Source: Trueperaceae bacterium
Lineage (GTDB): Bacteria; Deinococcota; Deinococci; Deinococcales; Trueperaceae
Assembly: GCA_965215565.1 (NCBI GenBank)
Contig: CBDCDZ010000004.1
Span: forward strand, 1,120,001-1,184,000
Direction: 5' to 3'
Length of the DNA stretch: 64,000 nucleotides
Under the pieces are notes generated by a model. The model had not been told where the DNA came from and made no database searches. It saw only the letters and a program-made list of their open reading frames with translations. The position numbers were made by a program, and so were the translations under genes. This document shows, one piece after another, positions 1-64,000 of this stretch. The first letter of the stretch is position 1. Every line of letters starts with the position of its first letter.

Positions 1-784
1 CACCGACGGCAAAGACGAAGACTTGCGCACGCTCGTCGGTCCTATCGTCTACCACAAAACGCCCGAAGAACTCGCGGGCGACGCGCTCGCCGAGCACAAA
101 ATCATCCGCATCGACGTGGAGCTTTCGCAAGCTGAGCGGCTACGCTACGACGAGATGACCGCCAAGCGCAACGCCTTTTTGCAGGAGCGGGGCATCTTTT
201 TAGGGTCACTGCGCGGCTGGCAGCATTTCGTGCGCGAGAGCGCCCGCTCACAGGCGGGGCGCGCCGCCATGCTCGCGCACCGCGAGGCGCGCTCCATCGC
301 CTTCGGCACCGAGGGCAAGCTCCGCGTATTGGCTGAGCTATTCACTAAACATCAGAGTGACAGGATGCTGATCTTCACCGACAACAACGCGACGGTCTAC
401 CGGATTTCCCAGACGTTTTTAGTACCCGCCATCACGCACCAAACGAAGGTCAAGGAGCGGCACGAAACCTTGCAGAAGTTTCGCGAGGGACGCTATCCGC
501 GCCTCGTCACCTCAAAGGTGCTGAACGAAGGGGTGGACGTGCCCGACGCGAACGTCGCGGTGGTGCTTTCGGGGACGGGGACGACGAGGGAATACGTCCA
601 GCGGCTCGGACGTATCCTGCGCAAGCGCGAGGGCAAGCTGGCGCTCCTTTACGAAGTCGTCGCGGCGAAGACGAGCGAAGAGGGGGTCTCTAAGCGGCGG
701 CGCGAGCGTCCGCAGCGCCAGAACCCCACCGTCACGGGCGAGCGCATCGGGACCCAGGACAGCCTGGACTTCGAGGACCTGTAG
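1..784 (+). CDS. XPB/Rad25-like superfamily 2 helicase, C-terminal part (5' end outside the window)
   Basis: Frame is open from position 2. Helicase C-terminal motifs TSKVLNEGVDVPDA and YVQRLGRILR. Its stop overlaps the start of the DUF790 gene. Confidence 0.85.
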   Translation, partial: TDGKDEDLRTLVGPIVYHKTPEELAGDALAEHKIIRIDVELSQAERLRYDEMTAKRNAFLQERGIFLGSLRGWQHFVRESARSQAGRAAMLAHREARSIAFGTEGKLRVLAELFTKHQSDRMLIFTDNNATVYRISQTFLVPAITHQTKVKERHETLQKFREGRYPRLVTSKVLNEGVDVPDANVAVVLSGTGTTREYVQRLGRILRKREGKLALLYEVVAAKTSEEGVSKRRRERPQRQNPTVTGERIGTQDSLDFEDL

Positions 785-2013
785 TGCTGCCGAGCCAACT
801 TCTCATGCACCGCTACAAGGGCGACGAAGTGGTCCCCAAACGCTTGCCGCTCGACGACAAGCACAAGCAGATGGCGGCGGACGCCACCGCTATTTTCGAA
901 CGTTGCGTTGGACACAAGCGCGGCGAGTTGGAGGAGCAGTTGCAACTTTTAGAGGGGACGGAGACGGACTACCGCGTCAAACGCGGACTCGTTCACCTCT
1001 TGCACGGCTTCGCGGACTTTGAGACGCTCAGCCCGTTGGAGCCCGAGCGGTTGCGCGAACTCGTCTTTGCAACTTCAGCGCCGAGATTACCGAGTCAAGA
1101 AACGACGCGACACGTCGTCGTGGATGTAGCCGAGAGGTTGAGCGTGGAGCTGGAGCGCGCCGTTCTTGCCGAGCAGGTAGAAGCGGGCTTGTACGCGGAT
1201 TTGCTCGAGAATCAAACCCTCGTCTCCTTCGACGCGCCCGCGCCCGAGACCCTGCTGCACCGCTACAACCTCTCGCAAGCGCAAGGCGTCTTGTACCGCG
1301 CCAGCGACATCGTCATCACGGCGTACCGCAACGACCCCGGCGAGTACAAGCAGCTCTTCAAATTTCTTAAACTCTTCGGGCTGATGAGCTACATCGAAGG
1401 CGACGCCGAACACGGCTTTACGATTACCATTGACGGACCCGACAGCCTCTTCAAACCCTCGACGCGCTACGGCACCGACTTAGCCAAGTTCTTACCCGCC
1501 CTGTTACAGGTCAGCCGCTGGCACATGGAGGCGACGCTCGCGCCGCGCCAGACCTATGAGGGCGTGCCCGCCGAAGCGCGCTTCTCGCTGGACGACACCT
1601 GCGGGCTCGTCTCTCACTACAAGCGCGGCAAGACCTACGACAGCGTGGTGGAGGAATCCTTCGCGAAGCGCTGGGGCAAGACGCAGACCGACTGGAAGTT
1701 GGAGCGCGAAGTCGAGCTGGTGAGCGTCCCCGGCAGCGTGATGGTCCCGGACTTCCGCTTAGTCCACCCCGACGGGAGAACGTGCCTCTTGGAGATCGTC
1801 GGCTACTGGCGTCCCGAATACCTCAAGAAGAAGTTCGCGCAGGTCAAAAAATCGCTGCGCGACGACCTCGTTTTAGCCATCTCCGAGCGGCTGAATTTAG
1901 GCGCGGCGGGGATCAAACTAGAGGACATCCCTGCGAAGATCGTCTGGTTCAAGGGTAAGGTCAACCCGAAAGATGTGTTGGAAGCAATCGGTTTAGACAC
2001 CTTCACCTCTTAG
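784..2013 (+). CDS. DUF790 family (Bax1-like) endonuclease
   Basis: MLPSQLL start, RYNLSQAQG, DGPDSLF..STRYG, DSVVEESF and PDF..LEIVGYW nuclease-type motifs. Coupled to the XPB-like helicase. Confidence 0.85.
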   Translation: MLPSQLLMHRYKGDEVVPKRLPLDDKHKQMAADATAIFERCVGHKRGELEEQLQLLEGTETDYRVKRGLVHLLHGFADFETLSPLEPERLRELVFATSAPRLPSQETTRHVVVDVAERLSVELERAVLAEQVEAGLYADLLENQTLVSFDAPAPETLLHRYNLSQAQGVLYRASDIVITAYRNDPGEYKQLFKFLKLFGLMSYIEGDAEHGFTITIDGPDSLFKPSTRYGTDLAKFLPALLQVSRWHMEATLAPRQTYEGVPAEARFSLDDTCGLVSHYKRGKTYDSVVEESFAKRWGKTQTDWKLEREVELVSVPGSVMVPDFRLVHPDGRTCLLEIVGYWRPEYLKKKFAQVKKSLRDDLVLAISERLNLGAAGIKLEDIPAKIVWFKGKVNPKDVLEAIGLDTFTS

Positions 2014-2058
2014 CGCCTATCACCTCTTCAACCTGTTACCTCTTCAACTGTCACCCCT

Positions 2059-3108
2059 TCAACCCGCCACCTCTTCAAGGAGTGCCCGCCCCGCCGCTGC
2101 CACCTCACGCGGAGGGATGTCCAAGCATTCCAAGTTGTAGGGGCACTCGAAGGCGTAGCAGGGTCTACACGAGGTCACGCGGTGCAGGAGCCGAAAGCGC
2201 GTCGCCCTGGGCTGCCACTGGCGGGGCAACTCGGTTCCTGCAAACAGCACGACGAGAGGCGTGCGGGTAGCGTCAGCAAGGTGCATCACCGAGGTGTTGG
2301 GGGTCAGGACGAGCGCGGCATTTTTGACGAGCGCGGCGAGCGTTGGGAGGTCGGTTTTACCCATGAGGTCGCGGGCGCGTTTCCCCAACATATCGAAGAG
2401 AGGTTGGCTGCGTGCTCGGTCTTTCTCGACGCCTGTAATGGCAACAGGTAAACCTGTTTCTTTGGAGAGCATAAGGACAGCTTCGGCAAAGCGGTGCACG
2501 TCGTAGTTGCGCGAGGGGCAGCTCGTCCAAGGGTTGAGCAAGAGGTAGGGCTCGGTGAGGAGCGAATGGGCATTCTCCTCAGCTCCATTCGGGACGTGAA
2601 CCTCCAACTGCCTATCCACAGCGTGAAACCCTACGGATTCCACCAAGTGCAGGTTCCGCTCCACCTGATGCGCCGTATCGGACAGCGGCGTGACCTCGTG
2701 GCTCAAAACGCCGCCGCCCCACTCCTTGGACTCGCCGACGCGCAGTGGAATACCCGCGAGGTAGCAGGCGTACGCTGCCGGGTGCGGCGTCTGCTTAAAA
2801 GAGGTGAAGATGATAGCGGCGTCGAAGCGCCCTTCGCGCAAGAGGTCGATGAAGTCCAACTCGCGCTGTGAATCGAACTCCAAGCGCCCCAGGTCCTGCC
2901 ACAGCGTGCGCCAGGAGATGACCTCATCCACCCGAGGCAAGAGCGGCGCGGTTTTAGCTCCAGCGGGGCTCGCTAAGAGGGTGAGGTGCGCGTCAGGTGA
3001 GGTTTTCTTGATGGCGCGTAAGGCAGGTCCAATCATCACCACGTCGCCCATATTGTCCAGGCGCACGGCGAGGATGCGTTTGGCGTCGCGCCAAGAGGAT
3101 GAGGTCAT
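2059..3108 (-). CDS. Glycosyltransferase family 9 (heptosyltransferase-like)
   Basis: RILAVRLDNMGDVVM, NTSVMHLA and a C-terminal CxxCxxxxC cluster. Start moved to the ATG at 3108 (ATGA overlap with the upstream stop). Confidence 0.85.
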   Translation of the reverse strand: MTSSSWRDAKRILAVRLDNMGDVVMIGPALRAIKKTSPDAHLTLLASPAGAKTAPLLPRVDEVISWRTLWQDLGRLEFDSQRELDFIDLLREGRFDAAIIFTSFKQTPHPAAYACYLAGIPLRVGESKEWGGGVLSHEVTPLSDTAHQVERNLHLVESVGFHAVDRQLEVHVPNGAEENAHSLLTEPYLLLNPWTSCPSRNYDVHRFAEAVLMLSKETGLPVAITGVEKDRARSQPLFDMLGKRARDLMGKTDLPTLAALVKNAALVLTPNTSVMHLADATRTPLVVLFAGTELPRQWQPRATRFRLLHRVTSCRPCYAFECPYNLECLDIPPREVAAAGRALLEEVAG

Positions 3109-4103
3109 GCGGACTCCAGAAGGGCTCGAGCCTCCCCTAAGACCTCTTCCACCGAAAGGGTCTCCAAACAGGTATCGAAACCCAATCCCAATGGACACAC
3201 GCCCGCGTACCAGCAGGCCTGCTCGGTGAAGTTAGCAGGCACGCGCTCCGGGCAGTTTGGATAACCCTGCATGTTTACGTGCGGCGGCGCTTGACCGTAG
3301 CGCCCTACCCAAGAGGGTCCGAAGAGCGTGATAGTGGGTGTGCCGACAGCGGCGGCGATGCGGGCGGGACCCGTGTCAACGGCGATCATAAGGTTGCCAT
3401 AGGTGAGCGCGGCGGCGAGTTCACGTAAACTACCGGTCCGGTGAAGTGCGTTCAATTCCTTAGCGACGCTTGCAGCGTCCTTACCCAAACCAACAACGAT
3501 GAGATTCGCCCTGCAGACCTCTTGTAAGCACCGCCCTAGAGTGACGAATCGCCCTGGCGGCCACGCCTTGATCTTCATGCCCGCTTCGGGGCAGAGGAAG
3601 ACTAGGGGGTGGGAGAGTGGCTCGAGCCCCCCTTCCGCCTCCCTCCGCGCCGCCTCACCTACAAAGAGGTGCGGCGTCGGATCAGCCTCGCCGATAATCC
3701 CGTCTGATTGCAAAAGTTGCACGAAACGCTCGCCGACGCGCGCGTCATCCGGCGGGTTGCGCCAGAGGTTTGTCACCGTTCGCGTTCCGTGCGTGTTGCT
3801 GTACGCCCCCAACATCTCAGCAATACCGCTGTGGTTCGTATCCGAGACGATGAGGTCAAAAGGGGCGTTGTAAGAGGTGTCCAGCACCTTTTGTACGGCT
3901 CGAGCCGGATCACCCTTATCCGCATAGAAAACGTTACTGATCTGCGGGTCGTCCGCTAAGAGTTCACCGCCCGGCGCGAAAGTCAGGACGGACAATTCAG
4001 CTTTTGGATAGGTACGAGCGAGCGCGTGAACCGCAGGCAGCGCGATGATGAGGTCGCCGATGCCGCCCAGCAGTTCGACAAAGAGAATACGTTTAGAATT
4101 CAT
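3105..4103 (-). CDS. Glycosyltransferase family 9
   Basis: LGGIGDLIIALP and DTGPARIAAAVGTPTITLFGPS motifs. Confidence 0.85.
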   Translation of the reverse strand: MNSKRILFVELLGGIGDLIIALPAVHALARTYPKAELSVLTFAPGGELLADDPQISNVFYADKGDPARAVQKVLDTSYNAPFDLIVSDTNHSGIAEMLGAYSNTHGTRTVTNLWRNPPDDARVGERFVQLLQSDGIIGEADPTPHLFVGEAARREAEGGLEPLSHPLVFLCPEAGMKIKAWPPGRFVTLGRCLQEVCRANLIVVGLGKDAASVAKELNALHRTGSLRELAAALTYGNLMIAVDTGPARIAAAVGTPTITLFGPSWVGRYGQAPPHVNMQGYPNCPERVPANFTEQACWYAGVCPLGLGFDTCLETLSVEEVLGEARALLESA

Positions 4104-4903
4104 TATACGTCCACGGGCAAAACCTGCGGCGCATCTACCCGCCTATCCGTGACGGTCGTCGGCAACTCCTGATGGTACACGCCCGAAGGCATCACGCCGC
4201 AGCCGCCATACCGCGCCATCACGCGGAGTTGCGCCAGTACGTCCTCGCCCGCGTGCTCGGGCGGTAAGTCTTGCCAAAAGCTGAAACCGCCTACGTCTAA
4301 GAGCTTGTGTCTATCAAAGAGCACGCAGCCCGACGCCCACGCGAGTTTGTAGAGGATGGGGTTCTCTGGGGTCGCACCCAACCGCTCTTGCACGTGAAGC
4401 AAGTTCGCCGCGTTGTGAAGCTTAAAGCGCCACCAAGCGTCGCTCTCAGACGTGACGCGCTCGGATTGAATAGGACCTCTCCACAGCTCGACCTCTTGCT
4501 CATGAGGTCTCTCGTCGTCCTTGAACGACAAACCGATAAAGGCGTTTGTGACGAAGCCGCAGCTTTGCTCCGTGAGGACGCGCTCTAAGAGGCCCAGCAC
4601 CCAAGGTTCTAAGAGCACGTCGTCATCCAGCATCAGCACGTGAGGGGCAGACGCCTGCTCCAAGAGGAACTGCCGCTGCTCCGCGACGCCGCGCTTAGGC
4701 AAGTGGCGGTGACATTGGACGGGGACACCCCGATATTCCAACCACCGCACCACCGCCTGCACCTCGCCCCGCTCGAACACGCTCGCCTCGCTCTGGTCGG
4801 AGAGGATGACGCGGAAGTCCTCATAAGTTTGAGTTGCCAGCGTCGCTAGGGTCGCGGCGAGGGCGGCTGGGCGCTCGCAGGTGGGAATGAGTACGTCAAT
4901 CAC
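4103..4903 (-). CDS. Glycosyltransferase family 2
   Basis: VIDVLIPT start, DQS, LDDD (DxD) and GEDV motifs. GTG start at 4903 overlaps the upstream TGA. Confidence 0.85.
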   Translation of the reverse strand: MIDVLIPTCERPAALAATLATLATQTYEDFRVILSDQSEASVFERGEVQAVVRWLEYRGVPVQCHRHLPKRGVAEQRQFLLEQASAPHVLMLDDDVLLEPWVLGLLERVLTEQSCGFVTNAFIGLSFKDDERPHEQEVELWRGPIQSERVTSESDAWWRFKLHNAANLLHVQERLGATPENPILYKLAWASGCVLFDRHKLLDVGGFSFWQDLPPEHAGEDVLAQLRVMARYGGCGVMPSGVYHQELPTTVTDRRVDAPQVLPVDV

Positions 4904-6039
4904 GCTCTCACCTCTTGTCGTGCTCCGGTCTGCCCTACTCCGCTTAGAATCACAGGCGCGTAGTTCAGCGGCGAAGAGGTCTCTAAAAGTTCCCGCACCG
5001 CCGCCGCCACGCGCTCCGGCTCCACCCAGTGCAAGCAGCCGTTGTGTCCTTCCGGGCAGACCGACTTCAAGCAGAAGCGGCACGGCACGTCCTCGAAGAG
5101 CACGCGGCTAGGCACGCCCCACGGCGTGTGCTGCGCGTTGGTGAGGGCGTAGAGGTCTACGACGCTCGTACCGACGGCTGCCGCTAAGTGAACGGGGCCG
5201 GTATTGTTCGCAAGTAGCAAGGGGGCGCGTTCTAACAGGGCGGCGAGTTGGGGTAACTCGAGCCCCCCCGCCAAGTTATGCGAAAAGCTCGAATACGAAG
5301 GGCTCATCCGCGCCTGAATCTCAGTGATAAGTTCTCGTTCATTCTGTGAGCCCGTAAAGACGAGTTGGAGACCCAAACGCGCCAGCATGTCGCACGCGAG
5401 CGCGAACTTCTCGGGTGGATAGCGGCGCGATTCGGCGCTCGCACCAGGATGGACGGCGATCCAGTTGTGAAGCTCGAGCGGTGCTAAAAGTTCGTCTACA
5501 TATCCCCGTGACCTCTCGGACACCTCCACCCGCATCCGCTCGTCTTCTACTTCGTACCCGACACTCGCCACCAAGTCGAGCTGGCGGCGCACCTCGTGGC
5601 GAACGCCCGCCACCTCTTCTACATCGCGGACCCAATGCGTGAGGAGTTGGTACGGGTTCTCGCGGCAGTGGGCGAGGCGCAAGGGAATGTCGGCGAGGTA
5701 GAGCGTCAGAGCGGTAGGGAGCGGGTTTTGGGTATAGGTGGTGAAAATCACGGCGGCGTCAAAACGGTGAGAACGCAGCGTCTCGATAAAGTCTAGCTCG
5801 AGCCTGCTGTCCTCACGCGCCGCCGTCGCTTTGAGCCACGGCGCGTCGTAGACCATGACCTCGTCCACCTCTAAAAGTTTGGCGGCGGCTTCGCCTCTCG
5901 AGGAGGTCAGCAGCGTCACGTGTGCCCCTCCCTCTCCCAACGCTCGGATAGCGGGTCCCGTCATCAGCACGTCGCCCAAGGTGTCGAGCCGCACGGCGAG
6001 GATGCGCTCAGGTAAAGAGGGTGCGTTCCAGGCTCGCAT
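4900..6039 (-). CDS. Glycosyltransferase family 9 (heptosyltransferase-like)
   Basis: VRLDTLGDVLMTGP, HPGASAESRRY, NNTGPVHLAAA and CRFCLKSVC. Confidence 0.88.
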   Translation of the reverse strand: MRAWNAPSLPERILAVRLDTLGDVLMTGPAIRALGEGGAHVTLLTSSRGEAAAKLLEVDEVMVYDAPWLKATAAREDSRLELDFIETLRSHRFDAAVIFTTYTQNPLPTALTLYLADIPLRLAHCRENPYQLLTHWVRDVEEVAGVRHEVRRQLDLVASVGYEVEDERMRVEVSERSRGYVDELLAPLELHNWIAVHPGASAESRRYPPEKFALACDMLARLGLQLVFTGSQNERELITEIQARMSPSYSSFSHNLAGGLELPQLAALLERAPLLLANNTGPVHLAAAVGTSVVDLYALTNAQHTPWGVPSRVLFEDVPCRFCLKSVCPEGHNGCLHWVEPERVAAAVRELLETSSPLNYAPVILSGVGQTGARQEVRA

Positions 6040-7506
6040 TCAGTCCGCCCCGAGCGCCCTGCCCGCGCCCGTCTTGACCCTAGCGATGATGTCGCTCGTG
6101 GAGAGGTCGGGCAGGTACGTAAGGAGTTCGACGCGCCCGCCTAGCGACTGGACTAAGGGCGCTTCGGGCAGTGTCTCGAGGGTGTAGTCGCCCCCTTTAA
6201 CGTACACGTCGGGCTTGACTAAGAGGATGAGGTCTTCAGGCGTGTCCTCTTCGAAGGAAACGACGTGGTCCACGCACGACAAGCCCGAAAGGACGGCGGC
6301 GCGGTCCTCCAAGGTGTTCACAGGTCTCGTCGCGCCTTTAAGCCGCCGCACGCTCTCGTCGGCGTTGAGCCCCACCACGAGCACATCGCCCAGCGCCTTG
6401 GCTTGGCTCAGGTAGGTGACGTGCCCCCGGTGTAAGAGGTCGAAGCAGCCGTTCGTGAAGACGACGCGCCGTCCCTCGGAACGTAGATAATCTATACGAG
6501 CTAAAAGGCTTTCTAAAGGCAACCGCTTCGAAACACCCGAGAGGTAGCCGCGCAACTCGCGCTCGGGGCAGGTGGTGGTGCCGCCGCGCCCGACGACGAT
6601 GGCTGCTGCTGCCGCCGCGATCTCCACCGCCCCTATCGGCTCCGCGCCGCTTGCCAAAGCGAGCGTAAGGGCGCTCACGAAGGTGTCGCCCGCGCCCGTC
6701 GCTTGAGTGTTGGGCTGCGCTCTAGCGTAGGTGCGATACGGCGGACCACCTTCTTGAACGAGGACGCAGCCTTCGGTGTCGAGGGTCAGGGCGACGAGGT
6801 CAGCGCCGCTGCGCTCTAAGAGGGCGCTTGCGTAGGGACCCAGTTGTTCCGCCCGTCCTTCAGCTTGCGGGGCGAGCCGTAAGAGACGCACCGCTTCCTC
6901 GTAATTGGGCTTCGCCGCCCTGACGCCAACCTCTTTATAGCGACTTAGGTCTTTCGCGTCGGCAACAAGGACTTTTGGCTCTGACCTGTGAAGACGCTTG
7001 AGCGTTTCCAGCACTCCGTCTGTCAGTACACCGTAGCCGTAGTCCGAGATAATGACGGCGTCGTGAAACTGCCAGTGGGACTCGAGCCTCTTAACAAGCT
7101 CCCGCTCAGCCGCCCCCGTGACCTCTTGCGTGCTGCCTCTATCCAAGCGCAGCAACATCTGCGAGCCAGCAAAGACGCGCTCCTTGACGAGCGTGCGCCG
7201 CGCCGAGTCTCTGACGAGGTGAGAGGTGACGCCGTAGGGCTCCAGCGCTTCTACCAATCCCTGCGCGTCGTCATCGTCCCCCGTGACGGATAAGAAGGTC
7301 ACGCTCGCCCCTAACGCTGCCGCATTCACCGCCGCGTTCGCCGCGCCGCCTGCGACGCCCGCCCGCCGCGTCTCCGCTACGACGGGCACCGGAGCCTCGC
7401 GGCAGAGCCGGTGCGTCTCGCCGTAGACGTAGCGGTCCAACATCGCCTCGCCGACAACGAGGACGCGGCGGTGGCGAAAGTGCTCGAGTAGATTTAGATG
7501 GTTCAT
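6040..7506 (-). CDS. hldE: Bifunctional heptose-7-phosphate kinase / heptose-1-phosphate adenylyltransferase
   Basis: PfkB domain (EAPVPVV, GGAANAAVN, GAGDTF) fused to an adenylyltransferase domain (FTNGCFDLLHRGH, KGGDY). Confidence 0.92.
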   Translation of the reverse strand: MNHLNLLEHFRHRRVLVVGEAMLDRYVYGETHRLCREAPVPVVAETRRAGVAGGAANAAVNAAALGASVTFLSVTGDDDDAQGLVEALEPYGVTSHLVRDSARRTLVKERVFAGSQMLLRLDRGSTQEVTGAAERELVKRLESHWQFHDAVIISDYGYGVLTDGVLETLKRLHRSEPKVLVADAKDLSRYKEVGVRAAKPNYEEAVRLLRLAPQAEGRAEQLGPYASALLERSGADLVALTLDTEGCVLVQEGGPPYRTYARAQPNTQATGAGDTFVSALTLALASGAEPIGAVEIAAAAAAIVVGRGGTTTCPERELRGYLSGVSKRLPLESLLARIDYLRSEGRRVVFTNGCFDLLHRGHVTYLSQAKALGDVLVVGLNADESVRRLKGATRPVNTLEDRAAVLSGLSCVDHVVSFEEDTPEDLILLVKPDVYVKGGDYTLETLPEAPLVQSLGGRVELLTYLPDLSTSDIIARVKTGAGRALGAD

Positions 7507-7584
7507 GCTCTCCCCCTAAAGAGGCTAGTCAGTGCATTAGCAAGTCAGCATTTCAGCAAGTCAGCATTTCAGCCAGTCAGCGCG

Positions 7585-8211
7585 TCAGGAAAACCTGAAA
7601 TGCTGACCCAGGTCAAGGCTAAGAACCTTTGAGCTTTGCTCTAACCTACGCTGAAGTGCTGACAGGCTCAAAATAACTTCAGTGGCTTCCGCTAACGTAT
7701 CCACGGTGTGATGCGGCAACCGCTCGAGGCTCAAATCCCACTCCGTCTCGCCCCCGCCATCTAAAAGAACTGTTCTACACCCTGCCCGCCGCCCAGCCTC
7801 TACGTCGTTCAAGATGTCGCCTATCATCCAACTTTGCGAGAGGTCTAAGCTGTGTTCTTTCGCCGCCCCGAGTAACATCCCCGGCTCCGGCTTACGGCAA
7901 CTACACCGAATGTCATAAGGTGCGTCACCTTCAGGATGATGCGGGCAGTAGTAGACCGAGAAAGGAACGCCTAACAGCTCGCGGAGTTTCGCCCACACCA
8001 CCCCTAAATCTGCCTCCTCGAAGTAGCCCCGCGCCACCCCAGACTGATTCGACACGACGACGAGCGCGAAGCCCGCCGCGTGCAGCTTGCGCACCCCGTC
8101 CGCCGCCCCCTCGGTCAAAACGACGCGCGAAGGGTCCACGTTATAAGGCACATCTTGAACGAGCGTCCCATCCTTGTCGAGAAAGATAGCTGGCTGTAGG
8201 TTTCTACTCAT
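7585..8211 (-). CDS. gmhB: D-glycero-D-manno-heptose-1,7-bisphosphate phosphatase (HAD IIIA)
   Basis: FLDKDGTL, SNQSG, CPHHP..CSCRKP and MIGD motifs. Confidence 0.9.
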   Translation of the reverse strand: MSRNLQPAIFLDKDGTLVQDVPYNVDPSRVVLTEGAADGVRKLHAAGFALVVVSNQSGVARGYFEEADLGVVWAKLRELLGVPFSVYYCPHHPEGDAPYDIRCSCRKPEPGMLLGAAKEHSLDLSQSWMIGDILNDVEAGRRAGCRTVLLDGGGETEWDLSLERLPHHTVDTLAEATEVILSLSALQRRLEQSSKVLSLDLGQHFRFS

Positions 8212-8224
8212 TGCTCGTTGCTGT

Positions 8225-8950
8225 TTAAGGCCATGACGTCTCCCGCATCGGTAACACAGTCAACTCGGGAACAACCGTCCCCTCGGGCTGCGTCAGGGCG
8301 AAAAGCACTGCTTTGGCGACGTTTTCGGGCGCTTGGAGCACGCCGGGGTCGGTGTCGGGGAAGCGGTCCATGATGAAGGGCGTGCGCATCCCGCCTGCGA
8401 CGACGGCGGTGACGCGCACGTTGCAAGGACGCGCCTCGACGTGCAGGGCGTGGGAGAGACCTAAAAGCCCCCACTTCGAGGCGTGGTACGCCGAGGCGTT
8501 CGCCCAGGTGCGCTTCGCCGCTGTGGAGCTTATATTGATGATGCTGCCGCCGCGCCCTTTCATGAGGGGCAGCGCGAGCTTGGAGAGCACGAAGGGCGCG
8601 CGCAGGTTGACCTCTTGCACGCGGTCCCAGTCATCTAAGCTCAGTTCCTCTATGGACACTGTGATGTCGGTGCCCGCGTTGTTGATTAGGGTGTCGAGCT
8701 GACCGTAGCGCTCCACGATATCGTTCACGACACGCTCTGCTTGTGCGTCGTCGCGCACGTCGAGGTGGATAGGCTGCGCGTCCAACCCCTCCTCTTGCAG
8801 TGCGCTCGTCACCTTCTCGGCGTTGTCCAAATTGATGTCGGCGCAGACCACCCGTGCGCCCGCCGCCGCCAGGGTGCGACACAGCGCCGCGCCGAGCCCG
8901 CTGCCACCGCCGGTGATGAGGGTGACTTGTCCTGTAAGTTCGTCTGCCAT
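8225..8950 (-). CDS. Classical SDR oxidoreductase
   Basis: TGGGSGLG, NNAG and YHASK motifs. Confidence 0.9.
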   Translation of the reverse strand: MADELTGQVTLITGGGSGLGAALCRTLAAAGARVVCADINLDNAEKVTSALQEEGLDAQPIHLDVRDDAQAERVVNDIVERYGQLDTLINNAGTDITVSIEELSLDDWDRVQEVNLRAPFVLSKLALPLMKGRGGSIINISSTAAKRTWANASAYHASKWGLLGLSHALHVEARPCNVRVTAVVAGGMRTPFIMDRFPDTDPGVLQAPENVAKAVLFALTQPEGTVVPELTVLPMRETSWP

Positions 8951-9042
8951 ATCGTTCTCCTCGTTCTGTTTCGCGTTTGAAATCCGTTCGCTATTCCTAC
9001 TTCTTACTTCTCAATTTCTACTTCTCGCTTCTTACTTCACAT

Positions 9043-10974
9043 CTAGTCGTTGGTGACGGGGACGGGCCCTAGCCCCACCTCTCGTCCGGTGATGTGCCGA
9101 ACGGGTACGAACTCGTTCTCCACGAGTTCGCAAAGCAGGTGCAGCACCAGCGTATGCACCTCTTGAATGCGCGGCGTATGGTGCTCGGGTACGACGAGGG
9201 GAAGGTCGGCGAGCCGCGCCGCTACGCCACCGTCCCTGCCGAGTAGGGCTAAAGTGATCATTCCCTTCGCCTTCGCCTCACGCAGCGCCCGGACGAGGTT
9301 TTCCGACGCGCCGCTCGTGCTGATGACGAGGAGCGCGTCGCCTGGTTGTCCAAGTGCCTGCACCTGCCGCGCGAACACGTCCGCGAAGCCTACGTCGTTC
9401 GCCCAAGCGGTCAGAACTGAGGTGTCCGTGTTGAGGGCGACGACGGGCAAGCCGGGACGCGCGTGCACGAGAAAGCGTCCGACGAGTTCGGCGGCCAAGT
9501 GCTGCGCGTCCGCTGCCGAGCCGCCGTTGCCGCAGACCAAGAGTTTGTTGCTATCTCGGAAGCAGCCCGTAAGGAGGCGGGCGGTTGCGGCAATAGGGGC
9601 ACGTAAGGTGGCGCGGGAGCGCTCGAGCGCCCGCACCGCGTCTGTGAAATTCTGGTCGATGGTGTCGGAGATGGTTGGCTCTAAGTCGTGTTCGAAGGGA
9701 TAGGGCTCGAGTCGAGGCTTCGGCGGCAACGCCACCTCTTCATACACGCGCCGCATCGCGCCCGCCACCTGCTCCCAGGTGAAGTCGCGCAGCACCCGCG
9801 CCCGCCCGCGCTTGCCCATCGCCTCGGCGCGTTTCGGATGGGCAAGCAAAAGGTTCAGCGCCTCGGCGAGTGTGTCCGGGTCTTTCGGCGGCACGAGGAG
9901 CCCCGTCTCGCCGTCCACGACGCTGTACTTCACGCCGCCGACGTTCGAGCCCACCACCGGGCGAGCGCACGCCATCGCCTCCAAAGGGGTAATACCAAAG
10001 GGCTCGTACCAGGGCGTAGTGACGAACACGTCAGCGGCAGCGTAGAGGTGTTTGAGGTCGCCTCTCGGTTTCTGACCCAAAAAGTGAATGCGCTCTGAGA
10101 CACCCACCTCGCTCGCTACCGCCTGCAGCCTTCCGATTTCAGGCGTCTTCACGGGGTCGGGCTCCGCCGACTCGCCGCCCACGACGAGCAGGTGCGCTTT
10201 CTCAACCTGTGCGAGCGCATGTACCACGGTCTCGACACCCTTGCGCGGGACCATGCGTCCGAGTTGGAGGAGGAGCGGGGCGTCTTGGGGCACGGTGGGT
10301 AGCTCGAGCTTAGAGCGTGCCTCCTCCTTATTCAGCGGTTCGAACTCATCAGGATCGAAGCCGCAAGGGATGAGGTGGATGCGTGAAGAGGGTGCACCGT
10401 AGAGGTTTGCCAGGTCGTCCACGTCCTGCGGGCACTCGGCGATGAGGGCGTCCGCCTCGCGCATGAGCCGCGCTTCGATGCTCATGCGTTCATCGGGAAA
10501 GGCGTCCGCCGCGCCCTGATGGAGCCTGCGCACCTTGCCGAGCGCGTGAAAGGTGACGACGAAGGGCGTGCCGGTACGCACCTTGAGGTCAGCGGCGACG
10601 AGCCCCGACAAAAAGAAGTTGGCGTGGAAGAGGTTGTAAGAACCTTCTCTCGCTGCGAACACCTCCACCCAATCTGTAAAGGCGTCCATGTAGGGCAGTA
10701 GCTGCTCTTTGGGCACATGGCAAGGCGGTCCGGCGGGAACGTGGACGACGCGCGCGCCCTCCCAAGGCACGATTTCCGCTTGCGAGGTGCAGGTGCGGCG
10801 GGTGAAGACGTCTACGCGCACGCCCGTCGCCGCGAGCCGCTTAGCGAGTTGCGCGACGTAGACGTTCTGCCCGCCCGCGTCCACGCCGCCCAAGGTCGCG
10901 AGGGGCGAGGCGTGGTCTGAAATTAGGGCGACTTTGAGCGACGGACGTTCGAGTGACGGACGTTCGCCTTTCAA
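9043..10974 (-). CDS. GT4 (MshA-like) glycosyltransferase fused to a C-terminal sedoheptulose-7-phosphate isomerase (GmhA/SIS) domain
   Basis: DAGGQNVYV and EPFGITPLEAMA (GT4), followed by CGNGGSAADAQH, STSG and RIQEVH (GmhA). Confidence 0.9.
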   Translation of the reverse strand: MKGERPSLERPSLKVALISDHASPLATLGGVDAGGQNVYVAQLAKRLAATGVRVDVFTRRTCTSQAEIVPWEGARVVHVPAGPPCHVPKEQLLPYMDAFTDWVEVFAAREGSYNLFHANFFLSGLVAADLKVRTGTPFVVTFHALGKVRRLHQGAADAFPDERMSIEARLMREADALIAECPQDVDDLANLYGAPSSRIHLIPCGFDPDEFEPLNKEEARSKLELPTVPQDAPLLLQLGRMVPRKGVETVVHALAQVEKAHLLVVGGESAEPDPVKTPEIGRLQAVASEVGVSERIHFLGQKPRGDLKHLYAAADVFVTTPWYEPFGITPLEAMACARPVVGSNVGGVKYSVVDGETGLLVPPKDPDTLAEALNLLLAHPKRAEAMGKRGRARVLRDFTWEQVAGAMRRVYEEVALPPKPRLEPYPFEHDLEPTISDTIDQNFTDAVRALERSRATLRAPIAATARLLTGCFRDSNKLLVCGNGGSAADAQHLAAELVGRFLVHARPGLPVVALNTDTSVLTAWANDVGFADVFARQVQALGQPGDALLVISTSGASENLVRALREAKAKGMITLALLGRDGGVAARLADLPLVVPEHHTPRIQEVHTLVLHLLCELVENEFVPVRHITGREVGLGPVPVTND

Positions 10975-11960
10975 AAGGTCACCTCCTCATGACCTCTTGT
11001 CTCGTTTTTGGCACCCGTAGCGAGTTGAACAGCCTCTTCATACGCCGCCTCCCAGTCGCGTGCGAACCTCTCCACGCCGAAGCGTTTTGTCGCCACCTCT
11101 TTCGCTCCCGCCCCGAGCCGCGCGGCTTCCTCCGGGTGCTCGAGTAGCCGCTGCATCACCTCAATGAGCTTGCGCACGTCCGTGTCCACGTAGCCCGACA
11201 CGCCGTTCTGAACCACCGTCGCCATCTCCGTGGTCGCCAGCCCAACCACAGGCAGCCCGACGCGCATCGCCTCGCAGACGGCGAGCCCCAGCGAGGTGTA
11301 GCGAATGGGGTTGAAGAGGAAGCGGTACTGCGCGGCGACGTAGGGCAGCTCGCCGTGGGGCACTTCGCCTAAGCCCCCCACCGCTTCCGAGCCGTAGCCC
11401 ACGAGGTCTAAAGGGACGTGCTTGCGGACCTCTTGGAACACATCTAAACCTAAGCGGCGTCCTCTCGAGCCCAACCCATTGATGATGACGAGCCCGCGCG
11501 CCTTTTCGCCCGTGTAGTGCACGTCTTCTGGCACGCTGACGCCGTGCTCGACGACGCACGTAGGCGTGCGCCGCGCGTCCCACATCAGCGCGTTGAAGGG
11601 CGTGACGTGCGCGAGCAGCACGTGAGGGTCGTCTACGGGGTGCGGCGTGTTCGTCGGACTCTCCTGCGGTGGGTCGTGCTCCAAAAAGATACGGGGTAAG
11701 TGGCGCTGTGCGGGGCTCAGGTCGTTGTGTTGGTCCTCGGTCCAGTTCTTCGCGGACTGGTAGATCACCAAGTCAAGGTCTAAGTTTTTGATCTCTTCCG
11801 CCCGTACGTCCACCACATGCTCACCCCAACGCTCGCCGCCGAGACGCCCGCCGTAGCCCGGCGGCACGCCCTCCTTAACCGGCAGATAGTAACGGTGGTG
11901 CGCGTTACGAGTGAGGTAGTAGAGGTACGCCCCGTGGACGTGCCAGGTCAGAATGTTCAT
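10971..11960 (-). CDS. Glycosyltransferase family 4-like
   Basis: TWHVHGAY start, and RYTSLGLAVCEAMRVGLPVV. Confidence 0.85.
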   Translation of the reverse strand: MNILTWHVHGAYLYYLTRNAHHRYYLPVKEGVPPGYGGRLGGERWGEHVVDVRAEEIKNLDLDLVIYQSAKNWTEDQHNDLSPAQRHLPRIFLEHDPPQESPTNTPHPVDDPHVLLAHVTPFNALMWDARRTPTCVVEHGVSVPEDVHYTGEKARGLVIINGLGSRGRRLGLDVFQEVRKHVPLDLVGYGSEAVGGLGEVPHGELPYVAAQYRFLFNPIRYTSLGLAVCEAMRVGLPVVGLATTEMATVVQNGVSGYVDTDVRKLIEVMQRLLEHPEEAARLGAGAKEVATKRFGVERFARDWEAAYEEAVQLATGAKNETRGHEEVTF

Positions 11961-12963
11961 AGCTCCCCCCTAGAAGCGAATGCACCGCAGCTAAAACGGT
12001 TTCGGTCGATGCGTCTTGGTTCACGTCGATGGCGAGATGACGCGACGTATCCAGCGGAGCCCAGCGCGCCGGGTCGGTCTCGGAGAAGAGGACGACGCTG
12101 GGCGTCCGGGTCGCTGCCGCGAGGTGCGAGACACCCGTGTCGTTACAGATGAGCAACTGTGCATCTCCGAGTAGCGCGGCGAGCGTGCCCAATTCAGTTT
12201 TTCCGGCGAGGTTAATGGCGTCAGGTAGGAGCCGCTGTAACTGCCTCGCGAGCGCGACTTCTCCAGAGCTACCTGTGATAACGGCTTGAAGCCCCAACTT
12301 CTGCGCCGCTCGTCCAACCTCCGCGAACTGCGCGGCGGACCACCGCTTCGTTTCGCTCGCCGCGCCGGGGTGGAGGACGAGGTAGGGCGCGGTTACATCG
12401 TGCTCGAGCTTCGAACGCTCAACGTTGGCTCTGTCTTCAGGATTTATGGGAAAACTCAGCGCCGCATCTCCTACCTCAAAGCCCACATGCGACAGCAACC
12501 TCAACCAGCGCGTCACCTCGTGTTCGCGCTCGTTCCAAGGTAGAAAAAGCGGACCGGGCTGCACCTCTTCGGCTGAGTAAAAACCTGCGGTGAGCGGGGC
12601 GTCAAGCTCGAGCGCAAACACGTTACTCTCGGGTCCGCTGCCGTGGAGTTGAATAACGAGGTCAAAGCGTCCCCGCTGCGCGTCCATAAAAGCGCCCGAA
12701 CGCGCCGCGTCAAGAGGAACTTCTGGCAAGCCCGGCGCACCCGGAAAGGGCAAGAAGGCGTCCCATAATCTGTAACGTGACGACAAAGAATCCACCCAAG
12801 GGAGTCCGATAAACGTGATGTGCGTCCCCGGCAAACTCGCCTTCAACGCACGAAGCGCGGGCGTCGCACACAAGAAGTCGCCGAGACCGGGTAGCGCGCG
12901 GAGCACGGCGAGGCGGCGCACGCTGCCTCGCTTAAAGGTGTGGGCTTGAGAAGCGCTGAGCAC
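11905..12963 (-). CDS. Glycosyltransferase family 9
   Basis: LGDFLCATPA, HPGAASETKRW and NDTGVSHLAAA. Confidence 0.85.
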   Translation of the reverse strand: MLSASQAHTFKRGSVRRLAVLRALPGLGDFLCATPALRALKASLPGTHITFIGLPWVDSLSSRYRLWDAFLPFPGAPGLPEVPLDAARSGAFMDAQRGRFDLVIQLHGSGPESNVFALELDAPLTAGFYSAEEVQPGPLFLPWNEREHEVTRWLRLLSHVGFEVGDAALSFPINPEDRANVERSKLEHDVTAPYLVLHPGAASETKRWSAAQFAEVGRAAQKLGLQAVITGSSGEVALARQLQRLLPDAINLAGKTELGTLAALLGDAQLLICNDTGVSHLAAATRTPSVVLFSETDPARWAPLDTSRHLAIDVNQDASTETVLAAVHSLLGGSYEHSDLARPRGVPLLPHS

Positions 12964-13125
12964 AGCGCAGTGTAAAAAACTTCACAACACATTTCATCGG
13001 GCAAACGCCTGAAATTTTAAGGTAGCTGGCTTACAGTCAGGGGCAGATGCACAGCGGCGAGGGTGATTGCACCCAGACGCTTTGCGCAGCCCCCGAAGCG
13101 TGAGCCGCGTGGCACGCGCCGTTAT

Positions 13126-14346
13126 TCAGCACGGTGCGGTGCGGGTACGGCGTATCTTCTTTGACGAGCGTTGCTCCGCGCCTTTGTGCAATTGCCTCAT
13201 GACGAGCGCCAAGCGAATCTGCACAGCGTCGTCGAAGCGCCTCGGGTCCATGCCGGTCAGCGAGGCGATCTTCTCTAAGCGGTACGAGAGCGTGTTGCGG
13301 TGGACACCTAGCACTTTAGCGGTGGCTGTCGGCTGGCAGTCGTGCTCGAAGAGGCACGCCAAAGTGCGCAGCAGCTCGGGCTCGTCGTCTAAAGGGCTCA
13401 GCAGAAAGGTGGCTAAGTCGGCTTTGGTGCGCTCGTCCGCCACGCCGATAAACGCGGCGATGCCCACCGAGTCGAGGCAGTGCACGTCGCCCTTCTGACC
13501 CAAGCGGCGTCCCAGCGAGAGTGCCGCTTTCGCGTCCGCGTAGGAGTGCTCGAGCCCGGCGAGCCCCCGGTGGTAACGCCCAACGCCGATGCTCACCCGC
13601 GCGCCCGTGTCCGCCGCCAAGCGCGCCACGAGCGCCGCCGCCGCCCGCTTGAGCGCGCCCAAGTCAGCCCAAGCCGACGCCTTGTCGCTCCCCTTGTCGT
13701 CCCCCGTATCCACCTGCGCCCAAGGCGCTAAGTTCTTCGCGTCGCTCGCTTTAAGGACCGCCACCTCGCCCGCACCGATGTAGGCGCAGATGGTGTCACT
13801 CGGCAGGTGGAAAAAGCGCACCACGCTGCCGATGATGTCGTCTGAGCGCGCCGCGCCGTCCGCGCCCAAGTACGCCTCCGCGCCGATGAGGAGCACGGCG
13901 CGGGGCGGCGCAAGGTCCATGCCAAGGATGCGCGCTTGGCGGTGGATGCTCTCCTCGTCCGAGACGTGCCCGCGCAAAAGGTCATGAACGAGCGTGTTCT
14001 TGAGGTCGCGCCCGCGCAAGCCCTCGAGCGTCATCTGGCTGATGATCAGCTCGAGCACCCCACGCACGAGCCGAGGGGAGTACGGGGCGCGGCTCGAGCC
14101 CGCCGCCGAATTCGCTACCGCACCCACCGCGCGCGCGCCCACGACTACGCGCCCTTCCCAAGCGCTGAAGCGCAGCGGCGTAAAGGGACGCGAGGCTGCG
14201 TCCGCCAGCACGCTGCCAGCGAACCCCGGTTCGCTGGCCGCCACCACCCGCCCTATCTGGTCGATGACGAAGACGCGCTCACCCAAGAGGTCCGCCGCCC
14301 GCTGGCTCACCCTCGTCGCCACCTCTTTGACCTGTTCCCTCATCAC
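13126..14346 (-). CDS. CdaR/PucR-family transcriptional regulator
   Basis: C-terminal HTH motif TAKVLGVHRNTLSYRLEKI and a central GGDEF-like region. Confidence 0.88.
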   Translation of the reverse strand: MMREQVKEVATRVSQRAADLLGERVFVIDQIGRVVAASEPGFAGSVLADAASRPFTPLRFSAWEGRVVVGARAVGAVANSAAGSSRAPYSPRLVRGVLELIISQMTLEGLRGRDLKNTLVHDLLRGHVSDEESIHRQARILGMDLAPPRAVLLIGAEAYLGADGAARSDDIIGSVVRFFHLPSDTICAYIGAGEVAVLKASDAKNLAPWAQVDTGDDKGSDKASAWADLGALKRAAAALVARLAADTGARVSIGVGRYHRGLAGLEHSYADAKAALSLGRRLGQKGDVHCLDSVGIAAFIGVADERTKADLATFLLSPLDDEPELLRTLACLFEHDCQPTATAKVLGVHRNTLSYRLEKIASLTGMDPRRFDDAVQIRLALVMRQLHKGAEQRSSKKIRRTRTAPC

Positions 14347-14507
14347 ACCACTCTCCCCCGTGAGGCACGCCGTCCCCTCATGCTACGCCCGGGGAAGCGG
14401 GGCAACTGTACTAAAAGTAGCAGTATAGATGGTGTGTTCGTCCCGCAAGACTAACAGAGGCGCAGGCGCGTTTTAGATGGTGGAGGGGTCCTTCTGTTAG
14501 CTCGAGC

Positions 14508-15161
14508 TTAACGTGCCAACAGCGCCTCCAAGGAGAGCCCCCTCAAATCCCTCAGCACGGCGTCCGCGCCGCGCAGCCGCTCCGGTGAGCCCAAACCGAC
14601 GACGCGGCACCCTGCGAGCTGCGCCGCCCTCACCCCCGCCGCGCCGTCCTCTACGACCAAACAGCGCTCAGCGGGGACGCCTAACTCGCGCACCACGCGC
14701 ACGTACAGCTCGGGCGCGGGCTTGCCGCGCGTCACGTCGGTGCCGTCGGCAAAGGCGCGAAAGAAAGGTCTGATGCCTAAGCGCGCGCAGATGAAGCGGG
14801 CGTTGCGGCTGCTCGAGGCGAGCCCGAGCGGAACGCCTCGCGCCTGCGCTTCCTCCAAAATGCTGCGCACCCCCGGCATCAAGTTCTCAGGACCGAAATC
14901 CCCGATAAGCTGTAAGTAGAGGCGGTTCTTCTCCGCTAAGAGGCGCTGTATGACCTCTTCGGGCAGCGTTCGCCCGTTCAATAGAGTCAGGAGCGAGTCG
15001 CGCCGCCCCAGGCTGCGTAACGACTCCAAGAGGGACAGCTCGAGCCCCACCCCCTCCCGCTCCGCCAAAAGCCGCCATGAGCGCTCATGCTGCGGCATGG
15101 TGTCTACCAACACGCCGTCCATGTCGAAGATGAGCGCGTCAGCGCGTCTAGCGGGGCGCAT
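14508..15161 (-). CDS. HAD IA hydrolase, beta-phosphoglucomutase-like
   Basis: FDMDGVLVDT, SSSRNA, KPAP and VEDG motifs. Start is uncertain. Confidence 0.8.
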   Translation of the reverse strand: MRPARRADALIFDMDGVLVDTMPQHERSWRLLAEREGVGLELSLLESLRSLGRRDSLLTLLNGRTLPEEVIQRLLAEKNRLYLQLIGDFGPENLMPGVRSILEEAQARGVPLGLASSSRNARFICARLGIRPFFRAFADGTDVTRGKPAPELYVRVVRELGVPAERCLVVEDGAAGVRAAQLAGCRVVGLGSPERLRGADAVLRDLRGLSLEALLAR

Positions 15162-15316
15162 TACGTTTTCTGAGGAGAAACGGGATTTTAAGGAGAAACT
15201 GGGCAGAGGCCATGAGACAGACCTTACCGCGTCCGCCACGAAGGAATTGCGAAGGAAATAGGGAACCGACACCTAGCCCACACAGCGCAACGCGGTTTGC
15301 TAGATAAGGTGGAGTC

Positions 15317-16441
15317 ATGCTCCACGTCGGACCTCTTCTAAAAGATGTCAAGCGCATCGCCGTGGTGCGCGCGAACGGTTTGGGCGACCTCATCGTCGCC
15401 GAGCCCGCGCTGTTCGCCCTGCGCCGCGCCTACCCGGAGACCCACATCACGCTCGTCGGCGCGGCGCACAGCCGGGCGCTCTTACAAGGTAGACCTTTTC
15501 CGGTGGATGAAGTCGTCACCGCTCCGCTCGTGGCGGGCGTGCGCTACGCGAGCGGGCCGGACGCGCCGCCGGACGATACGCCCGAGGTAGTCGAGACTTT
15601 TTTTAGGGCGATGCGCCGCCGCCACTTCGACCTCGCTATTCAGCTTCACGGCGGCGGCGGCAACTCGAACCCCTTCACGGCGCGTTTGGGCGCACGCCTG
15701 AGCGCGGGGGCGCGGGCGAAGGACGCGCCGCCCTTAGACATCAACGTGCCCTACACCTTCTACCAACACGACGTGCTGCGCTGGTTGGAGGTCGTCGCGG
15801 CGGTAGGGGCACCGCCCGTGCGAATTTATCCGCAGTTGGAGGCAACCGCGCAGGATTTAGCGGAGGCTGACGCGCACCTCGCTCGAGCCGGGTACGACAC
15901 TGCGCGCCCGTTCGCGACCCTCCACCCCGGCGCGACCGATCCGCGCCGCCGCTGGCCGCCTGCGCACTTCGCGGGGCTCGCGGACGCGCTGCAAACGAGG
16001 GGCGTTCAGCCCGTGCTCGTCGGTGGGAAGGTGGACGCGCCGCTCGTTGCGGATATCAAACGCGCCGCGCGAAGACCGCTCCTCGACCTCTCGACAGGTC
16101 TCTCCTTGTCCGGCTTAGTCGGCGTCTTGAAACGCGCCGACCTCTTCGTCGGCAACGACTCCGGTCCGCGCCACCTCGCCGAAGCGGTCCGCACGAAGAC
16201 CGTCGGCGTCTTCACCAAGTCGAACCTCGTTGACGTCGCGCCGCTCTTTCGCGCCCGCAACCGCGCGGTGGTCTCCTGGCGGAGCCGCTGCGCGGTGTGC
16301 GGCACCGACGCCGTGACCGAGCCGCCCTGCACGCACGGCTCGAGCGTCCTGGCGGACGTGAGCGTGGACGAGGTGCTCGCCGAAGCTGTAGATTTGTTAG
16401 CTTCCGCAGACCAAAACGCCAAACCTGTAGGGCAGGTGTAG
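15317..16441 (+). CDS. Glycosyltransferase family 9
   Basis: RANGLGDL, HPGATDPRRRW and GNDSGPRHLA. Confidence 0.87.
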   Translation: MLHVGPLLKDVKRIAVVRANGLGDLIVAEPALFALRRAYPETHITLVGAAHSRALLQGRPFPVDEVVTAPLVAGVRYASGPDAPPDDTPEVVETFFRAMRRRHFDLAIQLHGGGGNSNPFTARLGARLSAGARAKDAPPLDINVPYTFYQHDVLRWLEVVAAVGAPPVRIYPQLEATAQDLAEADAHLARAGYDTARPFATLHPGATDPRRRWPPAHFAGLADALQTRGVQPVLVGGKVDAPLVADIKRAARRPLLDLSTGLSLSGLVGVLKRADLFVGNDSGPRHLAEAVRTKTVGVFTKSNLVDVAPLFRARNRAVVSWRSRCAVCGTDAVTEPPCTHGSSVLADVSVDEVLAEAVDLLASADQNAKPVGQV

Positions 16442-17773
16442 ATGCACGCTGAAGAGGTGTTTTCGAAAGACACAACCCCTGAAGCGTCCCTCAAAGATAT
16501 ACGAATAGGGATGCTCGCGGGCTCGTACCAGCCCGCGCGGTGCGGCGTCGCGCACTACACCGCGCGGCTCAGGGAGGCGCTGGCGCGCGCGGGCGTCCAC
16601 GTCAGCCTCTACACGGACGCGGCGAGCGCCGCGCAAGATAGGCAAGCGCGCGGGCTAAAAGGCGGAGCGGAAGGGATTGCGAAAGGCGTGACGGGCGGCT
16701 GGACCTACCGCCACCTGCTCCCCTTAGCGAGGTCCATCCGCCGCGACGCCCCGGACCTGCTCCACATCCAGCACGCGGGCGGCACGTACGGCTTTCAGCG
16801 CGCGGTGTTCTTGCTGCCGCCGCTCTTACGGCATTTGGGGTACGGCGGGCGCATCGTCACCACCCTACACGAGTACGGCTGGTGGACCTGGTCTCTGCCT
16901 GCGCCCCTCGGGAGGTTCGACGCCCGCGCCCACGCACTCGCCCGCTGGGGTCAGCGGCGCGGCTGGTGGGACGAGGAGGACGGCTTTCTGCTCACGGGCA
17001 GCGACCACCTCATCACCACGAATACAGGCGCAGAAGGGGCGCTCCTGGCGCGTCTGCCGCACCTCGCGGCGCGCACCACGCGCGTGCCCGTCGGCGTCAA
17101 CATCACAGTTCAAGAAGCTGACCGAGAGGCTGACCGGGGCGCAGCTAGGGCGCACCTGCGCCGCCACTTAGGTTGGTCCGACGGGGCGCGCGTCGTCGCC
17201 TTCTTCGGCTTTCTGCACCCGGTCAAGGGGTTGGAGACGCTCCTACGCGCCTTTCCGCACGTGCTACAAAAGCAGCCCGAGACCCGCCTGCTCCTCATCG
17301 GCGGGGCGGAGAGCTTGGCGCTGCGCGGCGAAGAAGCCGCAAGCTACCGGGCGTCTTTAGAGCGCCTTGCCGAAACGCTAGGGCTCGGCGGCAAGGTGGC
17401 GCTGACGGGCTACGTCGCGGACGAAGCCGCCTCGAGCCTCCTCTGGGGTGCCGACTTGGGCGTGCTCCCCTTTAACCAAGGCGTCACCCTCAAAAGCGGC
17501 TCCCTCCTGACGCTATTAGCACACCACCTGCCCGTCGTCGGCACGCGCCCCGAAGAGGTCGAGCCCGCCCTAGCGCCCCTCCTCACCCTCGCGCCGCCCA
17601 AAGACGAGCGGGCACTCGCCAAGGCGCTCTTAGAACGCCTGCACACCCTAGACTCGAGCCGCCCCCTCACCGAAGCGGGGCAGGCGTTCGCGCAACGCTG
17701 CTCTTGGGAAACGGTAGCGCAGCAACACCTCGACATCTACAGGCGGCTCTGCGGCGCACCGGAACACCTTTAG
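16442..17773 (+). CDS. Glycosyltransferase family 4
   Basis: CGVAHYT, FFGFLHPVKGLE and FSW-like C-terminus. Confidence 0.85.
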   Translation: MHAEEVFSKDTTPEASLKDIRIGMLAGSYQPARCGVAHYTARLREALARAGVHVSLYTDAASAAQDRQARGLKGGAEGIAKGVTGGWTYRHLLPLARSIRRDAPDLLHIQHAGGTYGFQRAVFLLPPLLRHLGYGGRIVTTLHEYGWWTWSLPAPLGRFDARAHALARWGQRRGWWDEEDGFLLTGSDHLITTNTGAEGALLARLPHLAARTTRVPVGVNITVQEADREADRGAARAHLRRHLGWSDGARVVAFFGFLHPVKGLETLLRAFPHVLQKQPETRLLLIGGAESLALRGEEAASYRASLERLAETLGLGGKVALTGYVADEAASSLLWGADLGVLPFNQGVTLKSGSLLTLLAHHLPVVGTRPEEVEPALAPLLTLAPPKDERALAKALLERLHTLDSSRPLTEAGQAFAQRCSWETVAQQHLDIYRRLCGAPEHL

Positions 17774-18115
17774 CCTCGAGTGCCCACAGGTTCACCCGCT
17801 TGTGTATCGCAAGGACGCTCGAGCCCGTAATAGGCTCGAGCGCTCTGCTGTGGGGCGGAATCCTCGAGTCCATTTCTCAAAATCAGCTATCCAGACCTCT
17901 TCCCAAAACGTATAAACGGTTTTAGTAGCCGCCTACCCCTCTGCGAACTTCCTTACACCTCTTCCAACATGTGAAATTTGTAAGTTCTTTGTAAGAGTCC
18001 AGCGGCTAAACTCTTTTCTAGCAAGGGAGACACACTCCTGCGCTAACGAATTCCCACCGGAACAGCCGTTTTCATACATACTCTTTATCGGATGTTCCCA
18101 GAAAAGGAGCGCACC

Positions 18116-18472
18116 ATGCGCAACAATAAGAACAAAGGCTTCACCCTCATCGAACTCCTCATCGTCATCGCCATCATCGGCATCCTAGCAGCGGTTCTCA
18201 TCCCGAACTTGCTCTCGGCTCGCAACCGTGCAAATGACAGTGCCACTCAAGCCTTCCTCCGCAACTGCATCACGGCTGTCGAAGCTAATCGCGACGCAGT
18301 TAAGCAAACTCTTCCAGCTGATGGCGATTGCGCGACACTCATGGGTGTAACGCTGCCCGCTGCTGTAACTTCTGCAACGTACGATACTGACACCACAACC
18401 GACACTTATACAGCTGAAGCTACCTCTGTTACGACAACGAAGTTCACCTACAACGGTGTCGAAATTCAGTAA
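18116..18472 (+). CDS. Type IV pilin (major-pilin-like)
   Basis: SD AAGGAG, and prepilin motif KG|FTLIELLIVIAIIGILAAVLIPNL. Confidence 0.93.
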   Translation: MRNNKNKGFTLIELLIVIAIIGILAAVLIPNLLSARNRANDSATQAFLRNCITAVEANRDAVKQTLPADGDCATLMGVTLPAAVTSATYDTDTTTDTYTAEATSVTTTKFTYNGVEIQ

Positions 18473-18491
18473 AAACCTAAAGTCTGATTCA

Positions 18492-18533
18492 AGCAAGCAG
18501 CCACCCTCAGCAATTATGCTAGGGTGGCTGCTT
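18492..18533 (+). terminator. Hairpin between the two pilin genes
   Basis: AAGCAGCCACCCT...AGGGTGGCTGCTT inverted repeat. Confidence 0.7.
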
Positions 18534-18582
18534 AACTGATAAAACTAAGCAACTTTCATGAGAGGAAGTAAAGGGTTCTGCT

Positions 18583-18960
18583 ATGAAGAAAGGAGCAGGT
18601 CAAGCTTTTACGTTAGTTGAGTTACTTATCGTTATTGCTATTATCGGCGCTTTAGCAGCAGTTATGGTTCCAAATCTTCTACAAGCTCGCCATGCCGCTC
18701 AAGACCGTGCCACGCAAGCTTACGTTTACCAAGTGGTGCAAGGCGTTGAGGCAAAACGAGATTCAGTTGGACAGAGAATACCCTCAGTAGCAGCCTGTAA
18801 TGTATTTGCAGTTTTGATTACTGACCCTAAAAGCAGTGTTAAGCGATGCAAATATGTACCTGATGCTTCTACAGAAACTTACAAGATCACAGCAGAGAGC
18901 TTTTCAGGTAAGATATTCCAGTTTAACGGTGAAGAAATCGTTATTGCACCAAGCTACTAA
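18583..18960 (+). CDS. Second type IV pilin-like protein
   Basis: QA|FTLVELLIVIAIIGALAAVMVPNL, with a Cys pair. Codons are AT-rich. Confidence 0.88.
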   Translation: MKKGAGQAFTLVELLIVIAIIGALAAVMVPNLLQARHAAQDRATQAYVYQVVQGVEAKRDSVGQRIPSVAACNVFAVLITDPKSSVKRCKYVPDASTETYKITAESFSGKIFQFNGEEIVIAPSY

Positions 18961-19048
18961 GCACCTCATCACCCTGTAAATTCCAGGCGGCTTCTTTAGC
19001 CGTCTTTTTTCTTATCTTTAGGTCATCTCGCTGTATCATAAACCCGTG
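18961..19048 (+). repeat. TA-array repeat R0 (3' half degenerate)
   Basis: GCACCTCATC..GTAAATTCCAGGCGGCTTCTTTAGCCGTCTTTTTTCTT. Confidence 0.8.
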
Positions 19049-19062
19049 CGCATTTTCTTACG

Positions 19063-19332
19063 CTAAACCCTTTTGTAAACCTCTCGCCTATGCCCAACAA
19101 AGAATAGAGTCAACACTCTTTGCTCGTCATTGAGTTTGTAGACTGCGCGGTAGCTCCCTACGCGGAGTTTATAAAAACCTTTGAGGTCGGCGCTGAGCGC
19201 TTCGGGTTTGACGTTGCTCAGGTTCTCTGAAAGCTATCTAACTTTATTAAGGATGCGCTGAGCAACAGTGCGGTCTAGCGAAGCGAGGTCTTTTTGAGCT
19301 TCAGGTCGAAACGCAACCCCGTAGGGCGTCAC
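19063..19332 (-). pseudogene. RelE/ParE-family toxin with an internal stop codon
   Basis: Hand translation: MTPYGVAFRPEAQKDLASLDRTVAQRILNKVR*LSENLSNVKPEALSADLKGFYKLRVGSYRAVY...VGHRREVYKRV. In-frame TAG at 19234-19236. Confidence 0.85.
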
Positions 19333-19526
19333 CAGGAGAGCCCCAACTCCTCAGCGACGTCTTCGGCGGGAACGCTGGGTTCATTCGAGGTTTGAAGTCG
19401 CGCTTTCAGTGCGTCGCGGAGTTCGAGACCTTCGTCGGGGTCGCCTACAAGGTCCTCGAGCGCTTCCTCCACAGATTCTCGGACGAGCGCTTTGAACTGT
19501 TCGGGGGTAAAGTCTGAAACCTTCAT
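19329..19526 (-). CDS. Putative antitoxin paired with the RelE-like pseudogene
   Basis: Small acidic protein ending EDVAEELGLSW. GTGA overlap with the toxin. TATAAT lies 7 nt upstream of the ATG. Confidence 0.8.
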   Translation of the reverse strand: MKVSDFTPEQFKALVRESVEEALEDLVGDPDEGLELRDALKARLQTSNEPSVPAEDVAEELGLSW

Positions 19527-19537
19527 CAGCACCATTA

Positions 19538-19648
19538 TAGCAGGTATCATCTGGTTTGAGCCAATCTCACTAGGTAAAACGTCGCGTAGCACGCACTTTA
19601 GGAGATGATATCTGCGTGATTCAAGCTCAGTACTTCTGATAACCGCTA
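19538..19648. mobile_element. TAGCAG-family MITE-like element, copy A
   Basis: Starts TAGCAGGTATCATCTGGT and ends AACCGCTA. Shares blocks with the copies at 22392 and 51163. Confidence 0.65.
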
Positions 19649-19664
19649 TATAACACCCTATTAC

Positions 19665-19763
19665 TCCAGGCGGCTTCTTTAGCCGTCTTTTTCTTTGGCT
19701 TTTAGCCGCCGCGGGGCGTGCTATCCTAAGCGTATGAGCACCTTTGAGCGAACCGCGGTAGAG
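19665..19763 (+). repeat. TA-array repeat R1
   Basis: GGCGGCTTCTTTAGCCGTCTTTTTCTTTGGCTTTTAGCCGCC..GTGCTATCCTAAGCGTATGAGCACCTTTGAGCGAA. Confidence 0.92.
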
Positions 19764-19786
19764 CTTGAAAATGTTAGACTCCAGAG

Positions 19787-20044
19787 ATGAAGGTCAGGCA
19801 GTTTTCGATGAGGCTCTATCTGCAAAAGGCGTTACAGCTTGCCGAGTACGAGCGTGACGAAGATGGCGTGGTCGTGGCGCGTGTGCCTGGCGCAGACGGG
19901 TTTTACGCGCAGGGCGAGAGCGTGGAAGAGGCACGTTCGGAGCTTGCGGATGTTGTTGAAGGTAATGTGCTGCTCGCGTTGCAGCTCGGTTTAGAGGTTC
20001 CAAAACTTCCAGATATTGAATTCTTGGAACAAGACGTTGCCTAA
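19787..20044 (+). CDS. HicB-family antitoxin (short form)
   Basis: VARVPGADGFYAQGESVEEARSEL motif. TGnTAGACT lies 6 nt before the ATG. Confidence 0.85.
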   Translation: MKVRQFSMRLYLQKALQLAEYERDEDGVVVARVPGADGFYAQGESVEEARSELADVVEGNVLLALQLGLEVPKLPDIEFLEQDVA

Positions 20045-20258
20045 GCTGACGCCTCTTAAAAGTCGAGAGGTTATCCGAAAACTTCACAAGCTGGGCTTCG
20101 AGGGACCGTTTCCCGGTGGGCGACACTCTCGGATGGTGAAGCGCGAAACGGGACAAATCGTACCGATTCCGATTCACAGTAAAGAGGTCGGCGTGGGGCT
20201 GATTCGTGAGATTATCCGGCAGGTTGGTATCAGCCGCGACGAATGGATAGCGTTGTAA
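20037..20258 (+). CDS. HicA-family toxin
   Basis: REVIRKLHKLGF..GGRH..VPIPIH..IIRQVGISRDEW. Confidence 0.87.
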   Translation: MPKLTPLKSREVIRKLHKLGFEGPFPGGRHSRMVKRETGQIVPIPIHSKEVGVGLIREIIRQVGISRDEWIAL

Positions 20259-20354
20259 ATTCCGGGCGGCTTCTTTAGCCGTCTTTTTCTTTGGCTTTTA
20301 GCCGCCACGGGGTGTGCTATCCTAAGCGTATGAGCGCGCCCGAGCGAAGTGCGT
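20254..20354 (+). repeat. TA-array repeat R2
   Basis: Near-identical to R1. ATG at 20330. Confidence 0.92.
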
Positions 20355-20360
20355 TATCTA

Positions 20361-20741
20361 TTACCAGAGCCGCTTAATCGCGTAGGCGTCTAATGTCGCG
20401 TCTTTGCTTAGCAGCGGCAGTTTTTCATGAATACATTGCGCGACGAGGGTGCGGTCAAAGGGGTCACGGTGGTGAAAAGGGAGCGATGAGAGGATGTCTA
20501 GGTGTTCAGGCGTGATGGGCAGAAGTTCGAAGCCCAAACTCAAGGCTTCACCAACAAGCGCCGAAATGGGCGTGTCAAGCTCGAGCTTGCCGACAGAGAC
20601 CTTGATGGAAATTTCCCACGGACTGACGATGCTCAGCACAGGTTGATTCTCACCCTCTAAAATCTCAGCGGCGTACTCGCTCAGCCTAGCGTCATCCGTG
20701 CTGTACCAGAGGAAAGTATGGGTGTCGAGGATAAACCTCAT
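20361..20741 (-). CDS. VapC-family PIN-domain toxin
   Basis: LDTHTFLW, SPWEISIK and HRDPFDR motifs. Confidence 0.92.
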   Translation of the reverse strand: MRFILDTHTFLWYSTDDARLSEYAAEILEGENQPVLSIVSPWEISIKVSVGKLELDTPISALVGEALSLGFELLPITPEHLDILSSLPFHHRDPFDRTLVAQCIHEKLPLLSKDATLDAYAIKRLW

Positions 20742-20974
20742 TCGGGTAGGTAATTCTCAAAGCCTTCGGGGATGTCCTTGAAGTCTTCAGCGATCCGAAT
20801 TTTGCCTTTCGCAAAGCCTAGCCCGCCCCGTTTGTGTTTCTCTAACCGCTTGCGCTCAAGCGCTGTCTTGTGAAGCAAGAACTCTGCAAAGTCCTGTACT
20901 TCTCGCTGTTGCGGCTCTGGTAACTGGGGCAAGAGGTCATTGACCGCCTCGATGCTTGTTTTTTGATCAGCCAT
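20738..20974 (-). CDS. Antitoxin (DUF2281-like) paired with VapC
   Basis: LPEPQQREVQDFAEFL..GFAKGKIRIAEDF. ATGA overlap with vapC. Confidence 0.83.
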   Translation of the reverse strand: MADQKTSIEAVNDLLPQLPEPQQREVQDFAEFLLHKTALERKRLEKHKRGGLGFAKGKIRIAEDFKDIPEGFENYLPE

Positions 20975-21003
20975 AGGAGAAGTTTACTCCATTTTGCTTG
21001 TTT

Positions 21004-21097
21004 GGGCGGCTTTTCGCTGTCTTTTTCTTTGGCTTTCAGCCGCCATTAGGCGTGCTATCCTAAGCGTATGAGCACCTTTGAGCGAATCGCGGTAGAG
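21004..21097 (+). repeat. TA-array repeat R3; its ATG is the real start of the downstream antitoxin
   Basis: Same consensus as R1. ATG at 21068 opens MSTFERIAVE... Confidence 0.9.
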
Positions 21098-21274
21098 CCT
21101 GAATACATTACGGACCATGAAGGGCGCAAGACCAAGGTCGTTTTGCCTATCGAGGTATTTGAGGAACTGCTAGAAGACCTACATGACCTCTCGGTTGTCG
21201 CAGAGCGGCGTGATGAGCCTCTTCTTGCTTGGGAAGATGTGAAGCGTGACTTAGAGGAAGATGGCGCGTTATAG
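21068..21274 (+). CDS. Putative antitoxin paired with RelE
   Basis: YITDHEGRKTKVVLPIEVFEELLEDLHD..WEDVKRDL. Overlaps relE. Confidence 0.82.
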   Translation: MSTFERIAVEPEYITDHEGRKTKVVLPIEVFEELLEDLHDLSVVAERRDEPLLAWEDVKRDLEEDGAL

Positions 21275-21527
21275 GCTGCTTGCTCGTTCGTCTTTTCGAA
21301 AAGACCTCAAGAGGTTATCCAAAGACGTTGCCGCTCGGGTAGCGACTAAAGTTGAGCGTTTAGCCGAGGATCCTTTCCCGGCGGATAGCAAGAAATTGCA
21401 GGGTCATAAAGGGCTTTACCGTGTGCGTGTGGGCGCGTACCGAGTCGTATATGAGGTAGATCAAGAGGTCAAAATTATTGCGCTAACGTATGCGCGTCAC
21501 CGGAAGGACGTTTACCGGAACCTCTAA
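21261..21527 (+). CDS. RelE/ParE-family toxin
   Basis: KKLQG..LYRVRVGAYRVVYEVD..HRKDVYR. Confidence 0.92.
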   Translation: MARYRLLARSSFRKDLKRLSKDVAARVATKVERLAEDPFPADSKKLQGHKGLYRVRVGAYRVVYEVDQEVKIIALTYARHRKDVYRNL

Positions 21528-21535
21528 ACTCCCTT

Positions 21536-21640
21536 TGTGACTTCTGGGCGGCTTCTTTGGTTGCCTTTTCCTCTGCTTTTAGCCGCTACTAGGCGTGCTA
21601 TCCTAAGCGTATGAGTACGTTTGAGCGAACTGTAGTAAAG
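21536..21640 (+). repeat. TA-array repeat R4
   Basis: Diverged hairpin, conserved GGCGTGCTATCCTAAGCGTATGAG. Confidence 0.88.
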
Positions 21641-21673
21641 TCAGGGTGCAAACAGGCTTAAAGAGGGTGTTGC

Positions 21674-22003
21674 TTGGACATTCATAGCCCCGACGTTATT
21701 TTAGAACGTATCAAAGCTCAGGCGGCAGCAGACAATCTCGTTTTAACGCTCCACGCGGCGGAAGAGATGCAAGACGAGGCGGTGTTGTTAGATGAGGTCT
21801 TAGTGGCTCTAGCTGACGGCAGTGTGCTCGAAAACTACCCTACCTTTTATAAAGGTCCGTGCTGCTTAGTCTGTGGACGCGGCAGTCAGGGGCGTTATCT
21901 GCACATCGTCTGCTCGACTTCGCGCCCAAAACTCTTTATCATTACGGTGTATGAGCCGAAACCGCCGAAGTGGGTAACGCCTACCGAAAGAGGTCAGAAA
22001 TGA
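21674..22003 (+). CDS. DUF4258-domain protein (putative toxin)
   Basis: TLHAAEEM, ENYP..GPCCLV, LHIVC and ITVYEP..W motifs. Confidence 0.82.
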   Translation: MDIHSPDVILERIKAQAAADNLVLTLHAAEEMQDEAVLLDEVLVALADGSVLENYPTFYKGPCCLVCGRGSQGRYLHIVCSTSRPKLFIITVYEPKPPKWVTPTERGQK

Positions 22004-22233
22004 ACTGCCGAATGGAATGCCCTGGAAGCTACGAACCCAAAACGATCCTCTTTCGCGGCAAGCAGAAGGACGAAACGGTTATGATTGATGACGTACCCGC
22101 TTTGGTTTGTCAGGTGTGCGGCGATACGGTTTTAGAACCTGATGTGGTGCGGCATATCGAAGAACTGTTGCACTCTGAGGAAGAGCCGAGCAAGCAGTAT
22201 CCCGTTTTTACATTTGCACAAAAAGCTGCTTAG
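22000..22233 (+). CDS. YgiT/MqsA-type zinc-finger protein (putative antitoxin)
   Basis: CRMEC..DVPALVCQVCGD. ATGA overlap with the DUF4258 gene. Confidence 0.82.
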   Translation: MNCRMECPGSYEPKTILFRGKQKDETVMIDDVPALVCQVCGDTVLEPDVVRHIEELLHSEEEPSKQYPVFTFAQKAA

Positions 22234-22351
22234 CACCTCATCATCCCGTGAATTTCGGACGGCTTCTTTAGCCGTCTTTTTCCTTGGCTTTTAGCCGCCA
22301 CTAGGCGTGCTATCCTAAGCGTGTGAGCACGCCCAAGCGAAGTGCGGTAGA
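22233..22351 (+). repeat. TA-array repeat R5
   Basis: Shares the 5' extension GCACCTCATC with R0 and the 3' extension AAACAGGCTTAAAGAGG with R4. Confidence 0.9.
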
Positions 22352-22385
22352 ATCGGAATATAAACAGGCTTAAAGAGGTTGTTGC

Positions 22386-22601
22386 TTGGATTAGCAGGTA
22401 TCATCTGGTCAGAGTGTACGAAGTTTTGCGAAGCAACACTCTCACTTTGTGAAACGCTGTTTCACTGCGTGAAAACTTCGTAATTAGCACGTAACTTTAA
22501 GGGATGAAATCCCGCTAGTCCTACGGACAGAGACCTGCGTTCAACTGTCTCAGGGTGTCGTGAAACTGCTAGATGTTTATAGTCCTGACGTCATCTTAGA
22601 C
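22386..22601 (+). pseudogene. Relic of a second DUF4258 gene start, split by a MITE
   Basis: TTGGAT|MITE|GATGTTTATAGTCCTGACGTCATCTTAGA (DVYSPDVIL) matches DIHSPDVIL at 21677. Confidence 0.7.
22392..22571. mobile_element. TAGCAG-family MITE-like element, copy B
   Basis: Termini TAGCAGGT...AACTGCTA. Long identity to 51163-51318. Confidence 0.75.
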
Positions 22602-22607
22602 CAAAGC

Positions 22608-22640
22608 AAGAGCCCCACACTTGGCGGGGCTTCTCTTTTT
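22608..22640. terminator. Hairpin between the TA array and the tRNA operon
   Basis: GCCCC..GGGGC stem followed by a T-tract. Confidence 0.55.
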
Positions 22641-22662
22641 CCGTCCCTCACGGCTTCTCTTT

Positions 22663-22737
22663 TGGTAGGCGCGGGCAGGATTGAACTGCCGACCTCCACA
22701 GTGTCAGTGTGGCGCTCTCCCACTGAGCTACGCGCCT
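22663..22737 (-). tRNA. tRNA-Val(GAC)
   Basis: Reverse complement AGGCGCGTAGCTCAGTGGGAGAGCGCCACACT-GAC-ACTGTGGAGGTCGGCAGTTCAATCCTGCCCGCGCCTACCA. Confidence 0.96.
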
Positions 22738-22808
22738 ATACAAATAACTGGTTCTAAATTGACTTATGAGGTATCACCTTTTTGACGAGATGATACCTCC
22801 AAGCTTTT

Positions 22809-22883
<75 letters not shown>

Positions 22884-22893
22884 AAGGAAGAAG

Positions 22894-22922
22894 AGGATAT
22901 CACGCCGAAAAAAGGGTGTCAA
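22894..22922 (-). promoter_or_regulatory. Sigma70-type promoter of the tRNA operon
   Basis: TTGACA-17 bp-TATCCT on the minus strand. Confidence 0.8.
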
Positions 22923-23247
22923 CGCTAGGGGCGACGCCCCCAAGAAACCGTGAGCAACCCCCCAAAAACGGGGCAGCCCCCACGGATGTAGTGTTACAAA
23001 TTGTTTCTCTGTTTTGTTACAAATTATTTTTCGCGGAACTTGCATGTGAAAGAAGCGAAAGAAGTCGTATTCTTGCGTGAGAGAGCGTAATTCTGCCGGA
23101 GCGCTAGCGTGAAATAGTGGAATCATGAGAAACCCTCCGAAATGGGGTTCAGAGGGACAGTGTTGCAAATTAAATTGTTACAGATGGACAAAAATAGGGC
23201 TAAAACAGGCTGAATTCAGATACCCACCTTAAAATCGAAAGCGAAGG

Positions 23248-23949
23248 CTACTCGTCGTGAATGATGCGGGTTATGCGCCCGACGATCTCATCGACGCGGT
23301 CGATCTGGATGACGCTAGGTGTGCCGTTGGTGTGGGTGACGTTGCCGGACTGGAGGAAGCGTCCGAACTGATCGTCCTTTAGGACCTTGCAGACGTAGCC
23401 GTCATCGCGCAAACGCGCGACTACAGCGCTATTCGCGTGCCCTTTGTCGTTGCGGTTCACGACGACGGTGTCGCCGTGGTAGATGGGGCTCTTGCCCGCC
23501 TCCATCGAGTCGCCACGGATGCGAAACGCGACTAAATCTTTTCCCCGCGCGAAGCCCTCCTCTACCCAAATAACCTCGTCTAGGACGACTTCGTGCCGGT
23601 CTGGACCTGCGCCGACCCACCCTGCAACACTGACTCTGACCTGCGTAGGGCGCAGCGTATCCGCGCCTGGGGCATCTGGCTCTACGAGGTAGACAAGTTC
23701 ATGTGTAGGCACCTCCAGCGCCTCTGCAAGCTGCATCAGAAAGGCTAGGCTAGGTACCTTCCAGGCGTGTGGCGCGGACTCTGGACGCCCTCTTACAAGC
23801 TCGTACAGCGTACTCTTTCCTAGCCCGAAGTGTCTAGCGAACTGCGTTATGTTCTCAATCCCCAATTCTCGCATCCGAGTCGTTATGAGATGGTTGAGTG
23901 GTCCCCTAAGTTTTTTGACCGCTGTCTTTTTTGCTTGTAGTCTTTCCAT
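23248..23949 (-). CDS. XRE HTH + S24 peptidase (CI/LexA-like) repressor
   Basis: N-terminal HTH, GWVGAG cleavage-site motif, GDSM serine and VCKVL lysine. Leaderless TACACT-N7-ATG. Confidence 0.88.
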   Translation of the reverse strand: MERLQAKKTAVKKLRGPLNHLITTRMRELGIENITQFARHFGLGKSTLYELVRGRPESAPHAWKVPSLAFLMQLAEALEVPTHELVYLVEPDAPGADTLRPTQVRVSVAGWVGAGPDRHEVVLDEVIWVEEGFARGKDLVAFRIRGDSMEAGKSPIYHGDTVVVNRNDKGHANSAVVARLRDDGYVCKVLKDDQFGRFLQSGNVTHTNGTPSVIQIDRVDEIVGRITRIIHDE

Positions 23950-23973
23950 GAAGGCAAGTGTAAAGAAAATCAC

Positions 23974-24002
23974 TTGACTTGTCCAGAGGTTTGGAATAAG
24001 CT
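23974..24002 (+). promoter_or_regulatory. Promoter of the Cro-like gene, divergent from the repressor
   Basis: TTGACT-17 bp-TAAGCT. Confidence 0.65.
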
Positions 24003-24031
24003 TTGACTACGTTTTGGAAAAGGAGGCGTTA

Positions 24032-24262
24032 GTGTTACACAAGAGGATTCAAAAAAGGAGCGAGGAATTAGGGCTAAACCAGAGCGATTTAGCCCGTCGC
24101 TCAGGGCTCTCGACGTCGTATATAGGCTATATCTGGCATGGTGTACACGGAAGGAACATGAGTTATCAGACCATGTTGAAGTTAAAGAAAGCGTTAAGAG
24201 TGCCCCTCTCTTTTTTCTCTGAAGATGACGTAGTTTTGGAAAAACGGCATGTCGAGGTTTAG
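24032..24262 (+). CDS. Small XRE/Cro-like HTH protein
   Basis: SD AGGAGG before the GTG, and LGLNQSDLARRSGLSTSYIGYI. Confidence 0.85.
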   Translation: MLHKRIQKRSEELGLNQSDLARRSGLSTSYIGYIWHGVHGRNMSYQTMLKLKKALRVPLSFFSEDDVVLEKRHVEV

Positions 24263-24698
24263 CTCGGAAAGGGGGGTGAGCCTCTTAACGACCCGAGAGT
24301 GTGGACAGTTGTTTCGCAAAACGGTAAAGACGATTAAGCGAGCAATGAAGCGTAACGACGTTTATGTCGAGTACCACATGATTCCCTTTGGGCGCGGCTC
24401 GAGTCGCACTGCTTACATCGACCCCTCCACGCTTCCCTTCGAGCGAAGTGAGCAGAGGAACGAAACACACTTTCGTTCCAAAGGCGTTTTGGCAGAGGGA
24501 CATTTTGAGCGCTTAGCAGAGGGACACGCCCGAGTAGAAGGACATTTAGAATTTAGTCCGCCTGAAACGCAAAAACGCAAGGAAAAGACCCAAGACAGCA
24601 CTGCTGTTCACGCCGGGGGGCTCGGAGGTCTAGCAGCGGCTGCCGCGCAACGCTACCCCGCACGTATCAGTTTACATGACGCACGCGCCTCTTCATAG
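24249..24698 (+). pseudogene. ORF with an N-terminal MuA-like DNA-binding pattern and no catalytic core (probable truncated transposase)
   Basis: LTTRECGQL...GRGS..YIDPSTLP pattern, in the third position after a repressor/cro pair. Confidence 0.4.
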
Positions 24699-24762
24699 CG
24701 CCTTGCCCTAATTTGACTATCCACCTTACACGTTACCTTAAATTTTAAGGTACAATACTTTT

Positions 24763-24957
24763 ATGGAAAACTTCACACTCCTGAGCGAAGCTATTACGCC
24801 AGAGATTGCCGTGCTCCTCCGGGCGGCGTTCGTCGCGGCGCTCCTCTTCGGGCTCGAGACGCTCGGCAACGCGAGACGCAAAGCGGCGCGCGCAGAGGTA
24901 ACACAAGCAGAGCGCCCCGAGAGGCGACTCGTAAAAAAGCGGATCGTCAAAGCTTAA
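24763..24957 (+). CDS. Small hypothetical membrane protein
   Basis: TACAAT lies 6 nt before the ATG. One hydrophobic segment and a basic tail. Confidence 0.5.
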   Translation: MENFTLLSEAITPEIAVLLRAAFVAALLFGLETLGNARRKAARAEVTQAERPERRLVKKRIVKA

Positions 24958-25065
24958 AAAAGGCGTGAGAGAGGTCTGTAAAGAGAAGTTTGCAGGTGCG
25001 CGAGGTCCGCTGACCCGTACCCACAACCTTTGACTCAACCTCTCCGGGCACTGTTATATTGAGCT

Positions 25066-28000
25066 ATGGCGAACCCCTCAAAATCCGCTCCAACACAATT
25101 TGCCCACCTGCACCAGCACACCGCCTATAGCCTCTTAGACGGCGCAGCCCGCATCAAAGACCTGATGAAGTGGGTTGTAGAGGTCTCGCCCGAGAACCCG
25201 GTCTTGGCAATGACCGATCACGGCAACATGCACGGCGCGGTGGAGTTTTACAAGGCGGCGGAGAAAGAGGGCGTCAAGCCGATCTTAGGCTTCGAGGCGT
25301 ACGTGAGCGCGGGCTCGCGCTTCGAGAAGAAAAAGCCCTCGTCGAAGCTGGACGGTGGCTATTTTCACCTCACCCTGTTGGCAAAAAACTTCACGGGCTA
25401 CCAGAACCTCTGCAAGCTGAACTCGAGGGGGTGGTTGGAAGGTTTCTACATGAAACCCCGCGTGGACCACGAGCTTCTGCGCGAATACTCCGAGGGCGTC
25501 ATCGCTATGTCGGGCTGCTTGGGGGCGCAGATTCCTAGAAACCTCTTGGATTTAGGCGAAGCGGCAGGCGATGAGGTCTTGCAGAAGTATTTAGACATCT
25601 ACGGCGAGAACTTTTTTATCGAGTTGCAGAACCACGTGCCGGAAAAAGCCAGTGATATGGACGCTTCACTTCGCGACCTCGCCGAGCAGCAGACGCGCCT
25701 CAACCCGATGCTCAAAAGTTTGGCGGACAAGTACGGGCTGGGCATGGTGGCGACGAACGACGGGCACTACGTTAAGAAAGAGGACGCCAAAGCGCACGAG
25801 GCCCTCTTAGCCATTCAGACCAAAACGACGCTGTCCGATCCCGGACGCTTCAAGTTTCCCTGCGACGAGTTCTACGTCAAGACGCCCGAAGAGATGGCGA
25901 GGGCGATTCCTGAAGACGAGTATCCGAGCGCCTTGGCGAACAGCATGAGCGTCGCGGACCTTTGCGACGTGACGCTGCCCATCGGCTCCAAGCGCGTCTA
26001 CCAGATGCCCGAGCTGCCGATTCCGGCGGGGCGGACGCTCGCCGAGCAGCTCCGCGTACAGACGTATGAGGGTCTCATCGAGCGCTACGAAGAGGTTACC
26101 GAAGAGCTTTACCGCGATTACCTCGCATGTTCTGGCGAAAGCGTACCCAGTGAGGCGGAAGCGGTCTACCTCAAGCTGGCACAAGTCGGGGAAAGAGGTC
26201 GGACGCCCAAAGAAGAGGGGCAGAACTTCGACACGTTCGCGTATCCCTGTTTGAAAGCGTTTAGAGAACAGGGAACGGCGAGCGAAGAGGCGCTAGGGAT
26301 TCTCGAGCGGGCCGAATTCGAGTTAGGTGTGATTATCGCGATGGGCTTTCCAGATTACTTCCTCATCGTCGCGGACTTCATCAACTGGGCGAAGGACAAC
26401 GGCATTGCGGTGGGACCGGGGCGCGGCTCGGGCGCGGGCTCCATCGTCGCCTTTGCGACGCGCATCACCGACATCGACCCTTTAGAGTTCGACCTCTTGT
26501 TCGAGCGCTTTTTGAACCCCGACAGGGTCTCCATGCCCGACTTCGACGTGGACTTTTCCGACACGCGGCGCATGGAGGTGGTGGACTACGTGCGGCGCAA
26601 ATACGGCGAGGAGAAAGTGGCGCAGATTGCCACCTTTGGGACGATGGCGTCGAAAGCGGCGATTCGGGACGCGGCGCGAGTGTTAGAAGCACCTTACGCC
26701 GACGCCGACGCGGTCTCCAAACTCATCCCCGTCGTCTTCGGGCGCTCCACACCTATAGCGCGGGCGATGGATGAGGTCACCGAAATCAAGCAGCTTTATG
26801 ATGGCGGCGCAAAGGAGTTTGTAGACGTCGCGATGAGCTTGGAGGGTTTGACGCGCCACGCCTCGGTGCACGCGGCGGGCGTCATCATCGCCCGCGAGCC
26901 CGTCCAAGAACTCGCGCCCGTGTTTCGTAGCGGCGACGGTCCCATCGTCTGCCAGTACGACATGGGCTCGGTGGAGGACTTGGGCTTCATCAAGATGGAT
27001 TTTCTGGGCTTGCGCACCCTCTCCTTTATCGAGGCGGCGATTCGCATCGTCAAGGAGTCGCGCGGCGTCGAACTCGACGTGGACGCCTTTCCCAAAGATG
27101 ACGAGAAGACGTTTGCGCTGCTCTCGAGGGGTGAAGCCGCCGGCGTCTTCCAGTTCGAGTCGCCCGGCATGGTCGATACGCTCAAGAAGCTCAAGCCGCG
27201 CCGCGTCCAAGACCTCATCGCGGTCTCGGCGCTCTACCGCCCCGGTCCGATGGAGAACATCCCCACCTACATCCGGCGGCACCACGGCGCGGACAACCCG
27301 GACTTTTCCGAGGACCCCTACACTGACTTCCCCGAGTCGCGGCAGTATTTGGAGTCCATCTTAGAGGAGACCTACGGCATCCCTGTTTACCAAGAACAGA
27401 TTATGCAGATTGCGCAGGCAGTCGCGGGCTACTCCCTGGGCGAAGCCGACCTCTTGCGCAGGGCGATGGGCAAGAAAAAAGTCGAGGAGATGGTCAAGCA
27501 GCGCCAGATTTTTTTAGACGGGGCGAAAAAGAAAGGTATTTCTAAAGGCGAAGCAAGTCAAATCTTTGATTTGCTAGAGAAATTTGCCAATTACGGCTTT
27601 AACAAGTGCGTCGTAGGCGAGACGCTCATCCCGGACGCACAGACGGGGCAGCTTCACACAGCAGCCGACCTCTTCGTAAGACAGCATCACCCCGACGTGG
27701 TGAGCGTTCAAGAGGACTTCAGTTTGACGCAGAGCAAAACCGCACAGGTCATGCAAAACGGTGTCAAGCCCGTTTACACCCTCACCACCTCTTTGGGTAA
27801 AGAGATCACTGCGACGGGCAACCACCCCTTTAGAACGTTGGACGGTTGGACCAATTTAGAAGATTTGCGCCCCGGCGAGCACGTCGCGTCGCCCGCGCAC
27901 CTGCTTGTACAAGGACAAGAGGTCTGGGACGCGCACGAACTCATTACGCTGGGCTGGACGCTCGCGGAGGGCAATACCTGCCACCCGTGCGGCGTGTATC

Positions 28001-30192
28001 TCTACAGCAACAATGAGGTTGTAGTGGAGGACATGGTTAGGGCGGCGGCGCAGTTCGAGAACACCGCGCCTACCGTCAAGAAGCGTCTCGAACGAAACCA
28101 CACCTTCGACGTCTATTTGGGGACCGGCAAGCGCGGTTCAGCCAGCGGCGGACGTTCAGGAGCGCGGCTGTGGCTCGAGGCACTTGGCGTCGTTGGGCAA
28201 GGGGCAGCGGAAAAGCACTTCCCTAAAGAGGTCTTCCGCCTCACGAACGACAACTTAGCCCTCTTGCTCGGACGCTACTGGTCAGGGGACGGGTTCGTTT
28301 TTGGACAAGGCAACGCGACTCCTTACGCCGCGCCCTCTTCAAAAGAACTCGCCAAAGAGCTACAACACCTCCTGCTCCGCTTCGGCGTCGTCAGCCGTTT
28401 AGCGAAAAAGACGTTCGCGTATAAGGAGGGCCGAACGGGCTTCACCGTTCACGTGTTGGGACGGCGAAGTGTCGAGAGGTTTTTAGAACATATCGCGTCG
28501 CATATTGTTGGAAAAGACGAACAGCTCGCATGTCTGCGTGAGTATTTAGCGCACACCCCCGCCGAGCGCGAAAGCGTGGACACCCTGCCGCCCGAAGTCA
28601 AACGTTGGGTTAAAGAAGCGAAGGAGCAGAGCGGTCTGACCTGGCGCGAGATTGAAGCGCAGAGTGGCGTGTGCGTTAAAGAGCTATACGGCGATGCGAA
28701 GGCGCACAAGAAGGGCTTTCGGCGCAGCACGGTTCGTAAACTCGCCGAATTTTTCGGCTCTGAGAGGCTGCGCCAAGCGTGTAGCGAAGACCTCTTCTGG
28801 GAGCGCGTCGAACGTACCGAACCTGCGGGCGAAGTGATGACGTACGACTTAGAAGTCGAGCACACCCACAACTTCGTCGCCAACGACCTCTTAATGCACA
28901 ACTCGCACTCGGCTGCTTACGGCGCACTCTCCTACCAAACCGCCTACCTAAAAGCGCACTACCCGTTAGAATTCGTCGCCGCCCTCCTGACCGTCGAGCG
29001 CGGCAACTCGGACAAAGTCGCGGAGTACATCACCGACGCGCGCTATCTGGGGCTCGAGGTCTTGCCCCCCGACGTCAACGAGTCACGGAGCGACTTCACG
29101 CCCGTGGACGAGGTCATCCGCTTCGGGCTCTACGGCATCAAAAATGTGGGCGACGCCGCTGTCGAACACATCTTGGACGAGCGCGACAAGGGCGGGAAGT
29201 TTAGAGACCTCTACGACTTTTGCAAACGGGTGGACTCGTCGCTAGTGAATAAGCGGGCGCTCGAGCACCTGGTCAAAGCGGGCGCGTTCGACGAACTCGG
29301 CAGCCGGAGCGACCTCTTAGCGAACCTAGAGCCCGCCATGAAGTGGGGCGCGGCGCAGCGCGAGCAGGCGGCGGCGGGGCAGTTCGGGCTCTTCGGCGCG
29401 GAGGAGACGAAGCCGCCTGCGCCTAACAAGGTGGCGGAGCATTCGAAGCTAGAGCTGCTCCGCTTCGAGAAAGAAGCGCTAGGGCTCTACATCTCGGACC
29501 ACCCGATGAACTCCTACCCCGGTCTGACCGACGCCGCGAACTGCACGGTGGCCAAAATCGACGCCTGCTACAAAGAGCTGATGAAACACGCCAGGGGCGA
29601 CCCCCGCCAGCGCATCGCCCTCGCGGGCATTCTACAAAACGTCGTCAAAAAGCCCACCAAGAAGGGCACGATGATGGCGCGCTTCGAAATCGCCGACGAG
29701 ACGGGCAGCCGCGAAGTCGTCGCTTTTAGCCGCACGTACGAAGAGATCGCTGACAAGCTGGGGGAGGACGCGCCCGTGGTGCTCGTGGTGGAGGTCTCGC
29801 AAGACCGGGACGGGGAGTCTATTCGCATCGTCGCGGACAGGCTGATTCGCTGGGAGGAGCGCGGCGACTTGCCCGAAGTTGCGATTGCGAGTTTTGACCT
29901 CGGTGACGTAAATGAGGCGCTCCTTACGGACTTCCGCTCGCACGTAGACGAGTTCGCGGGCATCACCCCGCTGCGCCTCAAGGTCCGCTCGCCGCGCGGC
30001 GTGGCACTCTACGCCACCGAAAATATCAGCATCGACAAGGCGAAGCTCAAAGATTTAGAGCGCACCTGCCCCTGGCTCAAAACAGCGGTGACGATCAACC
30101 GCGAGAGCCTCTTGCGCGCGCCCGTGAACCGCTACGGAAAACCCAAACAAGATGACGGGGGCGGCTTTAAGTCGGTGGAGGTGCCCTTTTAA
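25066..30192 (+). CDS. dnaE: DNA polymerase III alpha subunit (intein-containing)
   Basis: PHP motifs HLHQHTAYSLLDG and TDHG, GPGRGSGAGS, PDFDVDF and KMDFLGL. Confidence 0.97.
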   Translation: MANPSKSAPTQFAHLHQHTAYSLLDGAARIKDLMKWVVEVSPENPVLAMTDHGNMHGAVEFYKAAEKEGVKPILGFEAYVSAGSRFEKKKPSSKLDGGYFHLTLLAKNFTGYQNLCKLNSRGWLEGFYMKPRVDHELLREYSEGVIAMSGCLGAQIPRNLLDLGEAAGDEVLQKYLDIYGENFFIELQNHVPEKASDMDASLRDLAEQQTRLNPMLKSLADKYGLGMVATNDGHYVKKEDAKAHEALLAIQTKTTLSDPGRFKFPCDEFYVKTPEEMARAIPEDEYPSALANSMSVADLCDVTLPIGSKRVYQMPELPIPAGRTLAEQLRVQTYEGLIERYEEVTEELYRDYLACSGESVPSEAEAVYLKLAQVGERGRTPKEEGQNFDTFAYPCLKAFREQGTASEEALGILERAEFELGVIIAMGFPDYFLIVADFINWAKDNGIAVGPGRGSGAGSIVAFATRITDIDPLEFDLLFERFLNPDRVSMPDFDVDFSDTRRMEVVDYVRRKYGEEKVAQIATFGTMASKAAIRDAARVLEAPYADADAVSKLIPVVFGRSTPIARAMDEVTEIKQLYDGGAKEFVDVAMSLEGLTRHASVHAAGVIIAREPVQELAPVFRSGDGPIVCQYDMGSVEDLGFIKMDFLGLRTLSFIEAAIRIVKESRGVELDVDAFPKDDEKTFALLSRGEAAGVFQFESPGMVDTLKKLKPRRVQDLIAVSALYRPGPMENIPTYIRRHHGADNPDFSEDPYTDFPESRQYLESILEETYGIPVYQEQIMQIAQAVAGYSLGEADLLRRAMGKKKVEEMVKQRQIFLDGAKKKGISKGEASQIFDLLEKFANYGFNKCVVGETLIPDAQTGQLHTAADLFVRQHHPDVVSVQEDFSLTQSKTAQVMQNGVKPVYTLTTSLGKEITATGNHPFRTLDGWTNLEDLRPGEHVASPAHLLVQGQEVWDAHELITLGWTLAEGNTCHPCGVYLYSNNEVVVEDMVRAAAQFENTAPTVKKRLERNHTFDVYLGTGKRGSASGGRSGARLWLEALGVVGQGAAEKHFPKEVFRLTNDNLALLLGRYWSGDGFVFGQGNATPYAAPSSKELAKELQHLLLRFGVVSRLAKKTFAYKEGRTGFTVHVLGRRSVERFLEHIASHIVGKDEQLACLREYLAHTPAERESVDTLPPEVKRWVKEAKEQSGLTWREIEAQSGVCVKELYGDAKAHKKGFRRSTVRKLAEFFGSERLRQACSEDLFWERVERTEPAGEVMTYDLEVEHTHNFVANDLLMHNSHSAAYGALSYQTAYLKAHYPLEFVAALLTVERGNSDKVAEYITDARYLGLEVLPPDVNESRSDFTPVDEVIRFGLYGIKNVGDAAVEHILDERDKGGKFRDLYDFCKRVDSSLVNKRALEHLVKAGAFDELGSRSDLLANLEPAMKWGAAQREQAAAGQFGLFGAEETKPPAPNKVAEHSKLELLRFEKEALGLYISDHPMNSYPGLTDAANCTVAKIDACYKELMKHARGDPRQRIALAGILQNVVKKPTKKGTMMARFEIADETGSREVVAFSRTYEEIADKLGEDAPVVLVVEVSQDRDGESIRIVADRLIRWEERGDLPEVAIASFDLGDVNEALLTDFRSHVDEFAGITPLRLKVRSPRGVALYATENISIDKAKLKDLERTCPWLKTAVTINRESLLRAPVNRYGKPKQDDGGGFKSVEVPF
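27607..28902 (+). mobile_element. DnaE intein (432 aa) with LAGLIDADG homing endonuclease
   Basis: YGFNK|CVVGET ... TGNHPF ... LGWTLAEG ... LLGRYWSGDG ... TYDLEV..HNFVANDLLMHN|SHSAAY. Confidence 0.95.
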
Positions 30193-30502
30193 GGCTTGGA
30201 CCTCCGTCACCCGAAGTCCAACGCGAACGCCCTATCCTTTAACGTTTCGGGTTGAAATAACGCTATGAAGCGGCTGCGCCGCTTCATAAACTTAACGACT
30301 TTAACAGAAAGTTTAGATTCTCCATTATCTCATGTAATTTCATGAAGCGATTTGCTACCCTCTAGTCAACGTTGGCAACGTCGTAGCACAAGGAGAAACA
30401 TGGGCGCGTCTAAGCACCTGCAAGCAGGGCTGGGTGAGCCTGTGCCTCCTCACATCCGCTGCAGCGCCGTGAATTCAGAGTCTACTTGGGAGGGACGAAT
30501 CC

Positions 30503-31597
30503 ATGAAACGCACCTTGAGCAGCTTAACCATCCTCTTCGCGGGCTTCTTGTTAGCAGCCTGTAACACCACTGACCTCTACACCACGCCCGAGGGAACAGT
30601 TGCCATCACCCTCGGCTCGAACTTCAGCGCGAACGCCAGCACTGACCTCTTTGCGCAAGGCGTTCCCTACAATCCAGAAACGGGCGAGTCGGGCGTGACG
30701 AGCGGCGTTCTAAGGGTTTTTGCCGACGTACCGTCCTGCCGACTTGACGACATTCAAGACGCGGGTGACGAACTGTTCTTCACAGGGGACGGGAGTCTCA
30801 CCGACGAGAGCGACGCCGTTACGCAAACCCTTACGACGAACAGTCCTACAGCGACGCTTTTCTTGCCCCCAGGCACGTACACCTTTCTAGTCGAAGCGGA
30901 AGATGACCTCGCTGTCGGTACAGTCTGTGACGAAAACATCGCGAACGGCGCAGAGGTGCTTGTGCCCCTCATCAGCCGTATCGACGGCGCTAATCTCAAG
31001 CTGAGCGCACCCGGAGAGGTGGCCCCCAACGAAATTTTCGACGTGTTTGTGGAGGTCACGGCGCTGGGACGTCCCGACCTGCGTGTTCCAGCTTCGGACT
31101 ACGATGTCAGCTATGAAGTAGAGAGCGAAAGAGGCAACGCCGAAGTTATAGGCGAGAGCGACTTGGGCATCCGGCTCGCCGCAGAATGTGGGGAGATCGA
31201 GCTTATCGCCTACGTGAGTAGCAACATCTTTGACATTAGTAACGACTCCCCAGAAGTTGTTTCGACCACCATCGCGCTCAGCACGCCCTGCACGGATTCC
31301 ACCTCTGTCGGCGTGGACCTCGTACCACCTTTCGTGTCCTTCACCGCCGGGGAGCAAGACGACGTTCTCGTCATTAACGGCGAGGTCAGCGATATGCAGT
31401 CGGGCGTAGACCGCGTGGAGATTTACGAAGGCCCGGTTTTTCTGGGTGAGGCTTTTATCGAAACTGACGATACGCCCAACACCCTGTACTTTGAAGGTGG
31501 CGCTTTTCCAGACGACGACGCTCGACTCACCGCTCTTGCGTACGACAACGCCGGGAACGAAAGCCGCGCCGTAGTGGAGCTATCCGGAAACGAATAA
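30503..31597 (+). CDS. Acidic beta-rich lipoprotein with an Ig-like C-terminus
   Basis: Lipobox LAAC, and DMQSGVDRVEIY..LAYDNAGN. Confidence 0.75.
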   Translation: MKRTLSSLTILFAGFLLAACNTTDLYTTPEGTVAITLGSNFSANASTDLFAQGVPYNPETGESGVTSGVLRVFADVPSCRLDDIQDAGDELFFTGDGSLTDESDAVTQTLTTNSPTATLFLPPGTYTFLVEAEDDLAVGTVCDENIANGAEVLVPLISRIDGANLKLSAPGEVAPNEIFDVFVEVTALGRPDLRVPASDYDVSYEVESERGNAEVIGESDLGIRLAAECGEIELIAYVSSNIFDISNDSPEVVSTTIALSTPCTDSTSVGVDLVPPFVSFTAGEQDDVLVINGEVSDMQSGVDRVEIYEGPVFLGEAFIETDDTPNTLYFEGGAFPDDDARLTALAYDNAGNESRAVVELSGNE

Positions 31598-31647
31598 TAT
31601 GGATTCTGTAATCAACCAGAACCCATATAGCAATTAACTAGCATTTC

Positions 31648-31677
31648 CACGAGAAGCTGCTACAGCAGCTTCTCGTG
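31648..31677. terminator. Inverted repeat after the lipoprotein gene
   Basis: CACGAGAAGCTGC..CAGCTTCTCGTG. Confidence 0.6.
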
Positions 31678-31799
31678 TGAGCGGATGCGAATAGAAACGA
31701 ACGCAACGGGTTGTGACGCAACAAGTCGTGGAACTGGTAAACATAAGTACTGAGCGTGAATCATGCAAGTATCAGCTTCACCTATGCTCAAAGGTTTTC

Positions 31800-31922
31800 A
31801 CAGGTGATCGCTGAACAGGTGAAGGCTAAGAGCCTAGTGAGCTTTGCTCTAACCTGAGGTGAAGGCTAAGAGCCTAGTGAGCTTTGCTCTAACCTATGCG
31901 AACGGTTTTCAACCGTAACTGT
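31800..31922 (-). repeat. ACAGGT-ended element with two 40-bp tandem units
   Basis: Reverse complement of 54256-54463, with fewer units. Confidence 0.85.
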
Positions 31923-32232
31923 GCCTTCACCTGCTTAGCCTTCACCTAACCGGTCGAAGACTCTTTGCTCGGGTCAATTCCTAAAGGAATTGACCCGAAA
32001 CGGTACAAGCCTTCATCAAACACCTATTTCCTTTGCAAAAATGTGAGAAATCTGTTATCTTCCGGTGAACTATATAAGAAATGAGAGGTTGGCGGGTATG
32101 TGTTCCGGGTTTACTTAGCGCCATGTACGTCGGTTGACGCACCTTAGACGTTCGCACTTCACTCTCTATTTATCTCGGTCTAAGGTGTTTCGCAGCGCCC
32201 CATCAACTCATCAATTTGGAAAGGACCTCTAT

Positions 32233-34848
32233 ATGCAACACGGTATGAAGCGTACGTTTCAGTATACTTTTTTGTGTAGTTTGCTACTCATCTTCCTAGC
32301 CGCCTGTAACGAAGAGACTGATCTCTACACCGCGCCTGAAGGGACGGTCTCTGTCGCCGTCGGTTCAAATTTTAGCGCCAACGCTGAGCTGTCCGCTCAA
32401 GGCGTCCCTTACGATCCAGAAACGGGCGCATCAGGGGTTGAAAATGCGATCTTACGTGTGTTTGAGGGGAGATTGGATCGTTCAGTTGATTTGGATGACC
32501 CGGATGATCTAGGTGACCTTAGCGACTTCCTAAACGAACTTTACTTTGACGATAACGGCAACTTAGTAAGCGATGAAGACTCTGCGTCACAAATCCTCAC
32601 GGCGAGCAACCCTACGGTTACACTCTTCCTACCTCCAGGAGATTATGTCTTCGTTGCATCAGCGGGACCACTCGCCGTTGGTTTACTTAGCGAAACAGTT
32701 GCTGACGGTGACACTTTTATTGTGCCCCTCATTAGCTTTCTCGGTGATATAGAGCTAAGCGCACCTGAAGAGGTAGTTCCTAACGAAGTTTTTGACGTGT
32801 TTATTGAGATTACGGCACCGGGGCGTCCCGACTTGCGCGTACCTGCAACAGATTATAGAGTCGATTTCGACGTAGAGAGTGAAAGCGGCGAGGTAGAGAT
32901 TCTAGGCGAAAGCAATCTAGGTATTAGACTTGCAGCAGAATGCGAAGTAATTACGGTTACTGCTTTTGTATTCGAACTCATTCCTACTACTGCAGATGCG
33001 CCCGAGCCAGAGCGCGTTGAGACAACCATACCCCTCAGCACCACCTGCGCAGGCACCACCGTCGGTGTAGACTTCGTGCCGCCCTTCATCTCCATCACCA
33101 GCCCCGCAGGGGATACGCCCTTTAGCGGCGCGTTCACCCTCTCGGGTGAGGTTAACGACATGCAGTCGGGCGTGGACCGCGTCGAAATCTACGACGGTCC
33201 GGTCCTCTTGGGTGAGGCGGAACTCGATATGAGCGTGACGCCCAACACCTGGAGCTATGAGATTGACCCCGACATGCTCCGCGACTACCGCCTCATCGCC
33301 CTAGCCTATGACAACGCGACGAACGAAAACCGCGCCGAGTTGCAGGTCTCGGCACCAAGCGGCGCGGACCTCGCCGCCTTGCTCCAAGAAGCGGTGACGC
33401 TCGAGGGCGTGCGCGCGCACCAAGCCGCGTGGCAGGCCATCGCGGACGAAAACGGCGGCAACCGCTACGCGGGTCTGCCGGGCTACGAGCTGTCGGCTGA
33501 GTACGTTTACGACCTCTTGGAAGAAGCGGGCTACGACGTCCGTTACCAGGAGTTCGACTATCCCGCCTTTGTGGAAAATGTCGACTCCGAGTTGGAGCAG
33601 CTCTCGCCGGATGAGGTGACGTACACCAACAACGAAGACTTCGCCATCCAGAGCTACTCGGGTAGCGGCGAGGTCACCGCCGGAGTCACCGCCGTCGACC
33701 TCGATTTAGGCGAAGGCAACACCTCCACCTCGGGCTGCGAAGCGGAAGACTTCGTAGACTTTCCCGAGGGCAACATCGCGCTCGTCCAACGCGGCGCGTG
33801 CGCCTTCCAGACCAAGGCGGAGCAGGCAGAAGCGGTAGGCGCGTCGGCGGTTGTCATCTTCAACCAGGGCAACGACGCGGAGCGCACCGAGCTTTTCGGC
33901 GGCACGCTGAGCAGCGAGACCATCACTACTATCCCCGTGCTGAGCGCCTCGTACGACTTAGGCGTGACCCTCAACGACCTCATCAGCGAGGGCTTAGAAC
34001 TGCGCATCTTAACCGACGCCCTGCGCGAAACCCTCACCACACGTAACGTGATTGCCGAGAGCGCCTCCGGCGATGCCGAAACGGTGGTCATGGCGGGCGC
34101 TCATTTGGACTCGGTCACCGAAGGTCCCGGTATTCAGGACAACGGCACTGGTTCGGCGGCGATTTTAGAGATCGCGCTGCAGATGGCAGAGCAGTTCGGC
34201 GTGAACGACGAGGACGCGATTTTACTCAACAACAAGGTCCGCTTCGCTTGGTGGAGCGCCGAGGAAAGTGGGCTCATCGGCTCGACGAACTACGTGAACG
34301 ACCTTGTCGAAAACGACCCCGAGGCGTTAGAGGACATCGCCCTGTACCTCAACTTCGACATGATCGGCTCGCCGAATTTCATTCGCGGCGTCTATGACGG
34401 TAATCAGTCCACCTTCGAAGCGCCCGTACCCGTCCCGGCAGGCTCAGCGCAGCTCGAGAAAATCTTCGAAGCCTTCTACGAAGAGAATGACCTGGCCTAC
34501 CAAGACGTGGAATTTAGCGGGCGGAGTGACTATCAGGCGTTTATCAATAACGGTATTCCGGCGGCGGGTCTTTTCACTGGTGCGGAAGGCATCAAGACTG
34601 AGGAAGAGGTTGAGATTTATGGCGGTACAGCGGGCGAGCAGTACGACCCTTGCTACCATGAGGGATGCGACACCTTCGACAACATCAGCTTAGAGGTCTT
34701 CGACCAGAACTCGGACGCGGTAGCGTACGCGGTGGCGACGCTGGCAGCGGGTGACGTCGAGGAGATTTTAGATGCGCCCTTGGCGTCAACCTCCGTGGGA
34801 ACGCAAGCCGTCCCCTCCAAGGAGCACGACCATCACGATAGCGAGTAG
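32233..34848 (+). CDS. Lipoprotein: paralogue of the upstream protein fused to a PA-domain M28 aminopeptidase
   Basis: LAAC lipobox, GAHLDSV, DNGTG, AEESGL, NFDMIGS and YH..CD motifs. Confidence 0.88.
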   Translation: MQHGMKRTFQYTFLCSLLLIFLAACNEETDLYTAPEGTVSVAVGSNFSANAELSAQGVPYDPETGASGVENAILRVFEGRLDRSVDLDDPDDLGDLSDFLNELYFDDNGNLVSDEDSASQILTASNPTVTLFLPPGDYVFVASAGPLAVGLLSETVADGDTFIVPLISFLGDIELSAPEEVVPNEVFDVFIEITAPGRPDLRVPATDYRVDFDVESESGEVEILGESNLGIRLAAECEVITVTAFVFELIPTTADAPEPERVETTIPLSTTCAGTTVGVDFVPPFISITSPAGDTPFSGAFTLSGEVNDMQSGVDRVEIYDGPVLLGEAELDMSVTPNTWSYEIDPDMLRDYRLIALAYDNATNENRAELQVSAPSGADLAALLQEAVTLEGVRAHQAAWQAIADENGGNRYAGLPGYELSAEYVYDLLEEAGYDVRYQEFDYPAFVENVDSELEQLSPDEVTYTNNEDFAIQSYSGSGEVTAGVTAVDLDLGEGNTSTSGCEAEDFVDFPEGNIALVQRGACAFQTKAEQAEAVGASAVVIFNQGNDAERTELFGGTLSSETITTIPVLSASYDLGVTLNDLISEGLELRILTDALRETLTTRNVIAESASGDAETVVMAGAHLDSVTEGPGIQDNGTGSAAILEIALQMAEQFGVNDEDAILLNNKVRFAWWSAEESGLIGSTNYVNDLVENDPEALEDIALYLNFDMIGSPNFIRGVYDGNQSTFEAPVPVPAGSAQLEKIFEAFYEENDLAYQDVEFSGRSDYQAFINNGIPAAGLFTGAEGIKTEEEVEIYGGTAGEQYDPCYHEGCDTFDNISLEVFDQNSDAVAYAVATLAAGDVEEILDAPLASTSVGTQAVPSKEHDHHDSE

Positions 34849-34878
34849 GCGCTGACCTCTTAGGTTGAGGCACGCTTC

Positions 34879-34913
34879 AAGAGACAGGAACCTCATCGTT
34901 CCTGTCTCTTTTC
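34879..34913. terminator. Intrinsic terminator between convergent genes
   Basis: AAGAGACAGGAAC..GTTCCTGTCTCTT followed by Ts. Confidence 0.75.
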
Positions 34914-34992
34914 ATTTCGAAGCTCAACCTCTTCAACGCGCAATTATCTTTCCCGGCGAGGAAGTGCGCGGCGTAGGGCGTGCAAGCAAGAC

Positions 34993-36783
34993 TCACGGCG
35001 ATTCTACAAGCGGCAACCGCTCCATTCCGGGCACGGTGACGAGCCCCTTGTCGGTCAGGCGCAACTCGGGGATAACGGAGAGGGGGATAAGGTTAAAGCC
35101 CATGTAGGGCAGCGTGCAGCCCGCCGCCGTCCAAGCCTCTTTGAGCCGCGCCGCCTCCTCCGCCACTACGGAGCCGCGCTTGTCGGACAGGAGTCCGGCG
35201 ATGGGCAGCGCGATAAACGCTTTTACTTCGCCCGCGTCCACCACGGCGACGCCGCCCTGGTGCTCCCGGATGGTGCGCACGGCGAGCTGCATGTCCGCTT
35301 CGCTCACGCCCGCCACGATGAGGTTGTGCGCGTCGTGCCCGACGCTGCTCGCGACTGCGCCGGAAGTTAAACCGAAGTCTTTCAGAAGCCCGTGCGCCAC
35401 CTCTCCCGACTGAGCGTGCCGCTCGACGACCGAGACGAAGCAGAGACTGTGCGCGGCGAGGTGCTCGCCCCAGCTCTCCGCTACCCCCAGCTCGAGCCGC
35501 TCATGAAAGAGCACGATGCCGGGCAGCGCGGCGCGGATCACGTTGAGCGTGCAAGGCGCGCCGGGCAGGTCCGGGGTGAGCTTTAAGTCGGGGGCGAGTT
35601 TGACCGTTTCGTAGGCGGCTTGGGGGTAGGTATAGCGCTTTTCGAGTTGTGCGTCTAGAGCGGGGGTGATCTTTTTATCCTCTACGACGAGTTCGCCGCC
35701 GTACCAGGTATTCTGCACCTCCAAGTCGTCATTTACGAGGACGATGTCAGCGCGCCTCGAGTGACCCATACCGCCCAGTTCCGCCTCGAACCCGTAGCGC
35801 GTCGCGCCGTGCAGCGAGCCCATGCTCCAGGCGACTTCGCGGCGCAGCCCCGCTTTCACCGCCTCTCTCGCCACCCAGTCGAGCCCGAACATGAAGAGGT
35901 CGTCGGCGTCTCTGTCATCGGTGCAGAGGCAGACGCGCTTGGGGGACGCGCCCAACTCGGTAACGGTTTTGATCGCTTCGGGCAAACTGTGCCAAGGCGT
36001 CGTGGGCGGACCGCCGCGCAAAAAGACCCACAAGCCCGCCTCCAAGAGGTCGTCCGCAATTTCCTTGTCAATCGCTTCATGCGTGTCAGTCACGCCGCTC
36101 GCCGCGAACGCCGCGACGAACTCACGACCGTAAACGTGCCCGCAGACCGGACGCCCGCGCCTGAGCGCCTCCGCGATGATGGCGTGGCTCCGAGGGTCAC
36201 CGCTCGCCACCTGCACGAAGTCCATCTTCTCACCTAGCGCCACCGCCTCGGGGTAGGCGTCAAAGAGCGCGCCGACCTTCTCGGGCGTGAGGTTGCCGCC
36301 CGCCGTTTCGAACTCGGGCGTCGTCGCAGGAACGGTGCTCGGCACGGTCAAGAAGATGTTGAGGGGTGCCTCGCGCGCGTCTTGGAGCATCCATTCGACG
36401 CCCTGCACGTCGCACACGTTGCCGATCTCATGGCTGTCACAAAAAATAGTCGTGGTGCCGTTTAGGAGCGCGGCTTCGGCGTAGGCGCACGCGCTCATCA
36501 TGCTCGACTCGATATGGATGTGCGGATCGACTAGACCGGGCGCGAGGATGCCCCCTCGCGCGTCGTACAGGGCTGCGCCCGAGCCGGTATAGCTCCCCGC
36601 TGGCTTCACGGCGGCGATGCGCCCTTTAGAGAGCCACACCTCTCTAGCTTCCAACAACCGCTCGGTGTACGCCGAGAGGATGCGGGCGTCGCGAATCACC
36701 GTGTCGGGCGCGGCGCGCCCTGCGGCGACGGCGGCGAGTTCGCGGGTCACTTCGAACAGCGGGGGGACGGAAAAGCGGTTCAT
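34993..36783 (-). CDS. ade: Adenine deaminase family amidohydrolase
   Basis: [21 protein letters not shown] and HDAHNL. Confidence 0.82.
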
Positions 36784-36925
36784 GGGCGTCTCCTTTGGGA
36801 AACCAGGGGCGTCACCTCGAGCGCGCAACTCGAGTTCTATGGCGACAGTCTACAAAAATTAGCAGCTTGACGAGGAGAGCGTCACGCTGCTATGTAAGGG
36901 CGCGGTAAACAGGGTAAGCTACCCC

Positions 36926-37216
36926 ATGCGAAGTGGCTACAGCGTCGAACAGGTCTTTTTGAAGCTGCGCGGCGGCCTGATGCGCGTCGAACTCGTCCTC
37001 GTCGCGCCCAGTGGCGCAATTAAGCGCGACACGCTGAGCTTTCCAACCCGCAGTGAGTTCGAAGCCGCGAAGCGCAGCGCACGACATTTAGCCGCCAGAG
37101 GCGATGTGGAGAGCACGAACGGCGCGAGGGTGCGCGTCGAGCGGCGGGGCGAGCTTAGAGACGAAAGGTCATTGAGAAAGCTCTTCGTTGAGACATTCGA
37201 GGATGAACTAGGGTAA
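36926..37216 (+). CDS. Hypothetical protein
   Basis: TAAGCT lies 5 nt before the ATG. Fills an intergenic gap with plausible composition. Confidence 0.55.
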   Translation: MRSGYSVEQVFLKLRGGLMRVELVLVAPSGAIKRDTLSFPTRSEFEAAKRSARHLAARGDVESTNGARVRVERRGELRDERSLRKLFVETFEDELG

Positions 37217-37324
37217 AGCTCGCTGTGCTCTGTTACGTCAAGCAAATTGGTCAGCGCAAGAGCGCGTGTTCTCAGCGAAGTTTAGTTACGAAGCAAGTCG
37301 CCTTAAAGATTATGACGTCGTATT

Positions 37325-37660
37325 TTACTGACCCTCACCCTTTTGCGTCAGCTTCTCGCGGTCCACGAGGCTTACGAGTTGCTGCGCCAGTTCCATGTTC
37401 CCCTGCACCTTGAGCTTGCCACCCATAAACGCCGCCATCCCGTTCAGTTCGCCCTGCACGAGCTTGACCAGGTCTTCCCCACTGATCTTAATCGTCACGT
37501 CGGGGTTGTCCGCCTGCCCGCCATAAACCTCCATTCTACCCCCGTCAACCGCGTGATAGACGGGGTCTTCGGTGTCAAACTGCACGGTAGCTTTGAGGTC
37601 TTTCGCCGCTTCGTTGTCAAAGGCGCGGGGCAGGTTGTAGAGCATCTCTTTGGCGTTCAT
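37325..37660 (-). CDS. SCP2 lipid-binding domain protein
   Basis: GELNGMAAFMGGKLKVQGNMELA. Leaderless TATAAT. Confidence 0.88.
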   Translation of the reverse strand: MNAKEMLYNLPRAFDNEAAKDLKATVQFDTEDPVYHAVDGGRMEVYGGQADNPDVTIKISGEDLVKLVQGELNGMAAFMGGKLKVQGNMELAQQLVSLVDREKLTQKGEGQ

Positions 37661-37788
37661 GGTGGATTATAACGGACGCCTCAGATACATAGTTGTGTGG
37701 GTGCGGCTTTTCAAGAAGCAATGAGCAACGAGCAATGAGTAAAAATCTTTAGACTCATTGCTCGTTGCTTTTAACTCGTTGCTGCCTT

Positions 37789-38505
37789 TTACATCGAAAG
37801 GTACGCTGCCTGCACATCCGGGTCATCTAGGAGTGCCTCGCCGCTTCCCTCTTTTTTGACTTCACCATTTTCTAAAACGTAGGCTTTATTCGCCAGGCGC
37901 AGCGAACCTTTCACGTTCTGCTCGACTAAAACGACGGTCACGCCCTCTTGGTTGATCTGTTTAAGCGCCCGGAAGACGGTTTTTGTCAAAGCGGGAGCCA
38001 GACCCAAGCTCGGCTCGTCTACCAGCAGAAGCTGCGGCTTGCTCATGAGCGCCCGCCCGATGGCGAGCATCTGTCTTTCGCCGCCCGAGAGCGTCCCTGC
38101 GAGTTGACTCTGCCGCTCTGCTAAACGGGGGAAGAGGTCGTAGACGAATCTTCGCGTCGTCGCAGCTTCTTTCTTCGCGTGGGGAAGATAGTCCGCGCCG
38201 CTCTCCAAATTCTCCTTGACCGTCATCTCGCTGAAGAGCTGCCGCCCTTCGGGAACGTGCCCGACGCCGCGCCGCACGATCTTAGCAGCGCTGAGACCAC
38301 CGAGAGGTTCGCCGAACGCCCGCACCTCACCGCTTTTTATAGGAATCAGACCGGACACGACGCGCAAAAGCGTCGTCTTACCTGCGCCGTTTGCGCCGAT
38401 AATCGTCACGAAGTCGCCCTCGTTCACGCTCAGCGACACGTCCCACAGCACCTGAATCTTGCCATACGCTGCGCTCAAGTCCTTCGTCTCTAAAATCACG
38501 CTCAT
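37789..38505 (-). CDS. Liv-type ABC transporter ATPase (LivF-like)
   Basis: GANGAGKT, LSGGERQM and DEPSLGLAP. Confidence 0.92.
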   Translation of the reverse strand: MSVILETKDLSAAYGKIQVLWDVSLSVNEGDFVTIIGANGAGKTTLLRVVSGLIPIKSGEVRAFGEPLGGLSAAKIVRRGVGHVPEGRQLFSEMTVKENLESGADYLPHAKKEAATTRRFVYDLFPRLAERQSQLAGTLSGGERQMLAIGRALMSKPQLLLVDEPSLGLAPALTKTVFRALKQINQEGVTVVLVEQNVKGSLRLANKAYVLENGEVKKEGSGEALLDDPDVQAAYLSM

Positions 38506-39245
38506 AAATCCTCTTCGCCTAAATACGCTGAAATGACCTGTGGATGGCTCGTCACCTCTTGGTAGGTTCCCTCAGCGATTTTCTCACCGTAGTCCATCAC
38601 CACCACCCTGTCCGCGAGGTCGCGCACGACAGGCATAACGTGTTCGATGAAGACAATGGTCACACCTGCGTCTCGCACGGAGAGAATGAGTTCGACAGCT
38701 TCCCTCGCTTCGGCGGGACGCAGACCTGCCATGACCTCATCTAAGAGGAGGACATCAGGCTGGGTGGCTAAGGCTCGAGCAATCTCGAGCCGCTTCTCCT
38801 GCAAAAGCGTCAACTCTTCGGCCGGTGTGTCTTTAACGCGCATGAGCCCGGAGCGCTCCAACGCATCCCTCGTAAGCTCACGCCCTTTCGCCTCACCTAC
38901 GCCCGCCTTACCGAAAAGTGCCCCCACCAGCACGTTCTCCTCCACCGTCATTTCAGGAAACGGTTGCACGACTTGAAAGGCTCGCCCAAGTCCAGCGTGA
39001 CAGCGCGTGGCGGGGTCCGCTTGGGTGATGTCTTGACCTTTTAAGGTGATGCGTCCCTGACTCGGCATGAGCAGCCCCGACATCATGTTCAGCGTCGTGG
39101 TTTTACCAGCGCCGTTCGGTCCGATGATAGCTAAGATTTCACCTTCGGACACCGCCACGTCGAGGTCAGCTACCGCCGCTAAGCCGCCGAAGGTCTTGCC
39201 CAAATTCTGCACCGATAAGACGGATTCCGATTGATTCGCTAACAT
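38502..39245 (-). CDS. Liv-type ABC transporter ATPase (LivG-like); current start lies inside an inserted MITE
   Basis: GPNGAGKT, LLDEVMAG and IEH motifs. Confidence 0.88.
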   Translation of the reverse strand: MLANQSESVLSVQNLGKTFGGLAAVADLDVAVSEGEILAIIGPNGAGKTTTLNMMSGLLMPSQGRITLKGQDITQADPATRCHAGLGRAFQVVQPFPEMTVEENVLVGALFGKAGVGEAKGRELTRDALERSGLMRVKDTPAEELTLLQEKRLEIARALATQPDVLLLDEVMAGLRPAEAREAVELILSVRDAGVTIVFIEHVMPVVRDLADRVVVMDYGEKIAEGTYQEVTSHPQVISAYLGEEDL

Positions 39246-39352
39246 AGCGAATCAATCCGAGCGGATGCGAGAAGGAACAGAGATATGGATGGAGTGGTAT
39301 GAACTATCACCGAACGCCTTTCTCGGTGATAGAGAGTATAACGGAATCCGTA
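39219..39352. mobile_element. 134-bp MITE with ACGGATTCCG terminal inverted repeats and a TTA target duplication
   Basis: TAA|GACGGATTCCG...CGGAATCCGTA|TAA, with internal hairpins. Confidence 0.82.
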
Positions 39353-39360
39353 TAAGACGC

Positions 39361-40362
39361 TCATGCGCGGCTCCCAAAGATGCGTTTAGAGATGGTGTGA
39401 AACAGTCCGACGATACCCCTCGGCATAAAGAGGATGGAGAGAACGAGGACGATACCGTAGCCGATCAGGTAGCCGTCTTCAAAGGTGCGCTTCAAGGTCT
39501 CCTCGAGCCCCGCCAACACGCCCGCGCCCAACACAGGACCGAGCGTCGTGTAGAGTCCGCCGAAAATCGGTGTAACGAGCGCTAAAACCGTCGTTCCAAT
39601 CGCAAAGGTCTGGTCCGGGCTGACCGAGCCGATGCGGTGCGCTTCGACTGCGCCTAAGAGACCGACTAAGAGGCTCGAGAGCGCGAACGCCAAGAGCTTA
39701 TACCGCGCTGGACGCACGCCCATGACCGCCGCCACCTCTTCGTTCGTGCGGATGGCCGTGAAGGCGGGTTTGAGCCTCGAGCTTTGAATCAGTAAGCTAA
39801 CTAAAATCGTCAAGACGAGCAGCCCTGCGTAGACGAAGAAGTAACTCTCGTTGCGGTTGAAAGCGATTTCCCAACGCTCCATCTCACCGGGGACGAACGT
39901 AGGGCGAAAAAGCGCCTCGACGTTGATGCCCGCCGCGCCGCCTGCAATTCTTGTAGGGAGTTGCTGCACCACCGCCCGTAACACTTCGGTAAAGGCGAGC
40001 GTAGCGATAGCGAAGTAAATCCCGCGTAAGCGCAACGTGACCGCGCCGAGCGCGAGGGCGATAAGCGCCGCGACGAGACCGCCGAGCGGCAGCCCCACCC
40101 AGAGCGGCAACTCAGTTAGCTTGACGAGAATCGCGGTTGTATATGCGCCCGCGCCGTAAAACGCCGCGTGCGCCAGCGAGAGTTGTCCGGTACGTCCTAA
40201 AATATCCCACGACAGCGCGAGCACCGCGAGCGTGATGCCGCCCGTCAAGAGCGAGAGGTACGAGACCGAGGCGCGTCCGAAGACCTCTTTGAGTAAGCCG
40301 GGCATGAAAAAGAGGAGCGCAGCGAAAACAGCTAAGGCGATAAGAGGTGTAGCGCGTCTCAT
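39361..40362 (-). CDS. Liv-type ABC permease (LivM-like)
   Basis: TGQLSLAHAAFYGAGAY and LRLRGIYFAIATL. Confidence 0.92.
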   Translation of the reverse strand: MRRATPLIALAVFAALLFFMPGLLKEVFGRASVSYLSLLTGGITLAVLALSWDILGRTGQLSLAHAAFYGAGAYTTAILVKLTELPLWVGLPLGGLVAALIALALGAVTLRLRGIYFAIATLAFTEVLRAVVQQLPTRIAGGAAGINVEALFRPTFVPGEMERWEIAFNRNESYFFVYAGLLVLTILVSLLIQSSRLKPAFTAIRTNEEVAAVMGVRPARYKLLAFALSSLLVGLLGAVEAHRIGSVSPDQTFAIGTTVLALVTPIFGGLYTTLGPVLGAGVLAGLEETLKRTFEDGYLIGYGIVLVLSILFMPRGIVGLFHTISKRIFGSRA

Positions 40363-41225
40363 GCGTGCTCCCGCTGCCTGACAATCAACACGACGAAGAT
40401 GATGGCGAAAAAGACCGCGTTTCTGAGCGCGTCACCGTTCGGGACGAGCGTTGCCACGAGCGACTCGGAGAGGGCGACGGCTAGAGACGCCCACAAGATG
40501 CCGCGGATATTGCCGAGCCCTGCCAAGACGACGATAGCGAACGCTTTAAGCGTGTACGCGAAACCGACGGTGGGCGTGGGCGACTGGATGACTGCGATCA
40601 TCACGCCGCCCAAGCCAGCTAAAGCGGCGGAGAGGGCGAAGGCGACGAGGTAGATGCGGTTCACCTCGAGCCCCACCAAACTCGCCCCGACGCGGTTTTG
40701 CGCCACCGCTCGCATCGCTTTACCCAAAGAGGTTTTGAGCAGCGTGAAGTAGAGCGCTCCCACCAGAACGACGGAGATGAGGAACGAAAAGAGCGGCACT
40801 GCGCCGACGCTCACCCCGCCGATTTGAAACCCTAATGCCCGGTACGGCACGTTGGCAATCGACACCGGGTCGCCGCCCCAGATGAGGAGCGCCGCGTTTT
40901 GCAAGATGATACCGACGCCAAAGGTCAGGAGCATCTGGTTGAGTTCGGGCGCTTTGAGCACGTACTGAATACTGCCTAAGTAGATGGCTGCGCCGATGAG
41001 AAAGAGGATGGGCGCGACAAAGAGGAGCGACACCACCGGATCGAAGCCGAAAGAGATAAAAAACTGGTACGCCAGAAACGCACCCACCATAAAAAACTCA
41101 CCGTGCGCGAAGTTGACGATGCCGACGACGCCAATTGCCAGCGCCAGCCCCACCGAGACGAGCGCGTAGAGCCCCGAGGCGAGGATGCCCGAGACGATGC
41201 CCTGTAATAAAAGAGAGAAGTCCAT
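40359..41225 (-). CDS. Liv-type ABC permease (LivH-like)
   Basis: GIVNFAHGEF and GKAMRAVAQN. Confidence 0.92.
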   Translation of the reverse strand: MDFSLLLQGIVSGILASGLYALVSVGLALAIGVVGIVNFAHGEFFMVGAFLAYQFFISFGFDPVVSLLFVAPILFLIGAAIYLGSIQYVLKAPELNQMLLTFGVGIILQNAALLIWGGDPVSIANVPYRALGFQIGGVSVGAVPLFSFLISVVLVGALYFTLLKTSLGKAMRAVAQNRVGASLVGLEVNRIYLVAFALSAALAGLGGVMIAVIQSPTPTVGFAYTLKAFAIVVLAGLGNIRGILWASLAVALSESLVATLVPNGDALRNAVFFAIIFVVLIVRQREHA

Positions 41226-41238
41226 GAATAGATGCGGG

Positions 41239-41267
41239 GTAGGGGCGGGTTTCACACCCGCCCTTAC
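41239..41267. repeat. GTAG-type REP-like hairpin
   Basis: GTAGGGGCGGGT-TTCAC-ACCCGCCCTTAC. Confidence 0.7.
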
Positions 41268-41285
41268 ATGACGCCCCCGAAATCC

Positions 41286-42479
41286 TTACTGGCAGGACTC
41301 GAGCGGAGCCGTCGCCCGCTCTACTGGATAGACGATTTCCCGCACGCCATTCTGGTACTGGAAGACAAGCCACATGCTCTCATCGAAACCTTGATGCGGC
41401 GTGATTTCAGACTGCGTAAAGGACCATTCGCCCATCGGGGAGTTAAAGGTCAGGCTCTCCATCGCTTCGGTGACGGCGGCTTGGTCCGTCGTGCCCGCCT
41501 CGTTAATGGCGTCGGCGAAAGACCAGAGCTGCGCGTAAGCCAAAGCCGCCATATAGTTGTCCGGCTCGCCGCCGTGCATTTCCCTATACGCCTCGGTGAA
41601 CGCTTGCGCTTCGGGTGTGGGCAAATTCGGCAAGAAGCCAATTAAACCTGTGACGCACGCCGCTTCGGGTGCACCGGCGAACTGCGCGGGCCATCCTGGA
41701 GGAGCCCCGAAGATATGGCTCGGGCTCGCGTTCAGCTCACGAAGCTGCGAGATAATGGGCACCACGTCCGAGTCGTAACCGATCCAGTAGATCATGTCGG
41801 GATTCGCCGCTACCGCTTTCGAAATCGCTGCGCGAAAGTCTCCCGTGCCGCCAAAGAGGGTGGATTTGAACGCTTCGCGGAGCGGCACGTCGATGCCCTG
41901 CTCTTCAATGAGCGCCTCTGCGCCCGCCGCGCCGGGACCGCCAAAGGCGGAGTCTTCGTGCAATAGGGCGACGTTCTCAACGTTTGTCTCACCGATGAAG
42001 CCCGTCGCCGCCTCAACGTTGTGATAGTCCCAGGGGTGGACGTGGAAGAACCAAGGCTCTTCGCCTAAAAGCTCCTCGATGCCGTCGAAGCCCTCAATCC
42101 CGACGCCCGAGACTGCGCCGCCGATCCAGGACACGAGCGGCTGAAAGGTGCGCATGGATTCGACTAAGGCGAGAGTTGCGCCGCTCGAGTACCCCCCGCC
42201 CACAAACGCCACCCCGTCTTCCACCATCAACTTCTCAAACGCCGCTTGCGCCACGGCGGGGTCCGCCTGGGTGTCTTCGATGATGATCTCTAGCGGCTCG
42301 CCGAGCACGCCCCCGGCGGCGTTGATCTCTTCTAGCGCGAGTTCGAAGCCCGCGCGTTGCGCTTGCCCTGTACCCGCAGCCGCGCCCGTGAGCGGGCTTA
42401 AAATGCCGATTTGGACGCTTTGCGCGTACGCGAGCGTCAGCGCGAGTATGGCGAGGAGGATACACAACTTTTTCTTCAT
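41286..42479 (-). CDS. Liv-type ABC substrate-binding protein
   Basis: Signal peptide, IGILSPLTG and EEINAAGGVLG. Confidence 0.92.
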   Translation of the reverse strand: MKKKLCILLAILALTLAYAQSVQIGILSPLTGAAAGTGQAQRAGFELALEEINAAGGVLGEPLEIIIEDTQADPAVAQAAFEKLMVEDGVAFVGGGYSSGATLALVESMRTFQPLVSWIGGAVSGVGIEGFDGIEELLGEEPWFFHVHPWDYHNVEAATGFIGETNVENVALLHEDSAFGGPGAAGAEALIEEQGIDVPLREAFKSTLFGGTGDFRAAISKAVAANPDMIYWIGYDSDVVPIISQLRELNASPSHIFGAPPGWPAQFAGAPEAACVTGLIGFLPNLPTPEAQAFTEAYREMHGGEPDNYMAALAYAQLWSFADAINEAGTTDQAAVTEAMESLTFNSPMGEWSFTQSEITPHQGFDESMWLVFQYQNGVREIVYPVERATAPLESCQ

Positions 42480-42493
42480 AACGACTCCTTAGA

Positions 42494-42660
42494 TAGCAGG
42501 TCTCAGCCGTGAGGCTAGCGGGATTTTATCTGGTCACTGACGCTCTCAGTTGTTGGAACATCCTCGAGCGCGCACGTTCAGAGATAAAGTTCCGTTAGCT
42601 CTGCGAGCTGAAATCTACGTGATTCAAGCTCACTAAGCTTGAAAAGTGACTTAGCGGTTA
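42494..42660. mobile_element. TAGCAG-family element, copy C (right end unclear)
   Basis: TAGCAGGTCTCAGCCGT..GGCTAGCGG..ATCTGGTC matches the reverse complement of 46860-46900. Confidence 0.6.
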
Positions 42661-42726
42661 GCTTTCTCTTTCAACTCAGTCCTTTTCTCTTTAACCTTTC
42701 ATCTTTCTCCTTTCCTCTTTAACCTT

Positions 42727-43527
42727 TCATGTCGCTCCTTTCAAAAACTCCGCCAAGAGATGGTTGAACCGCTCGGGGTCCTCGATCTGGGGCGAATGCC
42801 CGATGTGCTCCCACAGCTCGAGCCTCACCCCTTCAGACACGCCCACGAACGCCGCCGCCGTCGCCCGCGCCATCTCCTCCGACACGAGGTAGTCCTGTTC
42901 GCCGCGAATGACGAGCACAGGACACGTGACCGCTTTAAGGGCGCTCGTCACGTTGTAGTGCCCTAACGCCCGCGCGTTGCCGCTAAAGGCGTCGGGGCTC
43001 ATTTTGAGGGCGTCTTCGACGATGTCGCCGAAGTAGGAGGGCTTGCCTGTGGGCATCGTCGGCTCCAGGGCGCTCGCCATGAGTCCGGGGTTGTCCTTGA
43101 GCATCTCTAAACCCATGTAGCGCTCTTCAGGTGTGACCAGCCCGCTCGGCCCGGCGGCGGCGATGAGGACCAGAGCGCTTAGCGTGTCGGGCTGGCGAGC
43201 GGCGTAGACCTGCGCGACGCCGCCGCCTAGCGAGTGACCCATGAGGGCGAAAGTGGAGAGGTCCAGCGCTTTTACAAATTCGCCCAGCACATCAGCGTAC
43301 GCCCCGATACTGATGCCTCCCTCCAGAGGGTCCGAGTCGCCGAAGTTCGGCAAGTCGAGCGCCAGGACGCGCAGGCCCTCGGGCGGCGCTTTAAGTTGCT
43401 CGGTGAACCAGCGCTTGCTCGCGAAGTTGCCGTGAACGCAGACCAGAGGGCGTCCGGTGCCCGCTTCCTGATAGACAACCTCTACACCGCTAAGGTTGAC
43501 GCGCTGCGTACGAACGTCGGCGATCAC
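42727..43527 (-). CDS. Alpha/beta hydrolase
   Basis: HGN, GHSLGG and GHSPQIE. Confidence 0.9.
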   Translation of the reverse strand: MIADVRTQRVNLSGVEVVYQEAGTGRPLVCVHGNFASKRWFTEQLKAPPEGLRVLALDLPNFGDSDPLEGGISIGAYADVLGEFVKALDLSTFALMGHSLGGGVAQVYAARQPDTLSALVLIAAAGPSGLVTPEERYMGLEMLKDNPGLMASALEPTMPTGKPSYFGDIVEDALKMSPDAFSGNARALGHYNVTSALKAVTCPVLVIRGEQDYLVSEEMARATAAAFVGVSEGVRLELWEHIGHSPQIEDPERFNHLLAEFLKGAT

Positions 43528-44339
43528 GATTCCAATACCGCGTCAGGCTGAGCGATAAAATTGCGTAAGAGGTCCGCCATCTCTTCCGGACGTTCAATCG
43601 GCGCGGCGTGTCCCGCTTTTTTTAGTACGGTGAGCTTGCCCCGCTGCGCCGCCGCTACGGTCTCCTCGCTGTAGCGCTTCGGCGTTAAGATGTCCTCTTC
43701 GCCGACGATGGCTAAGAGAGGTCCTTCATAACAACTGACCTCTTCCAGCGAACTCTCGAAACTCGCCAAACCGTCGATCAGATAGCCGATCACCGCCGCG
43801 TCCGCTTGCGCCGCCTTGTCTCGGTACGAGGTGATTTCATCCGCGTGCTGATTCATAAAGGTGTGTCCCCAGACCCAGGGCGTCGCCACGTCGAAGCGCA
43901 AGCCGGAGCCGCCCGCCTCGGTTGCCGCTCTCCAGCCGCGCAAGATGCTCCGCATGACAGCGTCCATCCGGCCAAACGAATCGACGACGGTGAGGGTTTT
44001 GACCCGCGCCGTGCCCAACGCCGCCGCCGCGAGCGAGGCGACGATGCCGCCGTTGCTCAGCCCGACGAGGTGGACCTCTTCAAGTTCCAACGCTTCTAAG
44101 AGCCCCAACAAGTCCTCTTTATGTTGCTGCGGCGTGTAAGGTCCCTCCGGTTTGTCCGATTCACCTTGCCCTCGGCAGTCGTAGCGCACCGTATGGTAGG
44201 CGTCCTCTAAGAGGTGTGCCGCGTCACGCCACGCGGTGGTGTCCATCGTGAGACCGTTGATGAAGACGAGGGTTTCGCCGCCCTCTTCACCACCACGCTT
44301 GTAGTGGAGGTCAACCTCATTTACGCGAGCTGTAGGCAT
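43524..44339 (-). CDS. Alpha/beta hydrolase (enol-lactonase-like)
   Basis: YDCRGQGES, GLSNGG and GHAAPIE. Confidence 0.9.
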   Translation of the reverse strand: MPTARVNEVDLHYKRGGEEGGETLVFINGLTMDTTAWRDAAHLLEDAYHTVRYDCRGQGESDKPEGPYTPQQHKEDLLGLLEALELEEVHLVGLSNGGIVASLAAAALGTARVKTLTVVDSFGRMDAVMRSILRGWRAATEAGGSGLRFDVATPWVWGHTFMNQHADEITSYRDKAAQADAAVIGYLIDGLASFESSLEEVSCYEGPLLAIVGEEDILTPKRYSEETVAAAQRGKLTVLKKAGHAAPIERPEEMADLLRNFIAQPDAVLES

Positions 44340-44584
44340 AAAGTCCTTTCGCTTCCAAAAAGTTCATTTTGAAACCAACGTAGAAAAAAGCCGTAGTAGC
44401 CAATGATGATGAGCAGGTAGAGGGCGACGATGAGGCGTACGAGAAGCGCTTTTCCGCCGCTCACTCGCTGGCGGTTGATGCGTGGCCTTACAAAGAAGAG
44501 CCCGTAGACGAGCCCTAGACCGAGCGCAATTCTCACGAACAGCGCGTACGTAAGTTCGTTCTCGCTCACCTCGAGGACTCCCAA
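44321..44584 (-). CDS. Small membrane protein
   Basis: Two hydrophobic segments, and it fills the gap within the operon. Confidence 0.55.
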   Translation of the reverse strand: MGVLEVSENELTYALFVRIALGLGLVYGLFFVRPRINRQRVSGGKALLVRLIVALYLLIIIGYYGFFLRWFQNELFGSERTLCLQLA

Positions 44585-46077
44585 TCCAAAGACTCCAAAT
44601 TTGAAGCCGCTAAAGAAGTCAACTCCGTTTTCAAAATCTTCCCCGCGCCACTTTTTGGCAACGCCTCGACGAAACGGATGTGTTTGGGCACTTTGTACTT
44701 AGCGAGTTTTGCCTCGAGATACGCTCTGAGCGCGTCTCCACTCACCTCTTCGCTAAGCACCCTGTCTTTTAGAACGATTACCGCGAGCCCCACCTCACCC
44801 CACTGCGCGTCGGGCACGCCCAGCACGGCGCATTCGGCAACCGCAGTGTGGGTGTAGAGCGCGGTTTCCACCTCGACTGGGAAGACGTTTTCGCCCCCTG
44901 AAATGAACATCTCTTTACGCCGCCCGACAATGGTGAAAAAGCCCTCGTCATTTTTCACCGCGAGGTCGCCCGTCCAGAGCCAGCCCTCTTTGAGCGCCTC
45001 CACCGTGTCTTTAGGGCATTCAAAGTAGCCGCTAAAGAGGTGCGGACCGCTCAGTGTAAGCTCGCCAACCTCATTGGACGGGACAGCTTCACCCGTCTCG
45101 TTGCGAATCACCGCGTCGCTATAAAGAATAGGCTTGCCGACTGAATCGGGACGCGCCGCCGCCTCGTCCGTTTGGATAGAGAAGCAGTTGACGCCCGCCT
45201 CGGTGAGTCCGTACCCCTGTTTGAACGGAACACCTCTTTGCGCAAACGCTTCGCGGACGGGTGCGGGGCAGGGTGCGCCCCCCGAAATCGCCCAGCGCAC
45301 GCCGCTCAGGTCTGCGTCCGCGAAGTCTGGATGGTCTTTGACCATGCGGTACATCGTCGGAACCATAAACATCAGGGTTGCGTTCGTCTCTTGTAAGAGG
45401 TCGAGATAGTCTCCGGCGTCGAAATTGCGTTGTAAGACCACTCGAGCCCCCACATGTAAAAGCGGCACCGTGAGCGCGTTCACGCCCGCGTGGAAGCAAG
45501 GCGTCGCTTGAACCGCGCAGTCATCGTCGCGCAGCCCCCACGAGAAAACTGTATTGACCGCGTTAGTGAAGCCCTGGCGGTAGGGCTGCATCACACCCCT
45601 GGGACGCCCCGCGCTGCCGCTAGTCAGGAGAATCATCTGAATATCTTCGCCGCTTAGCTCAGCATTGGGAAAAGGGAGAGCGTCGGCTTGGAGCCACTGG
45701 TCGTAAGCCTCGAGCGAAACAAGCCCTAACCCCGTCGCCTTAGCCTTCTCCTCATGCGCCACGTCGTAAAAGAGGAGCTTAGGACGCAGATACGCCGCCA
45801 CCTCTCGCTGCTCTTCCGCGCTCAACCGGATGTTGAACGGCGCGTAGATAAAGCCCAGCTTCGCGGTTGCTAAAATCAGGTCTATATGCGCGAGGTGGTT
45901 GTGCGCTAAGATGCTAACCCTGTCGCCCTTTTGGACACCTCTTTGCTGAAGCTGCCCGGCGAGCTTACGTGCTCGCTCGTCAAGCTCGGCGTAAGAATAC
46001 CAACGTCCCTCAAAATAGAGCGCCTTGCGTTCCGGCGTCAGCGCGGCGCGTCTAGCGGCAATATCGAAGCGGTTCAC
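44566..46077 (-). CDS. AMP-binding acyl-CoA synthetase
   Basis: LTSGSAGRPRG, GYGLTE, TGD, SGGENV and LPKSGAGK. Confidence 0.92.
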   Translation of the reverse strand: MNRFDIAARRAALTPERKALYFEGRWYSYAELDERARKLAGQLQQRGVQKGDRVSILAHNHLAHIDLILATAKLGFIYAPFNIRLSAEEQREVAAYLRPKLLFYDVAHEEKAKATGLGLVSLEAYDQWLQADALPFPNAELSGEDIQMILLTSGSAGRPRGVMQPYRQGFTNAVNTVFSWGLRDDDCAVQATPCFHAGVNALTVPLLHVGARVVLQRNFDAGDYLDLLQETNATLMFMVPTMYRMVKDHPDFADADLSGVRWAISGGAPCPAPVREAFAQRGVPFKQGYGLTEAGVNCFSIQTDEAAARPDSVGKPILYSDAVIRNETGEAVPSNEVGELTLSGPHLFSGYFECPKDTVEALKEGWLWTGDLAVKNDEGFFTIVGRRKEMFISGGENVFPVEVETALYTHTAVAECAVLGVPDAQWGEVGLAVIVLKDRVLSEEVSGDALRAYLEAKLAKYKVPKHIRFVEALPKSGAGKILKTELTSLAASNLESLDWESSR

Positions 46078-46670
46078 GCTTTGACCTCGAGCCCGCGCCT
46101 GATAAAGTCGAAGGTCGTCTCGATGGCGCTCTCGGGCGGCTCGCAGCCCTGCCAGATGGCGTAGCGCAATCCCAAAAAGTGCGACACGCCCATGAGCGCC
46201 CAGGCTTGTGCTTCGGCGTCGCCGGGGCGAATCTGCCCGTCGGTTTGCGCCTTCTCCAAGCCCGTTTTGTACGCTGCCAAAAGCGTCTCGTAGTACTCGC
46301 GGTAGATGGCTTCATCCACGAACTGCGACTCCATCACCACGCGGTAGAGGTTGCCGTTTTCCAAGCTAAAGCGGGCGAAAGCGACGAGACCGGCGTGTTC
46401 TAGCTCGAGCCTGTTCTCTAACCCCGCCGTCGCCTCAGCGAGTGCTCGGCGCAGTTCGCGCCCCATGCGCTGCACGAGTTCGCGCAGAATGCTCTCTTTA
46501 GAGGGAAAATAGAGGTAGAACGTCCCCTGCCCCACCTCGGCGCGGCTGGTGATGCTCGAGACCGACGCTTTGGAAAACCCCTTCGTGCCGAACTCTTCCT
46601 CGGCAGCGTCTAAGAGTTTTTGCCGCGTGGCTTCGCCGCGAGGGGTGGTGGGTTGGGGCAAGTCGGACAC
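46074..46670 (-). CDS. TetR-family regulator
   Basis: AEVGQGTFYLYFPSKE. Confidence 0.92.
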   Translation of the reverse strand: MSDLPQPTTPRGEATRQKLLDAAEEEFGTKGFSKASVSSITSRAEVGQGTFYLYFPSKESILRELVQRMGRELRRALAEATAGLENRLELEHAGLVAFARFSLENGNLYRVVMESQFVDEAIYREYYETLLAAYKTGLEKAQTDGQIRPGDAEAQAWALMGVSHFLGLRYAIWQGCEPPESAIETTFDFIRRGLEVKA

Positions 46671-46695
46671 GTGTGGTTTTTAACCTCTCTTCAGA

Positions 46696-46900
46696 TAGCC
46701 ACTGAGCAGACGTGAAGCTGCTCGAGCCCAATAAATAACTGAGTTTGAAGTGCGCAGATCTCACCGCATAGCGGTAGCGGAATTTCATCTCATAATGTGT
46801 CCGCCCGGGCAGTACGTATAATGACTGAGCGCGTTGCTTCGCATGACTTCGTCCATTGTGACCAGATGAAATTCCGCTAGCCTACGGCTGAGACCTGCTA
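46696..46900. mobile_element. TAGCAG-family element, copy D (reverse orientation)
   Basis: Ends ACCAGATGAAATTCCGCTAGCCTACGGCTGAGACCTGCTA. Confidence 0.6.
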
Positions 46901-46901
46901 C

Positions 46902-46954
46902 AAACTGACAACTGATTCAGGTCTCAGAATACATAGCAAACGTGGACGTGTCAA
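46902..46954 (-). promoter_or_regulatory. Promoter and candidate TetR operator of the lipid operon
   Basis: TTGACA-17 bp-TATTCT on the minus strand, followed by the palindrome CTGA-N8-TCAG. Confidence 0.6.
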
Positions 46955-47096
46955 GCTGTGTTCTTTTTATAAACACCAATTTGACAGGCGGGGATTGTGA
47001 TGTGCTAGTCTCGCGGAGCCTGGGCAAAAATTTGGTCTGTTTAGAGAGAAACACGTATCTGCGTGCTCCATTCTCTACGCGGAAGGACAAAAAGGG

Positions 47097-48338
47097 GTGA
47101 TGATGGTGATAAACCGCGTTTCGTTTCGTATATTAACCGCGCTGCTGGGTTTACTCAGCCTGAGCGCTTGTACCTCGGATTCAGACCTCTCTACCGAACT
47201 CCAAACGCAAAGGGCGCTCGAGCAAGTCACCTCTTTCGGCTCCAACCCCGGCAATTTGCGCATGTTCCGCTACGTGCCAAATGACCTACCCGCTAATGCA
47301 CCTCTTGTCGTCGCGCTGCACGGCTGCACGCAGTCCGCGAGCGTCTACGCGAACAGCGCGGGCTGGGCGAAATACGCGGATAGGGACGGCTTCGCGCTCC
47401 TTTTCCCCGAGCAGAAGAGCGCCAACAACCAGAACGCTTGCTTCAACTGGTTTGAATCCGGCGATATTAGAAGAGGTGCAGGCGAGCCGCTCTCCATCAA
47501 ACAGATGGTGGACAAGATGGTCTCAGACTACGGTCTCGACTCGGAGCGCGTTTTCGTCACGGGTCTCTCGGCGGGCGGTTTTATGACGACGGTCATGCTG
47601 GCGACGTACCCTGACGTGTTCGCGGGCGGCGGCGTCATCGCGGGCGGACCGTACAGGTGCGGCGTGGGGCTGGTGAACGCCTTTAGCTGCATGAACCCTG
47701 GGGTGAACAAGACGCCGAAAGCTTGGGGTGACTTAGTGAGAGGTGCATCGAACTATTCGGGTCCTCAGCCAAAGGTCTCCATCTGGCACGGCGACGCGGA
47801 CTATACCGTGAGAGACGCGAACTTGCGGGAGGCTATGGAGCAGTGGACGAACGTGCACGGAACTGACCAGCAAGCCGACGTGTCGGATACAGTGAACGGC
47901 TACCCACACAAGGTTTACGAGAAAAACGGTGTAGCAGTCGTCGAGACCTACAGCTTGACGGGCATGGGGCACGGCACGCCCGTTGACCCCGGCTCGGCGG
48001 AGGTGGAATGCGGTCAGGCGGGGGCGTATATCTTGGACGTGGACATCTGCTCGAGCTACTACATCGGGCGCTTCTGGGGCATCGTCGCAGAGGCGGACGG
48101 AAATGATGGTGGTGATGGTGGCGGGGACGATGGCGGTGGCGATGACGGAAACGTGACCTGCTGGACGGATACGAACGCCGCGCACTACGCCGCAGACCGG
48201 GCGGTGCAGATCGGGCTCGAGCCCTGGGAGAGCTACGCCGCGAGAGGCTCGTACCGCTGGCTCGGCTACGCAAATCGCACGACGAGTTTAGAAGAGGTCA
48301 GAGAGGGATACTACGCTCAGGTAGCGACTTGTCCGTAG
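47097..48338 (+). CDS. PHB-depolymerase-family esterase (lipoprotein) with G/D linker and C-terminal binding domain
   Basis: LSAC lipobox, LHGCTQ, CFNWF, GLSAGG, WHGDAD and GMGH. Start is uncertain. Confidence 0.88.
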   Translation: MMMVINRVSFRILTALLGLLSLSACTSDSDLSTELQTQRALEQVTSFGSNPGNLRMFRYVPNDLPANAPLVVALHGCTQSASVYANSAGWAKYADRDGFALLFPEQKSANNQNACFNWFESGDIRRGAGEPLSIKQMVDKMVSDYGLDSERVFVTGLSAGGFMTTVMLATYPDVFAGGGVIAGGPYRCGVGLVNAFSCMNPGVNKTPKAWGDLVRGASNYSGPQPKVSIWHGDADYTVRDANLREAMEQWTNVHGTDQQADVSDTVNGYPHKVYEKNGVAVVETYSLTGMGHGTPVDPGSAEVECGQAGAYILDVDICSSYYIGRFWGIVAEADGNDGGDGGGDDGGGDDGNVTCWTDTNAAHYAADRAVQIGLEPWESYAARGSYRWLGYANRTTSLEEVREGYYAQVATCP

Positions 48339-48362
48339 TTTCACAACAAACAAGGGGTTACA

Positions 48363-48384
48363 ACAAGGGGTTGCAACCCCTTGT
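48363..48384. repeat. REP-like palindrome ACAAGGGGTT..AACCCCTTGT (also at 54821-54842 and 57974-57993)
   Basis: Three intergenic copies of the same hairpin. Confidence 0.75.
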
Positions 48385-48411
48385 TCACAGCATTGCAAGA
48401 GGTCGAAGAGG

Positions 48412-49815
48412 TTACTTGAGCGCTAATGCCGCCGCGTGCTTTCCCGACAGGAGCGCCAGAGGAATCCCGCCCCCCGGATGCACGCTGCCGCCTGCCAAGA
48501 AGAGGTTGCTTACACCGCGCACCGTCTGTTTCGGGCGTAAGGTTTGCAAAAGTGAATGCGGAGCCGCGCCGTAGATGCTGCCCCGGTGGGCGAGCGTGGT
48601 GAGGTAGCGCGGCGGGAAGATTTTCTGAACCTCGAGCCTGCCTCTCACCTCCAAGCCGCGCCGCTCCAAGAGGTCGATAAGGTGTTCTACATAGTCCGCT
48701 TCGTCGTCACGGACCTCTTCCGAAACAGCGGGCGCGTTCACCAACACGAACCAGTTTTCACCCCCACGCGGCGCATCATTCGGTTGCGATTTGCTGCTGA
48801 TCGACACGTAGAGCGTCGGGTCGCGGGGCAACGCGCCGCGCCGCACCGCCTCGAATTCAGCGCGGTAGTCCTTTGGGAAGAGGATGTTGTGGTGGGTGAG
48901 CCCCGGCGTTTCACCTTTTAGCCCGAGCAAGAGGACGAAACCGGACAAAGAGGGCTCGAGCCTCTCCACCCGTGTTTTCCTTCCCAAAAGCTGATGCGTG
49001 CGGATGATGTCGAGTGAGGAGATGACGGTGTCGGCTGTGAAAGGGCCGCTCGAGGTGTGGACGTGTTTGAGGTGGTTGGCGTGGGTCTCCAACCGCTCCA
49101 CCTTCGTTTCCGTCAAGACTTTGACGCCGAGCTTTTTAGCCAACGCGCAAAGCTGATTCACCACACCCCTTATGCCCCCTTCGGGGTAGTACGCGCCCAG
49201 CCCCAACTCGGTCCAAGCGATGTTGTGCAGCACCGCCGGGGCGCGGTGCGGGTCTGCGCCGAAATAGGTGGCGAAACGCAAAAAGAAGGTTTTGAGATCG
49301 CCCTGTGCGCCCAGGGACTCGAGCAAACCCGGCAACCTCTTCAAAGGATGCGCCCGGAGCCCGTGCTGGAGCCCGTAGCGTGCCAGAGCGGTGAGCCCTG
49401 GCGCTTGGTTGTAAAGGAACGTCGGCGCAGCCGCCTCGTAAAGTGCACGCGCCTCCGCGACTAGGTTGCGGTAAACCTGCGCTTCTTCGCCGCTGAGCTG
49501 CGCCGCTGTTTTCTCCACGTCGCGGTACACGTCCCACACGCGCCCGCTGTCGAAGCGGTAGCGGCAAAGCGGCTCTAAGGGTGTGAACACGGGCGGCGTC
49601 TCTCCCGCTCTTTCGAAGAACTCTGTAACGATGTGCGGGAGCGTCCACACGCTCGGTCCGATATCGAAGCGGTAGCCGTTTTCACGATACTCGCCCGCTT
49701 TGCCCCCGAGTGAAGGGGCTTGCTCTAAAAGCGTGACCTCTTCTCCTGCGAGCGCCAAGTGAACCGCCGCCGACAACCCGGCGAAGCCGCCGCCGAGCAC
49801 GAGCGCTGACTTCAT
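48412..49815 (-). CDS. Phytoene desaturase-family protein (CrtD/CrtI-like)
   Basis: GGGFAGL, GYRFDIGPS and GGSVHPGGGIP, within a carotenoid cluster. Confidence 0.85.
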   Translation of the reverse strand: MKSALVLGGGFAGLSAAVHLALAGEEVTLLEQAPSLGGKAGEYRENGYRFDIGPSVWTLPHIVTEFFERAGETPPVFTPLEPLCRYRFDSGRVWDVYRDVEKTAAQLSGEEAQVYRNLVAEARALYEAAAPTFLYNQAPGLTALARYGLQHGLRAHPLKRLPGLLESLGAQGDLKTFFLRFATYFGADPHRAPAVLHNIAWTELGLGAYYPEGGIRGVVNQLCALAKKLGVKVLTETKVERLETHANHLKHVHTSSGPFTADTVISSLDIIRTHQLLGRKTRVERLEPSLSGFVLLLGLKGETPGLTHHNILFPKDYRAEFEAVRRGALPRDPTLYVSISSKSQPNDAPRGGENWFVLVNAPAVSEEVRDDEADYVEHLIDLLERRGLEVRGRLEVQKIFPPRYLTTLAHRGSIYGAAPHSLLQTLRPKQTVRGVSNLFLAGGSVHPGGGIPLALLSGKHAAALALK

Positions 49816-49822
49816 TGACCTC

Positions 49823-50962
49823 TCACCCTTCATATTCACGCCCTCGCCACGCATAGCGCCCGTTGCGTAAAAGAGCCCGCACCCCGACGCGCCAAAGAGA
49901 ATACGCCGCGAACGGTTGCAAAAACGCTTCTAAGGGGGTCCGGTGCGTTTTGTAAGCGGTTAAGCCGCGCTGGAAGACGCCTAGTGCGGCAGGAACGAGC
50001 CAGAGCGGATGGATGAGCGCGAAAGGCCACGAAAGCGTGTACGCGAGCGTGTTGAGCACGAGCGAGAGCGCCAAAAAGGGACGGCTGTTGCCGTGTGCGG
50101 ACAAGATATTTTTGCTGAACCCTTCCAAAATCTCCTCTTCGCTCTTGTACATGCGCGTGCTCAGCGTGTCGCCGCCTAACGCCAGCGCCACCCGTAACCC
50201 CTGTTTTTTTGCGGCTTGCCCCATGCGCACGTCCTCCAAGACCTCTCCTTTGAACGCTCTATGTTCACCGACGCGCCGGTACGCCCGCCGCGTCCAGAGC
50301 ATGAGCTGACCGTTGCCCGCTGAGAACGCGCCGAAGGGGAGATGTTTGACGCCTGCGTAGGGCAGCCAGCCTAACAAGATGAGGTCGACGATAGGGACGT
50401 AGAGGCGCTCCTTCAGAGTGCGGGTGATTTGGCGCGGCCACACGCTGACAAAGGCGGCTTTTTGGGTTCTCTGAAACTCGAGTAGCCCTCCTAGCGCCCC
50501 CGCCTCCCACACCACGTCGGCGTCTGTAAAGATGAGCAGCGTTCCCGAGGCGGCTTCGGCGAGCTGCTGGCAGGCCCAATTCTTACCGCTCCAGCCCCCC
50601 GGTAGCGCTTCGCCTTGCAGCACCCTCAGCTTTGGGTGTTGCGCCGCGAAAAGCGCCAGCACCTCGGCGGTGCGGTCTTGCGAGTCGTCATCTAAAACGA
50701 GCACTTCGTAGAGATTGGGCTGCGCCAGGATGCGGGGCAGCGTGACGGGCAAGTTGTCCTCTTCATTGCGAGCGGGGATGAGGATAGAAACCTTGGGGAC
50801 CGATGAGGGCTCGGCGTAGACCTCTTGGCTGTCCTTTTGGCCGTCCTCTTCGTCGTCCTCTTGCGCGGCTTCTAAAACCGGAAACGTGGCGAGGTTGGAC
50901 AGCAGCGTCAAAAGTTGTACGCCGACAAAACCTGTCGCTAGCCACCAGAGCCACACGCTCAT
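49823..50962 (-). CDS. GT2 carotenoid glycosyltransferase (CruC-like)
   Basis: IPARNEE, GWSGKNWAC, FTDAD and LEDV. Confidence 0.82.
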   Translation of the reverse strand: MSVWLWWLATGFVGVQLLTLLSNLATFPVLEAAQEDDEEDGQKDSQEVYAEPSSVPKVSILIPARNEEDNLPVTLPRILAQPNLYEVLVLDDDSQDRTAEVLALFAAQHPKLRVLQGEALPGGWSGKNWACQQLAEAASGTLLIFTDADVVWEAGALGGLLEFQRTQKAAFVSVWPRQITRTLKERLYVPIVDLILLGWLPYAGVKHLPFGAFSAGNGQLMLWTRRAYRRVGEHRAFKGEVLEDVRMGQAAKKQGLRVALALGGDTLSTRMYKSEEEILEGFSKNILSAHGNSRPFLALSLVLNTLAYTLSWPFALIHPLWLVPAALGVFQRGLTAYKTHRTPLEAFLQPFAAYSLWRVGVRALLRNGRYAWRGREYEG

Positions 50963-51162
50963 GGTGTGAAGAGGTTCGCTCGGACGCCGCCTCTATGCAC
51001 GTTGGTGAGGACTGGGACACGTATAGATAACATCGTATTAAGAGCGATGATACCATCTGGTCCTTCAGGTTTTGTCCTCGAGAAGTGTGCGGCACACTGG
51101 AGCGGTTAGAATCAGTAGAATGTCGCTGAAACCGAGTAGCCAGTACGTAGCGGAACTACTGA

Positions 51163-51318
51163 TAGCAGGTATCATCTGGTCAGAGTGCACGAAGTACGCC
51201 GTCAGGCACACTCTCACTTTGTAAGACGATGTTTCGCTTTGCGAAAAGTGCCTAACTAGCACGCACTTTAAGGGATGATACCTGCACTCATCCGTCTCAG
51301 TATATTTTGGAACTGCTA
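51163..51318. mobile_element. TAGCAG-family MITE-like element, copy E
   Basis: TAGCAGGTATCATCTGGTCAGAGTG...GGAACTGCTA. Confidence 0.75.
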
Positions 51319-52062
51319 TGACAATTCTAGCGACTGCGATCTCTTTACTTTCTCCAGAGCCGCGCCACCCAGCCCATGCGCTCGTGAAAACTCTGCGGAC
51401 CCGTAAGCCACGCTCGGCTCAAAATCGGGCGGCGACACTTCGGGGTCGGCGCTCTGTAGCATCTGATCAACCTCTTCCAAGAGCGCGTTGAGACAGTCCC
51501 TGACCTCTCGCTTCAAGGCGGCGCGGTCTGCACGTGGCTCCACTCCTTCCCCTAACATCATAAACGCTTCGGGGTGCTGCGCGCCGCGCACCGCAGTTCG
51601 CAGCGCGAGCGGATAGATAGGCACTCCGGCTCGCTCGGCTAGAAACGCTACGCCGTCCTCGACCTCTCTCACCTCACCTGCTGGACGAAGTGCGCCTTCG
51701 CAGAAGATGAACATCACCTCGCCCCGCTCCAAACGCCTGAGCGCTTCTCGCACCTCTTTGGGAGAAATCACGCCCATGCGACGAAAAAAGCGGAAGCGCG
51801 AGAGCTGCGCCTCGCCCATCATCCCGCCCAAGGGTTGCGCCACGCGCCTCTGCACGAGCCACGCCAAGTATCCGTCCCACCAGGAGTGATGGTTCGCCGC
51901 AACGATGTAGCCGCGCCGGGGAAGCGCGTCCCAATCCCCTCGCGCGTAGACGCTATGCAGTCCGCTTTTCAGCGAGCGCCGAATAATGAGGGGCATAGCG
52001 CGGACGATGAGGCGCTCAATTTCCTCGGTGAAGAGGTCTCTAAAGTGCTGAATACGGGTCAT
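51316..52062 (-). CDS. PlsC-type acyltransferase (CruD-like); probable late frameshift
   Basis: NHHSWWDG and FCEG motifs. Confidence 0.8.
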   Translation of the reverse strand: MTRIQHFRDLFTEEIERLIVRAMPLIIRRSLKSGLHSVYARGDWDALPRRGYIVAANHHSWWDGYLAWLVQRRVAQPLGGMMGEAQLSRFRFFRRMGVISPKEVREALRRLERGEVMFIFCEGALRPAGEVREVEDGVAFLAERAGVPIYPLALRTAVRGAQHPEAFMMLGEGVEPRADRAALKREVRDCLNALLEEVDQMLQSADPEVSPPDFEPSVAYGSAEFSRAHGLGGAALEKVKRSQSLELS

Positions 52063-52231
52063 CTATGCTCTGTTGACTTTTCAACCTGTCCTCTATAGGG
52101 TTTGCCTTGCTGCACGCAAGAAGTAGGAAGCAAGAAGACCACGAAGTACGTGGGTTTACCTTGTCTATGGGGACGATGAGCGATTTTCTTGAAGGGCAAA
52201 TGTCAACACAACCTAGCATAGCTCATTTCAC

Positions 52232-53704
52232 CTATTGCGCTTTCGCAAAAACCGGACGCCCTCGCCACGAAAAGACGAACGCACCCATCGCCGCGAGCGT
52301 GACCAGGGCGGCTAGCACGAGCCCAAAGAAGAGCAGCCCCGTCGCCATCAAAAAGGCTTGCAGGGCGAAGATGAGGCGCAAGTCCCCGCTCGCCTCACCT
52401 TTTAGGCGGGGCTCGAGCTTGAGGAGAAGCCACACGAGCACCACGCCCGCGGCGTACCAGCCGAGAAAATTCGTGAGGGGGATACCGTAATACGCGCCCT
52501 GCGCTTCAAAAACCCAGAAGCCCTTGTCCACCATCAAGGGGTCTAGCCCCAAGTCCCAGGCGACGAGCGCCAAAGGCGCTATCCAAAGTTTGCGCGCCCC
52601 GCTCACCGCCAGCGCGATGAGTGTAAAGGCGAACCAGCCGAGCGGCACGAGCAGCGGCACGCCTAAAAGACTCGGACCGGGCGCGGTGTAGGCGTAGGAG
52701 CCGAAAGGGAACCCAGTCGTGTGCCCGAGCCACTCGACGAGCACGCCGAACGAGAACGCCACCACAAAGAGGAGCCAGGCCCTCAAACCGTAGCGCTCCA
52801 AGGCGTAGCCGAAAATTCCTAGCGCCAAAAGCGCCGTGCTGACGTACGCGAGCGGCGCGAACGCTTCGGGCACCAGAGGCGTTGGGATCATGCTGAGCGC
52901 CCAGAGCGCGAGCGCCCCGCGCCACCATCTTACGCCGCGCAGGGCGTCGAGCCGCGCTAAGGACGCGGGCTCTAAAGCGAGCGTGAGCCCGAAAGTGACG
53001 AGCAAGTTCGTGACCAGAAAGAAAAACGCCTCTTCGACGGGCAGACCTAGCGGGTTGATACCGCTCGAGAGCGCCCCACTGATCCACCAAATCCCGTCAC
53101 CGATTGCCAAGCGGTCCGCCACCCAGAGGTAGAGCGTCGGGATGCTGAGCGCGGGGAGCAAGAGTCGCCAGCGCCGCACCAACAGATCACCGCCGAAACC
53201 CCACTGCAGCGCAATCACCGGAGCCGCCCACACCACGATGAGCCCGAAGTAGGTCCCTTTAGGCATGGTCAGCGCCAGCACGCCCGTCGCCCCGACGAGC
53301 AGCCAGAAAAGCGCACCGAAAACGCGGACGCGGAGCCTGGCGTCGGGGGAAAGCTCGAGCCTCCCACCGTCAACGTGCCGCGCGAGTAGAAAGAGGAACA
53401 TCCCGGTCATGAGGGTCTGCAAGACGAAAAAGAGGTACTCCTCGACGGGCACATAGCCGACGGTTGCCCACACGCGCTCCGCCCCGTAGCCCCAGACCTC
53501 TTGCGCGACGAGGTAGTTGTCCCAGGGCGTCGTGTAGGTAAAGGCGATAAGGACGTGCAGCATGAGCGCCCAGAACGCGAAGGGCGTGCCCCGCCCTAAG
53601 CTGCCGCCCAAACTGTGTCCGCGCCGGGTCCCCAACCAAGAGAGCAGCCCTAAAGTCAGAACGGGCGGCAGGATGAAAAAGAGGTGGAATTCGAAGTAGC
53701 TCAC
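52232..53704 (-). CDS. Lycopene cyclase (two CrtYc/d-type domains) fused to a CruF-like carotenoid 1,2-hydratase domain
   Basis: YTTPWDNYLV, PVEEYLFF and PVEEAFFF, followed by TGFPFGSYAY, WDLGLDP and GIPLTNFLGW. Confidence 0.85.
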   Translation of the reverse strand: MSYFEFHLFFILPPVLTLGLLSWLGTRRGHSLGGSLGRGTPFAFWALMLHVLIAFTYTTPWDNYLVAQEVWGYGAERVWATVGYVPVEEYLFFVLQTLMTGMFLFLLARHVDGGRLELSPDARLRVRVFGALFWLLVGATGVLALTMPKGTYFGLIVVWAAPVIALQWGFGGDLLVRRWRLLLPALSIPTLYLWVADRLAIGDGIWWISGALSSGINPLGLPVEEAFFFLVTNLLVTFGLTLALEPASLARLDALRGVRWWRGALALWALSMIPTPLVPEAFAPLAYVSTALLALGIFGYALERYGLRAWLLFVVAFSFGVLVEWLGHTTGFPFGSYAYTAPGPSLLGVPLLVPLGWFAFTLIALAVSGARKLWIAPLALVAWDLGLDPLMVDKGFWVFEAQGAYYGIPLTNFLGWYAAGVVLVWLLLKLEPRLKGEASGDLRLIFALQAFLMATGLLFFGLVLAALVTLAAMGAFVFSWRGRPVFAKAQ

Positions 53705-53708
53705 CGCG

Positions 53709-54122
53709 CTAAGTGATCCGCAAGTACATGCCCGCCGACTGAGGCAGCTCCGCTCGCCTGAAGCCGAACCGCTCGTAGAACGCGGGCGTGCCGTGATCCG
53801 CCATGAGGCTCACATAGGCGCTTTTGGGCGCGTGCTCATGAAGGTAGTCCAGCAGCGCCTCCATAACGCGCCGCCCTAACCCTCGTCCTTGGTGCTCGGG
53901 CAAAAGAGCGATGTCCACGACTTCAAAAAAGCACCCGCCGTCACCGATGACGCGCCCGGTGCCGATGGGTTCCGAGTTGTGAAAGACGGTGACGGCGAAG
54001 AGCGAGTTTTTGAGCCCGATTTCCGCCGCCTCCCTCGTCTTTTCGCTGAGCCCTGCGGCGAGTCGAATGCGGATGTAGTCTTCTGCCAAAGGCGTTTGTG
54101 CTTTGACCTCGTATCGTTCCAT
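53709..54122 (-). CDS. GNAT-family acetyltransferase
   Basis: GRVIGDG, PEHQGRGLG and FYERFGF. Confidence 0.9.
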   Translation of the reverse strand: MERYEVKAQTPLAEDYIRIRLAAGLSEKTREAAEIGLKNSLFAVTVFHNSEPIGTGRVIGDGGCFFEVVDIALLPEHQGRGLGRRVMEALLDYLHEHAPKSAYVSLMADHGTPAFYERFGFRRAELPQSAGMYLRIT

Positions 54123-54177
54123 GACCTCTACTTTAACGCAGCGTCAAAGTATTTGAAGTGGCTGAGCCGCTATGAAA

Positions 54178-54699
54178 TAGCAGGTTACTTCGTAAAGCTT
54201 CGCGCAATCATCTGGTCAGCTTGATCGAAGCCATTCCCGGTCACGCCGTTTTCGCACAGGTTACGGTTGAAAACCGTTCGCATAGGTTAGAGCAAAGCTC
54301 ACTAGGCTCTTAGCCTTCACCTCAGGTTAGAGCAAAGCTCACTAGGCTCTTAGCCTTCACCTCAGGTTAGAGCAAAGCTCACTAGGCTCTTAGCCTTCAC
54401 CTCAGGTTAGAGCAAAGCTCACTCACTAGGCTCTTAGCCTTCACCTGTTCAGCGATCACCTGTATGCGAAAGGGAAATTTCGTAAGCGGAGCAACACCAT
54501 CACTAAAGAGAACATCGTTTCCTTCCCTAAGGGAAACTTCGTAATCGGAAAACTTCGTCTGCTCGCTCACGCGGAGCAGCTTTCAGAAATGTAGCACGCA
54601 CTTGATTGTGATGAAGTTCCGTTACAGCAAAGCTGTGAAATCTGCGAAGAAGCGTTGCTTCGCATAACTACGTTCAAGCAACGATAAGTGGAACTGCTA
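54178..54699. mobile_element. Long TAGCAG-family element (copy F) carrying a nested repeat element
   Basis: Termini TAGCAGGT...GGAACTGCTA. Contains ATCATCTGGTC and TAGCACGCACTT blocks. Confidence 0.65.
54256..54463 (+). repeat. ACAGGT..ACCTGT element with four 40-bp tandem units
   Basis: Unit AGGTTAGAGCAAAGCTCACTAGGCTCTTAGCCTTCACCTC at 54284, 54324, 54364 and 54404 (the last has an extra CACT). Confidence 0.9.
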
Positions 54700-54913
54700 A
54701 AAGCTATACTTTCCCCTGTTTCAACCCTCGAGCGTATGCGTATTGGCTCAACCTATTCTCTAATCACTTTACCCAATCAGGTTTAATTGTGATTTCGGTG
54801 TGCTGAACGAGGGGTTGAAAACAGGGGGTTAAAACCCCTTGTTCACGCCGATAGAGCCACTGACAACACGCACCGTGAAGACCCATACGGCAAACTCGCT
54901 TAGACTGAGCAGC

Positions 54914-56137
54914 GTGACCTCGCAGCCGTCCCCCTCTCAACCCTTCTCATACCTCACTATCGCCGCGATCGGCGGCGGCTTCTTCGGGCTCACGGCGGTG
55001 TGGGCGCTCTACAACGCCTACATGCCGCTCCTTTTAGGCGCGCATATCGAAAGTCGCGCTTTACGCGGCGCGGTGATGGGTTTGGACAATGCGTTCGCGC
55101 TCCTGCTCATTCCAGTTGTTGGCGCGTGGTCTGACAGGGTGCGTAGCCCTCTGGGTCAGCGGTTGCCTTTCATCGTAGTGGGGATGCCCTTAGCGGCACT
55201 TTTCGTCGCGCTCTTGCCCTTCGCGCAGCGCACGCTCTGGCTGCTCATAGGCGCGGACGTGCTCTTTCTCCTCGCCATGACGTTCCTGCGTGCGCCCGTC
55301 ATCGCGCTCATGCCTGACCACACGCCGCCGGGAAAGCGCGCCTCGGCGAACGGCGTGATCAACCTCATGGGCGGCTTGGGCGGCGTCCTCGCGTTCTTCG
55401 CGCTCGCGCCGCTCTACGACGTACGGCAGGGTCTCCCCTTCTGGTGCGCGGGCGGCGTGCTGCTCGTCGCCTTTGCCACGCTCTGGCTGAGCGTCCAACG
55501 CCACCCGCCTTACGCCGCGCCGTCTGAGGAGGGAGATCATGCGCTCGTCGCTCTTCTACGTGGCGCGAAGGGGTTGCTGGGCGCGGAGCAGCGCGCGGCG
55601 GGGTTCACCTTGCTCGCGATTGCGCTCTACTTCGTCGGGTTTAGCGGGCTCGAGGCGCAGTTCAGCACCTACGCCACCGAAGGGCTCGGGCTCACGGGCG
55701 GGCGCGCGGGCGTCCTGCTCGGCGTCTTTAGCGCCGCGTTCGTGTTCTTCGCGCTGCCTGCTGGGTTCTTAGGCAACCGCTTCGGCAAGGCGCGGCTCAT
55801 GGTCACGGGGCTTCTTTTGCTCGCCTCCCTCTTCGCGCTTGCGCCCGTACTGACCTCGCTCTTCCCTACCCTCCTGCCCATCTTCCTCTTTGCCTCCGGG
55901 CTCGGCTGGGCGCTCGTCAACGTGAGCGCCTACGCGCGCGTCGCCGACTTAGGTGGGTCTACGCGCATCGGCTTCTTTACGGGCATGTACTACCTCTTCT
56001 CGATGGCGGGCGCGGTGTTGGGACCGGGGCTCATCGGTTTGGGGATGGACGCGCTCGGCGTAAGCGCGCTCTTCTGGGGCTCCGCGCTGACCTTTTTTTT
56101 AGCAGCGGGACTGCTCGCCTATGCTGGCTGGAGATGA
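54914..56137 (+). CDS. MFS transporter (sugar:cation symporter-like)
   Basis: VGAWSDRVRSPLGQRLPF and about 12 hydrophobic segments. Leaderless TAGACT-N7-GTG. Confidence 0.87.
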   Translation: MTSQPSPSQPFSYLTIAAIGGGFFGLTAVWALYNAYMPLLLGAHIESRALRGAVMGLDNAFALLLIPVVGAWSDRVRSPLGQRLPFIVVGMPLAALFVALLPFAQRTLWLLIGADVLFLLAMTFLRAPVIALMPDHTPPGKRASANGVINLMGGLGGVLAFFALAPLYDVRQGLPFWCAGGVLLVAFATLWLSVQRHPPYAAPSEEGDHALVALLRGAKGLLGAEQRAAGFTLLAIALYFVGFSGLEAQFSTYATEGLGLTGGRAGVLLGVFSAAFVFFALPAGFLGNRFGKARLMVTGLLLLASLFALAPVLTSLFPTLLPIFLFASGLGWALVNVSAYARVADLGGSTRIGFFTGMYYLFSMAGAVLGPGLIGLGMDALGVSALFWGSALTFFLAAGLLAYAGWR

Positions 56138-56211
56138 CGCCTGCGTGAATGTAGGTAGGGAGAAGGCGGAACGAAGAATAAGGGCGAACTCTTCTGCACT
56201 CTGCTCGTTAT

Positions 56212-56379
56212 ACTCATGTCTTGCACTTATTCACCATCCGCATAAATCCACACTTGTAGGGCAATTAGCTTTTAGCCGTTAGCCTTTGATCTTAGCTAAT
56301 ACCTAATCGCTAAAAGCTAACAGCTTCCTTTGAGAAACCGCGTTTAGAACGGCGTTATGTATTTTTGCAAGACATGAGT
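56212..56379. mobile_element. 168-bp MITE-like element with perfect 14-bp terminal inverted repeats
   Basis: ACTCATGTCTTGCA ... TGCAAGACATGAGT. Confidence 0.7.
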
Positions 56380-56670
56380 TGTACGAATTTCAGGTGAATC
56401 CATTACAAATGCATTTGTATCCCTGCGTTACTCACCGGAATCCGCAGCTATTTATTCTCGCAGGAGAGTCCTCAACCGCTGGCGGGAGCGGTCCATCTCA
56501 CGGCTAGCGGGAGCGCGCCACGCGCGACAGGCAAGCCGGTCCACGCGGCGTCGCTTCGCAACACTTCGCGCAAACACGCCATTGTGGACGTCCGCTGCAT
56601 TGAATGTTCTTGACACTTTTACAGGGTAAAGCGCGTGGTATCCTCGAAATCCAAGGAGGCAACACAGATT

Positions 56671-57858
56671 ATGTCGCGAAATTTAAGGCGTTATGGCTTG
56701 ATCCTGCTCGGGGTCTTCACCCTCTTTTTAGTCGCGTGTAGCGAGGAGATGACGGACACCCCGCGCGTGCCCGACCTAATGGAAGAGGTGTGGACCGAGT
56801 TTCCGGGCAACACCGAGACCGCGTGCGCGGACGGCTCCGACTACAGCTACTTCGTCCATCCGGGCACCGAGAACAAGCTCGTAATCGACTTTCAGGGGGG
56901 CGGCGCGTGCTGGGACGACGGCACCTGCTCGCTGCCCATCGACGAACCAGGCAGTTTTGGCGTCTACAACAGCCGCGTGTTCGGCGAACCCGCACCTCTA
57001 GGTCTCTACGACAAAACCAACCCCGACAACCCCGTCGGCGACTGGTACCACGCCTATATCCCCTACTGCACGGCGGACATTCACATCGGCGACAGCACGC
57101 AGACCTACACGAATCCGAACAACGGCGCAGAGATTGCCGTGCAGCACAAGGGGCAAGCCAACGCGCAGGCAGTTTTAGACTGGGTATTCGAGGAATTCGG
57201 AGCGCCCGAGACCATCTTTGTAACGGGTTGCAGCGCGGGCGCGTACGGCTCTATCGCCTATACGCCGCAGATTCGAGAGCAGTATCCTAACGCTGACGTC
57301 GTCCAGATGGGCGACTGCGGCGCGGGCGTCACCCCGGAGGTCTTCTTTGAGGGCGAGGACGGCGTCAGCCGCTGGAATACCGAGAGCGTGCTCGCTGAGC
57401 TTATCCCCCAACTTGACCTGAGCGGCGGTTTGGATGCAACCTTCCTCACGAACATCTATGAGACGGTAGGAGAAACCTACCCTGAGAGCACCCTCTCGCA
57501 GTATAACTCCGCTTTTGACGGCATTCAGATTTACTTCTACGCGCTGCAGCAGGGCGCGTCCTTTCAGCCGAGCGCGGAGGAACTGCAGAGGGCGGCGCAG
57601 GAGTGGACGGCGGGGCTTGACACGTCGCTCAGCACCATAGACGAAGCCACGGACAACTTCTACTTCTACACCTCGCTGCTCGACGACAACGATGACCCTA
57701 ACGACGGCACGACGCACTGCATCATCGAAAGGCCTGAGTTCTACACATATGAACTGAACGGCGTACCCTTCGTTTCGTGGGTGGATGACCTCGTGAACGG
57801 GCGCACAGACGAGTTGGAGAACGTTTCGCCATCTACGGCAGCGGCTATATTGGAATAG
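56671..57858 (+). CDS. Pectinacetylesterase-family lipoprotein
   Basis: SD AAGGAGG, LVAC lipobox, CADGS, FQGGGACW, PYCTAD and GCSAG. Confidence 0.85.
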   Translation: MSRNLRRYGLILLGVFTLFLVACSEEMTDTPRVPDLMEEVWTEFPGNTETACADGSDYSYFVHPGTENKLVIDFQGGGACWDDGTCSLPIDEPGSFGVYNSRVFGEPAPLGLYDKTNPDNPVGDWYHAYIPYCTADIHIGDSTQTYTNPNNGAEIAVQHKGQANAQAVLDWVFEEFGAPETIFVTGCSAGAYGSIAYTPQIREQYPNADVVQMGDCGAGVTPEVFFEGEDGVSRWNTESVLAELIPQLDLSGGLDATFLTNIYETVGETYPESTLSQYNSAFDGIQIYFYALQQGASFQPSAEELQRAAQEWTAGLDTSLSTIDEATDNFYFYTSLLDDNDDPNDGTTHCIIERPEFYTYELNGVPFVSWVDDLVNGRTDELENVSPSTAAAILE

Positions 57859-58044
57859 TAAGCACAAGTGCAGAGAGGGGCTCGAGTCTGACTCGAGTCC
57901 CTTCTTCGTAGCGTCTTATGGGTTTTCCGGTAGTGGTTTTATGCCGAATGTCGCCGTGTACTCCTTGTGCTACCAAGGGGTTGAAGCCCCTTGTTGGACA
58001 GCCGCGTCGTTCCAGATGGAGCTACTACCCAGGTTTCTATAGCG

Positions 58045-58743
58045 TCAGGCTGACACGTCCAAATCCGTCAGCCAGAGCAGCCGCTCCTGAGCGCTCACTG
58101 CCTGCGCGGGGTAGCGCGCGACGTCGCTCTCGCCGTGCAGCGTCGCTCTAAGCGCGTCGCGCTTCCCCTCGCCCTGCACCAAAAACGCCACCGTGCGGCT
58201 GCCGCTGAGTAGAGGCGCGGTGAGACTGAGCCGCGTACTCTTCCCTTCGGGCTTGACGGTGGTGGTCCAGCCTTTCTCGTGCACCGCCCCTGTCCCCGGA
58301 AAGAGGCTCGCTGTGTGCGCGTCGCCGCCCAACCCCAAAAAGGTCAGATCGAAGTGCGGCGCGTCGCCCAAGACCTCACCGATGATGGCGGCGTAGGAAT
58401 GCGCTGAGCGCTCCGGCTCGTCCGCTAGGTAGGGCCACGGGTGAACCTGCCCGTCCGGTATCGGCACGTGCCGGACGAGGTGTTCTTTCGCTGCGCCGAA
58501 GTTGCTGTCGTCGTGGTCGTGGGGCACGAAGCGCTCGTCGCCCCAGAAGAGCCGCGTTTGCGTCCAGAAGGGGGCGTCGCGGTACCCCTCGACGAGGTGG
58601 GCGTACATCTCCTTCGGCGTGCTCCCCCCTGAGAGCGCGACGAAAAAGCTCCCGCGCGCTTCGATGCTCCGCTGCGCCGTCTCTACAAAAAGCTGCGCTC
58701 CTGCTGCGCCGACATCTTCAACTGTCCGAACCTCTCGCTGCAT
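58045..58743 (-). CDS. pgl: 6-phosphogluconolactonase
   Basis: LSGGSTP, GDERFV and DAHTASLFP. Confidence 0.93.
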   Translation of the reverse strand: MQREVRTVEDVGAAGAQLFVETAQRSIEARGSFFVALSGGSTPKEMYAHLVEGYRDAPFWTQTRLFWGDERFVPHDHDDSNFGAAKEHLVRHVPIPDGQVHPWPYLADEPERSAHSYAAIIGEVLGDAPHFDLTFLGLGGDAHTASLFPGTGAVHEKGWTTTVKPEGKSTRLSLTAPLLSGSRTVAFLVQGEGKRDALRATLHGESDVARYPAQAVSAQERLLWLTDLDVSA

Positions 58744-59236
58744 CGTCATCTCCTTTGTTGTCGTCTTGTTTAAGGTCGCGAATCAAGAAGAGTGTAAGCG
58801 CTAAGAGGGCGATTGCGCCAGCGTAGATGAGCAAATCGAGCGACTCTTTGAATTCAATCTGCGTTAAGTACTCGAAAAAGCGGATGATAAACACGAGAAT
58901 GATCGCCTTGCCCAAGCGGTTCTTGAGCCCTTCCAAGTCACCTACTTTCAAAGTTGAGCCGAGCGTTTTATCGTCGGCGGGCTCGATGCGGTCGATGAAG
59001 AGTTCGTACAGCCCCAGCGCGACGATAATCACGATGGCAGCGAGCAACCCCGAATCTACCGCTTTAAGAATTTCGGAGATCGAGTCTTCGGGTTTGGTCT
59101 TGTAAAACGCCGCGACGACGTCCATAACAGTGCGGTAGCACAGAAAGCCTGCGCCGACGATAAGCGCTAATACGGGCGCGAGGAGCAGCCAACGCACCTG
59201 TATCAAAATCCATTCAAAAACACGTCCGGGTCTCAT
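58718..59236 (-). CDS. YqhA (UPF0114)-family membrane protein
   Basis: ALGLYELFI..LEGLKNRL motif and four hydrophobic segments. Confidence 0.8.
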   Translation of the reverse strand: MRPGRVFEWILIQVRWLLLAPVLALIVGAGFLCYRTVMDVVAAFYKTKPEDSISEILKAVDSGLLAAIVIIVALGLYELFIDRIEPADDKTLGSTLKVGDLEGLKNRLGKAIILVFIIRFFEYLTQIEFKESLDLLIYAGAIALLALTLFLIRDLKQDDNKGDDDAARGSDS

Positions 59237-59301
59237 GAGGCAGTTTAGGGGCTAGCCCTCCCCGACACTGCGCGGTAGCGCTAAGTTGGTAAGCTAAGCG
59301 C

Positions 59302-59880
59302 ATGACTCCATCCAGAGAAGAGGCTTACGCCCTCATGACCGAGTGGACGAAGTCCGAATCGCTGCGCAAACACATGCTCGCTGTCGAGAGCGCGACGAGC
59401 GCCTACGCCCGCGCGTTCGGCGAGGACGAGGAGCTGTGGCGCGTCGCCGCGCTTTTACACGATTTTGATTACGAAAAACACCCTGAGCCGAATGAGGCGG
59501 GACATCCTTACGTCGGCGTGCGTTACCTTGAAGAGCAGGGCTACCCCGACGTCGTCACGAGCGCTATCATGGGTCACGCAGACTACACGGGCGTTTCGCG
59601 CGACACGCGCCTCGCCAAAACCCTCTACGCCTGCGACGAGGTCACGGGGCTCATCACCGCCGCCGCGCTCGTGCGCCCTGACAAGGACGTCCGCAACCAG
59701 ACACTCAAGAGCCTCAAGAAGAAATTTAAGGATAGAGCTTTTGCTAGAGGCGTCAACCGTGAGGACGTAGAGCGCGGCGCGCGGGAGTTGGGCGTCGAAC
59801 TGTGGGAGCACGTCGCGTTCGTGCTCGCCGCGATGCAGCGCGACGCCGAGGTGCTGGCGCTTGACGGGCGTCTGGCTTAG
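59302..59880 (+). CDS. HD-domain (HDIG-like) phosphohydrolase
   Basis: LRKHM, LLHDFDYE and FKDRAFARGVNR. Confidence 0.87.
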   Translation: MTPSREEAYALMTEWTKSESLRKHMLAVESATSAYARAFGEDEELWRVAALLHDFDYEKHPEPNEAGHPYVGVRYLEEQGYPDVVTSAIMGHADYTGVSRDTRLAKTLYACDEVTGLITAAALVRPDKDVRNQTLKSLKKKFKDRAFARGVNREDVERGARELGVELWEHVAFVLAAMQRDAEVLALDGRLA

Positions 59881-59889
59881 GGTGCTGCC

Positions 59890-60858
59890 TCAAACTGCCA
59901 ACACCCTTGCGATCTCATAGAGCTGCCAGTCGATCTCCTTTTGCTTCTCCCAAGTGTCTTTGAGGGGAACATAGACCGTGCCGCGCCGATCGGTGCCCAC
60001 CATCACGTCGCTCTGTCCCTCTAGAAGTCCTTTGACCGCGCCGTACCCCAAGCGAGACGCCAGCACGCGGTCACGGGTTGCGGGCGTGCCGCCGCGCTGC
60101 ACGTGACCCAGGATGCTCGTGCGGACCTCGTAGCCACACGCCGCCTCGATGCGCCCTTTGAGGTCCATCGCGCCGCCCGGATACGCGCCCTCAGCGACGA
60201 CAATGATAGACGAGGACTTTCCTCTCGCCTGAGCCGCCGCGATGTCCGTAACGATTCTGTCCACGTCCCCTTCGACTTCGGGTACTAAAATCGCCTCCGC
60301 GCCGCCCGCTAAGCCCACGTTTAGGGCGATATGCCCAGCGTGCCGCCCCATCACCTCGACTAAGAAGAGTCGGTCGTGGCTCGCCGCCGTGTCGCGCAGC
60401 CTGTCGATGGCGTCTAGCGCGATGTTCATAGCGGTGTTAAAGCCCACCGTCACGTCCGTACCGTAGATGTCATTGTCAATTGTGCCGGGAATGCCGACTA
60501 CCGGGACCCCGTGCTCCTCATGCAGCGCGTGCGCCCCGCGAAAGGAGCCGTCGCCGCCGATGACGATGAGCCCGTCAATCCCATGCGAGCGCAGATTTTT
60601 GGCGGCTTGCTCGCGCCCCTCATGTGTCATGAAGGGCATACACCGAGCGCTACGCAGCATCGTGCCGCCGCGCTGGATAATGTTCGCGACGCTGCGCGGA
60701 CCGAGTTCTTCGATCTTGTTATCGATCAGACCCTGATAGCCCCGGTAAATCCCCGAGACGTGCTTTTTTTCGTAAATCGCGGTGCGCACGACCGCGCGAA
60801 TCGCCGCGTTCATGCCGGGCGCGTCGCCGCCACTAGTTAAAACTGCTAAATGCTCCAT
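59890..60858 (-). CDS. pfkA: ATP-dependent 6-phosphofructokinase
   Basis: TSGGDAPGMN, GGDGS, TIDND and EVMGR. Leaderless TATACT-N7-ATG. Confidence 0.96.
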   Translation of the reverse strand: MEHLAVLTSGGDAPGMNAAIRAVVRTAIYEKKHVSGIYRGYQGLIDNKIEELGPRSVANIIQRGGTMLRSARCMPFMTHEGREQAAKNLRSHGIDGLIVIGGDGSFRGAHALHEEHGVPVVGIPGTIDNDIYGTDVTVGFNTAMNIALDAIDRLRDTAASHDRLFLVEVMGRHAGHIALNVGLAGGAEAILVPEVEGDVDRIVTDIAAAQARGKSSSIIVVAEGAYPGGAMDLKGRIEAACGYEVRTSILGHVQRGGTPATRDRVLASRLGYGAVKGLLEGQSDVMVGTDRRGTVYVPLKDTWEKQKEIDWQLYEIARVLAV

Positions 60859-61126
60859 GAGGGGGAGTATAACGCCGAGGTGCGGGGACGATGTCATGAG
60901 GTTGCTTACGGTTGGAGGAGCAGAGGCGTTCGGGTTGAGCACTAGGGCCCAGGCGACGCTTCCGCTGTCGGCAGTTCGCTTTTAGCCATTAGCCAAAGCC
61001 TTTCAGCCAAGAGCTAATCGCTCAAGGCTATTCTAGAAGTACACGGTTCAATCCCGAGTATACTCATACTATGTCAATGAAAAAAGTTACTCGAGCCCTC
61101 CCCAACTTCACCCAAAAGGAAGCGTA

Positions 61127-62389
61127 ATGCGCGTCGCCGTCCTTAAAGAGCCCGACACCGAAACCCGCATCCCGCTGACGCCCAAGAGCGCCGAAAAGCT
61201 CGTCAAGTTAGGCGCAGAGGTCGCGGTGGAAAAGGGTTTGGGCGAAAGTATCGGCGTCCGAGACAGCGCTTACGAAGAGGTCGGCGCGAAGGTGGACAGC
61301 CGCTACAACCTAGAGAGCGCCGACGTCATCCTCCAACTCAACGTGCCTAAACCTAAAGAGGTCGAAAAGTTGAAGCGCGGCGCGATCCTCGCCTCCTTGA
61401 TGGACCCCTTTCGCAACCCAGCACTCGTTAAAACGCTCAAAGAAAAAGAAATTAGCGCGCTGTGCATGGAACTCATCCCGCGCAGCACCTACGCGCAGAA
61501 GATGGACGCTTTATCCTCACAGGCCAGTCTGGCGGGCTACGCCGCCGTCATCACCGCCGCCGAGCGCATCCAAAAGGCGCTCCCGATGATGAGCACGCCC
61601 GCCGGGACGATTGCGCCCGCGCGGGTGTTCGTCATCGGCGTGGGCGTGGCGGGGCTCCAAGCGATTGCCACGGCGAAGCGTCTGGGCGCACGGGTCGAGG
61701 CGTTCGACACGCGCCCGTCAGTGGAGGAGCAGGTGCAGTCGCTCGGGGCGAAGTTCGTGAAGATTGACCTAGGAGAAACGGGGCAGACGGACCAAGGATA
61801 CGCCAAAGAACTCACCGACGAGCAGCTCAAGAAACAGCGCCAGGGCATGGCAAAGGTCTGCGCGAACTCGGACATCGTCATCACCACTGCCCAACTCTTC
61901 GGACGCCCCGCCCCGCGCATCGTTACGGGCGATATGGTGAAAGGGATGCGCCCCGGCAGCGTCATCGTGGACTTAGCGGCGTCCACAGGCGGCAACGTCG
62001 AGGGATCGAAGCCGGACGAAGAGGTCGAAGTGAACGGCGTGAAAATCATCGGGCTCTCCAACCTGCCCGGCTCGGTGGCGCGGGATGCGTCGCAGATGTA
62101 CGCAAGCAACCTCGCCAACCTCATCGACCATTTATGGAACAAGGAGAGTAAAGAGGTCGAACTCAACCTGGATGACCCCATCGTCAGCGGCTGCTTGCTC
62201 ACACACCGGGGCAAGATTTTGCACGAGGGCGTGCGCGCGCTGCTCGAGGGGAAAGCGGAGAAGCCGGAGGCAAACGAGGGGCAAGCCGTTGGCAAAGAGC
62301 CCATCCAGAACTCGGCGGAGCAAACGCCTGAAAAGTCCCCCGTCACCTCTTCAACCTCTTCAGACACACCCACGAAAGGCCCATCATGA
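61127..62389 (+). CDS. pntAA: NAD(P) transhydrogenase alpha subunit, part 1
   Basis: MDALSSQA, GVGVAGLQAIATAKRLGA and GYAKE. Confidence 0.93.
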   Translation: MRVAVLKEPDTETRIPLTPKSAEKLVKLGAEVAVEKGLGESIGVRDSAYEEVGAKVDSRYNLESADVILQLNVPKPKEVEKLKRGAILASLMDPFRNPALVKTLKEKEISALCMELIPRSTYAQKMDALSSQASLAGYAAVITAAERIQKALPMMSTPAGTIAPARVFVIGVGVAGLQAIATAKRLGARVEAFDTRPSVEEQVQSLGAKFVKIDLGETGQTDQGYAKELTDEQLKKQRQGMAKVCANSDIVITTAQLFGRPAPRIVTGDMVKGMRPGSVIVDLAASTGGNVEGSKPDEEVEVNGVKIIGLSNLPGSVARDASQMYASNLANLIDHLWNKESKEVELNLDDPIVSGCLLTHRGKILHEGVRALLEGKAEKPEANEGQAVGKEPIQNSAEQTPEKSPVTSSTSSDTPTKGPS

Positions 62390-62685
62390 GCGCAGAACTC
62401 ACCCTCTTACTCCTCTTTATCTTCGTCTTGTCCATCTTTTTAGGGCGCGAACTCATCACCAAAGTCCCCTCGCAACTCCATACCCCACTGATGTCGGGCT
62501 CGAACGCGATATCGGGCATCACCATCGTGGGAGCCATTATCGCGGCGGGCGTGGGCGGCGTGTTCGGCACGATTTTGGGGACACTCGCGGTGATTTTCGC
62601 AACCATCAACGTGGTCGGCGGCTACCTCGTCACGGATCGGATGCTCGGCATGTTTAGAAAAGGCGTCAAGAAGGGTGAACGCTAG
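62386..62685 (+). CDS. pntAB: NAD(P) transhydrogenase alpha subunit, part 2
   Basis: LHTPLMSGSNAISG and VTDRMLGMF. Confidence 0.93.
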   Translation: MSAELTLLLLFIFVLSIFLGRELITKVPSQLHTPLMSGSNAISGITIVGAIIAAGVGGVFGTILGTLAVIFATINVVGGYLVTDRMLGMFRKGVKKGER

Positions 62686-64000
62686 TGGACTCCGCGATTG
62701 ACATCGCTTATATCGTCGCCGCCATCCTCTTTATCTACGGGCTTAAAATGCTGGGAAGACCCGAGACGGCGCGGCGCGGCAACCTCGTCTCGGCGGTGGG
62801 GATGCTCGTTGCGGTGGTCGCTACGCTGCTCGTCGGCGGGCTCTCGTTCACCTGGGTTATCGTCGGGCTCGTGATCGGCACGGCGGTAGGCGTCTACGCC
62901 GCTCGCACCGTCCAGATGACCGAGATGCCCGAGATGGTCGCGCTTTTCAACGGCTCGGGGGGTATCGCGAGTCTGCTGGTCGGCTGGGCGGAGTATCACC
63001 GGCGCTTCGTGGAAGCCTCGGGCGGGCTCGATCCCTTCACAGCGGCGGTCACGTTCTTAGCAGTGCTCATCGGCGGAGTCGCCTTTACGGGCTCGCTGAT
63101 TGCGTTTGGCAAGCTCGCGGGGCGCATTCCAGGTCAGCCCATCAAATACGCGAACCAAAACCTCTACAACGCGGGGCTCTTCGGGCTGGTTGTGGTGCTA
63201 GGCGTCCTCTTCTGCTTGACGCCCGCAACGGGGCTAGGCTACCTCTTGCTGGTCTTAGCCATCCTCGCGTCGCTCGCCCTGGGTGTGCTCATCGTCATCC
63301 CCATCGGCGGGGCGGATATGCCCATTGTCGTGGCGCTCCTCAACTCGTACTCCGGGATTGCCGCGAGCATGGCGGGTTTTATTATCGCAAACAATGTGCT
63401 CATCGTCGCTGGGTCGCTCGTCGGCGCGAGCGGGCTCATCCTCACGAGCATCATGTGTAAAGCGATGAACCGCTCGCTTAGCAACGTGCTCTTCGCGGGC
63501 TACGAAAACGCGGGCGAGGGCGGCGCAAGCTCACAAGTCGAGGGCGAAGCGAAACCGATTTCGCCGGACGATGCGTATTTTATGCTCGAGGCCGCCAGCA
63601 GCATCCTCGTCGTCCCCGGCTACGGCATGGCGGTGGCGCAGGCGCAGCACGCGGTGCGCGAGTTGGCAGAACTCTTGGAGGCGAACGGCGCAGAGGTGCG
63701 CTACGCCATCCACCCCGTCGCGGGGCGGATGCCCGGTCACATGAACGTCCTCCTAGCCGAGGCGAACGTCCCGTATGAAAAGCTCGTCGAACCCGAAGAC
63801 GTGAACCCGACGATGGAGACCATAGATGTGGCGATGGTCATCGGCGCGAACGACGTGGTGAACCCCGCCGCGCGGGAGGACTCGGGCAGCCCCCTCTACG
63901 GAATGCCGATTATCAACGTGGACTTGGCGCAAAACGTCTTTATCTTAAAGCGTTCGATGAGCCCCGGCTTTTCGGGTGTGGAGAACCCGCTCTTTTACAA
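62685..64000 (+). CDS. pntB: NAD(P) transhydrogenase beta subunit (runs off the window)
   Basis: Hand translation from the GTG at 62685: MDSAIDIAYIVAAILFIYGLK..ARRGN; later IGGADMP, GYGMAVAQAQH and HPVAGRMPGHMN. Confidence 0.93.
   Translation, partial: MDSAIDIAYIVAAILFIYGLKMLGRPETARRGNLVSAVGMLVAVVATLLVGGLSFTWVIVGLVIGTAVGVYAARTVQMTEMPEMVALFNGSGGIASLLVGWAEYHRRFVEASGGLDPFTAAVTFLAVLIGGVAFTGSLIAFGKLAGRIPGQPIKYANQNLYNAGLFGLVVVLGVLFCLTPATGLGYLLLVLAILASLALGVLIVIPIGGADMPIVVALLNSYSGIAASMAGFIIANNVLIVAGSLVGASGLILTSIMCKAMNRSLSNVLFAGYENAGEGGASSQVEGEAKPISPDDAYFMLEAASSILVVPGYGMAVAQAQHAVRELAELLEANGAEVRYAIHPVAGRMPGHMNVLLAEANVPYEKLVEPEDVNPTMETIDVAMVIGANDVVNPAAREDSGSPLYGMPIINVDLAQNVFILKRSMSPGFSGVENPLFY

What the first reader, a model, noticed from the sequence alone, without database searches (positions are those of the whole stretch)
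18961..22601. Repeat-delimited cassette array of different toxin-antitoxin modules with no integrase
Seen: six same-orientation copies (R0-R5, at about 18961, 19665, 20254, 21004, 21536 and 22233) of a ~100-bp element, spaced roughly 530-750 bp apart. Each interval holds exactly one two-gene module: antitoxin + RelE pseudogene (-), HicB-HicA (+), DUF2281-VapC (-), antitoxin-RelE (+) and DUF4258-YgiT zinc finger (+). A DUF4258 relic follows R5. Established: integron arrays are rich in TA cassettes separated by attC sites, but I see no RYYYAAC/GTTRRRY cores here and no tyrosine or serine recombinase in the window. Inference: this is a non-integron cassette platform in which the repeat acts as a recombination anchor (homologous, e.g. 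via natural transformation, or by a recombinase acting in trans). It would add, swap and delete TA/defence modules between the pilin locus and tRNA-Val.
Basis: partly seen in the sequence, partly recalled or inferred. Interest (0 to 1): 0.92.

Follow-up and report, generated by a model that had tools for sequence, protein, structure and literature searches.

The report
Shuffled toxin-antitoxin array behind pilin genes
Behind its main pilus genes this bacterium keeps a row of toxin-antitoxin gene pairs separated by copies of one stop-and-start signal, and related species keep the same kind of row with the pairs swapped and reordered, apparently without an integron enzyme.

Summary
Confirmed. 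Six copies of a ~100-bp repeat (R0 a half copy), found nowhere else in the genome, separate five toxin-antitoxin (TA) modules. The repeat is the pilin terminator fused to the leaderless promoter and 5' stub of relB. It has no attC cores; no integron integrase in 5 of 5 genomes. Both congeners carry the array behind the same pilins with other modules in other order; tRNA-Val is not part of it. Three genomes of two other genera have pilin-linked TA arrays with unrelated repeats, and this genome has a second shuffled array with another repeat. Ragged repeat edges and no single crossover point favour ordinary homologous recombination between repeats, with addiction retaining TA modules (0.6, inferred). 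No circle or strain-level swap was seen. Closest known: PeSL promoter/terminator cassettes of T4-like phages. The scan noted similar pilin- or tRNA-anchored arrays in Patescibacteria (unchecked). New variant of a known kind; interest 0.68.

The parts
18116..18472 (+). pilA1, major type IV pilin (PilA4 family); anchor of the array
   Evidence: Pfam PF18682, PF07963; variable part only 20-25% identical to congeners, 44% to another genus
18583..18960 (+). pilA2, second PilA4-family pilin; its 3' untranslated region is the left part of the repeat
   Evidence: Pfam
18961..19066 (+). R0, half copy: pilin terminator (18985-19005), -10 box 19034-19039, GTG 19046 with a 6-codon stub
19061..19332 (-). 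RelE/StbE toxin pseudogene, one internal stop at codon 33
   Evidence: TIGR02385 36.5 bits read with X; same letters in contigs of runs X1 and X2, one sample
19329..19529 (-). antitoxin-like gene, 66 aa, leaderless with own TATAAT
   Evidence: no Pfam/NCBIfam hit; antitoxin role inferred from position
19536..19650 (.). MITE-like genome-wide element inserted just upstream of that -10 box; not part of the repeat
   Evidence: 259 BLAST hits in the genome
19654..19769 (+). R1: terminator, second arm, -10 (19722), ATG 19734, 18-codon stub whose stop overlaps the hicB start
19787..20258 (+). hicB (19787-20044) - hicA (20037-20258)
   Evidence: PF21748/PF15919, PF07927; 74-76% nt to modules in the pilin arrays of G005 and G063
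20254..20356 (+). R2
20361..20974 (-). DUF2281/VapB-like antitoxin (20738-20974) - PIN/VapC (20361-20741)
   Evidence: PF10047, PF01850; NF050009 below cut-off
21005..21067 (+). R3; runs directly into the intact relB (ATG 21068)
21068..21527 (+). relB (21068-21274) - relE (21261-21527); source of the right half of the repeat
   Evidence: PF18506, PF05016, TIGR02385; first cassette in G001, RelE 92% aa
21536..21629 (+). R4
21674..22233 (+). DUF4258 (21674-22003) - YgiT-type zinc finger (22000-22233)
   Evidence: PF14076, TIGR03831; 87% nt in G002, YgiT alone 90% in G001
22223..22360 (+). R5; left edge reaches 35 nt into the pilin 3' end homology, overlapping the ygiT stop
22361..22601 (+). relic of a second DUF4258 cassette start, split by a MITE-like element (22392-22571)
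22663..22883 (-). tRNA-Val (22663-22737) and tRNA-Cys (22809-22883): neighbours here only, not part of the platform
   Evidence: unlinked from the array in G001 and G002

Best explanation
A recombinase-free cassette array. Step 1 (sequence shows): the repeat is a copy of the stretch that joins the pilin operon to a relBE operon: pilin 3' UTR and terminator, then a leaderless -10 promoter and the first codons of relB. Step 2 (inferred): that stretch was duplicated and other TA operons became fused between the stubs by illegitimate, microhomology-type joins, which leaves ragged edges. Step 3 (inferred): with several copies in place, general homologous recombination between them (unequal exchange between chromosome copies, loop-out circles that re-insert, or donor DNA taken up by competence, with the conserved pilA 5' end as second anchor) adds, deletes and reorders modules. 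Step 4 (inferred): anything non-addictive between two repeats is lost, TA modules are not, so the row fills with them; the terminator and promoter in each repeat insulate neighbouring modules. It works like the PeSL cassettes of T4-like phages, in a bacterial chromosome.
For: Content and order differ among 3 of 3 genomes of the genus, with order reversals (RelB'-PIN before YgiT in G002, after it in G001; DUF2281' after YgiT in G002, before it in G001). All 6 copies carry a predicted terminator and a TAnnnT box 6 nt before an ATG/GTG, the leaderless layout described for this phylum (PMC12340547, passages). A free-standing relBE homologue behind pilins in L046 has a similar promoter without the repeat. 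Edges are ragged: 0-35 nt left, about 7-129 nt right for stubs. 119 of 253 site pairs are incompatible and no cut point makes both halves tree-like. Four arrays use four unrelated repeats (A, B, genus g4, genus g17). No IntI in 5 of 5, no Ku in 5 of 5, reverse transcriptase in only 2 of 5, resolvase in 3 of 5; ComEC in 5 of 5, DprA in G000. Arrays end in truncated cassette starts, in G000 and G001 duplicates of a cassette still in the row. TA cassettes kill on excision in integrons (PMC13108822, abstract and section 6).
Against: No excised circle or strain-level variant was seen: only contigs were available, and the one R1-to-R3 joint (side 22 nt, likeness 85) may come from another strain or be an artefact. 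Comparisons are between species, so present-day activity is not shown. ~100 bp at 81% mean identity, and a core of about 28 bp in array B, is a poor substrate for RecA (established knowledge). The neighbour-compatibility test was not significant (p 0.19), so recurrent mutation could give the mosaic look. Modules are trimmed almost exactly to stop codon and -10 box, which general recombination alone does not explain. Toxicity, promoter and terminator activity were not tested. None of the 9 array proteins sent matches a PADLOC defence model.
Confidence: 0.6

Rival explanations
1. Frozen relic: an old TA cluster whose regulatory stretch was duplicated long ago and which has since changed only by differential loss and decay.
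For: Shared modules are about as diverged as housekeeping DNA (81-90% nt against 84-87% for dnaE); repeats are no more alike within than between G000 and G001 (0.81 of 25 pairs, 0.81 of 30); pseudogene, relics and MITE insertions.
Against: Order reversals in array A, in array B (GmrSD and the BrnT-like pair swapped between G000 and G001) and in genus g4 (one ParE module last in G005, first in G063) cannot come from loss alone; all 3 G002 copies share a G002-specific terminator loop.
Confidence: 0.15
2. Each module was inserted once by a repair or template-switch event (or an unknown capture enzyme) that duplicates a variable stretch of the target; the repeats are scars of insertion and are not used afterwards.
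For: Lone TA pairs elsewhere in G000 are bracketed by 24-66-nt direct repeats at 3 of 23 loci against 3 of 200 random stretches (bits >= 30; 9 of 200 at >= 26); each array's repeat copies sequence at the head of the array (pilin terminator in g1 and g17, end of a yefM-like gene in array B); tight trimming of modules.
Against: All 3 lone cases are one family (DUF433-DUF5615); 20 of 23 loci show no such repeat; the same modules recur at different positions in relatives, which needs movement after capture.
Confidence: 0.13
3. A site-specific recombinase encoded elsewhere recognises the repeat (for instance the near-palindrome around the -10 box and start codon) and runs an integron-like system in trans.
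For: Six tyrosine recombinases and one resolvase in G000; the repeat core stays fixed while edges vary; R5 folds better than all 200 shuffles; short conserved core in array B.
Against: Best integron-integrase score 62 bits against a cut-off of 265; the other 4 copies folded are unremarkable (z -1.24 to 0.19); 2 of 3 G002 copies lack the promoter half; four unrelated repeats would need four enzymes; no single crossover point. The palindrome is equally explained as the antitoxin's operator (established knowledge of type II TA autoregulation).
Confidence: 0.12

Closest known systems
PeSL (promoter-early stem-loop) cassettes of T4-like phages RB49/phi1 (PMC2839356; abstract and passages seen)
   Same: Short repeated units of terminator plus promoter delimit small gene modules; modules are inserted, deleted and swapped between relatives; no dedicated recombinase found.
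   Different: Here chromosomal, anchored at the pilin operon, content only TA modules, several on the opposite strand with their own promoter, repeat includes a relB stub. Mini-circles are shown for PeSL, not here.
Sedentary chromosomal integrons and CALINs with TA cassettes (PMC4889954 passages; PMC13108822 abstract and section 6)
   Same: Row of compact, variable cassettes split by same-orientation sites; promoter-bearing TA cassettes.
   Different: No IntI, no attC cores, ragged edges; the repeat supplies terminator and promoter; TA modules make up the whole array.
Minimal mobile elements of Neisseria (definition read in PMC8627216, passage)
   Same: Variable content at one locus, no mobility genes, exchange by homologous recombination in a competent host.
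   Different: MMEs replace content between two conserved genes; here only the upstream anchor is constant, downstream genes differ in all 3 congeners, and internal repeats allow additive growth.
Staphylococcus aureus lpl tandem paralog cluster (PMC2568036, abstract)
   Same: Recombination at a conserved stretch shuffles units that span gene boundaries; chimeric antitoxins here (RelB or DUF2281 N-terminus on different C-termini) fit that pattern.
   Different: lpl genes are paralogues; here the modules are unrelated families.
TA genes at the Thermus pilA-comZ locus (PMC5529391, passages)
   Same: A TA pair at a variable pilin locus in the same phylum.
   Different: One pair in one species; no repeat or array in the passages seen.

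Membership tests
Integron / CALIN | Integron integrase IntI in the genome (required for a complete integron) | tested here: not met
   TIGR02249: 0 of 5 genomes over cut-off, best 62.2 against 265 bits
Integron / CALIN | attC core sites RYYYAAC ... GTTRRRY bounding each site (motif from the finding and recalled) | tested here: not met
   no pair in the array; 5 of 6 repeat regions have neither core, the one match lies beside R1 in the hicB promoter
Integron / CALIN | attC covariance-model score (IntegronFinder) | not testable with these tools
   model not available; Rfam scan found only tRNAs above gathering score
Integron / CALIN | Stable single-strand hairpin with R and L boxes and extrahelical bases | tested here: not met
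   4 of 5 copies fold no better than shuffles; R5 does, as a multi-hairpin
Integron / CALIN | Variable cassette content and order between relatives | tested here: met
PeSL-type promoter/terminator cassettes | Repeat made of terminator stem-loop plus promoter | tested here: met
   by pattern only: 6 of 6 terminator-like, 6 of 6 with TAnnnT 6 nt before a start codon; the -35/-10 scan did not list them; activity untested
PeSL-type promoter/terminator cassettes | Insertion, deletion and swap of modules at the repeats between relatives | tested here: met
   homology blocks of shared modules end in or beside repeats; some deletions remove a repeat by other joints (G002 first interval)
PeSL-type promoter/terminator cassettes | Mini-circles from exchange between neighbouring repeats | tested here: inconclusive
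   only assembled contigs could be laid; no credible 'goes back' joint at the repeat among the 15 joints shown, 4 not shown
PeSL-type promoter/terminator cassettes | Located in hyperplastic regions of T4-like phage genomes | tested here: not met
   chromosomal; repeat pattern has 0 matches in viral contigs
Minimal mobile element | Two conserved flanking genes around variable content | tested here: not met
   only the pilin side is conserved; downstream neighbours are tRNA-Val, a metallo-hydrolase/dprA and tspO
Minimal mobile element | No mobility genes; competent host | tested here: met
   competence inferred from genes only
tRNA-integrated island (att duplication) | Repeat equals the tRNA 3' end, integrase adjacent | tested here: not met
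   repeat BLAST has no tRNA hit; tRNAs unlinked in congeners
REP/MITE dispersed repeat | Many copies across the genome | tested here: not met
   6 copies, one locus

The most novel reading that the evidence does not exclude
Competent bacteria have a general, recombinase-free gene-capture route that duplicates whatever short stretch follows a conserved, often-exchanged anchor (pilA, herA region, tRNAs) and so builds integron-like arrays repeatedly from unrelated sequence; TA modules colonise these arrays and make the linked pilin allele resistant to replacement, tying phage-receptor variation to addiction and defence.
Probability: 0.3. Interest if true: 0.87.

Novelty: new variant of a known kind. 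Interest (0 to 1): 0.68.

Why it matters
It shows integron-like cassette shuffling arising at least four times from unrelated regulatory sequence in one family, with no integrase. That bears on open questions: how gene cassettes are made, how chromosomal TA modules move and why they cluster, and how defence-rich spots form without mobile elements. Such arrays are invisible to attC-based tools. The design is simple enough to rebuild in transformable Thermus or Deinococcus.

Tried and rejected
attC/integron: rejected. tRNA att scar: rejected. Dispersed REP/MITE: rejected for the repeat; true for the two inserted elements. cDNA capture: no RVT_1 match in G000, G002, G005. Ku-type end joining: 0 of 5. 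More strains with the repeat: metagenome scans gave 0 and 1 stretch (the one, L040, shows no pilin, TA hit or self-repeat), viral scan 0; exact patterns only. Profile search of 128 family genomes: strong hits only in the 3 genomes of the genus, 3 marginal single hits (E 0.003-0.008) not followed. Sequencing runs: no RNA holder listed; contigs of X1/X2 (one sample, possibly the source) agree with the assembly but break at repeats; X3 and X4 hold small shares; joints are mostly MITE cross-matches. The differing flanks of the pilin block are not proof that it moves: synteny breaks every few kb in this genus. CTCGAG is common in several other spacers but also genome-wide (6790 sites) and is absent from the repeat here. 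Earlier-finding look-ups by place, sequence and a second word set gave nothing. Of 78 pilin loci from other taxa only 5 had a hit to my TA query set, so the arrangement is not a general property of pilin genes.
Full report
Setting. The window is G000:C4:1120001-1184000 of a 4.49-Mb, 58% G+C, near-complete genome. The pilins are PilA4-family and the best-ranked named records with a related pilin include several Trueperaceae (L041, L043, L046, L048), so I take the host to be a Trueperaceae member (inference).

Observation. Six same-orientation copies are real and confined to this locus. R0 is a half copy. 10 of 44 TA-like genes that my 43-protein query set finds in the genome lie in this 3.2-kb stretch; the next clusters have 3 (the query set includes the array's own proteins, which inflates this). 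Two MITE-like elements with TA-type ends sit in the array and are genome-wide.

Anatomy of the repeat. Left: up to 35 nt of pilA2 3' end and UTR, then a stem-loop with a T tract, scored terminator-like in 6 of 6 copies. Middle: a partial second copy of the stem. Right: TATCCT (TATCAT in R0) 6 nt before ATG or GTG in 6 of 6 copies, the leaderless layout reported for this phylum (PMC12340547, passages), followed by the first codons of relB. In R3 the reading frame continues as intact relB; elsewhere it is a 6-18 codon stub. A relBE homologue (62-64% aa) behind the pilins of L046 has a similar promoter but no such repeat, which supports the origin of the right half. Extension against the pilin UTR is 0-35 nt and against relB about 7-129 nt for stubs, over 16 copies in three genomes, two of which lack the promoter half. 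By eye, short matches lie at some joints, such as the ends of ygiT and pilA2; this was not tested statistically. Modules are compact: plus-strand ones stop 6-30 nt before the next stem, minus-strand ones have their -10 box 16-18 nt from it (read).

Relatives. Of 61 genomes, BLAST found the repeat in G000 and G001 (7 copies); the profile model added G002 (3 copies) among 128 family genomes. G001: relBE, addiction-module/ParE, HEPN-MNT plus DUF2281-like, HepT-MNT, DUF433-DUF5615 plus YgiT, RelB'-PIN, relB relic. G002: RelB' with deleted PIN plus DUF4258-YgiT, MazF-DUF2281-like, DUF433 relic. Content differs and order is reversed for shared modules. Downstream neighbours differ and the tRNAs lie elsewhere, but synteny is poor throughout. 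I read the pilA locus in 25 family genomes, chosen for good pilin hits and long contigs, not at random. Six have repeat-punctuated TA arrays: G000, G001, G002, G005, G063 (genus g4) and G072 (genus g17, which also holds two DUF559 nucleases). Five more have TA genes beside the pilins without multi-copy repeats (G090, G074, G034, G025, G079); in 14 I saw none. The g4 and g17 repeats were found only at their pilin locus in the 5 genomes searched each and do not resemble R beyond a 15-nt match; the g17 repeat also starts with the pilin terminator, the g4 repeat starts after it. The pilin itself is a swap-prone gene: its best full-length relatives are in another family (63-65%), not in the congeners (47-52%).

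Second array. A scan for locus-confined repeats found four candidate places in G000, two being this array. At C4:4179400-4183800, behind a herA-like operon, five copies of an unrelated repeat separate a ParE-like pair, an unassigned BrnT-like pair (my reading; no Pfam hit), a GmrSD-domain protein (PADLOC HEC-06), an addiction-module gene, HicB and DUF433. G001 and G002 have the same locus with modules exchanged and reordered. Lone DUF433-DUF5615 pairs are bracketed by 24-66-nt direct repeats at 3 of 23 TA loci, against 3 of 200 random stretches.

Mechanism. No integron integrase (0 of 5 over cut-off), no attC cores, no attC-like fold in 4 of 5 copies. No recombinase gene lies near array A. Among 11 full copies, 119 of 253 informative site pairs are incompatible along the whole length, with no cut point that separates two clean halves; the neighbour test was not significant (p 0.19). 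Four unrelated repeats, ragged edges and truncated terminal duplicates fit general recombination better than a dedicated enzyme. ComEC is in 5 of 5 genomes and DprA in G000. Transformation can create tandem duplications through short repeats (PMC3784515, abstract), and one-anchor illegitimate integration is described (PMC3240628, search listing only). That only TA modules persist is best explained by killing on loss, shown for integron TA cassettes (PMC13108822). These steps are inferred. Against: no circle or strain variant seen, short diverged homology, unexplained tight trimming, shared modules as diverged as core DNA. Odds: general recombination with addiction filter 0.6; frozen relic 0.15; one-off insertions with target duplication 0.13; recombinase in trans 0.12.

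Comparison. It works like PeSL cassettes (PMC2839356, abstract and passages; looked up from recall) but is chromosomal and TA-only. It is not an integron or CALIN by the features tested (PMC4889954, passages), nor a minimal mobile element. Also seen: PMC2568036 (abstract), PMC5529391 (passages), PMC11893778 (passages), PMC8707807 (passages). Nine searches aimed at such arrays or their mechanism listed no paper describing repeat-delimited TA arrays at pilin genes; the library lacks most subscription journals. Earlier notes of this scan describe pilin- or tRNA-anchored recombinase-less arrays in Patescibacteria; I did not check them, and they are leads, not support.

Verdict. Real, variable, non-integron TA cassette array; new variant of a known kind; interest 0.68.

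Noticed in passing
L129:5400-9820 (G000:C4:4179400-4183800); L132, L133: Second repeat-delimited TA/defence array behind a herA-like operon, unrelated repeat derived from the end of a yefM-like gene, modules reordered in both congeners.
   Followed up: yes
G000:C4:2220331-2221121, 2398389-2399102, 2613746-2614461 (L137, L131, L130): Lone DUF433-DUF5615 pairs bracketed by 24-66-nt direct repeats; in L130 the repeat is the 3' end of tandem Uma2 genes, with a DpnI-family gene nearby.
   Followed up: partly
window 19536-19650 and 22392-22571: Two related MITE-like families with shared 5' ends and TA flanks, 259 and 151 BLAST hits in the genome, also abundant in congeners; no matching transposase looked for.
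   Followed up: partly
window 23248-24957: Divergent LexA/CI-like repressor (HTH + peptidase S24) and Cro-like HTH with two small ORFs between tRNA-Cys and dnaE; largely absent at this place in G001. Possible prophage or island remnant.
   Followed up: no
window 25066-30192: dnaE ORF of 1708 aa with an intein-like insertion (C...HN motif by eye); the matching part is missing in G002.
   Followed up: no
L134 (G001:C1:4473000-4481000), L136 (G002:C2:295000-304000): A further shared locus with 3-4 TA modules of differing content; a 70-nt two-copy repeat in L134.
   Followed up: no
L015:17700-18514; L046:1-4000: Short GIY-YIG nuclease with palindromic repeats upstream of the G002 pilins, and dense REP-like mosaics around the pilins of L046; resembles Ssn nuclease/repeat pairs (PMC11893778); untested.
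   Followed up: partly
L050 (Atribacteria record), L056 (Meiothermus record): Pilin followed by HepT-MNT modules, with multi-copy repeats in L050.
   Followed up: partly
whole genome G000: CTCGAG occurs 6790 times on C4 (5069 expected from 5-mers) and dominates the spacers of the g4 and G002 arrays.
   Followed up: no
window 19734-19790: The stub ORF from R1 ends with its stop overlapping the hicB start; could couple translation, could be chance.
   Followed up: no
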